From a virus (Duplodnaviria > Caudoviricetes): a DNA stretch of 43,868 nucleotides. Position 1 is the first letter of the stretch; every line of letters begins with the position of its first letter. This document shows, piece after piece, positions 1-43,868 of this stretch. The DNA is taken from positions 1-43,868 of IMG/VR virus record IMGVR_UViG_3300046061_000025. The stretch is one strand, 5' to 3'. Under the pieces are notes generated by a model. That model searched no databases. It was not told where the DNA came from and saw only the letters and a program-made list of their open reading frames with translations. Both the position numbers and the translations under genes were made by a program.

Positions 1-161
1 TCGCACGTCTTCTCGATCCGCTCCGACGGACGGCTGCCGTTACCGGTGTTTGAATTAAATGTTCTAGCGTCTGAGTCGGCTAGCTCGGCAAGTTTCTCCC
101 GGTCCTCCTCGGTGAGCCCCAATTGGTCGGTATCGCCCGCAAGGTGTTCGCTGTCAGGCAT
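1..161 (-). CDS. 5' part of a Cys-rich Zn-finger protein that continues at 43868 across the circular junction
   Basis: ATG at 161 overlaps the end of 154..462, with GGTG upstream; reads MPDSEHLAGDTDQLGLTEEDREKLAELADSDARTFNSNTGNGSRPSERIEKTC and runs off the window. Confidence 0.7.
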   Translation of the reverse strand, partial: MPDSEHLAGDTDQLGLTEEDREKLAELADSDARTFNSNTGNGSRPSERIEKTC

Positions 162-462
162 GGGCGTCACCGTCCGGGCTGTCGGCCGGGCTGGTAATGT
201 CGTGTCCGCAGTGCGGGCAGCACCCAGTTTGCTCAAGCTCTTCGAGGTCGATCCGCGTCAGCGTCTTAAAGCAGTTCGAGCACTCCGGGCCGTCACTTTC
301 AAAACCGCCAAGTTCACGATCGACCTTTCCGGGTTTGCCGTAGTACTGTTCGGCATCAGCGACGTCTAGGTCGACGTCGAACTCACGGTTTAGCATCGCC
401 GTGAAGTTCTCCCGATCGCGTTGGGAGAGTGCCGACCATGGGATCCGGTCCGGGTCACTCAA
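154..462 (-). CDS. Zn-ribbon protein (CSNC...CPHCG)
   Basis: TTG start at 462 after GAGGAGG, overlapping the stop of the upstream gene; two CxxC pairs. Confidence 0.7.
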   Translation of the reverse strand: MSDPDRIPWSALSQRDRENFTAMLNREFDVDLDVADAEQYYGKPGKVDRELGGFESDGPECSNCFKTLTRIDLEELEQTGCCPHCGHDITSPADSPDGDAHA

Positions 463-952
463 TGTGATTATCCTCCTCGAGCTCGAGGGTATCGTCGAGC
501 GTGACCGTCGCTCGGCACGAGCTGCATCGGAGCCGCGACCCACCGTCCGATACGAGATCCCGGCCGTTGTCGTTTTCAAAGTCGGGAACGATTCCTACGG
601 AAAGCACGCCGAAGCGCTTGTCGGGGGTGGCGGGCATTTCGCTGCGAGAGGTCCATTCATCGAGGATACTCAACAGGGGATACTCCGGCGGGAGGTGCGG
701 GTGCCACTCGTAGGGGAGTAGCCACAACCCCGATTCGTCGGACCACTTGCGTAGACCGAGATCCTGTAGGTCCGTTTCGTCGGCGTGTGTGAGTCGGTCC
801 ATCGCGTCCGCCGTGAGTGGCGGGCTGCCGGGGTTGACGCCGTCTTCTCGCTCGAACTGAGGTGTCTGAACGACCAACGTTTCGTCCTCGTCCATGTCGA
901 GAATGTCCCGAATCTCCGCCACGACGTCCTCCGCGAATCTGTCACCAATCAC
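455..952 (-). CDS. Hypothetical protein
   Basis: GTG at 952 after GGAGGTG; acidic protein-like composition only from this start onward. Confidence 0.7.
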   Translation of the reverse strand: MIGDRFAEDVVAEIRDILDMDEDETLVVQTPQFEREDGVNPGSPPLTADAMDRLTHADETDLQDLGLRKWSDESGLWLLPYEWHPHLPPEYPLLSILDEWTSRSEMPATPDKRFGVLSVGIVPDFENDNGRDLVSDGGSRLRCSSCRATVTLDDTLELEEDNHIE

Positions 953-1559
953 GGGGGCGCACCTCCAATTTTGCTCCGTCGGCCTCCGTGAGGATCTTAC
1001 CCAGCCGATCTGCGAAGTGTTCGGAACAGTACCGCGTCGCGGTTGGCGCGCCGGGGTGTAACGGATCAACCGGGTCGCCCGGGAACCGACTGGTTGTTAT
1101 CCGCCACTCGGCAATTTCTTTGCACGAAGCAAGACTTTCTGACGGATAATCCGCGTAGTGTTCGCATAGTGACTCTGTCACTATTCTCTCGACAGTGTAG
1201 AATTTCTCGCAAGAGTGGCCATCGTTGATCGGTTTGGCGTCGATATCCTGGGATGCATGGCCGCAACAAAGCAGTTCCCCAGTGCGGGTGTGTTTGTGAG
1301 TAACTGGACCGTCGCAGTGGATACACTCGCGCTCAGCATCGCCTGCTACGGTACCGTCATCTGGCCGAAGCCCATCCTTGGCCAGCGAGCGGACGGTCTC
1401 TTCGTCGGCAACCGCCGTCTTCTTGGTTGATTGCCCGCAATGCTGGCACTCTGACGGTTCGGGGAAACGGTAGTCGAGATCGTCTCCGTAGATGTACCCA
1501 CAGTTCGAGCACTTGCCGACAGCGATTTCATCAACGCCGGTGGGCGGGAGGTCGGTCAT
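942..1559 (-). CDS. Multi-CxxC Zn-finger protein
   Basis: CSNCG, CQHCG and CIHC motifs; ATGA overlap with the upstream gene. Confidence 0.75.
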   Translation of the reverse strand: MTDLPPTGVDEIAVGKCSNCGYIYGDDLDYRFPEPSECQHCGQSTKKTAVADEETVRSLAKDGLRPDDGTVAGDAERECIHCDGPVTHKHTRTGELLCCGHASQDIDAKPINDGHSCEKFYTVERIVTESLCEHYADYPSESLASCKEIAEWRITTSRFPGDPVDPLHPGAPTATRYCSEHFADRLGKILTEADGAKLEVRPRDW

Positions 1560-2119
1560 TCTTTGATCGCCTCCAGCTCCCCGGCGGCTGTTTCTCGGTC
1601 GGTGAGGCGTTCGCCGCAGCGCTCACACTCCGGGACGCCATCGGCGAGTGTGAACCGGGTACAGCGGCACGCGGGGCAGCGGTCGCCGTCGCCGTCCTGT
1701 GTCAGTTCGTGTTGCCAGTCGTCGCGAATACGAGTGGTCCCGGGTGTCCATTCGCCGCGGAGCCCAGCTGTGACGCGGAGCCGGCAGTTGTGCTTCGCGA
1801 TCTCGTGGACGACCGCTGGCGGGATGCTGATTGTGGGGAGTGGCCTCCTTGGGATACTCAACGGCTGGAGAACGACTTCATAGAACGGTTGCATGGGGCC
1901 ATCACCGAATACGATCTCGCCGGCCTCATTGATCCGCGCGGGCCGGAACGCATACTCTTTCAGCTTCACGCACTCCCCGGTGTGCGTCCACTGTACTCCC
2001 CTGCGAGTGCGGGTGGTGTGGCCGTCGCTTGGATAATTCGGTGAGATCTCGGGTTCGTGAGCAACGGTGGGAAGGCCGTTGATTGCATCTCGGACGTGTG
2101 CCGCCTTCTCACTGTTCAT
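1556..2119 (-). CDS. Hypothetical protein with C-terminal Zn ribbon
   Basis: CPACRC...CERCG; ATGA overlaps at both ends. Confidence 0.7.
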   Translation of the reverse strand: MNSEKAAHVRDAINGLPTVAHEPEISPNYPSDGHTTRTRRGVQWTHTGECVKLKEYAFRPARINEAGEIVFGDGPMQPFYEVVLQPLSIPRRPLPTISIPPAVVHEIAKHNCRLRVTAGLRGEWTPGTTRIRDDWQHELTQDGDGDRCPACRCTRFTLADGVPECERCGERLTDRETAAGELEAIKE

Positions 2120-2604
2120 CGCTCGGCCTCCTCGTTGACCGTGACGTCGGCGTCAAGCGCTGCCGTCTGCGTGTCGGTCGACGGATACACGATATAGCGG
2201 GCGCGCTCGGTGGCGGTCGCTTCGGGGACGCCGGCGTTTTGGTCTGTCATCCGGAGCTCGCCGGGTGGAACGAGGTAATACCGGGAGCGGCTGCCGCCCT
2301 GTTGCTTGAAGTACGCCGCTATCAGGGGTTGGGCGCCGAAGGCGCTGGCGAATCGGGTGAGAGCGTCGAGTTCGTCGCGTCCGGTGTAGGCTGTGGTGCC
2401 GCTGGTTGCTTTGACTTCGATCGCGTACGCCTCACTGGTCGCGACGTCCATCGCGTCCGGGTGGGGGTGGCCGGTGAGGACGTCGGGGAGGTCGCGGCTG
2501 GTGGCGCTGCCGCTGGTCGGGACGCGGAGCGCGCCCCACCCGAGGCTGGTATAGGTGTTGACGAGTTGGCGTTCGACGCGGGCGCCGGCCATGTTACCCG
2601 TCAC
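2116..2604 (-). CDS. hjc: Archaeal Hjc-type Holliday junction resolvase (PD-(D/E)XK)
   Basis: G-x-R-x-ERQLV, GWGALRVPTSGS, DLPDVL and AIEVK motifs. Confidence 0.85.
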   Translation of the reverse strand: MTGNMAGARVERQLVNTYTSLGWGALRVPTSGSATSRDLPDVLTGHPHPDAMDVATSEAYAIEVKATSGTTAYTGRDELDALTRFASAFGAQPLIAAYFKQQGGSRSRYYLVPPGELRMTDQNAGVPEATATERARYIVYPSTDTQTAALDADVTVNEEAER

Positions 2605-3007
2605 CCCCAGAGCGGTCAGTCCCCGCAGTCTTCACGTCGTCTCGGACCTGTCGATTGTAGACACTGAGCGCGGCGTTGAATACGGTGAACAGCGACTCCC
2701 ATGACGGCAGGTCCTGAGGACCCGACAGGCAGCCTGTCGCGAGACTCGACCAGTCCCGCATGACCGGGACGTCGGAGTCCCAGTAGGACTTCCCGAACTG
2801 GACGTTGGGCGGCGATTCCGACCGTTCGTCGTGGGTGATCTGCGCTCGATACGCCTCGCCGTCGTACTCTTGGATAGCGTGGACGCGCGTCGTGTGACCG
2901 CTCTCGCTGACATTGACCTCGGTGACGGGAACCTTGGCGTCCTTCGCCTCCTCCAGCAGCTCGCGTTTGTAGGTCGGCCGCGTCCGGGTCGATTGTTCAG
3001 TCATCAC
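2594..3007 (-). CDS. Hypothetical protein
   Basis: 137 aa, GGAGG RBS, overlaps both neighbours. Confidence 0.7.
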   Translation of the reverse strand: MMTEQSTRTRPTYKRELLEEAKDAKVPVTEVNVSESGHTTRVHAIQEYDGEAYRAQITHDERSESPPNVQFGKSYWDSDVPVMRDWSSLATGCLSGPQDLPSWESLFTVFNAALSVYNRQVRDDVKTAGTDRSGGDG

Positions 3008-3225
3008 CGATCGGCCTCCCGTTTGAGACCCGTGTCTACAGCGCGGTCGATTCGCTCCAGTTCGTCTAGAGCAAACTCGTCAGCAGCCGGGTCGAAGGTG
3101 TCCCACCAGTCGCAGTCCTGGCATCGGACTTTGAGGATGTGGTCGGGACCTCCGGCCTTCTCGGTTGGCCCAGCGCACTCGGGACAGGCGTAGCGCGATG
3201 CGTGGAACCGATACGGGGGACTCAC
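3004..3225 (-). CDS. Small Zn-ribbon protein (CPEC...CQDC)
   Basis: GTGA overlap start at 3225. Confidence 0.7.
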   Translation of the reverse strand: MSPPYRFHASRYACPECAGPTEKAGGPDHILKVRCQDCDWWDTFDPAADEFALDELERIDRAVDTGLKREADR

Positions 3226-3395
3226 GCCGACCACCGCCGGCCGCAAGATTCGCAGACCCAGCAATCGCCGTCCCAACCGTGGAGAGTGTCACCGACGCAA
3301 CGGTGACAGTATCGGAGTTGCGGCGACTCGTCGGACGGGTGTAGCGGCGCTTCCCCGATTCGGTCAGTAGCGTCGGTAGACTGACCGTCAGTCAT
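3222..3395 (-). CDS. Small Zn-finger protein (CHRC...CESCG)
   Basis: ATG at 3395 after GGAGG/GGTG; two CxxC motifs. Confidence 0.7.
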   Translation of the reverse strand: MTDGQSTDATDRIGEAPLHPSDESPQLRYCHRCVGDTLHGWDGDCWVCESCGRRWSA

Positions 3396-3588
3396 CACCG
3401 TCGGCCTCCCGTACCTCAATTACCGCATAGTTGTCCACGTTCTTCCAGTCCAGAACGTCGCGGCCGATCTCGTCACACGTGTTCCAAAACCAATGCTCTG
3501 CATAATCCTGGTCGTCGATCTCACTCGGCGGCGTCACCGTGAACCGTTGGGTGAACTCGACGACGATCTCTATCCCGTCTCGGGTCAC
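3388..3588 (-). CDS. Small hypothetical protein
   Basis: 66 aa acidic ORF, GTGA overlap, GGAGGGGG RBS. Confidence 0.65.
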   Translation of the reverse strand: MTRDGIEIVVEFTQRFTVTPPSEIDDQDYAEHWFWNTCDEIGRDVLDWKNVDNYAVIEVREADGDD

Positions 3589-4442
3589 GGCGACACCCCC
3601 TCCTGTACGACGTGCTCGATCAGTTCGTCCAGCGTCCCTGGGTCGTCGGCGAAGGCATCGATCGTCGCCTGCTCCGGGTCCCGCAGGCCGTGGCGCTCGC
3701 GGAAGAACTCCGGATGCTCGATCCCGCCGGGCTTTGCGCCGATGTGCAGCTGCGGGTTGCCCGCCTCGGGCATTGCCATGATGTCGACGCGTTTGCCGAT
3801 GACGAAGATGCGCTCGCGGTGCTGGGGGACACCGTAGTCGGCGGCGTCGAGTTTGTCCCAGGAGACGTGGTAGCCGCCAGCCTCGAAGTGCCGACAGACT
3901 TCCATGATCGCGTCGCCGTCGTGCATCGTCGCCAGCCCAGGGACGTTCTCCATCACGAAGAACACCGGTTTGGCCTGGTGGACGATCCGGACCATCTTGA
4001 GGTAAAGCTCATTTCTCGGGTTGTCATCGTCCCGCGTCCCGAGATGCGAGAAGCCCTGGCAAGGTGGGCCCCCGGAGATCGCGGTGATCCCGCCGACCCC
4101 GAGGCTGGCGGCTTCGAGGATCTCCCAGGTCGCGACCTTTCGAATGTCCCGCTCCATCAAAATCGGCGGGTCGTCTTGGTCGAGTGCGTCGCCGCTGATG
4201 CAGTTCAGCCGGTAGGTGTCGGCTGCATCCTGGTCCTCCTCGACCGCGACGAGTGTGATGAAGCCTGCATGAGAGAAACCGAGGTCAAACCCGCCGATGC
4301 CGGTGAACAGGCTGACGTGTGTCGGCGGGTCGGTGTACCCGACGCGCTCCTCGGTACTCTCGGGGCCGTCGTGGGTCCCGAGGAACTGGCTGTCCTCGAG
4401 CATGGAGAGCCGCTGGCGGTCGGCGAGCTGGGTGCGAGTCAC
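3585..4442 (-). CDS. DNA (cytosine-5)-methyltransferase, short or atypical
   Basis: Motif I SLFTGIGGFDLG, IV GGPPCQGFS, VI MENV, VIII GVPQHRERIF; GTGA start after GAGGAGG. Confidence 0.92.
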   Translation of the reverse strand: MTRTQLADRQRLSMLEDSQFLGTHDGPESTEERVGYTDPPTHVSLFTGIGGFDLGFSHAGFITLVAVEEDQDAADTYRLNCISGDALDQDDPPILMERDIRKVATWEILEAASLGVGGITAISGGPPCQGFSHLGTRDDDNPRNELYLKMVRIVHQAKPVFFVMENVPGLATMHDGDAIMEVCRHFEAGGYHVSWDKLDAADYGVPQHRERIFVIGKRVDIMAMPEAGNPQLHIGAKPGGIEHPEFFRERHGLRDPEQATIDAFADDPGTLDELIEHVVQEGVSP

Positions 4443-4612
4443 GCCAAGCGCTCCTCCTCTTGCTCGATCGGCTCGATCGTCGGACAGCCGCCGCACGTGA
4501 TCGGGCGGGCGCTGGCGGCGCAGCTCTCGGCGACCTCCATCCTCTCGCCGCACTCGATGCAGCTGACCGTGATGATGTGGTCGCGGCCGCTCGTTTCGAT
4601 CTCGTGCGGCAT
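4439..4612 (-). CDS. Small Zn-finger protein (CIECG...CGGC)
   Basis: ATG at 4612 after GGAGG; MPHEIETSGRDH... Confidence 0.7.
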   Translation of the reverse strand: MPHEIETSGRDHIITVSCIECGERMEVAESCAASARPITCGGCPTIEPIEQEEERLA

Positions 4613-4613
4613 C

Positions 4614-4991
4614 TCAGTCGCCTCCGCCACGGGTCGTGGCTCGCTGCCCCGCCGACCGATCAGGCGGGTGGGGGTAGTGGTCGCGAACGAGGTCGGGGAG
4701 GCGGTCCCAGTGCTCGTCGGCGACGCGACGCAGCTGGCCGGCCGCGCCGGCGCCGGCGGGCTCCACTTCGAGGTATGTAACTTGGGCCCACCGCCACTCG
4801 GGGAGCAGCCCACTGTCGCCGGTCCATTCGGTGAAGTGGAGTGCGCCGGCATCCCTGAGTTCGACGTCGGCATAGGAGGCCTGCGAGATGGAGTCGCGTT
4901 GGTCGACTTCGTGGACAAGGGCGGGCGTGTAGTCCGCGTTGAGGGCTCGCGGGTCGTGCTCGAGGCCCGGGTCGTCGGCGTCGTCCGTCAT
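4614..4991 (-). CDS. Hypothetical protein
   Basis: ATGA overlap start MTDDADDPGLEH; acidic. Confidence 0.65.
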   Translation of the reverse strand: MTDDADDPGLEHDPRALNADYTPALVHEVDQRDSISQASYADVELRDAGALHFTEWTGDSGLLPEWRWAQVTYLEVEPAGAGAAGQLRRVADEHWDRLPDLVRDHYPHPPDRSAGQRATTRGGGD

Positions 4992-5113
4992 TCGCCGTCG
5001 CTCCCAGTGGTGCTGCGGTTGTATTTGCGGCGCTGGAGTTCCGATGGCTCGAGGTCGTCGATGAGGTCTTGGAGCGTCGTGGTGTCGTCGGTGTCGCGTT
5101 GGTCCGTAATCAT
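4988..5113 (-). CDS. 41-aa microprotein (not in ORF track)
   Basis: MITDQRDTDDTTTLQDLIDDLEPSELQRRKYNRSTTGSDGE; ATGA overlaps at both ends. Confidence 0.6.
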   Translation of the reverse strand: MITDQRDTDDTTTLQDLIDDLEPSELQRRKYNRSTTGSDGE

Positions 5114-5589
5114 GCCAGGTTGTCACCTGTGGCATCCTCACGCTGGCTGGCGTGGTGACGGCCATGTTCAGCGGGTGTCATTAGTTCCAGATTATCGATG
5201 CGGTTGTCCCACGGAATCTCATTCACGTGGTGAACGTGCTTCCCGCGGGTGGCGTCGATGCCGAGTTCGGCAACCGCCTGGAGCCGGTGAACGAATACGT
5301 CTCGACATGTCGGGTGGTCGTGAACCCGCCACACCATGTACCCTGAGTCGTTGATACGAAGCGCACACCCGGCACGGTGATACTGTCCTCGGGCCGTATT
5401 CTTTCCGTGCGTGATTACGTCAAGTCCCGCAGCTCGTTTCGCATCATTCCAGCTGCCAAATTTCTTCGCGAGCGTCCGGTCACTCGGAGTATAATCACCT
5501 TCTCGGTACTCCCTTACAAAGAGCGGTTCTCCGAACTCCTGGGCCGCCGCTTGAAGCTCCTCTATACACTCTTGTTTTGTATATTCCAT
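5110..5589 (-). CDS. HNH endonuclease with an N-terminal homing-endonuclease-associated repeat
   Basis: N-terminal YT..ECIE.LQ.AA...PS..T...KFGSWNDAKRAAGL; C-terminal VHRL...VHHVNEIPWDNRIDNLELMT..EH...H. Confidence 0.88.
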   Translation of the reverse strand: MEYTKQECIEELQAAAQEFGEPLFVREYREGDYTPSDRTLAKKFGSWNDAKRAAGLDVITHGKNTARGQYHRAGCALRINDSGYMVWRVHDHPTCRDVFVHRLQAVAELGIDATRGKHVHHVNEIPWDNRIDNLELMTPAEHGRHHASQREDATGDNLA

Positions 5590-5599
5590 AATTGAATTA

Positions 5600-5739
5600 G
5601 GGCCTCGCCGCGATTCGAACGCGGACGGCGCAGCCAGCCGTGCCAATGTCAGCTCGTAATGGGGGTGTACCGATGAGCCGTGACCCCAAGGTCGGGGGTC
5701 GGGTGGTCGGTAGGTGGTGGCTGCGAGTTGTGCGAGGCC
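5600..5739 (-). ncRNA. tRNA-like structured RNA (acceptor stem + T-arm, no D-arm, ~85-nt structured insert)
   Basis: GGCCTCG/CGAGGCC 7-bp acceptor; CCGCG-TTCGAAT-CGCGG T-arm; CGCAGCCA/TGGCTGCG 8-bp stem; internal hairpins GACCCC/GGGGTC and GCTC/GAGC. Confidence 0.7.
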
Positions 5740-5803
5740 GTGGGTAGGGGTGGGCCGGTCACACTGTTGGATGGAGCGTGTTCTGGGGGTGTGGCGGCCC
5801 GAG

Positions 5804-5848
5804 GGCTCCGCCGGGGCTTGCACCCGGTTCCAGCACTCTGCCGGAGCG
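5804..5848 (-). ncRNA. Minimal tRNA-like element (t-element): acceptor stem + T-arm
   Basis: GCTCCG/CGGAGC stem, small CAG-AGTG-CTG hairpin, CCGGG-TGCAAGC-CCCGG T-arm. Confidence 0.55.
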
Positions 5849-5880
5849 AAATTCACCATGTAACGATCCTCCAGGCGGAG

Positions 5881-6039
5881 TCAGGCATTGCTGGTTTGGG
5901 GGTGGGGCTGTTGGTCGTCAAGGTCAAGGTCGAAACGGGTTTCGAAGAAGTCGTCCCAGGTTTCGGTCCGCTCTTTACGGTCGTGGAGAGCGTCGGCTAT
6001 TTCCTGGCTGACTGTGATGCTGGTGTAGCGGTCGTCCAT
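5881..6039 (-). CDS. Small ribbon-helix-helix-like DNA-binding protein, first gene of the leftward operon (not in ORF track)
   Basis: MDDRYTSITVSQEIADALHDRKERTETWDDFFE: beta-strand then helices; TATA-like box upstream. Confidence 0.7.
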   Translation of the reverse strand: MDDRYTSITVSQEIADALHDRKERTETWDDFFETRFDLDLDDQQPHPQTSNA

Positions 6040-6135
6040 GTCTTACGATGCGATGAGTTAATCGCAATGTAATTAAGTCTTTTGTCAGCTAACCAACTAT
6101 GGCAAACCATTAAATAATTGCATTACAAATGGTCA
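6040..6135. promoter_or_regulatory. Divergent archaeal promoters (putative lysis/lysogeny switch)
   Basis: AT-rich gap; minus-strand CAAAAG-ACTTAATTA and plus-strand CAAA-CCATTAAATA BRE/TATA-like elements facing opposite genes. Confidence 0.7.
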
Positions 6136-6327
6136 ATGGACATGAGCACCCTCACCCAACCACAGATGGCCAAGCAGATCACGTTCCGCATCGACGACGA
6201 CCTCGAACATCGCCTCGAAACCTACATGGCCAGCGACAAACACCAATTCCAACCCAACCAGAGCGACGTCATGCGCGTCGCCCTTGACGAGTTTCTCCCT
6301 GAAACGGCGAGCCATAACAACGACTAA
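6136..6327 (+). CDS. CopG/RHH transcriptional regulator 1
   Basis: KQITFRIDDDLEHRLE...NQSDVMRVALDEFL RHH pattern. Confidence 0.85.
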   Translation: MDMSTLTQPQMAKQITFRIDDDLEHRLETYMASDKHQFQPNQSDVMRVALDEFLPETASHNND

Positions 6328-6371
6328 TAATTTTGTTACACCACACACGTACGTCATGTTAAGCAACATAA

Positions 6372-6394
6372 TTTTATGTATTGCGGCGCAATAC
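6372..6394 (+). promoter_or_regulatory. TATA box followed by a 17-bp palindrome GTATTGCG-G-CGCAATAC (putative operator)
   Basis: TTTTATG at 6372; palindrome 6378-6394; ATG at 6402. Confidence 0.7.
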
Positions 6395-6401
6395 CACCGA
6401 C

Positions 6402-6557
6402 ATGGCAATGCATCTATCCGTCCGCATTGACGACGATCTCGAAGAAAGACTCCACGCGTACATCACCGACGACCGCCATGTATTTGAACCCAACAAAAGC
6501 GACGTCGTCCGCGGGGCCATCGACGAATACCTCCCCGAAGACACCGATACCGCCTAA
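6402..6557 (+). CDS. CopG/RHH transcriptional regulator 2, paralog of 6136..6327 (not in ORF track)
   Basis: MAMHLSVRIDDDLEERLHAYITDDRHVFEPNKSDVVRGAIDEYLPEDTDTA. Confidence 0.85.
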   Translation: MAMHLSVRIDDDLEERLHAYITDDRHVFEPNKSDVVRGAIDEYLPEDTDTA

Positions 6558-6697
6558 ACCGGGATCGGCGAAAACGACGTCACCTCAACCATCCCACACC
6601 GCGTACACTCAAGCTCCATCTCCGCAGAACTATACACCGTCGCGTTCACCGCCGTCGACTCACACTCCGGACAATGACTCCACTCTGTCAACGCCAT
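6554..6697 (-). CDS. Small Zn-ribbon protein (CPEC...CTRCG)
   Basis: Start at MALTEWSHCPECE; TATA-like ATACTTAC ~25 nt upstream. Confidence 0.65.
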   Translation of the reverse strand: MALTEWSHCPECESTAVNATVYSSAEMELECTRCGMVEVTSFSPIPV

Positions 6698-6883
6698 ACA
6701 CCACCCCACTCGGGGACACGGTAAGTATCGAACCGACCCGGTTCCGGAAACCACAACATCCGGGTCAGTCAGCGAAAGGACCACTGCGAGACGCCCGTCT
6801 GACAATTCGGAAACCACCGGCCCCACGGAAGCCACGAACCCACCCCACCAACCCTACATCACGCCCGTCCCCACGAACCAGGT

Positions 6884-7141
6884 ATGCGGGAGGAGGCACT
6901 CGAGGCCTACGAGCGCGAGGCGATCGAGCAGGCGGTTCGGACCGTCCTCGAGGACCACCCCGAGGGGCTATCCGGCCCCGTGATTCGGCGCGAGATCCAC
7001 CAGCATCCAGCGCTCGATGTCGAGCTCCCGATGCAGTATGTGCATCCGTGGCTGGGCGTGCTCTGCCGCGACGACGTGCTTGATGCAACCGCCGGAGAGT
7101 ACCGGCACCGGTTGACCAAGGACGTCGGCGAGACTAAGTAG
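6884..7141 (+). CDS. Small putative winged-helix protein
   Basis: AVRTVLEDHPEGLSGPVIRREI...YRH pattern. Confidence 0.55.
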   Translation: MREEALEAYEREAIEQAVRTVLEDHPEGLSGPVIRREIHQHPALDVELPMQYVHPWLGVLCRDDVLDATAGEYRHRLTKDVGETK

Positions 7142-7224
7142 AATGATATAGAGTGAGGACGGTTCGCTTATCTCTAATTGTAGATAACGGGGTAAGAGAT
7201 AACATTAGCTGCAGCAATACGTTC

Positions 7225-8946
7225 TCAAGCATCGAGTTCGGCGACCTCGATTCGACGCTCCAAAAACTCCCGATCAAGCGCAAACTGGGTCTGCCGACCG
7301 TCCTTCTCACGACGCACTACCCCGCTTCGGTGGAGTTCCTTCAAGACCTCCCGGACCGTCGTCTCTGAAACATCCATCAACGGCTCAATCTCGTCAATAC
7401 CCAACGGCCCACCGCCAGCGCTCGCGAGCACCTGCAGAACTGAGGGGAAGTGCTCGCCGGCGCGGTCAGAATTCTCCGCCGCGGTTTCGACGGCTGCCTG
7501 GACGGCATTATGGGCGATCAGGGCGGCGAACCCATCGCCGTCGGCGCTCCGGTCGCCGGCGGACCCCTTGCGGAGTCGTTCGTTCTCAGCCTCAAGTTCT
7601 TCGATCCGCTCGCGAGCCGCCGCCAGTTCGGCCTGCGAAGCGGTGTCGGGGTCGGCCGCCTCGACATCGACGCCGAGCACGTCGCGCGCTCGCTCCAATT
7701 GCGCTTCGATCGCCTCGGCCTGTTCAACCCGCTCCTCATACGACCTGAGTCGCTTGACCTCCTCCTCGAGGCTGGCAACGTTTTCTTCGGCCGCGTCGCG
7801 ATCGCCGCGCACTTCCTCGAGGTCGGACTCAAGGGTGTGGATGCGGTCGTTCTTCTCCGCGAGGAGTTCACGGTCGACGTCGCTCCCTGAGGGGCCGCGG
7901 TCCTCGGCGGCATCGATGAACGCTTCGCCGAGCCGCTGGAGGTCGCGGGCATCGTCCAGTTCCTCTTCAAGCTCGTCAATGCGCGCCTCGCGCGCCTCGA
8001 GTTCGGCCTCCAGTTCAGTGATGCGGTCCTGCCGGCGGTCGTGCTCGTCACTGATTGCTTCGAGTTCCTCAACGAGGTCCGCGTCGATGCTCTCCAACTC
8101 CGGGCGGTCGACATCGTCGAGCCCCGGCGTCGCGCCGGCGTCGAACGTGCGCTTTCGCCGGAACTGCACGCGCTCGACGTCGGCGTCATGCCAGTCGGCT
8201 TGGACGAGCGCTTCACCGTCAGCCAAGTCGGAGACGGCATCGGCATACTCGCTGCCGACGACGCGTTTGACGACGTCGGTGTCGTTCTCCCAGGTGAGGC
8301 GGTGCCAGACGACGAGGTCGGCCTGGGTGATGAACGATTTGTCAACGTCGGCCGGGCGTTGCGAGAGCCCGCCGATGCCGAGGCCTCGCTTCCGCCCCCG
8401 CTTGGCGATGCGCCGGAGAACTTCGCCAGTCTCGCCGAGACTGCCCTGCTGGGGGAGGTACTCGTGGATTTCCTCAACGAGGAGGAGGAACGGTTGGAGG
8501 GCGTCTTGCTCGCGGGCGAAGAGTTCGTGGGCGGTGTCGCGGACGAGCGCGTCGGCCTCGTCGGGATCGACGTAGCCGGAGACGTCGAGGATGATGGGGA
8601 CGCGCTGCTCGAGGGCGATTTCAGCGAGCTTCCCGGCGTGCTCGGCGCCGACCTGGAGATCGCACTCGTCGGTCGCGCCGACGTGCAACAGCTCATACTC
8701 CTCTTTCAGACCCCAGTATTCGCCGTCGACATCGACGACGAGCACCGGGTGGCCGCGCTCGAGAAGTTCTTCGGCGATGACGCTGCCGGTGTTGCTCTTC
8801 CCTGCGCCCGACTTCCCGGTCGCGAACAGCCGCCCGGTAAGTAGCTCCTCAATAGGGAGCGTGTACGGATCACCGTCAGCGGTTTCGCCGACCGTGATTG
8901 CTTGGTCGTCGTTGCCGACGTTGTCGCTTTCAGCTGTCGTGCTCAT
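7225..8946 (-). CDS. HerA/FtsK-superfamily (DUF87-like) ATPase with coiled coil and C-terminal wHTH
   Basis: Walker A GKSGAGKS, VVDVDGEY, Walker B LLVEE, GRKRG, SQRP; acidic heptad region; terminal HTH-wing DVSETTVREVLKELHRSGVVRREKDGR. Confidence 0.85.
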   Translation of the reverse strand: MSTTAESDNVGNDDQAITVGETADGDPYTLPIEELLTGRLFATGKSGAGKSNTGSVIAEELLERGHPVLVVDVDGEYWGLKEEYELLHVGATDECDLQVGAEHAGKLAEIALEQRVPIILDVSGYVDPDEADALVRDTAHELFAREQDALQPFLLLVEEIHEYLPQQGSLGETGEVLRRIAKRGRKRGLGIGGLSQRPADVDKSFITQADLVVWHRLTWENDTDVVKRVVGSEYADAVSDLADGEALVQADWHDADVERVQFRRKRTFDAGATPGLDDVDRPELESIDADLVEELEAISDEHDRRQDRITELEAELEAREARIDELEEELDDARDLQRLGEAFIDAAEDRGPSGSDVDRELLAEKNDRIHTLESDLEEVRGDRDAAEENVASLEEEVKRLRSYEERVEQAEAIEAQLERARDVLGVDVEAADPDTASQAELAAARERIEELEAENERLRKGSAGDRSADGDGFAALIAHNAVQAAVETAAENSDRAGEHFPSVLQVLASAGGGPLGIDEIEPLMDVSETTVREVLKELHRSGVVRREKDGRQTQFALDREFLERRIEVAELDA

Positions 8947-9236
8947 CGTTCCCTCCGTGGGTCATCGTCCTTGCAGTGGACCGATTGCTCGACGTAGCAT
9001 TCACCGTCGTACACGAGTCTGTAGAGTCCGCGCGCTCGCTTTTCGATCCAGCCTGCGTTCATCAGCGCGTCCAGTTCATCGTTAACGCGCTGTTTTTTGA
9101 TTCCAGTCACCTCGCGGATACGTCGAGGGTTGACCTGGTACTCCTGTTTGAAGACGTCGAGAACGCGCCGCTGGCGCTTCGTCGGGTCGAAGTCTTGGTT
9201 CGCCACGTTTGGTCGGTCGTATGGTCGGGAGGCCAT
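8943..9236 (-). CDS. Winged-helix transcriptional regulator
   Basis: TKRQRRVLDVF...NPRRIREVTGIKKQRVNDELDALMNAGWIEKRARGLY. Confidence 0.8.
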   Translation of the reverse strand: MASRPYDRPNVANQDFDPTKRQRRVLDVFKQEYQVNPRRIREVTGIKKQRVNDELDALMNAGWIEKRARGLYRLVYDGECYVEQSVHCKDDDPRRER

Positions 9237-9345
9237 GCCTTCAAAGTCCCTTTCAGTAGGCGTGCCAAAGTAACTTTCGGCGTCCTATACTCTAACATGG
9301 ACAAAGTAACAAGACTTAACACGGTGTAACCACAAGGGTGTATAC
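9237..9345. promoter_or_regulatory. Second divergent promoter region with repeated CAAAGT(AAC) boxes
   Basis: CAAAGT at 9242, CAAAGTAAC at 9266 and 9302; ACTTAAC TATA-like element ~30 nt before the ATG at 9346. Confidence 0.6.
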
Positions 9346-9618
9346 ATGAGCACGGGACGCCGGTCAGAATCGATCTGGCCGAACGGTGCAGTAACACCGT
9401 CCGACCGTGCTCGGAACCAACCGAGCATGACCAAATCGACACCGCCGGCACAAAACGGTGCCGACACGACCCCGACCATGACCGTCGACGACGACAGCTG
9501 TGGCTGCTCGCCCGAACTCGCGTGCTTTCAGCACTACCTGGAGGGCGCCCGCGGCCTCCCGGCAGTCGTCCCCGTCTCACATACGGCCAGCGATGTCGAC
9601 TGGGAGGCCCACGGATGA
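9346..9618 (+). CDS. Hypothetical protein, first gene of the rightward cluster
   Basis: ATG after a TATA-like element; ATGA overlap with the next gene. Confidence 0.65.
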   Translation: MSTGRRSESIWPNGAVTPSDRARNQPSMTKSTPPAQNGADTTPTMTVDDDSCGCSPELACFQHYLEGARGLPAVVPVSHTASDVDWEAHG

Positions 9619-9893
9619 GCGAGGTTCACCGCGACGGCGACACATCGCTACACGTCCACGATGACGGCATCGTCGAGCTGCGGAAGCCGATTCCCCACGA
9701 CGGCGTCCTGCGGTACACGACGGACGATGACCCGACGCTGACGTCATCGCGCAAGCGAAGCGAGGGCGGGCTGTCAATCAACGAGGTATGCCGCCGATAC
9801 GCCGAGCGGTCGGGCACCGACTTCCAGGTCGCCGCAGCCGCAGTCCTCGACGCCCTCGAGACCAACAACGGCGGCGGCGGAGGCGATCGATGA
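9615..9893 (+). CDS. Hypothetical protein
   Basis: GGAGG RBS and ATGA start (MSEVHRDGD). Confidence 0.7.
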   Translation: MSEVHRDGDTSLHVHDDGIVELRKPIPHDGVLRYTTDDDPTLTSSRKRSEGGLSINEVCRRYAERSGTDFQVAAAAVLDALETNNGGGGGDR

Positions 9894-10117
9894 CCCGGCG
9901 ACCCATGCGGAACCCCCGCGACCGTCGAACCCGCGGCCGACCGATCCGCCGAACGGGCCCGCCCCGCTGGTATGAACGACACAGCGACACCGCCGCCTGC
10001 GACTGCACGGGCGAGGCTGAAACCGTCCGATCGACGACGGGCTACTCGGACGTATTCTACCTCCTGTTCAGGTGTCCGGAGTGTGGGGCTCGGTGGACGG
10101 GAGGGCTCGAAGGATGA
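9890..10117 (+). CDS. Small Zn-finger protein (CDC...CPECG)
   Basis: GGAGG RBS and ATGA start. Confidence 0.65.
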   Translation: MTRRPMRNPRDRRTRGRPIRRTGPPRWYERHSDTAACDCTGEAETVRSTTGYSDVFYLLFRCPECGARWTGGLEG

Positions 10118-10362
10118 AGTGTGATAGGTGCGAACGCCGTGATTCCGACGTATCGGACCCGTATCTATGCCGGTCATGCGTCAGGGAGATACAACGGGAG
10201 TCAGCGAAGGCGAGATACGAGATTAACTGTAGAGAGTGCGAGTGGTCCCGCCAAACCAGGCAACGGTATCCAACCCCCGGGTCATGTATGGAGTGCGGGT
10301 CGCTGAGAACATACCTGGAGGACCCAGCCGAGGGAGGCGCCATTGATGGTGGCGACCGATGA
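10114..10362 (+). CDS. Double Zn-ribbon microprotein
   Basis: CDRC, CRSC, CREC, CMECG; ATGA overlaps. Confidence 0.7.
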   Translation: MKCDRCERRDSDVSDPYLCRSCVREIQRESAKARYEINCRECEWSRQTRQRYPTPGSCMECGSLRTYLEDPAEGGAIDGGDR

Positions 10363-10514
10363 CTGGCACGTCATCAGTGCTTCGCTGCCCTTGTTGCCAG
10401 ACGACCGATATCAGGCTCGTCGACGACAACGACGCCGACTACCCCGAGACCCGCGTCGAATGGTACCGATGCCAGCAGTGCAGCAACGAGTTCACGAAGG
10501 TGTTGATAGCGTGA
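10359..10514 (+). CDS. Small Zn-ribbon protein (not in ORF track)
   Basis: MTGTSSVLRCPCCQTTDIRLVDDNDADYPETRVEWYRCQQCSNEFTKVLIA; ATGA/GTGA overlaps. Confidence 0.7.
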   Translation: MTGTSSVLRCPCCQTTDIRLVDDNDADYPETRVEWYRCQQCSNEFTKVLIA

Positions 10515-10684
10515 CGGCGCGCGACGTCGGATTCCCCCGGCGCGGCGCCGGTGGCGAGCCTGCGGCGCGGGTGCTCGCCGGCCACACCCGAAGCCAGATC
10601 ACCCGCGCAACCACCGCCCTGTTCGACATCCGGCAAACCCACCTCACCGACTATGACACTCAGCCACGATACCGACACCGATAG
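10511..10684 (+). CDS. Small hypothetical protein
   Basis: GTGA overlap start; 57 aa. Confidence 0.45.
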   Translation: MTARDVGFPRRGAGGEPAARVLAGHTRSQITRATTALFDIRQTHLTDYDTQPRYRHR

Positions 10685-11117
10685 CGAGAGCGAGCACAGT
10701 ATGGAGCAACCATTTCGCGTTGGCGACCCCGTCGTCGATCTCGCCCAAGGCCGCCCCATGCTCTGCCTCGAGGCCCCCACAATGACCGAGAATTACGCGA
10801 ATGCGAAGCTCGACACCACGCCGTCGATGCCCGTCGTCCGCTGCGTCTACCTCTCTGATATCCGTTCGGATCCCTCGAAAGACTATACGTTCCCCGCGAG
10901 CCGCGTGGCGCTGATCGACGCCCACCACGCTGACGACGGCCGCCGCATCCACGAGCGTGTCCAGCTCCAGGTGCTCGAAGAGTTGTTCGATGCTGCCTAC
11001 CGATCCGGGAGGGATCGGACGCTGAGCGTTCTTGAGGGACTCGCAGAGGATGCCGTCGGAAAGGACGTGACGAGCGAGGCGCGGGAGCTTGCGAGTGTCG
11101 ACTACATGATCGATTGA
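10653..11117 (+). CDS. Hypothetical protein (SH3-like 'FRVGDPVVD' start)
   Basis: Acidic ORF, converges on the tail module. Confidence 0.7.
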   Translation: MTLSHDTDTDSESEHSMEQPFRVGDPVVDLAQGRPMLCLEAPTMTENYANAKLDTTPSMPVVRCVYLSDIRSDPSKDYTFPASRVALIDAHHADDGRRIHERVQLQVLEELFDAAYRSGRDRTLSVLEGLAEDAVGKDVTSEARELASVDYMID

Positions 11118-11127
11118 GAATAACGTA

Positions 11128-12858
11128 TCAGATCACTTTTACATCCGTATACGTGTTCCCATCCTCCCCCTCCACCGTCCACCGACCCCCATCCTCCCGA
11201 GACACCAGCGTCCCCACGATCGGGAACGCACCCACCGACGCAGCACCATCCCCCTGCGCGTCCCCCGTGACACTCGTCGCATACTGGGCCACGTTATCCG
11301 AAATGTCGTTCCTGATCATCGACGACCCCGCCGCGATCTGATCCGCCAGGTTCGGCTTCGACGACCCGAAATCAATCTTCGTCGTCGCAGACTCCGGCGT
11401 CACCCGCGTCTCCACCTTCTCCACAATATACGTGTTATCACCCACCTTCTGCGGAATCCCCCGACTCGGATAAAACACCTCGGCCCGATCCCCAGGCACA
11501 GCGGGGTGCAACCCGGATGTCGGCGCCTGCCCCGTCACCGGCGTCCGATAGAACTCCCGAAGCGCCTTCTTCCCGATCTCGATCGCCTGGAACACCGACG
11601 TGATCTGGCGTGACGCCAACGTTTCAGCCCTGATGTTGATCTCGTCGATATCGTTCTGCCCACCGCCCGGCGAACTGGCATACGTCTCACCACCAGTCGG
11701 ATAGTCCCCATTGTCAAACGGGTTATCCAGCGACGACTGGAAATCCCCGTTATACGCCCAGGCCCAGACGTTCACCCCGCTCGCCCCCGACACCTTGATG
11801 AAATTCCGCACGCCATCCAGATCCCTCGACGCGACGGGCTTCAACACGTTATCACCTTCACGGAACACGTACGTCGACGGCGTCCGGTCGCGCTCGGGCT
11901 GGACGATCAGCTCGTCGTTCGAATCATCGACGTAGAACTCCCAGTCCCGGGCGTCATCCAGCCCGCTGATATACTGCACGATCCGACTGATCGCAGACCG
12001 GACCGACGTCAGCGAATCCAACCGAAACCGCCAATCCGTCTTCACGTAATTAAACACGTTCGCATCCAGCGACACCAGCGAATCCGAGCCACTCTGAAAC
12101 GCCGGAATATCCGTCGACACCGAATCCACACCAGCCCACCGCGCGTTCCCGCCGGATAGTGCGAGTTTGAACGAGTCGCTGCCGAACGCCGCCTGAGCGT
12201 CATCCCCAGGCGGCAGATCCACGCTCGCCGTCACCACGTTGCCATCGCTATCATTCCCCACGACATCCATCGTATACGTCGTCTTCGTAGTATTCGTATA
12301 CGAATCCACCCGTAACTCCGCTTCCTTCCCATACCGCGTGGTTTCCCGAGATTCAAACGCCTCGCGAGCCACATCGAACCGGCCACTATACCCGATATCG
12401 ATATCGCCGTAATCCGTCGCGCCGGCGAACGTCCCATACCGGCTCTCCACCCCCGATGGATCGAACCAGATCTCCCGGACGTTCCCCGCCGAGCTGTCGA
12501 GGATCGCGTCGATCACCCTGAACAGGTTCGATTCGCCGATCACGCCGACCGCCGTCGCATCATCCAGCACACCGATCGGCGTGCGTGCATCCACCGTCAC
12601 CACCGGCCGCTCGTCATCATCACTGACGCTGTCGGTATAGCCATCGAACCGCCGCACCGTGTTCCCATCATCCAGCGTGATCGTGATGTCCTGTTGTTCT
12701 TCCAGCGCGTGTGGGCGCTTCGACGTATCCAACTTTACCGTCGCCGAATTCACCCCGGCTTCCTCGATGATCGTGATCTCCGCCACATCAGCAGACACCT
12801 CGCCCTCCGGCTGAATCGTGACCCGCCAATCAATAGCGAACGCCTGGGTATCCGGCAT
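11128..12858 (-). CDS. Minor tail / tail-tip hub-like protein
   Basis: 576 aa at the distal end of the tail operon; hub-like elements FDGYTDSV, WEFYVDD, VRNFIKVSG, PGDRAEV..YIVEKVE. Confidence 0.65.
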   Translation of the reverse strand: MPDTQAFAIDWRVTIQPEGEVSADVAEITIIEEAGVNSATVKLDTSKRPHALEEQQDITITLDDGNTVRRFDGYTDSVSDDDERPVVTVDARTPIGVLDDATAVGVIGESNLFRVIDAILDSSAGNVREIWFDPSGVESRYGTFAGATDYGDIDIGYSGRFDVAREAFESRETTRYGKEAELRVDSYTNTTKTTYTMDVVGNDSDGNVVTASVDLPPGDDAQAAFGSDSFKLALSGGNARWAGVDSVSTDIPAFQSGSDSLVSLDANVFNYVKTDWRFRLDSLTSVRSAISRIVQYISGLDDARDWEFYVDDSNDELIVQPERDRTPSTYVFREGDNVLKPVASRDLDGVRNFIKVSGASGVNVWAWAYNGDFQSSLDNPFDNGDYPTGGETYASSPGGGQNDIDEINIRAETLASRQITSVFQAIEIGKKALREFYRTPVTGQAPTSGLHPAVPGDRAEVFYPSRGIPQKVGDNTYIVEKVETRVTPESATTKIDFGSSKPNLADQIAAGSSMIRNDISDNVAQYATSVTGDAQGDGAASVGAFPIVGTLVSREDGGRWTVEGEDGNTYTDVKVI

Positions 12859-12882
12859 AAATGATCTAGCGAGCCAAAGGGC

Positions 12883-13701
12883 TTACATCGAGAGCGTCCA
12901 CGTCACTTTCAGCTCCTGACTACTGGTTTTATCGATCGTGGGCGACACCACCGTCCGGTTCAACATCGTATCCTCCGACGTCCCGGACGCGGTCGCCGTA
13001 CTCGGCATGCCGAACAGGCCCGCTTCAGCGATCGAGACGTTCGCCTCCCCCGTGCCGAACAGCCACGTACCGGTCACCTCCACCGCCGACACATCATGCG
13101 TATACTCCCCACCGTTCGTGCCTACATCCAGCGCAACTCGTTCGGATTCCGAGCCGAGGCTGCTATCGGACGCCGACACGCTCGTGTCATCCGTCCCAAC
13201 AGCCAGCCACCGGAACGGATGCTGCACGTACGTCACGTCCACACTGACGTTATCCGTCCCGGACGACGGAGCCGAACTGAAGTAGACGGTGCCGTTCCAG
13301 TAATCCACCGCGTACTCCGTCGCCGATTCCGACTGGCTGTTCCCGTCCACCGTCACGTTCGACACGTCCTCCACCGGGAAATACGGGTACGGGAGTTGAA
13401 ACTCCGTCTGTGACCCATCGCCGCTAAACGACTCGGTGGTTGGGCCACGCGGGCGGCCGGCGAGCCACCGGAGGATCTCGTTCTCACCGTCATCCACCAC
13501 CGTGTTCACCACGCGTCGCGTCTCGGTCTCGCCGGTGTCCGCGTCGACGAGTTCGAACGTGAACCGGCCCGTCGCGTCTACGTCGTCCCGAAACCGGCCA
13601 CCCGCCACGTCATTGACGCGTCTCGTGGCCTGTTGCAGGATGTTCATGGCGTCGGCCAGCTCAATCTCGCGTACATCGGGGTCGTTGGTGTCGGTCATCA
13701 C
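12883..13701 (-). CDS. Minor tail / baseplate-associated protein
   Basis: NTVVDDG, LAVGTDDTSVSASDSSLGSE and IAEAGLF elements; position in the tail module. Confidence 0.6.
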   Translation of the reverse strand: MMTDTNDPDVREIELADAMNILQQATRRVNDVAGGRFRDDVDATGRFTFELVDADTGETETRRVVNTVVDDGENEILRWLAGRPRGPTTESFSGDGSQTEFQLPYPYFPVEDVSNVTVDGNSQSESATEYAVDYWNGTVYFSSAPSSGTDNVSVDVTYVQHPFRWLAVGTDDTSVSASDSSLGSESERVALDVGTNGGEYTHDVSAVEVTGTWLFGTGEANVSIAEAGLFGMPSTATASGTSEDTMLNRTVVSPTIDKTSSQELKVTWTLSM

Positions 13702-13705
13702 TAAT

Positions 13706-14446
13706 TTACCTGCCGTATGCCTCCCAGTCGAAATCGGCCGTCGAGCCGCTCGCGCCGGCCGCCGACACCGTCGCCTCGATCGTGAATCCCGTCGTCGAGA
13801 TCGACGAGGGATCCACGCGAATATACCCGAATTCCGCCCCGGTGTCGGAGACGGCGTTCAAGTCGGCGGTCGCCTGATCCACCGCGTTCCGGTAGCCATG
13901 GGTGAACGTGACCGTGACGGTTTTGACGCCGGTCGAATCGACGGCTATCGTCCCAGACGTCCCGTGCTTCCGCCCGGTGATGGCCTGATCTGGTTGGTCG
14001 TCGCGGTACGGCACGTATGCCCGGAAATCCGTGGTGCCGGTCACGCCGCTCGTGTCCGTCGTGGCTTCCCAGAGCTTCATCACGTACTGTCCCGTGGGCG
14101 TGGAGCCGTCGCTGGTATACGTCACCTCGGCATTGTTCGTCGCCGCATCACGCACCACCAGATAGATCTCGTTCGTACTGGATGCATCCAGCGTCAGGGT
14201 GATCGTGGCGTCGTTGTCGACCAGGTGCCCGCCGAGGAACGCTTTCCCCGACCCGGCCGTGTCGATATCGATATCCAGCGAACTACCACTATGGGATTCA
14301 TCGAAGTGCCCCGTATTGAACGGGTCCGCGACGAAATCCCCCATTCGGCCGCCGAGCGACGCGATCACTCGATCCCGTTCAGAATTGATCGCCGATTCCT
14401 CGCCGAACCCCGAGTCAGAACCAGTCGGGTACGCAGTGACCGCCAT
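13706..14446 (-). CDS. Tail fibre-like virion protein
   Basis: Thr/Ser/Asp-rich and beta-strand-rich; C-terminal VTFTHGY...TTGFTI..FDWEAYG; start chosen 27 nt below a late-promoter motif. Confidence 0.6.
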   Translation of the reverse strand: MAVTAYPTGSDSGFGEESAINSERDRVIASLGGRMGDFVADPFNTGHFDESHSGSSLDIDIDTAGSGKAFLGGHLVDNDATITLTLDASSTNEIYLVVRDAATNNAEVTYTSDGSTPTGQYVMKLWEATTDTSGVTGTTDFRAYVPYRDDQPDQAITGRKHGTSGTIAVDSTGVKTVTVTFTHGYRNAVDQATADLNAVSDTGAEFGYIRVDPSSISTTGFTIEATVSAAGASGSTADFDWEAYGR

Positions 14447-14472
14447 TACCGGCGACCACGCACAACCCAGCA

Positions 14473-14496
14473 TTAAACCAGTATGACGCTGGATTC
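14473..14496 (-). promoter_or_regulatory. Late promoter motif copy 1
   Basis: CAGCGTCA-N6-TTTAA, 27 nt to ATG 14446. Confidence 0.75.
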
Positions 14497-14505
14497 ACGG
14501 AGCCT

Positions 14506-15159
14506 CTACGCGTGGGCCAGATCGTCCTTCAATAGCACGACTGTCGCCCCTGGCGCGATCAGCTCCCCACCACCGCCACCCCCGCCGGGATAGCCATCAT
14601 AGTACATCACACAGTCATCGGCCTTGAGATGGATGGCGCTGGCGCCACTATAGGTATCGGATGGATCGTGCTGCACGGTGCCATCGATCAGCAGGGCGAG
14701 ATCGGTCGCCGGGTTTCGTATCTCGATGTCGTAATCCTGGAAGCGGTTGAGGCTGGCCACCGGGGTGGCATTCCCCAGTTCGGTTTCCGAAAAGATGCTG
14801 TCGGGCATATAGATCACCGACAAGGCTTCATCAGCGGTGTTCCCACCGTTCACGAACGCATATCCATACAGGAACCCGCTGTCCGAATAGATATTCACCA
14901 TCGGGGACCGGTTCTCCCCAGCCAGCGACCGGTCGGCATGGTATTCCATCCGCATCTGTATTGTTTCATCGCCGACGGGGTGGCTGACTCTGGTTGCGCC
15001 ACCCGCCACGTCATCGGCCACTTTGAACGATTTCGATCCCTCGATTGGGTCCGATTCAGTCACCACCGGATCGATGGTGCCATCCTGCGCTTCCACGGTC
15101 CATCCCGCGGGTACCGAGCCCGTGGGTTGTTCTTCGAAATCGCTGAAAATATACGTCAT
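14506..15159 (-). CDS. Putative virion lectin-like / adhesin-associated protein
   Basis: Starts FSDFEE..GSVPAGW; beta-rich; poly-Gly linker near the C-terminus; located in the tail module. Confidence 0.5.
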   Translation of the reverse strand: MTYIFSDFEEQPTGSVPAGWTVEAQDGTIDPVVTESDPIEGSKSFKVADDVAGGATRVSHPVGDETIQMRMEYHADRSLAGENRSPMVNIYSDSGFLYGYAFVNGGNTADEALSVIYMPDSIFSETELGNATPVASLNRFQDYDIEIRNPATDLALLIDGTVQHDPSDTYSGASAIHLKADDCVMYYDGYPGGGGGGGELIAPGATVVLLKDDLAHA

Positions 15160-15162
15160 GCC

Positions 15163-17712
15163 TTAGGCTCCATAGGTACTGATCACCCCACCGCCTTCGT
15201 ACTCGTGGCCCTGCGTATCATACGTCGCGCCGTTGATTGTCCACGTCGTGTTCGGGTTCTGATCCGGGTCACCGACGGCCACGCTCCCCACGAGGGCTGC
15301 CGCCGTGAACGTCGGCGACACCGTGACCGTGGACGTCGACGGCTTCACTTTGATTCGGAAATCCGTGTGGGAATCCGTCCACGATACCGCATAGGCGGTG
15401 GCGCCATCGAGCGTCACGGTCTGTGTTTCTTCACTCACGGTGCCCGGGCTCCCAACTACGTCCACCTCGATCGACTCCCCCTGCAGGTCGTACGCCATGT
15501 TCTCTAAATCCGGCTTGGTTGCGTCGCTATAGGATTTTGTCGCGGTGGTGAGGGAGCCATCCTGCGGGGCCTGATAGAGTGTCGTGATCTCGCTGGCATC
15601 TAGCGCTCGGGTGTAGAACTGCACGGGCCCGAGGTCGCCCTCGTAGTAGCCGCCGGAATCGTATTCCCCGAGTCGGAACGCCGACGACTCGGCGTTCATA
15701 CTCGAGCCGGTCGATGCACTATCGGTCTCCGTGTCGTTCTTATACAGTCGGACGGTCGAGCCATCCCACGTCAATGTGATCATCTGCCAGACAGCAGCAT
15801 CCACCGACCCGCCCTCTATCGAATGAATCGTGCTGCCGTCGTGGAAATCCGCGTGCCACTGGCCGTTCGCATCTTCCGACCGGACCAGGTACTGGCCTTC
15901 GTTCCCACTGACCGCCCGGTTCCACTTCCCCCACCCGCCCTGGTTCGACTGCATCGACGCATCCGGCTTACACCACGCCACCATCGTGAACGGCGTCCCC
16001 TCTAAATCCGGGTCATCGCCGCCATCCAGCACGTCGCTACTAAACCCGATGCTGTACGTGTTCAATACCCCTGTTTTCTGTAGCGTCCCGCCGTCGCGGG
16101 TTAGATCGTGGCCGTTTCCCGTGACATCCGTAATCGGGCCCGCGCTGTCATCGAGCGGCCAGTACGCTTCCAGCGACGAATCGCCGATGTCCCGGTTCGG
16201 ATACCCGAGCTGGATCACGTCACCGCCCGAGAGCGCCCCGAACGAGTCGTGAACCGTCCCGGATTCGTCACGGGCGGCGTTCCAGTCGCTGGCGGTCTCC
16301 CAGGTCAACGTTCGCTGGCTAGTCGACGTGGCGCTGGCCGACCCCCCATCCAGTACGGCCGCCGTATCGGCGAACGACGTGATCCCCCGGAGCGTCACGG
16401 GGTCATCGACGGGCAGACTATCGGTGAACGCTGTGATTCCGAGCCACGGGAGCGTGGGATCCGAGACGGTGACCTGGTCGGAGAATGTCAACAGTCGTTC
16501 CGACGATAGTTCATCAGTCATCGAGAGGGTGTCGATGAAGTTCAGATCGCCGAGGTCGTCGTACGAGAGCCTGGTGCCGGTGAGGCAGGACCGTTGATCC
16601 CGAATCGCGTCGACACTACTCGTCCCGGTATCCACCTCATACAGATGCACCGTGTCCGCCGGGAAGCCAGACGTGCCGGTGTCAACCTGGCCGTACCCAT
16701 CTTTGTCGGGGTCTTCCGCGTAGAGGTAGTTCGTGGCGTTCTGATCGAGGGTCCCAAACGATTCCTCCCACTCGATGTACGCACCCGTGAGTTTCCCCGT
16801 GCCGCCGCTGACGCGGTAATCGAGCGCGAACGGGTACTCATCGGAATCGGTGCCGAGGCGTTCATAGACGCCATCGTCATCACAGTTCGACACGTACGTA
16901 TTGGAATCCTGCACGCCCCGGTCAACGTACTTCGACGCTTCACCGATCCCCGACCCCGGATCCATCACCACCAACAGATCCAGATCATACTGGAACAGTC
17001 CCGTAAGGTAATCCGGCGCCGCCGGCGAATTCCGTATCGAGACTGAATCGACGAGCGCCCACCCGTTTTGGAATTCGGCCGACAGATACCCGAGCCGGTT
17101 CTTTCGCGCTATCTCCCACAGCTCCGCCTGCCCCCCGCCATCGATCATCCCGGACACGGTCACGGTGGGGATGAGGCCCTCGATGTCCACCGACCGGGCG
17201 ATCCCCTGCAGCCGCTGCACGGTCTCGGTCTGCCGCTCGTAGTTCTGCTGTACCTCCCGCGGGTCATACCCGAGGTCTAGATGCCCGAATTCGAACGTGT
17301 TCCCCGTCTCGGGTGCACTGTGGGATGGGTAATTGGAGTCATCGGTGGAATCCGTATTGACCGTGAACGTGAACTGGTAGGTGGATTCAGCTCCGGACTG
17401 TCGGAACGGGTCATCCTCGATCACGCATTTCCCGCTGAAGAACGGGTCGAACGCCACCTCCACCTCACCACCCCGGATAGCGATCTCTTGGAGTTTCTCC
17501 AGCTCGGCCAGGTCGTCCGTGCCGCCGAGGGCTGGATCCAGCGCGAGGGTGCCGTCCGCGCGGTACTGTAACTCTTGGCTGTCGGACTGGTAGAAGTTCG
17601 TCGATCGCTTGTTGAACGCCGTCTGTGGGCTGTTCGCGAGCCGCGCTGATTTCCGGTATTCCTCGGGCGGGTTGGCGAACGTGTAGCCATCGACCGTGAG
17701 GCTGTACGGCAC
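15163..17712 (-). CDS. Distal tail protein fused to a LamG/concanavalin-like adhesin domain
   Basis: Directly after the tape measure gene; AYWPLDD..GPITDVTGNGHD, FTMVAW, WQMITLTWDGSTVRLY, FYTRALDASEI are LamG hallmarks. Confidence 0.75.
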   Translation of the reverse strand: MPYSLTVDGYTFANPPEEYRKSARLANSPQTAFNKRSTNFYQSDSQELQYRADGTLALDPALGGTDDLAELEKLQEIAIRGGEVEVAFDPFFSGKCVIEDDPFRQSGAESTYQFTFTVNTDSTDDSNYPSHSAPETGNTFEFGHLDLGYDPREVQQNYERQTETVQRLQGIARSVDIEGLIPTVTVSGMIDGGGQAELWEIARKNRLGYLSAEFQNGWALVDSVSIRNSPAAPDYLTGLFQYDLDLLVVMDPGSGIGEASKYVDRGVQDSNTYVSNCDDDGVYERLGTDSDEYPFALDYRVSGGTGKLTGAYIEWEESFGTLDQNATNYLYAEDPDKDGYGQVDTGTSGFPADTVHLYEVDTGTSSVDAIRDQRSCLTGTRLSYDDLGDLNFIDTLSMTDELSSERLLTFSDQVTVSDPTLPWLGITAFTDSLPVDDPVTLRGITSFADTAAVLDGGSASATSTSQRTLTWETASDWNAARDESGTVHDSFGALSGGDVIQLGYPNRDIGDSSLEAYWPLDDSAGPITDVTGNGHDLTRDGGTLQKTGVLNTYSIGFSSDVLDGGDDPDLEGTPFTMVAWCKPDASMQSNQGGWGKWNRAVSGNEGQYLVRSEDANGQWHADFHDGSTIHSIEGGSVDAAVWQMITLTWDGSTVRLYKNDTETDSASTGSSMNAESSAFRLGEYDSGGYYEGDLGPVQFYTRALDASEITTLYQAPQDGSLTTATKSYSDATKPDLENMAYDLQGESIEVDVVGSPGTVSEETQTVTLDGATAYAVSWTDSHTDFRIKVKPSTSTVTVSPTFTAAALVGSVAVGDPDQNPNTTWTINGATYDTQGHEYEGGGVISTYGA

Positions 17713-17718
17713 GAGTAA

Positions 17719-19944
17719 TTAGGCCCCGTTATTGGATCGTTTCTCGCGATTCACCTGCTCGGCCACGTCCCGGCTGAACGAATGCGGGTTCTGCTGTAGG
17801 TCCCCGCCGACATCTACGTTCACTTCGGTGTTATTGATCTGGCGCTGCACCCCTTGGGCTTGCTGTCGGTTCCCCTGTCGGACCTGGCTGAAGCCGGTTT
17901 CCCGTTGCTGTAGTTGTAGATCCTCGGCAATCCCCGACGTATCCACCTGCCCGATGGATTCGATGTCGCCGATGTCGCGCCCAGTTACGTCCGAGACGGC
18001 GTTCGCCACCTCGTCGATCCCCTCGAGGAACCCGTTCACGATATCGATCACGCCATTCACCGCCGTGTCGATCGCCTCGCTGATCAACCCGATAATCCCG
18101 TTAAACACGGATGCGAACAGGTTAAACAATACGTTGAGCTGTACCTCGACGGCCGACACCAGGAAGATCAAGCCGTCCAAGACGAGGTTCGGGAGCGTGT
18201 CGAGGAAGAACGCCATGAACCCCTGGCCAAGGTCGTCGAGGAACCCCAGTACGAACCCACCGATCCCGCTGAAGATGTTGACGAACCACTCACCGAGTGA
18301 CTGTAGGCCACTGATGATCATGTCTTCGACGTTCCCGAAGGCATCGCCGAACACGCCCATCACGTCGTGGAACGCATCCACGGCGCCACTGATGTCACCC
18401 CGGACTAGCTCGACGATGGCGGCGCCGACCGCCGCGATCAACGGGAACAGCCCCAGCGTGAGGACGGATAGGAGGGTCAGGATGCTGTCGACGAGGTCTT
18501 CGCCGAGCAGTTCGCCCATCGCTTCGCCGGCTTCGGAGACAGCGCTGAACACGCCGAGCATATCGAGGGTCCACACCACCGCGAGGCCGATCGCCGCGCC
18601 GAGCGCCACCGCCGCGGCCGTGGATCCAGCGATGGCAGCTTTGAGGCCAACGAGAGCTTCTTTGAGGCCGGTGAACGAACCGTACAGCGTCGAGGCGAGC
18701 CCCGCCAGCTTCACCAGAATAGGGGCGAGCAGCAGAAGGCTAATCACGATCTTCCGGGTGGTTTCGTTCATATCGTTAATTGTCTCCATGAAGCCGTCCG
18801 TCGCCCGGACGAGTTTCGTCACTGCCGGAATGAGGACGTTCCCGACGTTCGTCCCGAACTCCAGCAGCGTCGGCGCCAGATCAACAAGTGCATCCAGCAG
18901 GTCCATCAGCTCCGGCTTCAACTCCATCACGCTGGCTTTCATATCCTCGAGGGCTGCCCTGCCGTTATCCTGCAGGAACGACACCACGTCCCGCAACACG
19001 GGGAGTGCGGCTCGAGCGAGATCGAACATGAGGCCGACCAATGTGGGGAGGACGTCGGCGGCGATCTGGCCGAACTCCCGCAGGCTGTCCCGGAACTGTT
19101 CGGTGCCGCCGACGGCGTTCAGCATCTCCTCGACTACGTCCGGGATCGCGTCCACCGCGTCTTTGATCAACGGGATGAACTCCCGGCCAAACTCGACGAC
19201 GAGCGGCTGTAGTTCCTCCTTTAGATCGCCGACGACGCCAGCTAGCGCGCCGGTGGCCGTCGTTTGATCCTGGAGTTCCTCTTTTTTCTCGCGTAACTGC
19301 CGTAACCGGGTTTGCTGTTGGGCGGTGAGTGCGCCCTGGGCGTCCTGCATCGTTTCGTACTGGCTGATGAGACGATCGGTTTGGGCGAGTTCTTCCTCGT
19401 TCTGCTGGGCCATCTGATCGCCCCACGCCAGGATCCCCGACCCGATGATGAGGCCGAACGCGCCGGCCACAGCGGCCGCCGCGGCGGCGAGCGCGCCGAA
19501 CGCCACCACCAACGGGGCGATCACCGTCGCCGCCGTCAACAAAGCGGGAATGAGCGACAGGGTGAACGCGGTCGAAAGCGTCCCAACCGACAGGCTCGCA
19601 CCCGACGCAGACAACGAAAGACTGCTGAACGAACCGGACGCGGCTTGGCTTTGGACGGCGGCCTGGGTCGCCTCATCCCCTACGTCATCGAGCGCGTGCT
19701 GCAGGAACTCGGCTTTCACGCCGGCGCTTACGGCTTCACTCCCGAGTTCATCCAGCGCCGCCTGCAGGATCGCGGCGGTCCGGGTCGCCGATCCCATTTC
19801 TCCAGCGGCCGCATCCAGGCCCTCCGCCGCCACGTGCCCCTGGCCCGCAAGGCCCGAGAGTTCCGCGCCCACGTCCTCGAGACTTTCCTCGGCCGCCTCC
19901 GTCAGCGCCGACACTAAGACCCGGACGTTCGCGTCACTCGCCAT
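17719..19944 (-). CDS. Tail tape measure protein
   Basis: 741 aa, Ala/Gly/Leu-rich amphipathic and hydrophobic helices; follows the chaperone pair. Confidence 0.85.
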   Translation of the reverse strand: MASDANVRVLVSALTEAAEESLEDVGAELSGLAGQGHVAAEGLDAAAGEMGSATRTAAILQAALDELGSEAVSAGVKAEFLQHALDDVGDEATQAAVQSQAASGSFSSLSLSASGASLSVGTLSTAFTLSLIPALLTAATVIAPLVVAFGALAAAAAAVAGAFGLIIGSGILAWGDQMAQQNEEELAQTDRLISQYETMQDAQGALTAQQQTRLRQLREKKEELQDQTTATGALAGVVGDLKEELQPLVVEFGREFIPLIKDAVDAIPDVVEEMLNAVGGTEQFRDSLREFGQIAADVLPTLVGLMFDLARAALPVLRDVVSFLQDNGRAALEDMKASVMELKPELMDLLDALVDLAPTLLEFGTNVGNVLIPAVTKLVRATDGFMETINDMNETTRKIVISLLLLAPILVKLAGLASTLYGSFTGLKEALVGLKAAIAGSTAAAVALGAAIGLAVVWTLDMLGVFSAVSEAGEAMGELLGEDLVDSILTLLSVLTLGLFPLIAAVGAAIVELVRGDISGAVDAFHDVMGVFGDAFGNVEDMIISGLQSLGEWFVNIFSGIGGFVLGFLDDLGQGFMAFFLDTLPNLVLDGLIFLVSAVEVQLNVLFNLFASVFNGIIGLISEAIDTAVNGVIDIVNGFLEGIDEVANAVSDVTGRDIGDIESIGQVDTSGIAEDLQLQQRETGFSQVRQGNRQQAQGVQRQINNTEVNVDVGGDLQQNPHSFSRDVAEQVNREKRSNNGA

Positions 19945-20342
19945 CAGCCGTCACCAACCCTGTCCGGCGCCTGTTCGCGTATCCGTTCGGCTTCCCGGCG
20001 TTCCGCTTGTAGTTCCGCGAGCGTGGACATCTGGCCCTCGGGGCTCGGGGCTTTCAGCCCGGCCTGGTCCATCTGGTCGCGCTGATCAGCCCGCGACTCC
20101 TGACTCCGGACCATATCCCGTCGCTCTCGCCGCGACCCCACACGGCTGCTCCGTGGATCCGACCGATCCATCCGATCCTCCCGTACGTCCTCGATGTGGC
20201 TCGCCGTCGCCGCATAGATGTCGTAATCCAGATGGAACCGCACCCCAGCCGCGAGATCGTGTTCACCGAGAACGCGGCTGGGGAGCATTCCGTATTCCCG
20301 TGCCATTAGTCCGGCTTTGAGCATGATCGGGTTATCCTGGAA
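19944..20342 (-). CDS. Tail assembly chaperone C-terminal extension (gpT-like; probably reached by +1 frameshift)
   Basis: Overlaps the 3' end of the upstream chaperone in the +1 frame; REYGMLPS motif; immediately before the tape measure gene. Confidence 0.7.
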   Translation of the reverse strand, partial: FQDNPIMLKAGLMAREYGMLPSRVLGEHDLAAGVRFHLDYDIYAATASHIEDVREDRMDRSDPRSSRVGSRRERRDMVRSQESRADQRDQMDQAGLKAPSPEGQMSTLAELQAERREAERIREQAPDRVGDG

Positions 20343-20853
20343 ACGACTCGGCGCGATCCTCGGCCGCATCCAACAACGTCTCCGGGTCCTGGCCGGTGAT
20401 CGCGCCGATCAGGAACGTCCGATCCCGCTCGGTCAGCTCGGAGAGGTCGAACCAGTCGGGATCGCCGATGTACGCCGGGTTCGCCCAGTGAACATTCGGC
20501 TTCACGACCTGGGGGACCATCACGTCGCGGAAGAACAGGACGACGCGGAATCTGTCTCCCAGTTCCTCCAGATCCTCTGGTTCGACGTCATCCAGCTCCA
20601 CGTCGTCCAGCTCGGTGAGGTCCGTATCCGGGTCGACGTTCGACAGGTCTTCGGCCATGTCGGCGATCCCGTACTCGTCGATCAGCGACGCGAATTTCGT
20701 GGGCTGCATCACGGAGACGCGGAGCTTCATCTGGCCGTCCGGCAACACGACATCTTTCGTCTCCGCGGTTTCCCTTCGGTATGCTTCCTGGTTCGCCCAC
20801 GCTACATCGTCGTCGGGATCGTCAGGAGTAGGGTCGGATGAATCGGTGGCCAT
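20332..20853 (-). CDS. Tail assembly chaperone (gpG-like)
   Basis: Acidic ORF between the tail tube region and tape measure; start 27 nt below a late-promoter motif. Confidence 0.7.
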   Translation of the reverse strand: MATDSSDPTPDDPDDDVAWANQEAYRRETAETKDVVLPDGQMKLRVSVMQPTKFASLIDEYGIADMAEDLSNVDPDTDLTELDDVELDDVEPEDLEELGDRFRVVLFFRDVMVPQVVKPNVHWANPAYIGDPDWFDLSELTERDRTFLIGAITGQDPETLLDAAEDRAESFPG

Positions 20854-20879
20854 GCTCACCATGACGACAATTCTCAGCA

Positions 20880-20903
20880 TTAAACCAGTATGACGCTGGA
20901 TTC
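20880..20903 (-). promoter_or_regulatory. Late promoter motif copy 2
   Basis: Identical to copy 1 over CAGCATTAAACCAGTATGACGCTGGATTC. Confidence 0.75.
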
Positions 20904-21049
20904 CACGGGGGTTCGTGGTCGCCGCGCTACTCATGTCGTGGTTTGAGTTCTGTCGTGAATCGGTCGGTTTCGTTCATCCCCTACCCCGCCCTCGCATCGT
21001 CGAAGGTGTCGGTAGGAAGCCACCCATACCGCGGGATCGTCACCGTCGG

Positions 21050-21592
21050 TTAGCCGTTGTCACCGACAGTGTTCGTGCCGTTGTCCGTAATCGTGATACC
21101 GGCGTAATTCCCATCCGCGAGCCCGTTCGTCGTCCCGGACGTGAACGTGATCTCGCCGTTCCGACACTTCGTGAACACGTGACCGTTCCCCTCCGCCGAG
21201 ACACTCGTGCCACTGATCCAGAGGTCCGTCCCCACGAACCCGTTCGCCGTGATCGTCAACGGCGAATTCAACCGCACCGACTCGAGCCGCGACAGGTTCT
21301 CGCTAAACGTCCACGCCGCATCGATACTCGTACCGGAGATATTCGTCCCGACGACCTTCACCGCGACAGCAACGGTTCGTGCGGCGTCGTACGTGGCGGC
21401 TTCCAGATACACCGTTTCGCCCGCCTCGGCTGCCGCGAGCGCGGTATCCAACCTGGTATCCGGATCCAAGCCATCATACGCCCCCGCATAGTGGCGGCCA
21501 TCCCCGAGTAGTTCCGTCGAAACGGAGTCTGACTCCAGCGTATCGGTCCGCCAGCTCCGTGGCGCCGGGAGGCGTTGTGGGTTCCGTGCCAT
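21050..21592 (-). CDS. Putative short beta-helix virion protein
   Basis: LDTALAAAEAGETVYL cap followed by Asn/Gly/Thr beta-coil repeats. Confidence 0.5.
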   Translation of the reverse strand: MARNPQRLPAPRSWRTDTLESDSVSTELLGDGRHYAGAYDGLDPDTRLDTALAAAEAGETVYLEAATYDAARTVAVAVKVVGTNISGTSIDAAWTFSENLSRLESVRLNSPLTITANGFVGTDLWISGTSVSAEGNGHVFTKCRNGEITFTSGTTNGLADGNYAGITITDNGTNTVGDNG

Positions 21593-21594
21593 CG

Positions 21595-21924
21595 CTAGAT
21601 CGTTTCCAGTTCCGCAGCCACATCGGCCCCACTCGACCCCTGATTAACGGCTTGTAACCGGAGGTCCGTCACGCCCTCGATGTCGACGGGCACGATCTCC
21701 GTCGCGCCGTTGTCGACGCCGCTGATCGATGCGATCCAGTCGCCCCACGACAGCGAATCGTCGAGCCGTGCCTGCAAGTGGAAGTCCACGTCGGTGCTAT
21801 CTCCCGAGGACTGGTTCTCGACCTGTAGCACCGCGGCGTCGGTCTGTACGTCGGCGGTGTCGGTCGCCGTGTCGTCGCCGCCCGACGCATCGAGCGACGA
21901 CGAGAGACGTAATGGTCGTGACAT
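21595..21924 (-). CDS. Hypothetical virion protein (beta-sandwich-like)
   Basis: 109 aa, directly downstream of the tail tube gene. Confidence 0.6.
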   Translation of the reverse strand: MSRPLRLSSSLDASGGDDTATDTADVQTDAAVLQVENQSSGDSTDVDFHLQARLDDSLSWGDWIASISGVDNGATEIVPVDIEGVTDLRLQAVNQGSSGADVAAELETI

Positions 21925-21927
21925 CGG

Positions 21928-22941
21928 TTAGTAGGCGGCGGTCTGGCTGTTCGCCAGTATGGCCTGGATGTCGTACGTGGCGGCCGTGTCTTCGGCTTCC
22001 CACCCGATGTTCTCCACGATCGCATCCTGTTCGTTCAACTGGACTTCATCGGTCGCCAGGATGATGTTCGGCACGTCCAGCTCGAGACTATACGCCGTCG
22101 AACCGCCATCGGCGGTGGTTTCGGGGCTGGTCCACGTTGCGTTCAGGCTCGCCTTGTAGAGTGCGTCCTGCACGGTGGTCGCGGCGGTGTCGCCGAGGAA
22201 TAGCTGCATGGCGTAGGTGTTCTCGAAATCCAGGTTCAGACTCCCCGACACCGCCCGCTCGCCGACGTGGCACTTCGCCGGTGTCCGACTCCCACGGATC
22301 TTCTCGTCAAGATCGTTGTCCACGGTCGCGCTGAACTCGGCCACGTCCACCGATCGATCCGTGCCGTCGAGCTGGATCGTGCCGTCGTGCCACACGAACG
22401 GCCGCTCGTCCGAGTACGTCGGCGACGCTTGACTGCCCTGTAGCTCGGGCTCTTGAGCGTTCATGTCGGCGGAGACCATCAGGTATTCCTCCGGCGTGTG
22501 GCTGATCTCGAGGCTCCCGATCCCGACGCCCTTGTGCCGTAAGGCGTCGATCGCGCCGAGCCCGATCTCGACGGCAAAACTGGGGAGTTTGTTGTCGGCG
22601 GTGAAGGTGTGTTCGCCGGTGTCGTCCGTCGAGTCGCCATCCGTGTCGGACGTAGTGACGGATGTGGCGCCGAACGCGCCCTTTAGGAGGTAACCGAGGC
22701 CGTTCTCCGGCCCCGCCACCATTTCCACGCTACCGTCGTCGTCGAACACCCCAGCGGTCCCGTCGAACCGGCTTCGGCCACGGATGTTGCTGTTGAACAG
22801 GACGCCGTTCTCCATGCTGAACCCATCGCTGTTAATCGGGAGGTACACCGACGGGGCACCGCCCCCGCCGTAACTCGATTCCTCCGTGATCCCACAGTAC
22901 CCGAGGTGGCTCTGGGCGTCCGTTCCGATATTCTGCGTCAT
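21928..22941 (-). CDS. Major tail tube protein
   Basis: GITEESSYG, HTFT...LPSFAVEIG, GERAVSGSLNLDFE motifs; position. Confidence 0.8.
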   Translation of the reverse strand: MTQNIGTDAQSHLGYCGITEESSYGGGGAPSVYLPINSDGFSMENGVLFNSNIRGRSRFDGTAGVFDDDGSVEMVAGPENGLGYLLKGAFGATSVTTSDTDGDSTDDTGEHTFTADNKLPSFAVEIGLGAIDALRHKGVGIGSLEISHTPEEYLMVSADMNAQEPELQGSQASPTYSDERPFVWHDGTIQLDGTDRSVDVAEFSATVDNDLDEKIRGSRTPAKCHVGERAVSGSLNLDFENTYAMQLFLGDTAATTVQDALYKASLNATWTSPETTADGGSTAYSLELDVPNIILATDEVQLNEQDAIVENIGWEAEDTAATYDIQAILANSQTAAY

Positions 22942-23411
22942 CCACTTTCACCTGTATCCGTGTCGATGTCCGCGATATGTGAATCCGCCTCACGCTCGTT
23001 CCCACCATCAGCAGCCTCGTTGTCGGGGGAGTGGCTGCTCAGGTGTCCATTCAGCGATTTCAGGGACGGATACACCTCGCCACAGAGTTCGCCGTCGCCC
23101 GTCGGGTACTCACACACGATCCCGTAGTTGATCAGCGGGTTCGACAGGTCACCGCGGGTGAGTTCGTCGGCGACGGGTTCGGCGACGGCGTTCGCCGGTG
23201 TTTCGCCCGCCTCGATCGCGTCTCTTGACGCCACCGGGAGGGGTTCGTGCATCCTGAACTCCCCGTCAGGGGTGTCTTTGATCATCATCTGGAAGCGAAT
23301 CCCGAACTCATCCAGCACCACGGAGGTCTGCCGGCCGCGGAACTGGATGAACTCCCGGATCACCTCCCCATCGTCATCCTCGGGTTCGGTCGTGGGTAGT
23401 TCTCGTGCCAT
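22938..23411 (-). CDS. Hypothetical protein with a C2H2 Zn finger
   Basis: C...CGEVYPSLKSLNGHLSSH. Confidence 0.65.
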   Translation of the reverse strand: MARELPTTEPEDDDGEVIREFIQFRGRQTSVVLDEFGIRFQMMIKDTPDGEFRMHEPLPVASRDAIEAGETPANAVAEPVADELTRGDLSNPLINYGIVCEYPTGDGELCGEVYPSLKSLNGHLSSHSPDNEAADGGNEREADSHIADIDTDTGESG

Positions 23412-23418
23412 CGTTGCG

Positions 23419-23976
23419 CTAGCTCACTGGTTTCCGTCGCTTGGTTTCCACCACGAAATCGGCCGTCCCGTATTTCAGGTGGACCCGTTCGTCCCGCACG
23501 TTCAGCGCGAAATCGAACTGTACCGCATCCGCCCCCGACGTGAGGTGGGCATCCTTCGCCACCGGGTCACCCGCGCCGGGCGTGGATTCCAGCCGCCGGT
23601 TTTCCTCGACGTTGTTGACGACGTTCCCGATGATCACCTGGGCCAGCTCAAGCCCGTACTGCTGATCATAATCCGCCACGAACGCACTGATGCTAAAGGT
23701 ATACGTGGTGTCGTTCGCCCGGACGTTCCGTGCCTCGTCGCCGACACCGGTCGGGATCGACAACACTACCGGGAGGTCGTAGTGGTTCAGTAATTGATCG
23801 GCCGCCACGACGCCCCGGACGTGATGCTGCACATCGGGCGAGTATCCCGACCCATCCAGGTTCCCATTGGAGAGGTGGTTGTCGACCGCGACATCACGGA
23901 ACCGCTCTAGCACTTCCAGATGTGCCTCCGTGAACCCGTCGTGATCCGAGGCGGTGAATCCGGCGTCCGTCGCCAT
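23419..23976 (-). CDS. Putative tail terminator/completion protein
   Basis: Size and position before the tail tube gene. Confidence 0.5.
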   Translation of the reverse strand: MATDAGFTASDHDGFTEAHLEVLERFRDVAVDNHLSNGNLDGSGYSPDVQHHVRGVVAADQLLNHYDLPVVLSIPTGVGDEARNVRANDTTYTFSISAFVADYDQQYGLELAQVIIGNVVNNVEENRRLESTPGAGDPVAKDAHLTSGADAVQFDFALNVRDERVHLKYGTADFVVETKRRKPVS

Positions 23977-24507
23977 CTACATCGCGCCCCCGCTGGTGTC
24001 GAAGGCGTCGTCGACGGCGTCCTGGGCGATCTGGCCCGCTCTACCGTTCCACCGGCGGATGGAGCGGTCGATGAACTCGTTCGGGAACGTCTTGTGGCCA
24101 TCGCGGAAGATCGCCCACCGGATGTTCTCCGCCGCCCGCTCGATCGACTCACCCTCCCTCGGGGTGATCTTCGCGGTCGCCCACTGCAGGATCGGCTCCA
24201 ACGGGGGTGGGCTGGTGTCGTAGCTGGTGCCCTCGACGATCGCTTGATGGAGCGGCCAGCCCTGCTCGGTTCGCTTCCGCGGCGCAACGGACACCCGGTA
24301 GGGATCCTGGGACTCCGTCGCGGCCTTGATCGTCGTCCGCATATTCACCCTGGGGATCCCGACGCCCTCGGGCGCTTCATCCTTCATGTGGCGCTCCGAC
24401 AACACCGCCAGCTGATCCACCGCATCCTCCGCCCCGCCGCCAAGGATCCGTTTCCAGCGATCCTCGACGCGCGACGGCACGTCCACCTCGATCTCGAGCT
24501 CACTCAC
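23977..24507 (-). CDS. Putative neck / tail-completion protein (HK97 gp10-like)
   Basis: MKDEAP..., AIVEGT, PNEFIDRS pattern; position. Confidence 0.55.
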   Translation of the reverse strand: MSELEIEVDVPSRVEDRWKRILGGGAEDAVDQLAVLSERHMKDEAPEGVGIPRVNMRTTIKAATESQDPYRVSVAPRKRTEQGWPLHQAIVEGTSYDTSPPPLEPILQWATAKITPREGESIERAAENIRWAIFRDGHKTFPNEFIDRSIRRWNGRAGQIAQDAVDDAFDTSGGAM

Positions 24508-24973
24508 CGTAGTCGCCTCCGTAGTTCGTCAGGTGGGCGGTCCGGCCGGTCGCGGGATAGCTTGTGCCCTGGGCTTCGGTGGTGTCGGTCGCGCCGTAGC
24601 CGTGGACGGTGACCCAGTCGTCGAACTTCGACTCCGCGCGACGTTCCAGATACACGTGTCGTTCTTGGCCGTCGTCCTGTTCCGATCGATAGTTCTGGGC
24701 GTTCGCCTCGTGCGCCTCCGACGCCGCGAGTAACTCCGTCGCTTTCACGAGCAGGGGGTGGTCGTCTTCGATGCTGCTCCCTGGCGGGAGGTCGCTGGGG
24801 ATGTCCTGGTCGGTGGTTCGTTTCCACCACGCCTGCACCGTATCCGTCGCGCTCAGGATGAACGGCTCTACGTCCTTCTCGCCGCCCTTGACGGGGATGT
24901 CGATGTACTCCCGGACGCCGTCGCTGGTGGCCCAGTGTTCATCATCCAGGTTACTGGACGTGATCTCGGCCAT
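24500..24973 (-). CDS. Putative head-tail adaptor
   Basis: WATSDGVREY..FILSATDTV helical pattern; position after the MCP cluster. Confidence 0.5.
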   Translation of the reverse strand: MAEITSSNLDDEHWATSDGVREYIDIPVKGGEKDVEPFILSATDTVQAWWKRTTDQDIPSDLPPGSSIEDDHPLLVKATELLAASEAHEANAQNYRSEQDDGQERHVYLERRAESKFDDWVTVHGYGATDTTEAQGTSYPATGRTAHLTNYGGDYGE

Positions 24974-25330
24974 CTACCCATTACCCTCCGAGTCCGGTTC
25001 GTCGTCCCGGTAATAGGTGTCGTCGTGGCGGTGGCGTTCATCCAACCTGGCGGTTTCGCGCTGGAGTTCCTGGATCTCGTCCGTGTTCATCCCCAACCGT
25101 TCGAGCATCTTTTCCTGGCGCGACCCGAGATGGTCTTGTTTCTGGCCGATGCGGTTGACCTGTTCCGATAAGTCGGCCTGGTTCACGCCGATGCCGTCGA
25201 CCTTCTCGTCCATGCCGCTGATGGTATTCGATATGGATTTGTAGGCATACGGCGCCCCGAGCCACAGCAGGACGATCATGAGCCAGTTGTAGTTCTGGGC
25301 CAGGTATACCAGGTCGGCCAGGCCCACCAT
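24974..25330 (-). CDS. Membrane-anchored coiled-coil protein
   Basis: N-terminal hydrophobic WLMIVLLWLGAPY followed by heptads; GGTG RBS. Confidence 0.65.
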   Translation of the reverse strand: MVGLADLVYLAQNYNWLMIVLLWLGAPYAYKSISNTISGMDEKVDGIGVNQADLSEQVNRIGQKQDHLGSRQEKMLERLGMNTDEIQELQRETARLDERHRHDDTYYRDDEPDSEGNG

Positions 25331-25337
25331 CACGGGG

Positions 25338-25760
25338 TCACCCGGCCCGCTCGTCGAGCGCCTCGAGAACGCTATCCCGAGGGTCGCCATCGTCCCGATC
25401 CCGCTCCGCGTCTCGAACGTCGTCGAGGTGGCCGTCGGCGTCGCCATCCTCGATCGCCGCGGTGACGGCCTGCCAGCTCTGGTCGACGAACGCTTCCGCG
25501 TCGAACCCATCGTCCGGTTCGGCGTCGGCGTCGGCGTCCGCTGGTTCGGCGGGTTCGTCCTGTTCGACAGCCGCCGGCGCGTCATCGCCGGCGTCGGCGT
25601 CCTCCGGCCTGATCCAGCCGCGTTCGAGGTAGTGGTCCACGCTGTCGTCCGGTACCTCGTAGGTCGCCGGGCCTTCGTAGTGGTGGGCCTGGTCGTCCAC
25701 ACCTTGGCTGGGGGCTTCGATGAACGTCGCGCGGCGGGGCCAGTGGAGTTCAGTCGCCAT
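25338..25760 (-). CDS. Hypothetical head-associated protein
   Basis: MATELHWPRR start 3 nt after the MCP stop; acidic linker; C-terminal RDSVLEALDER. Confidence 0.7.
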   Translation of the reverse strand: MATELHWPRRATFIEAPSQGVDDQAHHYEGPATYEVPDDSVDHYLERGWIRPEDADAGDDAPAAVEQDEPAEPADADADAEPDDGFDAEAFVDQSWQAVTAAIEDGDADGHLDDVRDAERDRDDGDPRDSVLEALDERAG

Positions 25761-25762
25761 CG

Positions 25763-26869
25763 TCACACGTCCTGGAGGATGCTCCAGTTGTCGGGCCGGT
25801 GGAGATGGAACCCGATCTCTTGGGCGATCTTGAACCACGTCACGAGCGGGTCGTTCTCCGTCCACATCTGCGTGAGGAACCCATTCGCCATGTCGACGCT
25901 GAAGTCCCCACTGGGCGGCGCCTGCCGGCCGTGTTCCGCCAAGCGGTCGGCGAACCAGGGGATGAACGCTGACACGCGGCCGGGGGCGCCGATCACGACG
26001 TTCCGCCGCTGCGTATCAGCAGACTCGTCGTAGGGTTCCAGGATGTTGTCCTTCACGGCGTTCGCGAGATTCTCGGCGACGTTCCCCGAGCCGTCGAGTG
26101 GCTGGCCGTTCGCGTCCGTCCTGACGACCTGGGTGCGGACTTCCTGGATTTCGTCCACCGGGAGGATGTTCGCCACCTGATCCTCCGCCAGCCCCTGCGT
26201 GTCGACCCCGCTGAAGCGGCCTTCCAGGTCGTCGTTCTTCTTCAGGTCCCGGAGGACCGATGGGCTGAGGTAGGCGGTGATCTGGCCCGCGCTATCCAGC
26301 ATATCGCCGGTGTCCTCGATCTGGAAGCTGGCGTCGATGATCGTGTCCTGCGGCGTCGAGTTCGCGGTGTCGCTGAACGCCGTCGACGGCGTAAAGACGT
26401 GGCTCGCGTCGAGGTCGGGGTGGGCGGTCTGGCCTTCCGACCCGATCATCCCGTCGATCCCGCCGTAGCCCCGCCAGGACACCATCGACCTGGCGATCTC
26501 CAAGCGGAGCCGGAGGTTATCCGCACTGGCTTCGAACAGGTTCAGGATCTCTGCATCGGTGTTCAGCTCCGTGTCCGCGCCTTTCTCCGGCGCGGTCTTC
26601 GCCTTGAACGTCTCGACGCCGACGGTGGATTCGTCGAGGTCGTCGATGTGGACGACGCGGGACTCGGCGGAGAGATCGCTGCGGGGCATCGGCATCTCGG
26701 CGCCGTCCATCGTGTAGTACGTTTCACTGCTGTCGCTCAACTCGACGGGCGGGAACACGTCGGTGGCGATCAGTGCGTTCTGCCGCGTCCGATTATCCAG
26801 ATCCCTGACGATCTCGTTCCGAAGCGTTTTCGGCGACACCGTGTCGGCCTGGCTGATTGTGAATGCCAT
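25763..26869 (-). CDS. Major capsid protein (HK97 fold expected)
   Basis: 368 aa after protease and decoration genes; IATDVFPPV near the N-terminus, PDNWSILQDV at the C-terminus. Confidence 0.8.
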   Translation of the reverse strand: MAFTISQADTVSPKTLRNEIVRDLDNRTRQNALIATDVFPPVELSDSSETYYTMDGAEMPMPRSDLSAESRVVHIDDLDESTVGVETFKAKTAPEKGADTELNTDAEILNLFEASADNLRLRLEIARSMVSWRGYGGIDGMIGSEGQTAHPDLDASHVFTPSTAFSDTANSTPQDTIIDASFQIEDTGDMLDSAGQITAYLSPSVLRDLKKNDDLEGRFSGVDTQGLAEDQVANILPVDEIQEVRTQVVRTDANGQPLDGSGNVAENLANAVKDNILEPYDESADTQRRNVVIGAPGRVSAFIPWFADRLAEHGRQAPPSGDFSVDMANGFLTQMWTENDPLVTWFKIAQEIGFHLHRPDNWSILQDV

Positions 26870-26875
26870 CAGTGA

Positions 26876-27295
26876 TCACCTGTAGACCGCAACCGCGACT
26901 CGATCCCCCACGTGGAGCGATCGAACGTTCGTCTCGACCACCAGCCCGTAGGCGTCCGACCGGTCGACGGCCGTGGTGCCGTCGCCGAGGGTGTCGGAGA
27001 CGGTGCCGCCGGCGCGTTCCGCCACGAGGTCGCCCGCCGCTGGCGTGTACGATCCTTCCGGGGTGAGGTAGTACACCGGCTTCGTTGCCCGGACGGTGTC
27101 GTCCGTACTGCTGTCGCTGGGGTCGGTGATCAGCATCCCGATCGCCGCCGAGTCGTCGGTCGCCTGCTGCACCTGCGTGAAGTCGCTGCCCTCCCCCGAA
27201 ACTTCCATCAGATCCCCGGGCTCGCTGGTGCCGGTGTCCGTTACCTCGACGGGGATCTTATCGCCGGGGACGAACGCGACGTATCTGGATGCCAT
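26876..27295 (-). CDS. Putative capsid decoration/cement protein
   Basis: 139 aa, beta-rich, between scaffold and MCP; GDLM...AIGM, AGDLV...AYGLV. Confidence 0.6.
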   Translation of the reverse strand: MASRYVAFVPGDKIPVEVTDTGTSEPGDLMEVSGEGSDFTQVQQATDDSAAIGMLITDPSDSSTDDTVRATKPVYYLTPEGSYTPAAGDLVAERAGGTVSDTLGDGTTAVDRSDAYGLVVETNVRSLHVGDRVAVAVYR

Positions 27296-29106
27296 CAGGG
27301 GTCACCTCCGCTGATCGCGGCCTGCAGCTCGTGTTCCGAACTGTACTCCCCGGGGGAAACGCCGTGTTCGGACTCGATGAAGTCCGTCGGGGCCTGGCCG
27401 CGAGCGTTCGCGGCGTGGATCTCGCGAGCGGTCATCACGGATCGGGCCGCTTGGTCGGTTTCCTCCGGGTCGGTGGCCTCGGATTCGACCGATCCGACGG
27501 TTTCGTCGGCGGCGACGGCCGCCGACAGCTCGTCGCGCTTCGCCTTCGACCGGCCGAACGCCCGCCATCGCTCCCCGGCCATCGCTTCCAGCTCCGACAG
27601 CGGCTTCCCAGCGAGCGCCTCGACGCGATCGTCCTGATCGTCGAGGTCGTACTTCGGGAGTGCCGCTTCGAGGTCGGCGATCTCGGCGCGGAGGTCTTCG
27701 CTGAACGCATCCACCACGTCCTGCGGCGTGAACTCCTCATCGTCCGGGTCGACACCCTGACTGGCGGCGATCTCCCGGAAGTGTTCGGCTTCGACGTCGA
27801 GACTCGCCACCTGCGATTCCAGTTCCTCGATCTGTTCCTGTTTCGCTTCCACGGTGTCCGACGCCTGGGTCAAGGCCGCCTTGGCTGCATCCAGATCATC
27901 CGGGTCCGTGGGAATGTCGTCATCTGTCATGTGTGCAGTGTCCGCATCCGCGATGTCGTTGATGGATCCGGCGGCAGCCCGAAGGGTGCGAACGAGCCCG
28001 TCGGGTGCCTGATTCGGGGAACTCGCTGCCAGCCGACCGGCTGCTTCCGCGGCAGCGGCCAGCTCGGGCAGGTTCCCGTTCGTCGCGCCGTCCACAGCCT
28101 GATCCGGCACCAAATCAATCCGCTGAATCTCCGTCGCCTCGACGACCAGCGCGCCGTCCTCGCGCTGCACCGGCTCACCGCCGTCTTCTTGCAGTGCGAT
28201 GTTGCCGACGATACTGAAGCCGAAGCCGTCGAAAGATCCGGCTTCGGCCGCCTCGACGGCCTTCGGATTCGTGAACTCGGAGTCACGCATCACGATGGCT
28301 TCCCGCCCGTCATCCAGCGTGTCCTGACTGAACTCCCGCGCCACGCCGATCTCGCCGAGCGCGGTCTGGGCCGCCACCGAATCATCATCCGGGTGGTCAA
28401 ACCCGATCGTCGGCGCGTCGCCGGCCTGGACGCGGTCCTGGACGCGCTGATACGTCTCCGGGATGGTTCCCTCGGGGACGAACACTGGGGTGGGGTCGCC
28501 GTTCACCCACAGGTCGTGCTGGCCGCTGGCCCACACGATCCCCCGCAGGCCATCTTCGGACGCCTCGCCGGCGTCGGCCGCCTCGACGTGGGCGTGGAAC
28601 GACCGGGATGCTGCCACGCTCGCACTGAACTCGGGGGCCTGGTCCGCGTCCTCAAGGTCGCCGGCAGCCACCCGCATCACGGTCGCGGTATCGTAGGCGT
28701 CCCGGAGCTGGTCTTCGGAGACGCCGTCGACGCCGCCGCGGGCACCGTTCACCGCCTGTTGGGCGGCCTGGAGCGCGTTCACGTTCACGCTCCCGTCGTG
28801 GCTGTCCCGGAACGGGAGCTTGTAGGCCGATTTCACGTCGGCCTGGTCGCTCTCCATCGCGGGGGCAAGCAGGAAGTTCCGGCGGAACGCATCGAGGTCC
28901 GTCTCGTCACTCGACGGATTCGGATACGACGCTACCGCGTCGCTCCCGTCCCAGGAATCAGTCGTGTAGTCCTGGCTGTCGGGTTCGAGGTCTGGCACCT
29001 GGTAGTTGATGTTCTGGGCGTGGATCACGGCGTCGGTAGCGTCGGCTACCGTTTGCTGCAGATCGTCGATCAGGCTGTGGATCGCCTGGATCTGCTGTGG
29101 ATCCAT
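27295..29106 (-). CDS. Prohead protease/scaffold protein
   Basis: IGFDH...GFSIVG...RIDLVPDQAV protease-like core; C-terminal acidic coiled coil; upstream of MCP. Confidence 0.7.
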   Translation of the reverse strand: MDPQQIQAIHSLIDDLQQTVADATDAVIHAQNINYQVPDLEPDSQDYTTDSWDGSDAVASYPNPSSDETDLDAFRRNFLLAPAMESDQADVKSAYKLPFRDSHDGSVNVNALQAAQQAVNGARGGVDGVSEDQLRDAYDTATVMRVAAGDLEDADQAPEFSASVAASRSFHAHVEAADAGEASEDGLRGIVWASGQHDLWVNGDPTPVFVPEGTIPETYQRVQDRVQAGDAPTIGFDHPDDDSVAAQTALGEIGVAREFSQDTLDDGREAIVMRDSEFTNPKAVEAAEAGSFDGFGFSIVGNIALQEDGGEPVQREDGALVVEATEIQRIDLVPDQAVDGATNGNLPELAAAAEAAGRLAASSPNQAPDGLVRTLRAAAGSINDIADADTAHMTDDDIPTDPDDLDAAKAALTQASDTVEAKQEQIEELESQVASLDVEAEHFREIAASQGVDPDDEEFTPQDVVDAFSEDLRAEIADLEAALPKYDLDDQDDRVEALAGKPLSELEAMAGERWRAFGRSKAKRDELSAAVAADETVGSVESEATDPEETDQAARSVMTAREIHAANARGQAPTDFIESEHGVSPGEYSSEHELQAAISGGDP

Positions 29107-29135
29107 CCCTAACCAGTCAGAGCCAGCCTCAACCT

Positions 29136-29158
29136 ATAAACGGGTATCACGCTGGATA
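29136..29158 (-). promoter_or_regulatory. Late promoter motif copy 3
   Basis: CAGCGTGA-N6-TTTAT, 30 nt to ATG 29106. Confidence 0.7.
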
Positions 29159-29209
29159 TTGAACCAGCGGGAGGGAACCGTATCCGCCCCGGCCATGATC
29201 TAGTTTGGT

Positions 29210-29560
29210 ATGGGCACGCTGATCATCGGGTTCCTCGCCGGCCTGATCTCTCTGGTATTGAATCTCGTCGGGAAATACCGCGACTACTGGTGGTGGGACA
29301 ACCTCGCCCACTACACCGCCGGCATAGCCATCGGCTCCACCTGCCGCCAGTTACCGAGATCAAGGTCGCCGCGGGACGCTGCACTGATCAGCCTCGGGAT
29401 CTCGACGCTGTGGGAGATCGCGGAATTCGAACACGGTGCGTGGCCGTACGGGTCGGACGAACCCCGGGACCGGCAGGCCGAAGACGTACTGCTCGATACG
29501 ATCCTCGTGATGGCCGGTGCGTGGATCGCTGCCCGCCTTGATCACGAGCCGGGTTCCTGA
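29210..29560 (+). CDS. Small multi-pass membrane protein (inverted, moron-like)
   Basis: Hydrophobic helices; WWDNLAH...LWEIAEF...DVLLD pattern. Confidence 0.7.
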   Translation: MGTLIIGFLAGLISLVLNLVGKYRDYWWWDNLAHYTAGIAIGSTCRQLPRSRSPRDAALISLGISTLWEIAEFEHGAWPYGSDEPRDRQAEDVLLDTILVMAGAWIAARLDHEPGS

Positions 29561-29943
29561 TCGCCATCGGTTTCGTCGCGCTGCTGGACGCGCTGTTCGC
29601 CGGGGAGCTCGTAGTTATCCGCGATCCGCGCGATCGCCCGAATCAGGCCACGGATGAACCCGATCCCCGTGATCCGGACGATTTGGACGAACGTGAACAG
29701 CGCGAACGCCGCCAGCAGGATCGCCGCGAGGTACTCGACGACCCACCCGAGGTCCACCTGGAACGACAGCGACGCCTGCAGCTCGATGATCCCCAGGTAC
29801 AGCGCCAGGGAAAACCCGGTGACGACGAGTAGGATCAGGCCGACGAAATAGGCATACGCGAACGATACCTGCCACGGCTCACCCGGCTTCAACGGCTGCA
29901 AGTTACTCCCATACCCATCCCCGTCGTCCTGGGAGCTAGACAT
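29542..29943 (-). CDS. Membrane protein (holin-like candidate)
   Basis: 2-3 hydrophobic segments, charged C-terminus. Confidence 0.65.
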   Translation of the reverse strand: MSSSQDDGDGYGSNLQPLKPGEPWQVSFAYAYFVGLILLVVTGFSLALYLGIIELQASLSFQVDLGWVVEYLAAILLAAFALFTFVQIVRITGIGFIRGLIRAIARIADNYELPGEQRVQQRDETDGDQEPGS

Positions 29944-30394
29944 CGACGGTCACCCCGAGTTTCATCGCCGCCGACCGGATCCTGGATCGGATGTTCCGTA
30001 CTGCCTGATCATCCACGCCGGCACACCCCGGGTGGTCCTTCCCCTCGTACGCATAGAAGATCTCACGAGGTTTCAGGCCGCTATGCCGCCACAGCACCCA
30101 CACGAGGGTTTCCTGCGCGGTGAGGCCATTCCCTAAGAGTTCGATGAGCATTCCGGTGTCGGTGAAGCCATCGCCCTGCTGTAACTGCTTGAGGACGGTG
30201 GAGAGCTTCGGATCACTCGGGGTATCTGCCCAGTCCGGCTGCGCACGCATCACTTGGCGCGAGGCGCGGTTCAGGATCTCACGGCCTTCCTTGTCGAGGT
30301 ACGGAGAGGTGCCGAAGTTCTTCCCCCGCCGCGGTGGTTCGTCAGATCCTGGATCATCCCCGCCAGGCCCGTTCCGTCCCATAGTTGACATCAC
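29936..30394 (-). CDS. HTH DNA-binding protein (sigma-region-4-like C-terminus)
   Basis: GLTAQETLVWVLWRHSGLKPREI...QAVRNIRSRIRSAAMKL. Confidence 0.6.
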   Translation of the reverse strand: MMSTMGRNGPGGDDPGSDEPPRRGKNFGTSPYLDKEGREILNRASRQVMRAQPDWADTPSDPKLSTVLKQLQQGDGFTDTGMLIELLGNGLTAQETLVWVLWRHSGLKPREIFYAYEGKDHPGCAGVDDQAVRNIRSRIRSAAMKLGVTVDV

Positions 30395-30469
30395 GCTAGA
30401 CGTTCACGGCAATAGATGTAAATGGACGGGAAGTCCGTGATAATATTCCAACATATGTGTATTGAAAGG

Positions 30470-31468
30470 TTAAGAGATGGCGGCGCGATCCAACCGCTCA
30501 TTCAACACCGTCGGATTGAACTCCTGTTCCGCATCGATCACCGTCGGCCTGAAGCCGTTCGTGCCCCAGATGCGTTTCAGGTGCACGTCGCCGATGTCAT
30601 CTTCGGTGATCGGTTCCGCCCCCTCCGGTAGTTCTAGTAGGGGCCGGATATCGGATCTGCACCACGGGTGGTTCGGGGGCAGCAGCCACGGCTGTTCGAC
30701 AAGATCCACTGTGACTTCATCCAGCCGTCTGCACACGATGCTGGTTTTCCGGTCGATCACCGCATCATACGTTCCGTACCGGAACCCGTTATTCAGATAG
30801 CGCCGGTGGGTAGCGGTGACGTATGCGTCCTGCACGCTGTCGTGGCTGATCAGCTCAGCTTTCGATCGGGCCGTCTGACCGGTGATCCCGTGTTCGTCCC
30901 GCGTCTCCGCATCCCCATCCAACAACACCTGTTCCACCCGCGTGGCCAGATCGGTCTGATCATCCCGAACCGAAGATACGGGTTCGTTCTGACTGAACCC
31001 GATCTGGATCTGGCGGGTGGCACGATCCCCGATTTCCTCCGCGAGCGAGTCGCTGTTCTCGTACAAGAGCGCCGCGTCGATGTTCCGCAACTCACGGTTC
31101 AACGCCCGATCAGCATGGTCGAAGTTCGGAGAGCCGATAAGGTCCGATTCGTCGAACTGACCGGGAAGTGTCTGCTGCACGCGGTTGAATGATGCTCGTG
31201 CGGCTCGAGCCAATGTAGTTTTGTGGCGTTCTTCCAACCAGCCGACCAGCTTCACTCGGAGTTCTCGCGAGGCGAGCCGAGTGAGCTGTTCGTTCAGTCG
31301 TCGGGCTTTCGACCTGGAGCTGGCCGTCGGCTGCTGCATGATCTCTATGCCTTCGCCCGCGAGGAAGTCCTCGATCACGGACTGCAGTTCACGGACCACG
31401 CGTCTGGCGTGCTGCCGAGCGCGGCGGAGGTCCGTCCCGTTCTTCGATGCTGGATCCCTCGCCGACAT
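30470..31468 (-). CDS. Minor head morphogenesis protein (Mu gpF/SPP1 gp7-like)
   Basis: AELIS, AVIDRKTSIVCRRLD, PPNHPWCRS; follows portal. Confidence 0.85.
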   Translation of the reverse strand: MSARDPASKNGTDLRRARQHARRVVRELQSVIEDFLAGEGIEIMQQPTASSRSKARRLNEQLTRLASRELRVKLVGWLEERHKTTLARAARASFNRVQQTLPGQFDESDLIGSPNFDHADRALNRELRNIDAALLYENSDSLAEEIGDRATRQIQIGFSQNEPVSSVRDDQTDLATRVEQVLLDGDAETRDEHGITGQTARSKAELISHDSVQDAYVTATHRRYLNNGFRYGTYDAVIDRKTSIVCRRLDEVTVDLVEQPWLLPPNHPWCRSDIRPLLELPEGAEPITEDDIGDVHLKRIWGTNGFRPTVIDAEQEFNPTVLNERLDRAAIS

Positions 31469-31474
31469 CGAGGA

Positions 31475-34315
31475 TCACCCGCCCCGCCAGCCTTCCCAGC
31501 CACCCAGCACCCGATCCTTCATACTGGCACAGAATCGGTTCGCCGCCGGTTCGGACATCCCCGAGGAAAGCATTTCACCCTTACAGCACTCGCCCCCACA
31601 GTCGAACTGGCCGTTCATCCTCGCCCAGGCTTTCAGCAGGATCAGCCTGGCCGGTGTCTCGCTTTCCGTCCAGGATTCAGGGTAACTAAATCGGCCATCA
31701 CCACGGGCTGCCTCGATCAGTGCAGATGCAGCTTCATCGCCATCGCTGCCCAGTTCCCCTTCCGGGTTATCCACATCCGCATCAATCTGTCCCGATCCCA
31801 GTTCATCTTCCCGATACACCCGAACGCCATCTTCCACGCCCACCACGTAAGCTGGCTCGTCGCTCGTGGCATCGATCACGTCCCCCTCGGGCCCTTCGAA
31901 TTCCTCGGTGCGAACCTCCACCACCACACCGACACCCTCCGGGGTGTCCACTTCATCCCCTTCCCTATACGAGCCGGCAGCGGCCAGCTCGGCGAACGAC
32001 GCGGCGAGTGCCTCGGATGTCTCGAGCGCCCAATCCACACCAGCATCACCACCCCACCCGAGCCAGGCCACGTGACCCGCATCCCGCCACGGCGTCCCCT
32101 CGTGTTCGTCGGCCACGCCGCTGTTCTGCCTGTGGCGGTTGAACTGGGCCATCCGCTTGACGACATCAGCGGATAGTTCACCGCCTTCCGCTAGCTGTCT
32201 GGCACGCCGCCACCCCGTTTCGGTCATTCCCTCGATCTCGTCGGGGTGTTCGTCGCGCCAGTCTAACACCTGCTGGGCGTTGTCCTGGGCCGCCGCCGGC
32301 GGCGTCAGATCCAGCTCCGATCCGGCCGCCTCGGTCTGGAACTGCGACAGCGGATTCTGCTGATGGAGCGAGTCCCGCAACCCCCTACAGAACGCTTCGG
32401 CTTTCCGGTCATCCCAGCCGGCTTCCGTCACCATATGCGCCATACACGTGTCCATCGACTGCCCCACGTTATCCCAGGCCGCGCGGGCGGCGCGATGTGG
32501 CCACACCTCCGGGTCCACCGGGTACCCGTCGGCTTCGACGTCTCGATTTAGATCTATCTCGTCGTCAGTGTCGTTGAGGCCGAGGCTCGCCAGCACGTCC
32601 CGGCGGTTGATCGCGCTGTCATCGGCGGACGCCCGGGGTTCGCGCCGATCGTCACCCACTGTAGGGCCCTCCATATCGGCAGATGTACGGGTATCGGGCT
32701 GTTGATCCAGGATTTCATCCATCTGCTGTTCTCGATCCCCTGGATCCTCTGGGCCACCTTCCGGCGGCATACCGCTGGTGGGGTCGGTTTCCAGATCCAC
32801 CCCTTCCAGGGTGTTCGCCAGCTCCCGGCCTTCCGCCTCGCTCATACCGAGCAGGCCGGCGTAGTTGAATAGCTGGATGATTTCGGATTCATCCTCCGCC
32901 GCGATCGCCGGCAGCTCATGTTCCACGCTCCCCGCGAGGCCATGGATCTCGGCCTGCACCTGCGCGAACTGATCGAACAGTTCCGAAACTTGGCCTTGCC
33001 AGCCACTGATCTGGTCGAGGAACATCTGCATCATCGAGTTTCGAGATAGCTCCGGGCCCTCTTTCAACTCGATCAAGTCCAATGGGAGAAGGAGGCGGCG
33101 GCTGATGGCTTCGTTGTAGTCGCGGATCATCGAGGACATCGATTCGTCCATCTCGGGCAGCTCGATCGTCTCCGTCTCCCAGTTCTCCGGGACCGCCATC
33201 ACCGTCGCCGTCTGATACTCCTCGAGCGTCTCCAGCGCCGCCTCGATCTGTTGGGCCATCACCAGCTCCAACAGGCGGCCGGATTCGTCCCCGAACTGGC
33301 TATCAGCGGCGTCGACGTACTGGTCGTAATCTTCCTCGACGAGCCACGCCGGCGGATTCACCTTAATAATCACGCCGCCAATACTCGCGATCTCCGCTTT
33401 CCTCCCTTGGAGGCGCTTCAGCTGCATCTTGTTCACGGCGTCGTCGGCGATCGCCTGCAGTGGTGGCGTCCGGTACATCCGAACGTCGAGGACTTCCTGC
33501 CCGATCTCGAGCGCCTGGCGGTCGTCGGTGTGTTTCACGCTTACGTCGGGCTCCCCGCTGTCGTCGTCGAGTTCGAACGTTGTGTAACTCGTCTGTTCCT
33601 GGATATAGATCTCGTCACCCGTCTCGCCGTCCTTCACGTATGATAAATCGTTGACGTTGAGGTGCTGCAGGTCCGTGGAGCGACCGACGTACACTGCGTT
33701 CAGGAGGTTCTGTTCCAGGACGCTGTCGAGGACTTTCGACGGGTCGACGTGCGTCTCCACGCTCGGATCGGCGGTGTAGATCGCGTCCATGTGGTCGGCC
33801 AACCGTTGATCAGCCGCCGTGTCGGGGTCGGCGGGCTGCACCTCGAGGCCGTCCCTCTTAAGCATCAGCGACTTGAGGCGGATCAGGATCCCCGGTATGA
33901 GGTCGTCGTTTGCGAGGATCCACTTCCCCGTATCCGTGGTATAGTCGACGCGGTTCTCGATCAGGTTCGTGATCTGGTCGTCGAGAAACGCCGAATACTC
34001 CCAGTCCGAGAGGTCGAACGCGGAATCCGTGATGTGGATGTCCGAGCCGCTGGCGACGGGTGTGACGGTGGTGTCGCCGCCGGCCTGCCCGCGGACGTTC
34101 ACCCCGCCGGCGCCGCCGGCTTCGGCGTTCAGTGCGGCCTGGATGCGATCGGCGTCTACGTCAGCGTCGTCGGGCACGTCGATCGCGATCTGTTCCCCGC
34201 CTTTAGCGACGATCCGCCCGCCATCCAACCTGGCCGCCCGATCCTCGACGCCCACCTCCGTGTCGGGGTCCGAGCTGCCGGCCAGCAGGCTGCGTAGCGC
34301 GTCCGGTAACTCCAT
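31475..34315 (-). CDS. Portal protein with a long multi-domain C-terminal extension
   Basis: Position between TerL and the gpF-like gene; portal-like N-terminal ~510 aa; 946 aa in total. Confidence 0.7.
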   Translation of the reverse strand: MELPDALRSLLAGSSDPDTEVGVEDRAARLDGGRIVAKGGEQIAIDVPDDADVDADRIQAALNAEAGGAGGVNVRGQAGGDTTVTPVASGSDIHITDSAFDLSDWEYSAFLDDQITNLIENRVDYTTDTGKWILANDDLIPGILIRLKSLMLKRDGLEVQPADPDTAADQRLADHMDAIYTADPSVETHVDPSKVLDSVLEQNLLNAVYVGRSTDLQHLNVNDLSYVKDGETGDEIYIQEQTSYTTFELDDDSGEPDVSVKHTDDRQALEIGQEVLDVRMYRTPPLQAIADDAVNKMQLKRLQGRKAEIASIGGVIIKVNPPAWLVEEDYDQYVDAADSQFGDESGRLLELVMAQQIEAALETLEEYQTATVMAVPENWETETIELPEMDESMSSMIRDYNEAISRRLLLPLDLIELKEGPELSRNSMMQMFLDQISGWQGQVSELFDQFAQVQAEIHGLAGSVEHELPAIAAEDESEIIQLFNYAGLLGMSEAEGRELANTLEGVDLETDPTSGMPPEGGPEDPGDREQQMDEILDQQPDTRTSADMEGPTVGDDRREPRASADDSAINRRDVLASLGLNDTDDEIDLNRDVEADGYPVDPEVWPHRAARAAWDNVGQSMDTCMAHMVTEAGWDDRKAEAFCRGLRDSLHQQNPLSQFQTEAAGSELDLTPPAAAQDNAQQVLDWRDEHPDEIEGMTETGWRRARQLAEGGELSADVVKRMAQFNRHRQNSGVADEHEGTPWRDAGHVAWLGWGGDAGVDWALETSEALAASFAELAAAGSYREGDEVDTPEGVGVVVEVRTEEFEGPEGDVIDATSDEPAYVVGVEDGVRVYREDELGSGQIDADVDNPEGELGSDGDEAASALIEAARGDGRFSYPESWTESETPARLILLKAWARMNGQFDCGGECCKGEMLSSGMSEPAANRFCASMKDRVLGGWEGWRGG

Positions 34316-34340
34316 ACCCGGACAGTCCCTTCAACGCGGG

Positions 34341-34364
34341 ATAAACACGTATCACGCTGAATTC
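34341..34364 (-). promoter_or_regulatory. Late promoter motif copy 4
   Basis: CAGCGTGA-N6-TTTAT, 26 nt to ATG 34315. Confidence 0.75.
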
Positions 34365-34719
34365 ACGAGTCGTCGCCGGCGTCGGCTGGCAGCAGCCACG
34401 TCATCACGCCGCGATCCTCGAAGATCGCCCGGACTGCCTGGTCGACGCTCCCCACCGGCAACGCCACCACCGGGACCGCCACCGGCGAATAGCCGGCATA
34501 CTCCATCGCCTGCGCCGCCTTCTCCCGAACTGTCGAGTCGTGATTCCCCGCTTCTACCGCCAGGTGGTGCGTGCCGAGATTCACCCAGATATCGACGTAT
34601 CCGCCGTGTTCGACGTGATCCAGATACCGCTCCGTCTCGATGTCCGCGTTGGGGTGCTGCTCTTGGATCCACGGCACCACGTGTTCGTCCCGATACTCGT
34701 CTTCCGATAGATCTGCCAT
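34363..34719 (-). CDS. Small PD-(D/E)XK-like fold protein
   Basis: IETERYL...GYVDIWV...LAVEAG...AAQAMEYA. Confidence 0.55.
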   Translation of the reverse strand: MADLSEDEYRDEHVVPWIQEQHPNADIETERYLDHVEHGGYVDIWVNLGTHHLAVEAGNHDSTVREKAAQAMEYAGYSPVAVPVVALPVGSVDQAVRAIFEDRGVMTWLLPADAGDDS

Positions 34720-34744
34720 ACCCCGACGGTCACCCCCGGTCAGG

Positions 34745-34767
34745 ATAAACCAGTGTCACGCTGAATC
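34745..34767 (-). promoter_or_regulatory. Late promoter motif copy 5
   Basis: CAGCGTGA-N6-TTTAT, 26 nt to ATG 34719. Confidence 0.75.
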
Positions 34768-34775
34768 CAGGCCAG

Positions 34776-36116
34776 CTACCGGTCGACGGCGATCTTGTAA
34801 TCCAATGCTTTCAAGCTGATGTTGTCCGTGCTCGACGCCTGCGCCATCAACACGAGGTAATCCAGATCGTTCAACTGGGCATTCGCATCCAGCCCAGTGG
34901 ACGCGCCGGCTTCGTTCAGCCCGCTGCCGCCCTGCATCGACCGACCCGCGAGCTTCCGCCCCACCGGATACCCCTTCGTCCCAACGTGCGGGTCGTTATT
35001 CCCCGAACCCGCCGCATCGAACCGCGTCACACTATCAATGTTCCCCCATTCGGTGTCTTCGAAGAACGCCTCCCGCGTATCGAGGCCGGGTGGCGGCGTC
35101 ATATCCTGCTCCGCGCCGTTCACGAACGCCACGTCCGGTTTCCGCATCATGTACGCCGACACGTGAACATCCTCCGACCCCGGGATCGTCATAATCCCCT
35201 CCAACGACATTGGCACGTCGCGGTCCGCCGTCCGAACCGCAATGAGGGGATACGGCTGCGTGGTCGTGATGTCCCCGCCGCCAATGTCCCCAGTCCGGCC
35301 GACGTCCTTGTAGCGGGGTGTTGCGTCGTTTTGGCCCAGGATGTTGTAGTGGGCGTTCCCGAACCGGACCGTGGCCGCCGACGCGTCCGGGCCGGTGTTT
35401 TCCAGCTCGCACCGCATCCGGAAGTTCACCTTATCCGTCGCCGTCTCCGACACCGGGCTCAGTCGATCCAGTGGGAGCGTGACTTTCGACACGTTCGGAT
35501 CCGGATTCAGATTGAGGTCGATGATGCTGTTCGACGTGTTGTCCAGCAGATCCGGGATTTGTACTTCGGGCTTCCACTCCCCGAAATCGTACCAGCCCAG
35601 CTCGTTCCTGACGATCGCGCCGACGGTTTCGTCCCATCCGAACACGCTGGGGTCGGACGCCCACCGGTCCCGATGAATACTGATGTTTGTCGTGCCGTTC
35701 TTGATGATCTGCAGGTAGTGATCGGACGGCGCGTCGCCGGGTGTGCCGGTGATCTCCCACCTGTAGGCGTTCTGCCAGTCCCGCGTGGTGGTGACGCCCA
35801 TCCGGAGGCGTTGATCCACGGCGAGCAGGTTGTCGGCGAGGAACGCCCACCCGAATAAGGAGGACATCGAGGGGACGTACCCGACGCGATCCCGCGTCCG
35901 AAGGACAGCCAGATCTCCCTCCGCAGCGCTCACTGTCAGTTCGTAGAGGCCGCCGGTCCCTGGGTCGACGCTCCCACCGCCAGCTGTGACGGTGTCCCAG
36001 TTCGTCCGATCGATGTTATCCCACCCAGTGCTGATGGAGAACCACGGATCGGCCTGCACGACTTCGCGCTGGCGGAACTGTGTGGTCCTGACTCGTTCGT
36101 TCGCCGGCCCGACCAT
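34776..36116 (-). CDS. Hypothetical beta-rich, probably virion-associated protein
   Basis: 446 aa, Trp/Gly-rich beta strands; has its own late promoter. Confidence 0.7.
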   Translation of the reverse strand: MVGPANERVRTTQFRQREVVQADPWFSISTGWDNIDRTNWDTVTAGGGSVDPGTGGLYELTVSAAEGDLAVLRTRDRVGYVPSMSSLFGWAFLADNLLAVDQRLRMGVTTTRDWQNAYRWEITGTPGDAPSDHYLQIIKNGTTNISIHRDRWASDPSVFGWDETVGAIVRNELGWYDFGEWKPEVQIPDLLDNTSNSIIDLNLNPDPNVSKVTLPLDRLSPVSETATDKVNFRMRCELENTGPDASAATVRFGNAHYNILGQNDATPRYKDVGRTGDIGGGDITTTQPYPLIAVRTADRDVPMSLEGIMTIPGSEDVHVSAYMMRKPDVAFVNGAEQDMTPPPGLDTREAFFEDTEWGNIDSVTRFDAAGSGNNDPHVGTKGYPVGRKLAGRSMQGGSGLNEAGASTGLDANAQLNDLDYLVLMAQASSTDNISLKALDYKIAVDR

Positions 36117-36141
36117 ACCCGACCTGTCGACAGCACGGGGG

Positions 36142-36164
36142 ATAAACCAGCGTGACGCTGAATC
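36142..36164 (-). promoter_or_regulatory. Late promoter motif copy 6
   Basis: CAGCGTCA-N6-TTTAT, 26 nt to ATG 36116. Confidence 0.75.
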
Positions 36165-38025
36165 ACGCCGTCCGCCCGGTATATCGCCAGGTGTCAGGCT
36201 CGACCCCGCCGCGCTTTCCGCCGAGGCACGCCGCCGTATAGCAATAGATCAGAGCGTAGAATCCGTCGTCCTGCTGGGTATCCTGGAACGTCGTGATCCG
36301 CTCCCGCCGCGTCCCCGACTTCGTTTCCTGAAACTCCCGCTTCACACTAGTGAGATGGTCGAACCAATATGTCATCGTATCCCGCGTCTCAACGTGGTCC
36401 CGATACGGGATCGTGATGCGTGCATCCGGCGTCCGCTCGTGCTCGTACTCCCCCTCCAATTCATCTGCAGTCACCGTCTCATCAAACCCCTGCACCTCTG
36501 GAAAGAGGTCGAAGACTCTGTTTGCCCAAGGGGCCTGGGCCGCGTATACGGTTTTCCCGTCGCGCTTGAGGAACGGCCACTTCCCCCCGGGATCGTTGCT
36601 CGGGGACAGGTTGAACCGGTGGCCGGTAACATGCGATCCCCAGCCGCGCTCGGGGATCGCATTCTCCCGCCGATCGCCGTTCTGCAGTACGTCGACGTGT
36701 GCTTCGCCGTACCCGAGATCGGCGACCGCCCGGCCATCCGTGCCGATCCCGAACCGATCCAGCACCCCAGCCACCTTTCGAAGTTCCTCCGTCCGATGCT
36801 CATACCCCACGCGCTCGACGTTCCGGATCGTGACACCAGTGGGCCAGTGGTCTTTCTGGCGGCCGTCCACGGTGGCGATCACGACGATGGTGTCGGATGA
36901 TTCGCCGCCGCCCCAGTCGACACCCGCGTAATACGGGCCATACCCTGGTTCCGCGCGGTGCTGGAGCGCGAGGTCGTCGTCACAACAGGCGTAGATCGCC
37001 GCCTCCGGAATCGGCTTCGCGCCACCGCTGTAGAACTGGGCGAGCTTGAAGCGGTTGAACTCGGCCGTCGACGTGCTGGCGAGGGACCTAGATCGCATTA
37101 CTTCGTCGAGCGGGTGCCGTGGTGAGACGAGCTGGCTGATCGTATACCCGCGGTGGACGCCGGTGGGGTTCGTCGCCCGCCAGAACCCATCATGCAGGAT
37201 GTCCTGCTTGGTGAATTCGTGCTGGCACTGTCGACAGTAGAGACCCCATCGTTTCGGGTCCACCTCGACGACGTGGACGCTGTCGAGGGTGATGGTTTGA
37301 TCGACGTCGCATTGGGGGCAGGCGTAGTGCCAGCGATGCTGTGTGGATTCCTGCCAGTGCTCGTGATACACCGTGCCTTCGTAGTTCGGCGTCCCCGTGA
37401 ATAGGAGGCGGGCCATCCCGCTGTCGATGGCTTCCTTCAGGTTTGCGAGGGCTTCGGCGGTCCAGTTCTGTACCTCGTCGGCGTTCCCGTACTGACCATG
37501 GAAGCCCTGAATGCTGCGGCCGTCACCCCACGCCGATCGGCCCTCGAGAAACGAGCCGGTGCGGAACTTGTTTCGTTTGACGGCGACGCGGCCGTCGGCG
37601 AGCATCGACGCCAGCACCGGAGGATCGCCTCGAGACGTTTGGATCATTCGGGCGATCGAGCGTTTCATGAACGAGTTGAGCTGATCCGAGCGGGGGACGG
37701 TATGGATCACGTCGCACATCCGCCTGGTGGTGGGGATCTTCATTAACGGTAGCGCGGATTGGACGGTTTTGCCCAGGCCCCTGGCCATCTTCCAGATGTG
37801 GATGCGCTCGGTATCGGGGTCCATGACGGCGCGGAGGGGGTCCTGCCAGAACTGGTAGTCGCCCTGGTAGTCGAGCGGGACGCCGTTGATCTTCACGAGG
37901 GTTTCCGCCCACGTGACGATATTCTCCGAGGCGGCTTCCAGCTCCGCCGTCGGCACCCGACCACGTTTAGTTTCACTGTGGGCTGTCTCGTGGTCGATCC
38001 ACGAGGTATCAATCCCGCCCGACAT
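36163..38025 (-). CDS. terL: Terminase large subunit
   Basis: Walker A KMARGLGKT, Walker B NADEV, FTGTP, Zn CPQC/CRQC, RNase H-like AGVDWGG and QDDGFYA. Confidence 0.92.
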   Translation of the reverse strand: MSGGIDTSWIDHETAHSETKRGRVPTAELEAASENIVTWAETLVKINGVPLDYQGDYQFWQDPLRAVMDPDTERIHIWKMARGLGKTVQSALPLMKIPTTRRMCDVIHTVPRSDQLNSFMKRSIARMIQTSRGDPPVLASMLADGRVAVKRNKFRTGSFLEGRSAWGDGRSIQGFHGQYGNADEVQNWTAEALANLKEAIDSGMARLLFTGTPNYEGTVYHEHWQESTQHRWHYACPQCDVDQTITLDSVHVVEVDPKRWGLYCRQCQHEFTKQDILHDGFWRATNPTGVHRGYTISQLVSPRHPLDEVMRSRSLASTSTAEFNRFKLAQFYSGGAKPIPEAAIYACCDDDLALQHRAEPGYGPYYAGVDWGGGESSDTIVVIATVDGRQKDHWPTGVTIRNVERVGYEHRTEELRKVAGVLDRFGIGTDGRAVADLGYGEAHVDVLQNGDRRENAIPERGWGSHVTGHRFNLSPSNDPGGKWPFLKRDGKTVYAAQAPWANRVFDLFPEVQGFDETVTADELEGEYEHERTPDARITIPYRDHVETRDTMTYWFDHLTSVKREFQETKSGTRRERITTFQDTQQDDGFYALIYCYTAACLGGKRGGVEPDTWRYTGRTA

Positions 38026-38029
38026 CGAA

Positions 38030-38203
38030 TCAAGACCCCTTGGATCGGTAGTGGTCGTTCTTCAAGCATAACCCGGTGTCCGGGTCGCAGCCCTCGCGTT
38101 CACACGACCGGCACAACCGGCCCATCTTTCGTTTCATCTGGTCGCCACAGCATGGACAGCTCGTCGAGCGTGCATCCACGGCCGCGTCTATCGTATCGCC
38201 CAT
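38030..38203 (-). CDS. Cys-rich microprotein between TerS and TerL (not in ORF track)
   Basis: MGDTIDAAVDARSTSCPCCGDQMKRKMGRLCRSCEREGCDPDTGLCLKNDHYRSKGS fills the intergenic gap. Confidence 0.6.
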   Translation of the reverse strand: MGDTIDAAVDARSTSCPCCGDQMKRKMGRLCRSCEREGCDPDTGLCLKNDHYRSKGS

Positions 38204-38205
38204 CA

Positions 38206-38799
38206 CTACTCGACCAGCGCATCCAGATTCTCGTGCCCACTCGACGACCCCTCGTGCTGGGCGGAATTCCCCTCATAATGCAGCCCCAACCGGATCTCCC
38301 GACGGAAGGATTGGGCCGCCTCGATCTTCTCCTGCATAAACCGATCATACCCCTCCCCGGACGCCTCACCCGTCTGCACCCACTCGTGCAACGCCTCGTC
38401 GATCAAGTTCTGAATGATGGTGGTTTCCATCGTGTCGAACACCGCCAGCTTCATCGCCTGCCTGTCGTTCCGGCAGCCGGTACGAAAATCGAGGAACGCC
38501 TGTTTGAACTCCACCTGCTGCCGATCGTCCATCACCTCGAGAATCCGTTCAGCCGTCATATGGAGTCCATGCCGCATCGCCCTCGCGTTCCCGATCGGGG
38601 CACCGCCATCATTCCCTTCGGCATACTCGTTCCCCGGATGGGCCCCCCGACCATCCGACACCTCGTCCGGGCCGAGCCCTGGGTATTTGGTGTGGTTTTC
38701 CAGCCAGCACCGCTCGCCCTCCGTCGCCGGGTTCCCACACGGCCCGTTACTCGCCGGATACCCACAGACCGACTCTTCCCCGGATTCTATACCGGACAT
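38206..38799 (-). CDS. terS: Terminase small subunit
   Basis: CG...PC...RCW and GGAPIGNARAMRHGL motif; upstream of TerL. Confidence 0.75.
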   Translation of the reverse strand: MSGIESGEESVCGYPASNGPCGNPATEGERCWLENHTKYPGLGPDEVSDGRGAHPGNEYAEGNDGGAPIGNARAMRHGLHMTAERILEVMDDRQQVEFKQAFLDFRTGCRNDRQAMKLAVFDTMETTIIQNLIDEALHEWVQTGEASGEGYDRFMQEKIEAAQSFRREIRLGLHYEGNSAQHEGSSSGHENLDALVE

Positions 38800-38859
38800 A
38801 TCCAGATAAGTGCTGTTTCCAGTCCTATAATCCCGCCTCCCGCTCGTTCGAATCGCGAT

Positions 38860-39264
38860 TCACTCGGAGAAATTCCGCTTTTCGCCGTCGGATGCGCTAT
38901 ATTCGAGTTGAATGCCGAGTAAGAGCATACTGATGCCTGTAATTTCAAGAACCCAGTATATATTGAAGGTGTTCGCCAGGAATGCGGGAATGATGAAGAT
39001 GACGGTAAGTAGTGTTCCGGTTTTTGTTATGAGTCCATATTTTTCGACGCTATTCAGTTCAGCGAAATATTCATACGGTGTGGGGGCATCGGCGCCCCAG
39101 GCGTGGTAAATGACACTTGCAATAATTATTATAGAAAGTATTCCTAGAGCAACGAGCACAATTGGGTTGTTTGTTAAGAAGTCATAGACTAATAGAGCGA
39201 TATACGTGACTGCTGCGGCAACGAAAATGTAGAATAATATTGTGATCTCGAACCTGGATACCAT
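38860..39264 (-). CDS. Low-GC four-helix membrane protein (moron)
   Basis: Visibly AT-rich DNA; four hydrophobic segments; GGGTGA RBS before ATG 39264. Confidence 0.7.
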   Translation of the reverse strand: MVSRFEITILFYIFVAAAVTYIALLVYDFLTNNPIVLVALGILSIIIIASVIYHAWGADAPTPYEYFAELNSVEKYGLITKTGTLLTVIFIIPAFLANTFNIYWVLEITGISMLLLGIQLEYSASDGEKRNFSE

Positions 39265-39361
39265 TCGCTCACCCCTAGGACGTGGTACTGTCGTATATAG
39301 TAGGGGGCTGCCAGTGGATAGCGTGAGAACCACACAAGTATTGCCACATCCTCGTCAGTTT

Positions 39362-39592
39362 CTCTTACAGCGTTGTAAGAGGTTTCGCACAACCGACCGT
39401 ACTCGCGTCGGTCGGTTGTGCGGAGAGATAGGGCCGGGCCCATCACTCTTCGTGTAAGAGAATATTAACACTGCGCATCAACCGCCATAGCTGATATTAC
39501 TTAGGCGGCGGTTTCCCTCCTCCGAGGATAGCCAACGCGGCCAATTCTCTTACGGTAGTCTGGGGATACCGCTTACAACGCTGTAAGAGGTT
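39362..39592. repeat. Inverted pair of 16-bp palindromic sites plus a 14-bp hairpin in a non-coding region
   Basis: CTTACAGCGTTGTAAG (39364-39379) and its exact reverse complement CTTACAACGCTGTAAG (39572-39587); CGCACAACCGACCG/CGGTCGGTTGTGCG at 39386-39422. Confidence 0.8.
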
Positions 39593-39621
39593 TTCCCAAG
39601 TCCAAAGAGATTTTTCTACGT

Positions 39622-40260
39622 TCATGCGTCGGTCACCCGTTCGAGGACCCGTCGGGTTCCGTGGCCGCTCCGTTTGTAGACGTGCCGGTATTCGAAGTCG
39701 CCGCCCGTGATGCGTTCGTGGTTGTATTCGTCTGTCGAGGCCTCGCCGCCCGACAGTCGGGCAACGGCCTTCAATGCGCGGTAGAGTTCGGTCGACTGGA
39801 GGGATTCATCGAAATGTTTCTCGAGCCGGAATTTCGCTTTCGACTGCTTGCCGGTAGCGCTCGCCCGGGCCTGCGTCTCGATTACCTCGTGGCCCTTGGC
39901 GACCCATGCCAGGTCGTCCCAGTGGCGGTAGATCGAAACGGCCCGCTGCTCGCTGGTGCCTAGCAACGACTCGCGGTCGGCCATGTCCATTGAGGCGTAT
40001 TTTTCGAGTGTGGAGGCCCCAACCAGTTTGTCACGGTCTTCGACGACGTCCTGGAGGCGGTTGACCATCTGGACCAGGTTACGCGTTTCCTCGCGTTCGG
40101 CTTCAAGGTCTGCCTCCAGTCGCGCGATGTCGGCCTGCATGGACTCGACGAGCGACTCCATGACGGCCACGCGGTCGGCCAGATCGTCGTCATCTCCGGC
40201 TTGGACTGTCTCGGCGAGGACGAATTTGTCGCGGTCCGACAGCTCTTCGGAGTGGCTCAC
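39622..40260 (-). CDS. Coiled-coil protein with a basic, putatively DNA-binding C-terminal domain
   Basis: GTGA overlap start after GAGGT; LADRVAVMESLVESMQADIARLEADL heptads. Confidence 0.7.
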   Translation of the reverse strand: MSHSEELSDRDKFVLAETVQAGDDDDLADRVAVMESLVESMQADIARLEADLEAEREETRNLVQMVNRLQDVVEDRDKLVGASTLEKYASMDMADRESLLGTSEQRAVSIYRHWDDLAWVAKGHEVIETQARASATGKQSKAKFRLEKHFDESLQSTELYRALKAVARLSGGEASTDEYNHERITGGDFEYRHVYKRSGHGTRRVLERVTDA

Positions 40261-40832
40261 AAATCGACCTCTTCGTCGGTCGCGACGTACTCGAATAGCG
40301 ATTGGTTTAGTTCGTTCCGGCCCGGGGTTTGGGCGCGTGCACTCGCTTCGGTGCTGGTTTTTTCGGTGTGACAGGTCGAGCAGAGGGTTTGGAGGTTCGC
40401 GGGGTCGAACGGGTGCCCGCCGTCTGTAATCGGCTGTATGTGGTCGACCTCGAGCCGTCGGGCGTATTCGTGCGGGTTGCCGTATCGCTCCTCGAGTTCG
40501 TTTCGCTCCTGTTGCCACGATGCCATAGCCTCGTTGTGCTCCACCACTTCGGAATGCTCAATCTCTCCCGGGCCGATCTCGAGCAGGTTCGGGCCTTTCG
40601 GCCGGTCGGGAAGCTGCTCGTAGATACGAGCGTTGATGTCCTCGGGGAAAAATTTGGTAGACGGGATCCGATCTCCCGTACTGACTTTGTACCGGTTGCC
40701 CTCGTCATCGAACGCAAACGCTGCATGTCTTGCTCCGTTGTAAGGCGGGAATTCGTCGATGTGCAGCGCATCGTCCGCGTCATATGGGTCCGGCGGTGAT
40801 CGGACAGTGCCGCCCTGGGATTGACCGCTCAT
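40257..40832 (-). CDS. HNH endonuclease
   Basis: LEVDHIQPITDGGHPFDPANLQTLCSTCHTEKT; ATGA start after GGAGGTG. Confidence 0.88.
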   Translation of the reverse strand: MSGQSQGGTVRSPPDPYDADDALHIDEFPPYNGARHAAFAFDDEGNRYKVSTGDRIPSTKFFPEDINARIYEQLPDRPKGPNLLEIGPGEIEHSEVVEHNEAMASWQQERNELEERYGNPHEYARRLEVDHIQPITDGGHPFDPANLQTLCSTCHTEKTSTEASARAQTPGRNELNQSLFEYVATDEEVDL

Positions 40833-40966
40833 CCGCGGAGCACCTCCCGGTCGCAACCCTGGCAATAGAAGACTCGGTTGTGGTGGCCGTGGTTACCGCC
40901 GTCGGCGTTCTGCACCCGCCCGAGGTAGCGCATGTCGGCGCCGCAACGCTCGCAGACGGCGCTCAT
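40829..40966 (-). CDS. Small Zn-ribbon protein (not in ORF track)
   Basis: MSAVCERCGADMRYLGRVQNADGGNHGHHNRVFYCQGCDREVLRG; ATGA overlaps at both ends. Confidence 0.7.
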   Translation of the reverse strand: MSAVCERCGADMRYLGRVQNADGGNHGHHNRVFYCQGCDREVLRG

Positions 40967-41361
40967 TCGGTCACCACCGCTTCGTCCGTTGTTAACCGAT
41001 CCGCCTCCGGAATGTGCCCGCAGTTCGGACAGACAACCTGGTCGCCATCCACACGCTCACCGCAGCCGGAACAGCACTCCGGCTCCATACCGGGTTTAAA
41101 AAGCGCATGGAAGCGGAACAGTTCGCGGCCGGAGGCGTCCGTGACCACGACCTGGACGTGTTCTTCTTTGAGCCCGCCGTGATAGCCAGCGTGGTAGCGA
41201 GCGTCGTTGTCGGCATCGAGAAGGGCCCCGTCAACTTCCCAGGTTTCGCCACACTCGAGGCACTTTCCGTAGTACGGCCGTGGGGGGCGGCCGTATCGTT
41301 TGTAGATCTCGTACTCTGCTTCGGCGGTATCGGGCCGGGTTGACATCCGGTCGTCGGTCAT
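40963..41361 (-). CDS. Zn-finger protein (CLECG...H...H, CSGCG...CPNCG)
   Basis: ATGA start at 41361. Confidence 0.7.
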   Translation of the reverse strand: MTDDRMSTRPDTAEAEYEIYKRYGRPPRPYYGKCLECGETWEVDGALLDADNDARYHAGYHGGLKEEHVQVVVTDASGRELFRFHALFKPGMEPECCSGCGERVDGDQVVCPNCGHIPEADRLTTDEAVVTE

Positions 41362-41603
41362 TCGGCCAGCACCCCCTCGCGGAGCGATTCTCTCTGGACG
41401 CCCTGTGGGCGGACTTCCAGCACGTCGACACCCTCCCAGTCGCTGCGGTGTCCGTAGTCGTCGGTGCGGCGCTCGTGAAGGACGTCGATGACCGTCGGCT
41501 CGTGGACGAGCAGGCGGACGCGGTGCTCGATCTGGATGTGGCGCTTGTCGTAACTGGTGTAGGGCGCCTCGGCCCATCTAGCAACGGTGTACGTGTCGGT
41601 CAC
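41358..41603 (-). CDS. Hypothetical protein
   Basis: GTGA start after GGAGGTG. Confidence 0.65.
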   Translation of the reverse strand: MTDTYTVARWAEAPYTSYDKRHIQIEHRVRLLVHEPTVIDVLHERRTDDYGHRSDWEGVDVLEVRPQGVQRESLREGVLAE

Positions 41604-42022
41604 TGCTCGACACCTCCGTCGGAGCGGTCAGTTCCCGTGTCCAGTGAACAGTCGAGAGAACAGTACGGCCCATCATCCATCTCCATTAGATTTGAGATCT
41701 TGACCGACTCGCCATCTGCGAGACGTTCGTGGCCGTCCATTTTGACGCCGCTCTGCGTATACACCCCATCCCCGTGTATCTCGTCGCCACAGGTAATGCA
41801 GCGGCCAGTATCGGCCTGGGGTTGACCGTCAGTGCCCGGCTCTACGTGTCGCCCGTCTTCAGCAGCGGGAGCACCAACGGCAACGTCGTGGTGCTCGTCG
41901 GCGCGCTGGTAGAAATGGACGCGGCACGCCCGGACCTCGCACGTGAACGTCCCGACCCGTTCGGTCTTCTCACCGACGACACCGCAGCACGGACACCGTT
42001 CGGTAACGTCTGAGGGCGTCAC
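41600..42022 (-). CDS. Cys-rich Zn-finger protein
   Basis: CPCCG, C...C, CITCG, YCSLDC. Confidence 0.7.
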   Translation of the reverse strand: MTPSDVTERCPCCGVVGEKTERVGTFTCEVRACRVHFYQRADEHHDVAVGAPAAEDGRHVEPGTDGQPQADTGRCITCGDEIHGDGVYTQSGVKMDGHERLADGESVKISNLMEMDDGPYCSLDCSLDTGTDRSDGGVEQ

Positions 42023-42207
42023 GACGTCTCACCCCGATTCTCGACTCGCGGGTCTGACGGATCGACCTCCCCGGTTTCCAGCGCCGTCTCGAAGCAGTTG
42101 CGGCACAGCATCTGTTTCGGAAGGTTGACCATTTCGATAGCCCGCAGCGGCACGTCGTCGCGGCCACAGTCCTGGCACTCGACGCCCTGCGATTGACCGC
42201 CCGTCAT
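42019..42207 (-). CDS. Small Zn-finger protein (CQDCG...CRNC)
   Basis: GGGGGTG RBS, overlaps with neighbours. Confidence 0.7.
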   Translation of the reverse strand: MTGGQSQGVECQDCGRDDVPLRAIEMVNLPKQMLCRNCFETALETGEVDPSDPRVENRGETS

Positions 42208-42276
42208 GCCGATGCACCCCCGGGAGAACAGCGCGATCGTGGACTAATCGCTGTTGGCTTTGAACATTTGGGTGCA

Positions 42277-42298
42277 AGCCGGTGGAGGGATTTGAACC
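42277..42298 (-). other. attP core resembling a tRNA 3' end (probably tRNA-Thr)
   Basis: Minus strand GGTTCAAATCCCTCCACCGGCT = T-loop, 3' T-stem, acceptor CACCGGC and U discriminator; no 5' half present; 50 nt upstream of the integrase. Confidence 0.8.
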
Positions 42299-42347
42299 AA
42301 ACGTTCACAGCCAAACCTATTTCCACCGGGGCTGTAAGACCACCAGC

Positions 42348-43592
42348 ATGGTCACCGACGTCGACGAGATCGAGACCCTCCGAACCCGCCTCCACAACGG
42401 CGAGATCGCCGCAGACGACCGCGAGCTGATCGAGCAGTTCGATACGCGGCTGGAGCGCCGGCGCCCGCAATCGCTCTCGGCGGCGCGGCACAAGAAGCTC
42501 CTCCGGTCGGTCATCCTCATCGCGGAACGCCACGGCCAGCTCGCCGACGCGCTCGAGAACCGCGAGGCCGCCGAAGCCGTCAAGGACTGGATCGACGCCG
42601 AATACGACAACGAGGAGTCCAACCGAGATATGCGCGCGATCCTGAATCGGTTCGCCGGCCTCGTCACCGGACCTCCCGAAGATGACGACCCACCAGAGTC
42701 CGTGGCGTGGATTCCGACAACGTACTCGAACAGTTATGATCCGACGCCGGATCCGCGAGAGATCCTCGTGTGGGAGGACGATGTCGCGCCGATGCTCGAC
42801 GCTGCGCAGAACCTTCGGGATCGGGCGTTGATAGGGGTCGCGTTCGACGGTGGGTTTCGTGGGGGCGAACTCAAAGCGCTCGAACGGCGGGACTGTCAGG
42901 ACCACGACCACGGCCTCCAGGTCACCGTCGAGGGCAAGCAGGGTCGGCGGAGCGTCCTGCTCGTCCCCGCGGTCGAGTACCTCACCGACTGGCTCGCCGA
43001 ACACCCCGGCAACGATGGCACGGATCCGCTCTGGAGCAAGCTCGGCCGCCCGGAACGGGTCTCCGATCGGATGTTCTACAAGATCCTGGAGTCGGCGGCC
43101 GACCGCGCCGGTGTCGATAAGCCGGTGACGCCGACGAATTTCCGGAAGTCGAGTGCGGCCTACCTCGCTCGGCGGAACGTCAACCAGGCACACATCGAGG
43201 ACCATCACGGGTGGGTTCGGGGGTCGGATGCGGCGGCGCGGTACATCCAGGTGTTCGGTGAGGACACCGATCGCGAGATCGCTAAGGCGCACGGCGTTGA
43301 GGTGGAGGCTGGGGAGGAGCTGGTGACGCCGGCGGCCCGGGGGTGTCCGCGGTGTGGCGCTGTCGTCGAGCCGCACCGGTCGTTCTGCGCCGAGTGCAAT
43401 CAGGCGGTCGACCGCGAGGCGCATGCCGTCATCCAGCGCGCGATGGACATCCTCGACGACTCCCTCGTCGAAGCCGATGACGCAGAGACGCGGGATCAAC
43501 TCGTCACGACGCGACGGAAGTTCCGGGAGACCCCGGACGATTTCGACATGGACGCCGTTCATGAGTTGGTGTCCTCCGTTGATTCGAGGTAG
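42348..43592 (+). CDS. int: Tyrosine integrase (haloarchaeal SNJ2-like type) with C-terminal Zn ribbon
   Basis: GGFRGGEL (R), EGKQG (K), NFRKS, HHGW, AARY (Y); CPRCG...CAEC; start moved to ATG 42348. Confidence 0.93.
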   Translation: MVTDVDEIETLRTRLHNGEIAADDRELIEQFDTRLERRRPQSLSAARHKKLLRSVILIAERHGQLADALENREAAEAVKDWIDAEYDNEESNRDMRAILNRFAGLVTGPPEDDDPPESVAWIPTTYSNSYDPTPDPREILVWEDDVAPMLDAAQNLRDRALIGVAFDGGFRGGELKALERRDCQDHDHGLQVTVEGKQGRRSVLLVPAVEYLTDWLAEHPGNDGTDPLWSKLGRPERVSDRMFYKILESAADRAGVDKPVTPTNFRKSSAAYLARRNVNQAHIEDHHGWVRGSDAAARYIQVFGEDTDREIAKAHGVEVEAGEELVTPAARGCPRCGAVVEPHRSFCAECNQAVDREAHAVIQRAMDILDDSLVEADDAETRDQLVTTRRKFRETPDDFDMDAVHELVSSVDSR

Positions 43593-43702
43593 ATCTCGGC
43601 GAGGCGGCCGACGGGTTCGCCGTCGAACTTCTCGGCAACCGCGCGGATGGCGTCTCGCGCGGTTTCGTCGTCGGGCCGCCGCGGCTCGATGTCAGTGGTC
43701 AT
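43559..43702 (-). CDS. 47-aa microprotein convergent on and overlapping the integrase (not in ORF track)
   Basis: MTTDIEPRRPDDETARDAIRAVAEKFDGEPVGRLAEIYLESTEDTNS; GAGGAG RBS. Confidence 0.6.
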   Translation of the reverse strand: MTTDIEPRRPDDETARDAIRAVAEKFDGEPVGRLAEIYLESTEDTNS

Positions 43703-43868
43703 CGTTGATCTCCTCGCGGTCGATTTCCGCCTCTACAAACCGGCTGTTTCGCCCGCCATCGGTCTGTAAAGAGAGCCTTCCACCCTTGCCCTCAGAGTGT
43801 GAACAAGAGGACGAACAAAACCGACGGTCGCTCTGGCTGGGCGGGACCTCGAAGACGTCTCCGCAGTG
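43692..43868 (-). CDS. 3' part of the Zn-finger protein split by the window junction
   Basis: HCGDVFEVPPSQSDRRFCSSSC...LQTDGG...EEINDDH*; completes C-x-H-C with 1..161. Confidence 0.7.
   Translation of the reverse strand, partial: HCGDVFEVPPSQSDRRFCSSSCSHSEGKGGRLSLQTDGGRNSRFVEAEIDREEINDDH

Follow-up and report, generated by a model that had tools for sequence, protein, structure and literature searches.

The window, by which we mean the whole stretch of DNA that was analysed, is a complete virus record of 43.9 kb. Its major capsid protein shares 79% identity with the counterpart in Haloarcula hispanica tailed virus 1 (HHTV-1). An integrase ORF was found at positions 42282-43592, and at its 5' end lies an att-like core of 23 nt (42276-42298, minus strand), which corresponds to the 3' end of host tRNA-Thr(CGT): the identity is complete in 2 of 5 genomes, and the other 3 match it over 22-26 nt. 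Because the integrase lies beside this copy of a tRNA 3' end, the virus is probably temperate; from its sequence it is probably an HHTV-1-related halovirus. A halite metagenome run in which it occurs may be where it came from.

The cassette of interest is located 3' of the first ORF in a leftward early operon, which is divergent from two small repressor-like ORFs recognized by eye. One other virus (locus L003 of genome G001, hereafter the relative) was found to carry the identical order of elements after its copy of the 52-aa gene. The features of the region are as follows.

6070..6083, minus strand: BRE/TATA-like sequence, picked out by eye, putative early promoter; region 93% identical in the relative
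5881..6039, minus strand: first early ORF, 52 aa, no Pfam or NCBIfam family; 88% identical in the relative
5804..5847, minus strand: element i, minimal t-element with a 6-bp acceptor, a short inner hairpin, a T-arm with non-canonical loop, and discriminator 5804
5752..5800, minus strand: element ii, stem-loop with a replaceable C-rich loop and no tRNA features; z = -2.81
5740..5751, minus strand: C-rich linker, part of an 18-nt stretch (5757-5740) that does not differ in the relative
5600..5739, minus strand: element iii, D-armless tRNA-like structure (5739-5601) with discriminator C5600
5110..5589, minus strand: HNH_repeat + HNH_3 endonuclease, 159 aa, a variable insertion immediately 3' of element iii
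4988..5113, minus strand: 41-aa ORF, to which the N-terminus of the ORF following element iii in the relative is weakly similar (36%, E 6e-4)

The 52-aa ORF and its counterpart end with the residues NA or DA. A 6-bp inverted repeat (6066-6061 / 6054-6049) was noticed over the likely early start site as a possible operator, and this repeat (6066-6049) and the two small divergent repressor-like ORFs (6133-6560) form a probable immunity switch. At 6560-6880, inside the rightward transcript, a strongly skewed region (G/T-rich on the minus strand, ∼81% identical in the relative) was observed, within which the minus strand holds a Cys-rich 47-aa ORF. A 249-codon open frame spanning the cassette was rejected as a gene on account of indels in the relative's sequence there and of the HNH start at 5589.

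An earlier note on this DNA had claimed three consecutive minus-strand structures between the 52-aa ORF and the HNH gene and had regarded them as an array of tRNA mimics. All three structures were present at the positions claimed. The mimicry was strong for element iii and weak for element i, but element ii, because it has no T-arm, is not a tRNA mimic; with the linker it forms a 64-nt piece (5803-5740) between the two t-elements. The anatomy of a t-element, that is, an acceptor stacked on a T-arm with the T-loop consensus, was found in full in element iii and with a 6-bp stem and deviant loop in element i. In agreement with the note, element iii has a perfect acceptor (7/7 Watson-Crick pairs), a canonical T-arm, and neither D-arm nor anticodon loop: a 7-nt joiner replaces the D-arm, the variable loop is 4 nt, and an 8-bp stem with an insert of ∼80 nt occupies the anticodon position. 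The discriminator was confirmed to be separated from the HNH ATG (5589) by 10 nt. The fold z-score of element iii was -3.79, with none of 200 shuffles as stable, and it was calculated that a T-arm with a 7/7 acceptor is expected 0.03 times per shuffled genome. Formation of a 5-bp hairpin (5641-5625, minus strand) would preclude the 8-bp stem of element iii, and the alternation might act as a switch.

Element i, described earlier as a mini-tRNA, does possess an acceptor stem and a T-arm, but only 6 bp are formed (5847-5842 with 5810-5805, 5848/5804 being a C-C mismatch), the T-loop is non-canonical, and the element is weak when taken alone. Its fold was unremarkable compared with shuffles (z = 0.12), the pair probability of its T-stem in the whole-cassette equilibrium ensemble was 0.07, and its match to the Rfam mascRNA model was sub-threshold (22.3 bits against a gathering score of 42.5, E 0.066). 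Support for element i comes from this match and from the canonical T-arm at the matching place in the relative. The entire 291-nt region folded no better than shuffles (z = -1.25). Two T-arm plus acceptor elements within 300 nt were found in none of 100 shuffled genomes.

The tRNA and RNA-family searches proposed earlier gave no ARAGORN tRNA in the window and no Rfam match at gathering level. No ordinary or intron-containing tRNA was called by ARAGORN on local slices, by default or with introns, and relaxed thresholds on the cassette yielded mispaired models only. One long-intron Arg call overlapping the relative's element was obtained in a 3-kb slice; it was not reproduced on re-run. At normal thresholds ARAGORN and Rfam reported nothing relevant in five host loci and the relative. 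The 18-mer of the T-arm is present in many ordinary tRNA-Arg/Pro genes, and the ends of element iii are one compensatory pair apart from those of an archaeal tRNA-Arg. An 11-nt match between the T-arm of element i and the att region was at chance level. Being D-armless, and having a long stem where the anticodon arm would be, element iii resembles the tRNA-like domain of tmRNA. A tmRNA was ruled out by pair 3-70, which is C-G and not G3-U70, by the lack of a tag ORF in the insert, and by the lack of an ARAGORN tmRNA call.

In the relative, the flanking DNA was 93% identical and the interiors of all three elements were replaced, while the outer stem of element ii, the 18-nt linker and both ends of element iii were retained. 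The acceptor strands stay paired across 96-120 nt in both viruses, and the gap from the discriminator to the downstream ATG is 10 nt in the window and 15 nt in the relative. Element i of the relative has a canonical T-loop and one compensatory T-stem pair compared with the window; its acceptor pairs only with a bulge. The 8-bp stem of element iii differs by one compensatory pair between the two viruses, and the mutually exclusive 5-bp hairpin also shows one compensatory change, thus two folds are possible for element iii. The viral covariation comprises two to three compensatory changes between two full sequences. Whole-cassette equilibrium folding of the relative did not favour the tRNA-like folds (pair probability 0.0). 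An identical 13-mer was observed in loop ii of the window (5781-5769, minus strand) and in the insert of element iii of the relative (L003:3334-3346); as read from the two sequences, its relocation suggests modular shuffling or a shared ligand.

Variant contigs from three further runs of one study (X2-X4) span 5601-5820 with at most 20 differences. Beyond the window and the relative, additional pattern scans gave no further full copy of the cassette. Among deposited phages, BLAST with the cassette region gave a single 27-nt chance match; a descriptor scan of HHTV-1 revealed no comparable tandem cassette; the cassette was absent from the HerA-linked viral loci L007-L011; and a query with the downstream 124-aa protein added no locus. 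In a broad viral T-arm pattern scan (30 of 64 parts), 97 of 120 matches fell inside ARAGORN tRNAs and the other 23 were unlike the cassette. The matches from genome contigs (6 of 64 parts, the pattern being too common) were mostly tRNAs, and none of 17 metagenome matches was homologous.

The HNH gene has a GC content of 56%, compared with 64% in its surroundings. In the relative a different ORF directly follows element iii in place of the HNH gene, and the record of G001, which is incomplete, yielded no HNH homologue. In two contigs the DNA 3' of element iii was joined differently: in X3, position 5102 was joined to 5601 with 13 other letters between them (102 letters on the short side), and in X2, position 5079 was joined to 5601 (29 letters). 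Because the gene is absent from the relative and the joints in X2 and X3 lie at the 3' end of element iii, it is a variable insertion at that place, and the cassette is independent of it. The HNH gene is likely a passenger, and the 41-aa ORF is, to judge from the weak similarity given above, probably the gene next to element iii in HNH-less alleles. An HNH-associated RNA system, for which an obligate linkage of RNA and HNH gene was looked for, was rejected because the linkage is broken in the relative, X2 and X3.

It was found that the host lineage carries a widespread element of like anatomy. When the cassette was compared by BLAST with 401 Halobacteria genomes, 40 of them showed weak matches, and at 13 of 30 inspected loci a T-arm and acceptor lay immediately 5' of one small gene. 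This gene was present in 110 of 201 genomes with a single-protein query and in 238 of 401 Halobacteria with a profile, and the clustered proteins were named from at least 16 genera; the protein belongs to no Pfam or NCBIfam family. Seventy host loci were then chosen with no criterion other than protein similarity, 30 from the top of the ranking and 40 from further down. At 59 of these a strict T-arm was found with the acceptor end 2, 3 or 5 nt before the ATG, compared with 4 of 3071 control ATG triplets; 6 others had a variant loop by eye, and 5 had no element at that place. A perfect 6-bp acceptor partner within 140 nt was detected for 50 of 64 host elements, compared with 13% of shuffled or foreign strands. 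In 34 aligned host elements, two-sided changes were observed in 10 of 12 pairs (0 of 500 shuffles), a figure inflated by the selection itself, since 5' strands were picked for their ability to pair and every element had to show four T-stem pairs. The inner regions varied among loci: some had a short hairpin, some a canonical D-arm without anticodon arm, and some two long stems. Among 13 further weaker matches, 5 had the element at +2/+3, 4 followed a tRNA-like gene by 12-51 nt, 2 followed one by 109 nt, and 2 had neither.

Upstream of the element, a uORF of 25-80 aa was found in 63 of the 70 loci. At 50 loci it ended in AA, TA, VA or AV with varied stop codons, compared with 5 of 123 ordinary ORFs; the AA end is ssrA-like. 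The modelled host protein adopts a ferredoxin-like fold (pLDDT 91). Its likeness to EF-1beta was non-significant (HHalign probability 35%, Foldseek E ∼0.02), the S6, NikR and ACT folds scored nearly as well, and 5 of 5 genomes have a separate gene for canonical EF-1beta. Several further observations were made at the host loci (L156-L262, L407-L419). The module runs in the order Ala-ending uORF, whose stop codon lies in a stem-loop, covarying t-element and, 2-5 nt 3' of the latter, a gene for the ferredoxin-fold protein of ∼100 aa; an example is L258:1264-1894. The elements at L206, L214, L215, L218, L220 and L229 combine a canonical D-arm with the lack of an anticodon arm and begin the T-loop with A, and L405 has a second tRNA-like element just 3' of the gene. 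The gene family was also found after accessory tRNA arrays (L400, L401, L403, L408, L410, L416), some tRNAs of which terminate 2-3 nt 5' of an ATG, and Ro60/TROVE-like and RtcB-like genes were recognized by eye near those arrays. The host module of uORF, t-element and ferredoxin-fold gene is apparently undescribed.

For one host locus, published RNA data could be consulted. L252/L258 encode a protein identical to H. salinarum AAG19660.1; judged by the gene's length (342 nt), its strand and the order of its neighbours, the latter was taken to be VNG1318H. The tables of a dRNA-seq study of this organism list a TEX-sensitive processed 5' end, TPS_3951_1, at 984227 with p = 0 (PMC8303175 Tables S1/S3). 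This position is one base before the start codon of VNG1318H, directly after the discriminator, where the product of tRNase Z is predicted to begin. The -27 region of VNG1318H is a GC-rich T-arm with no TATA box. In the same tables the site has a positional uncertainty of 17 and is one of 14 candidates within 320 nt, 7 of which pass the filter, and TPS sites cluster near start codons genome-wide in H. salinarum (PMC8303175). At the predicted RNase P position, 984176/7, these tables contain no significant site. At one host locus, published data thus support a processed 5' end where tRNase Z is expected to cut.

The question was whether the viral cassette belongs to the host family. A host-trained covariance model run on 153 kb of viral DNA matched only element iii of both viruses and element i of the relative (22.5-27.6 bits, ordinary tRNAs scoring 21.7-43.4) and missed element i of the window. 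Over 61 genomes it gave 10 matches, all adjoining the host gene and mostly training sequences. The placement in the viruses also differed from that in the host: the host family has one element, a gap of 2-5 nt, an Ala-ending uORF and a fixed downstream gene, whereas the viruses have two elements, a gap of 10-15 nt, different and variable downstream genes, and no Ala-Ala-type uORF. On the other side, anatomy and placement before a start codon are shared, and the T-stem and inner acceptor are near-identical in Halorubrum- and Haloarchaeobius-type loci. Because of the tRNA-level model scores, the missing uORF signature and the loose spacing, the viral element is better said to work like the host element than to be a member of its family. 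We infer that the viral cassette may descend from the host family.

On balance we lean slightly towards tRNA punctuation, in which the elements of the cassette serve as signals for cutting the early transcript and small RNAs are set free. The predicted cuts by host tRNase Z lie 3' of 5804 and 5600, and those by RNase P, if it acts, at 5847 and 5739. The cut at element iii would leave the mRNA of the downstream early operon with a new 5' end and a leader of 10 nt, and that at element i would create the free 5' end of the 64-nt middle RNA; the RNase P cuts would complete the release of small RNAs of about 44, 64 and 140 nt. The earlier note had already proposed processing signals, and this part of it has gained ground: the layout is kept in the relative, the host family covaries, and one host processed end coincides with the site predicted for tRNase Z. 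The viral RNA would be cleaved in this way, with a presumed effect on its translation or stability. Against the punctuation reading count the small viral sample with its few compensatory changes, the tRNA-level scores on the host-trained model, the longer viral gap to the ATG, the low pair probabilities in the relative and in element i of the window, and the ambiguities of the host TPS. Also against it, further Haloferax t-elements were reportedly predicted by Hoelzle et al. in 2012, selected ones being uncleaved in vitro. In its favour, engineered cassettes of t-element, RNA and t-element are processed in Haloferax in vivo (PMC4326828). A broader scheme is conceivable but doubtful as a whole: the host loci would form a translation-control module in which an Ala-ending leader peptide, a tRNA mimic removed by tRNase Z to leave a leaderless mRNA, and an EF-1beta-fold protein couple expression to the tRNA-processing/translation status, and the virus would have doubled the RNA part, using it as a gate for the early operon and as a means to release cargo RNAs.

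It is unlikely that the tRNA-like RNAs themselves are the main product, acting in trans by decoying tRNA-directed defences or by binding translation or RNA-repair factors, with mRNA processing as a by-product. Such a role would suit the occurrence of the host gene family after accessory tRNA arrays near the Ro60/TROVE-like and RtcB-like genes, the ferredoxin-like fold of the host protein with EF-1beta among its top non-significant matches, and the perfect 7-bp acceptor, which would permit CCA addition; bacterial YrlA RNAs, too, mimic tRNA and are cleavable by RNase P (PMC4201824). However, an anticodon loop that could serve as bait for anticodon nucleases is missing, the inserts differ between the two viruses, and the tight spacing of 2-5 nt to the host ATG points to a role in cis. 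The elements might also be functionless at present, either as tRNA genes in decay or as ends captured from a tRNA such as tRNA-Arg. The 18-mer shared with tRNA-Arg/Pro genes, the single compensatory pair between the ends of element iii and an archaeal tRNA-Arg, and the scores of ordinary tRNAs on the host model, as high as those of the viral elements, are consistent with this, as are the recombination of temperate viruses at tRNA 3' ends and the insertion of the HNH gene at the 3' end of element iii. We consider decay decidedly unlikely, given that the acceptor strands remain paired despite replacement of the interior, that the tandem order is retained, that the att-like core of the virus corresponds to a different tRNA, Thr(CGT), 36 kb away, and that ARAGORN at relaxed thresholds produced mispaired models only.

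A source of processed antisense immunity RNAs like P1 C4 / P4 CI, whose specificity would be set by the variable loops, was judged very unlikely. The location of the cassette within the first early transcript, next to small divergent repressor-like genes, and the shift of the 13-mer from loop ii of the window to the insert of element iii in the relative would agree with it, and the C4 precursor is an RNase P substrate (title of a paper cited in PMC11143913), but neither the 13-mer nor the conserved linker has a complementary target above shuffle level in the two viral genomes. It is hardly credible that the HNH endonuclease uses the RNAs as dedicated guides or, as the earlier note had suggested, as partners. 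Adjacency is the one point in favour of this idea; the gene is replaced in the relative and missing from population alleles whose joint coincides with the 3' end of element iii, and the HNH_repeat + HNH_3 architecture is common, with unlinked relatives in other haloviruses.

The tRNA-punctuation reading, if true, would make tRNA processing a route to leaderless mRNAs in archaea. The host element could be tested directly in H. salinarum (VNG1318H), and the viral cassette would be a natural template for compact RNA-release cassettes. Neither the viral tandem t-element cassette nor the host family was described in the literature searched, in which subscription journals were thinly covered, and the host family is not in Rfam. 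In the same literature, archaeal tRNA-like processing signals were documented only for the 5S rRNA leader and engineered cassettes.

Structured viral RNAs that host tRNA-processing enzymes cut from early transcripts are known from the P1 C4 and P4 CI antisense RNAs and from the stable tRNA-like species 1 and 2 RNAs of T4. The viral cassette differs from these in that no antisense target was found in the two genomes and in that its host is archaeal. Small tRNA-like processing signals within longer transcripts are also represented by mascRNA/menRNA (Rfam RF01684) and plant mitochondrial t-elements; mascRNA/menRNA is eukaryotic, and the match of element i, far below the gathering score, implies no homology. 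The Y RNA YrlA resembles the viral elements in its tRNA mimicry (PMC4201824), but no Ro60 gene was seen beside the viral cassette. A further likeness in anatomy is to the t-element upstream of Haloferax 5S rRNA and to the elements of the engineered t-element/crRNA/t-element construct, which consist of acceptor and T-arm with no full cloverleaf (PMC4326828); there, the 5' end of the RNA that follows is generated by tRNase Z, and a pair of elements can free the RNA between them. In comparison, the viral cassette is natural and tandem, lies before protein genes, carries large variable inserts, and has its cleavage predicted.
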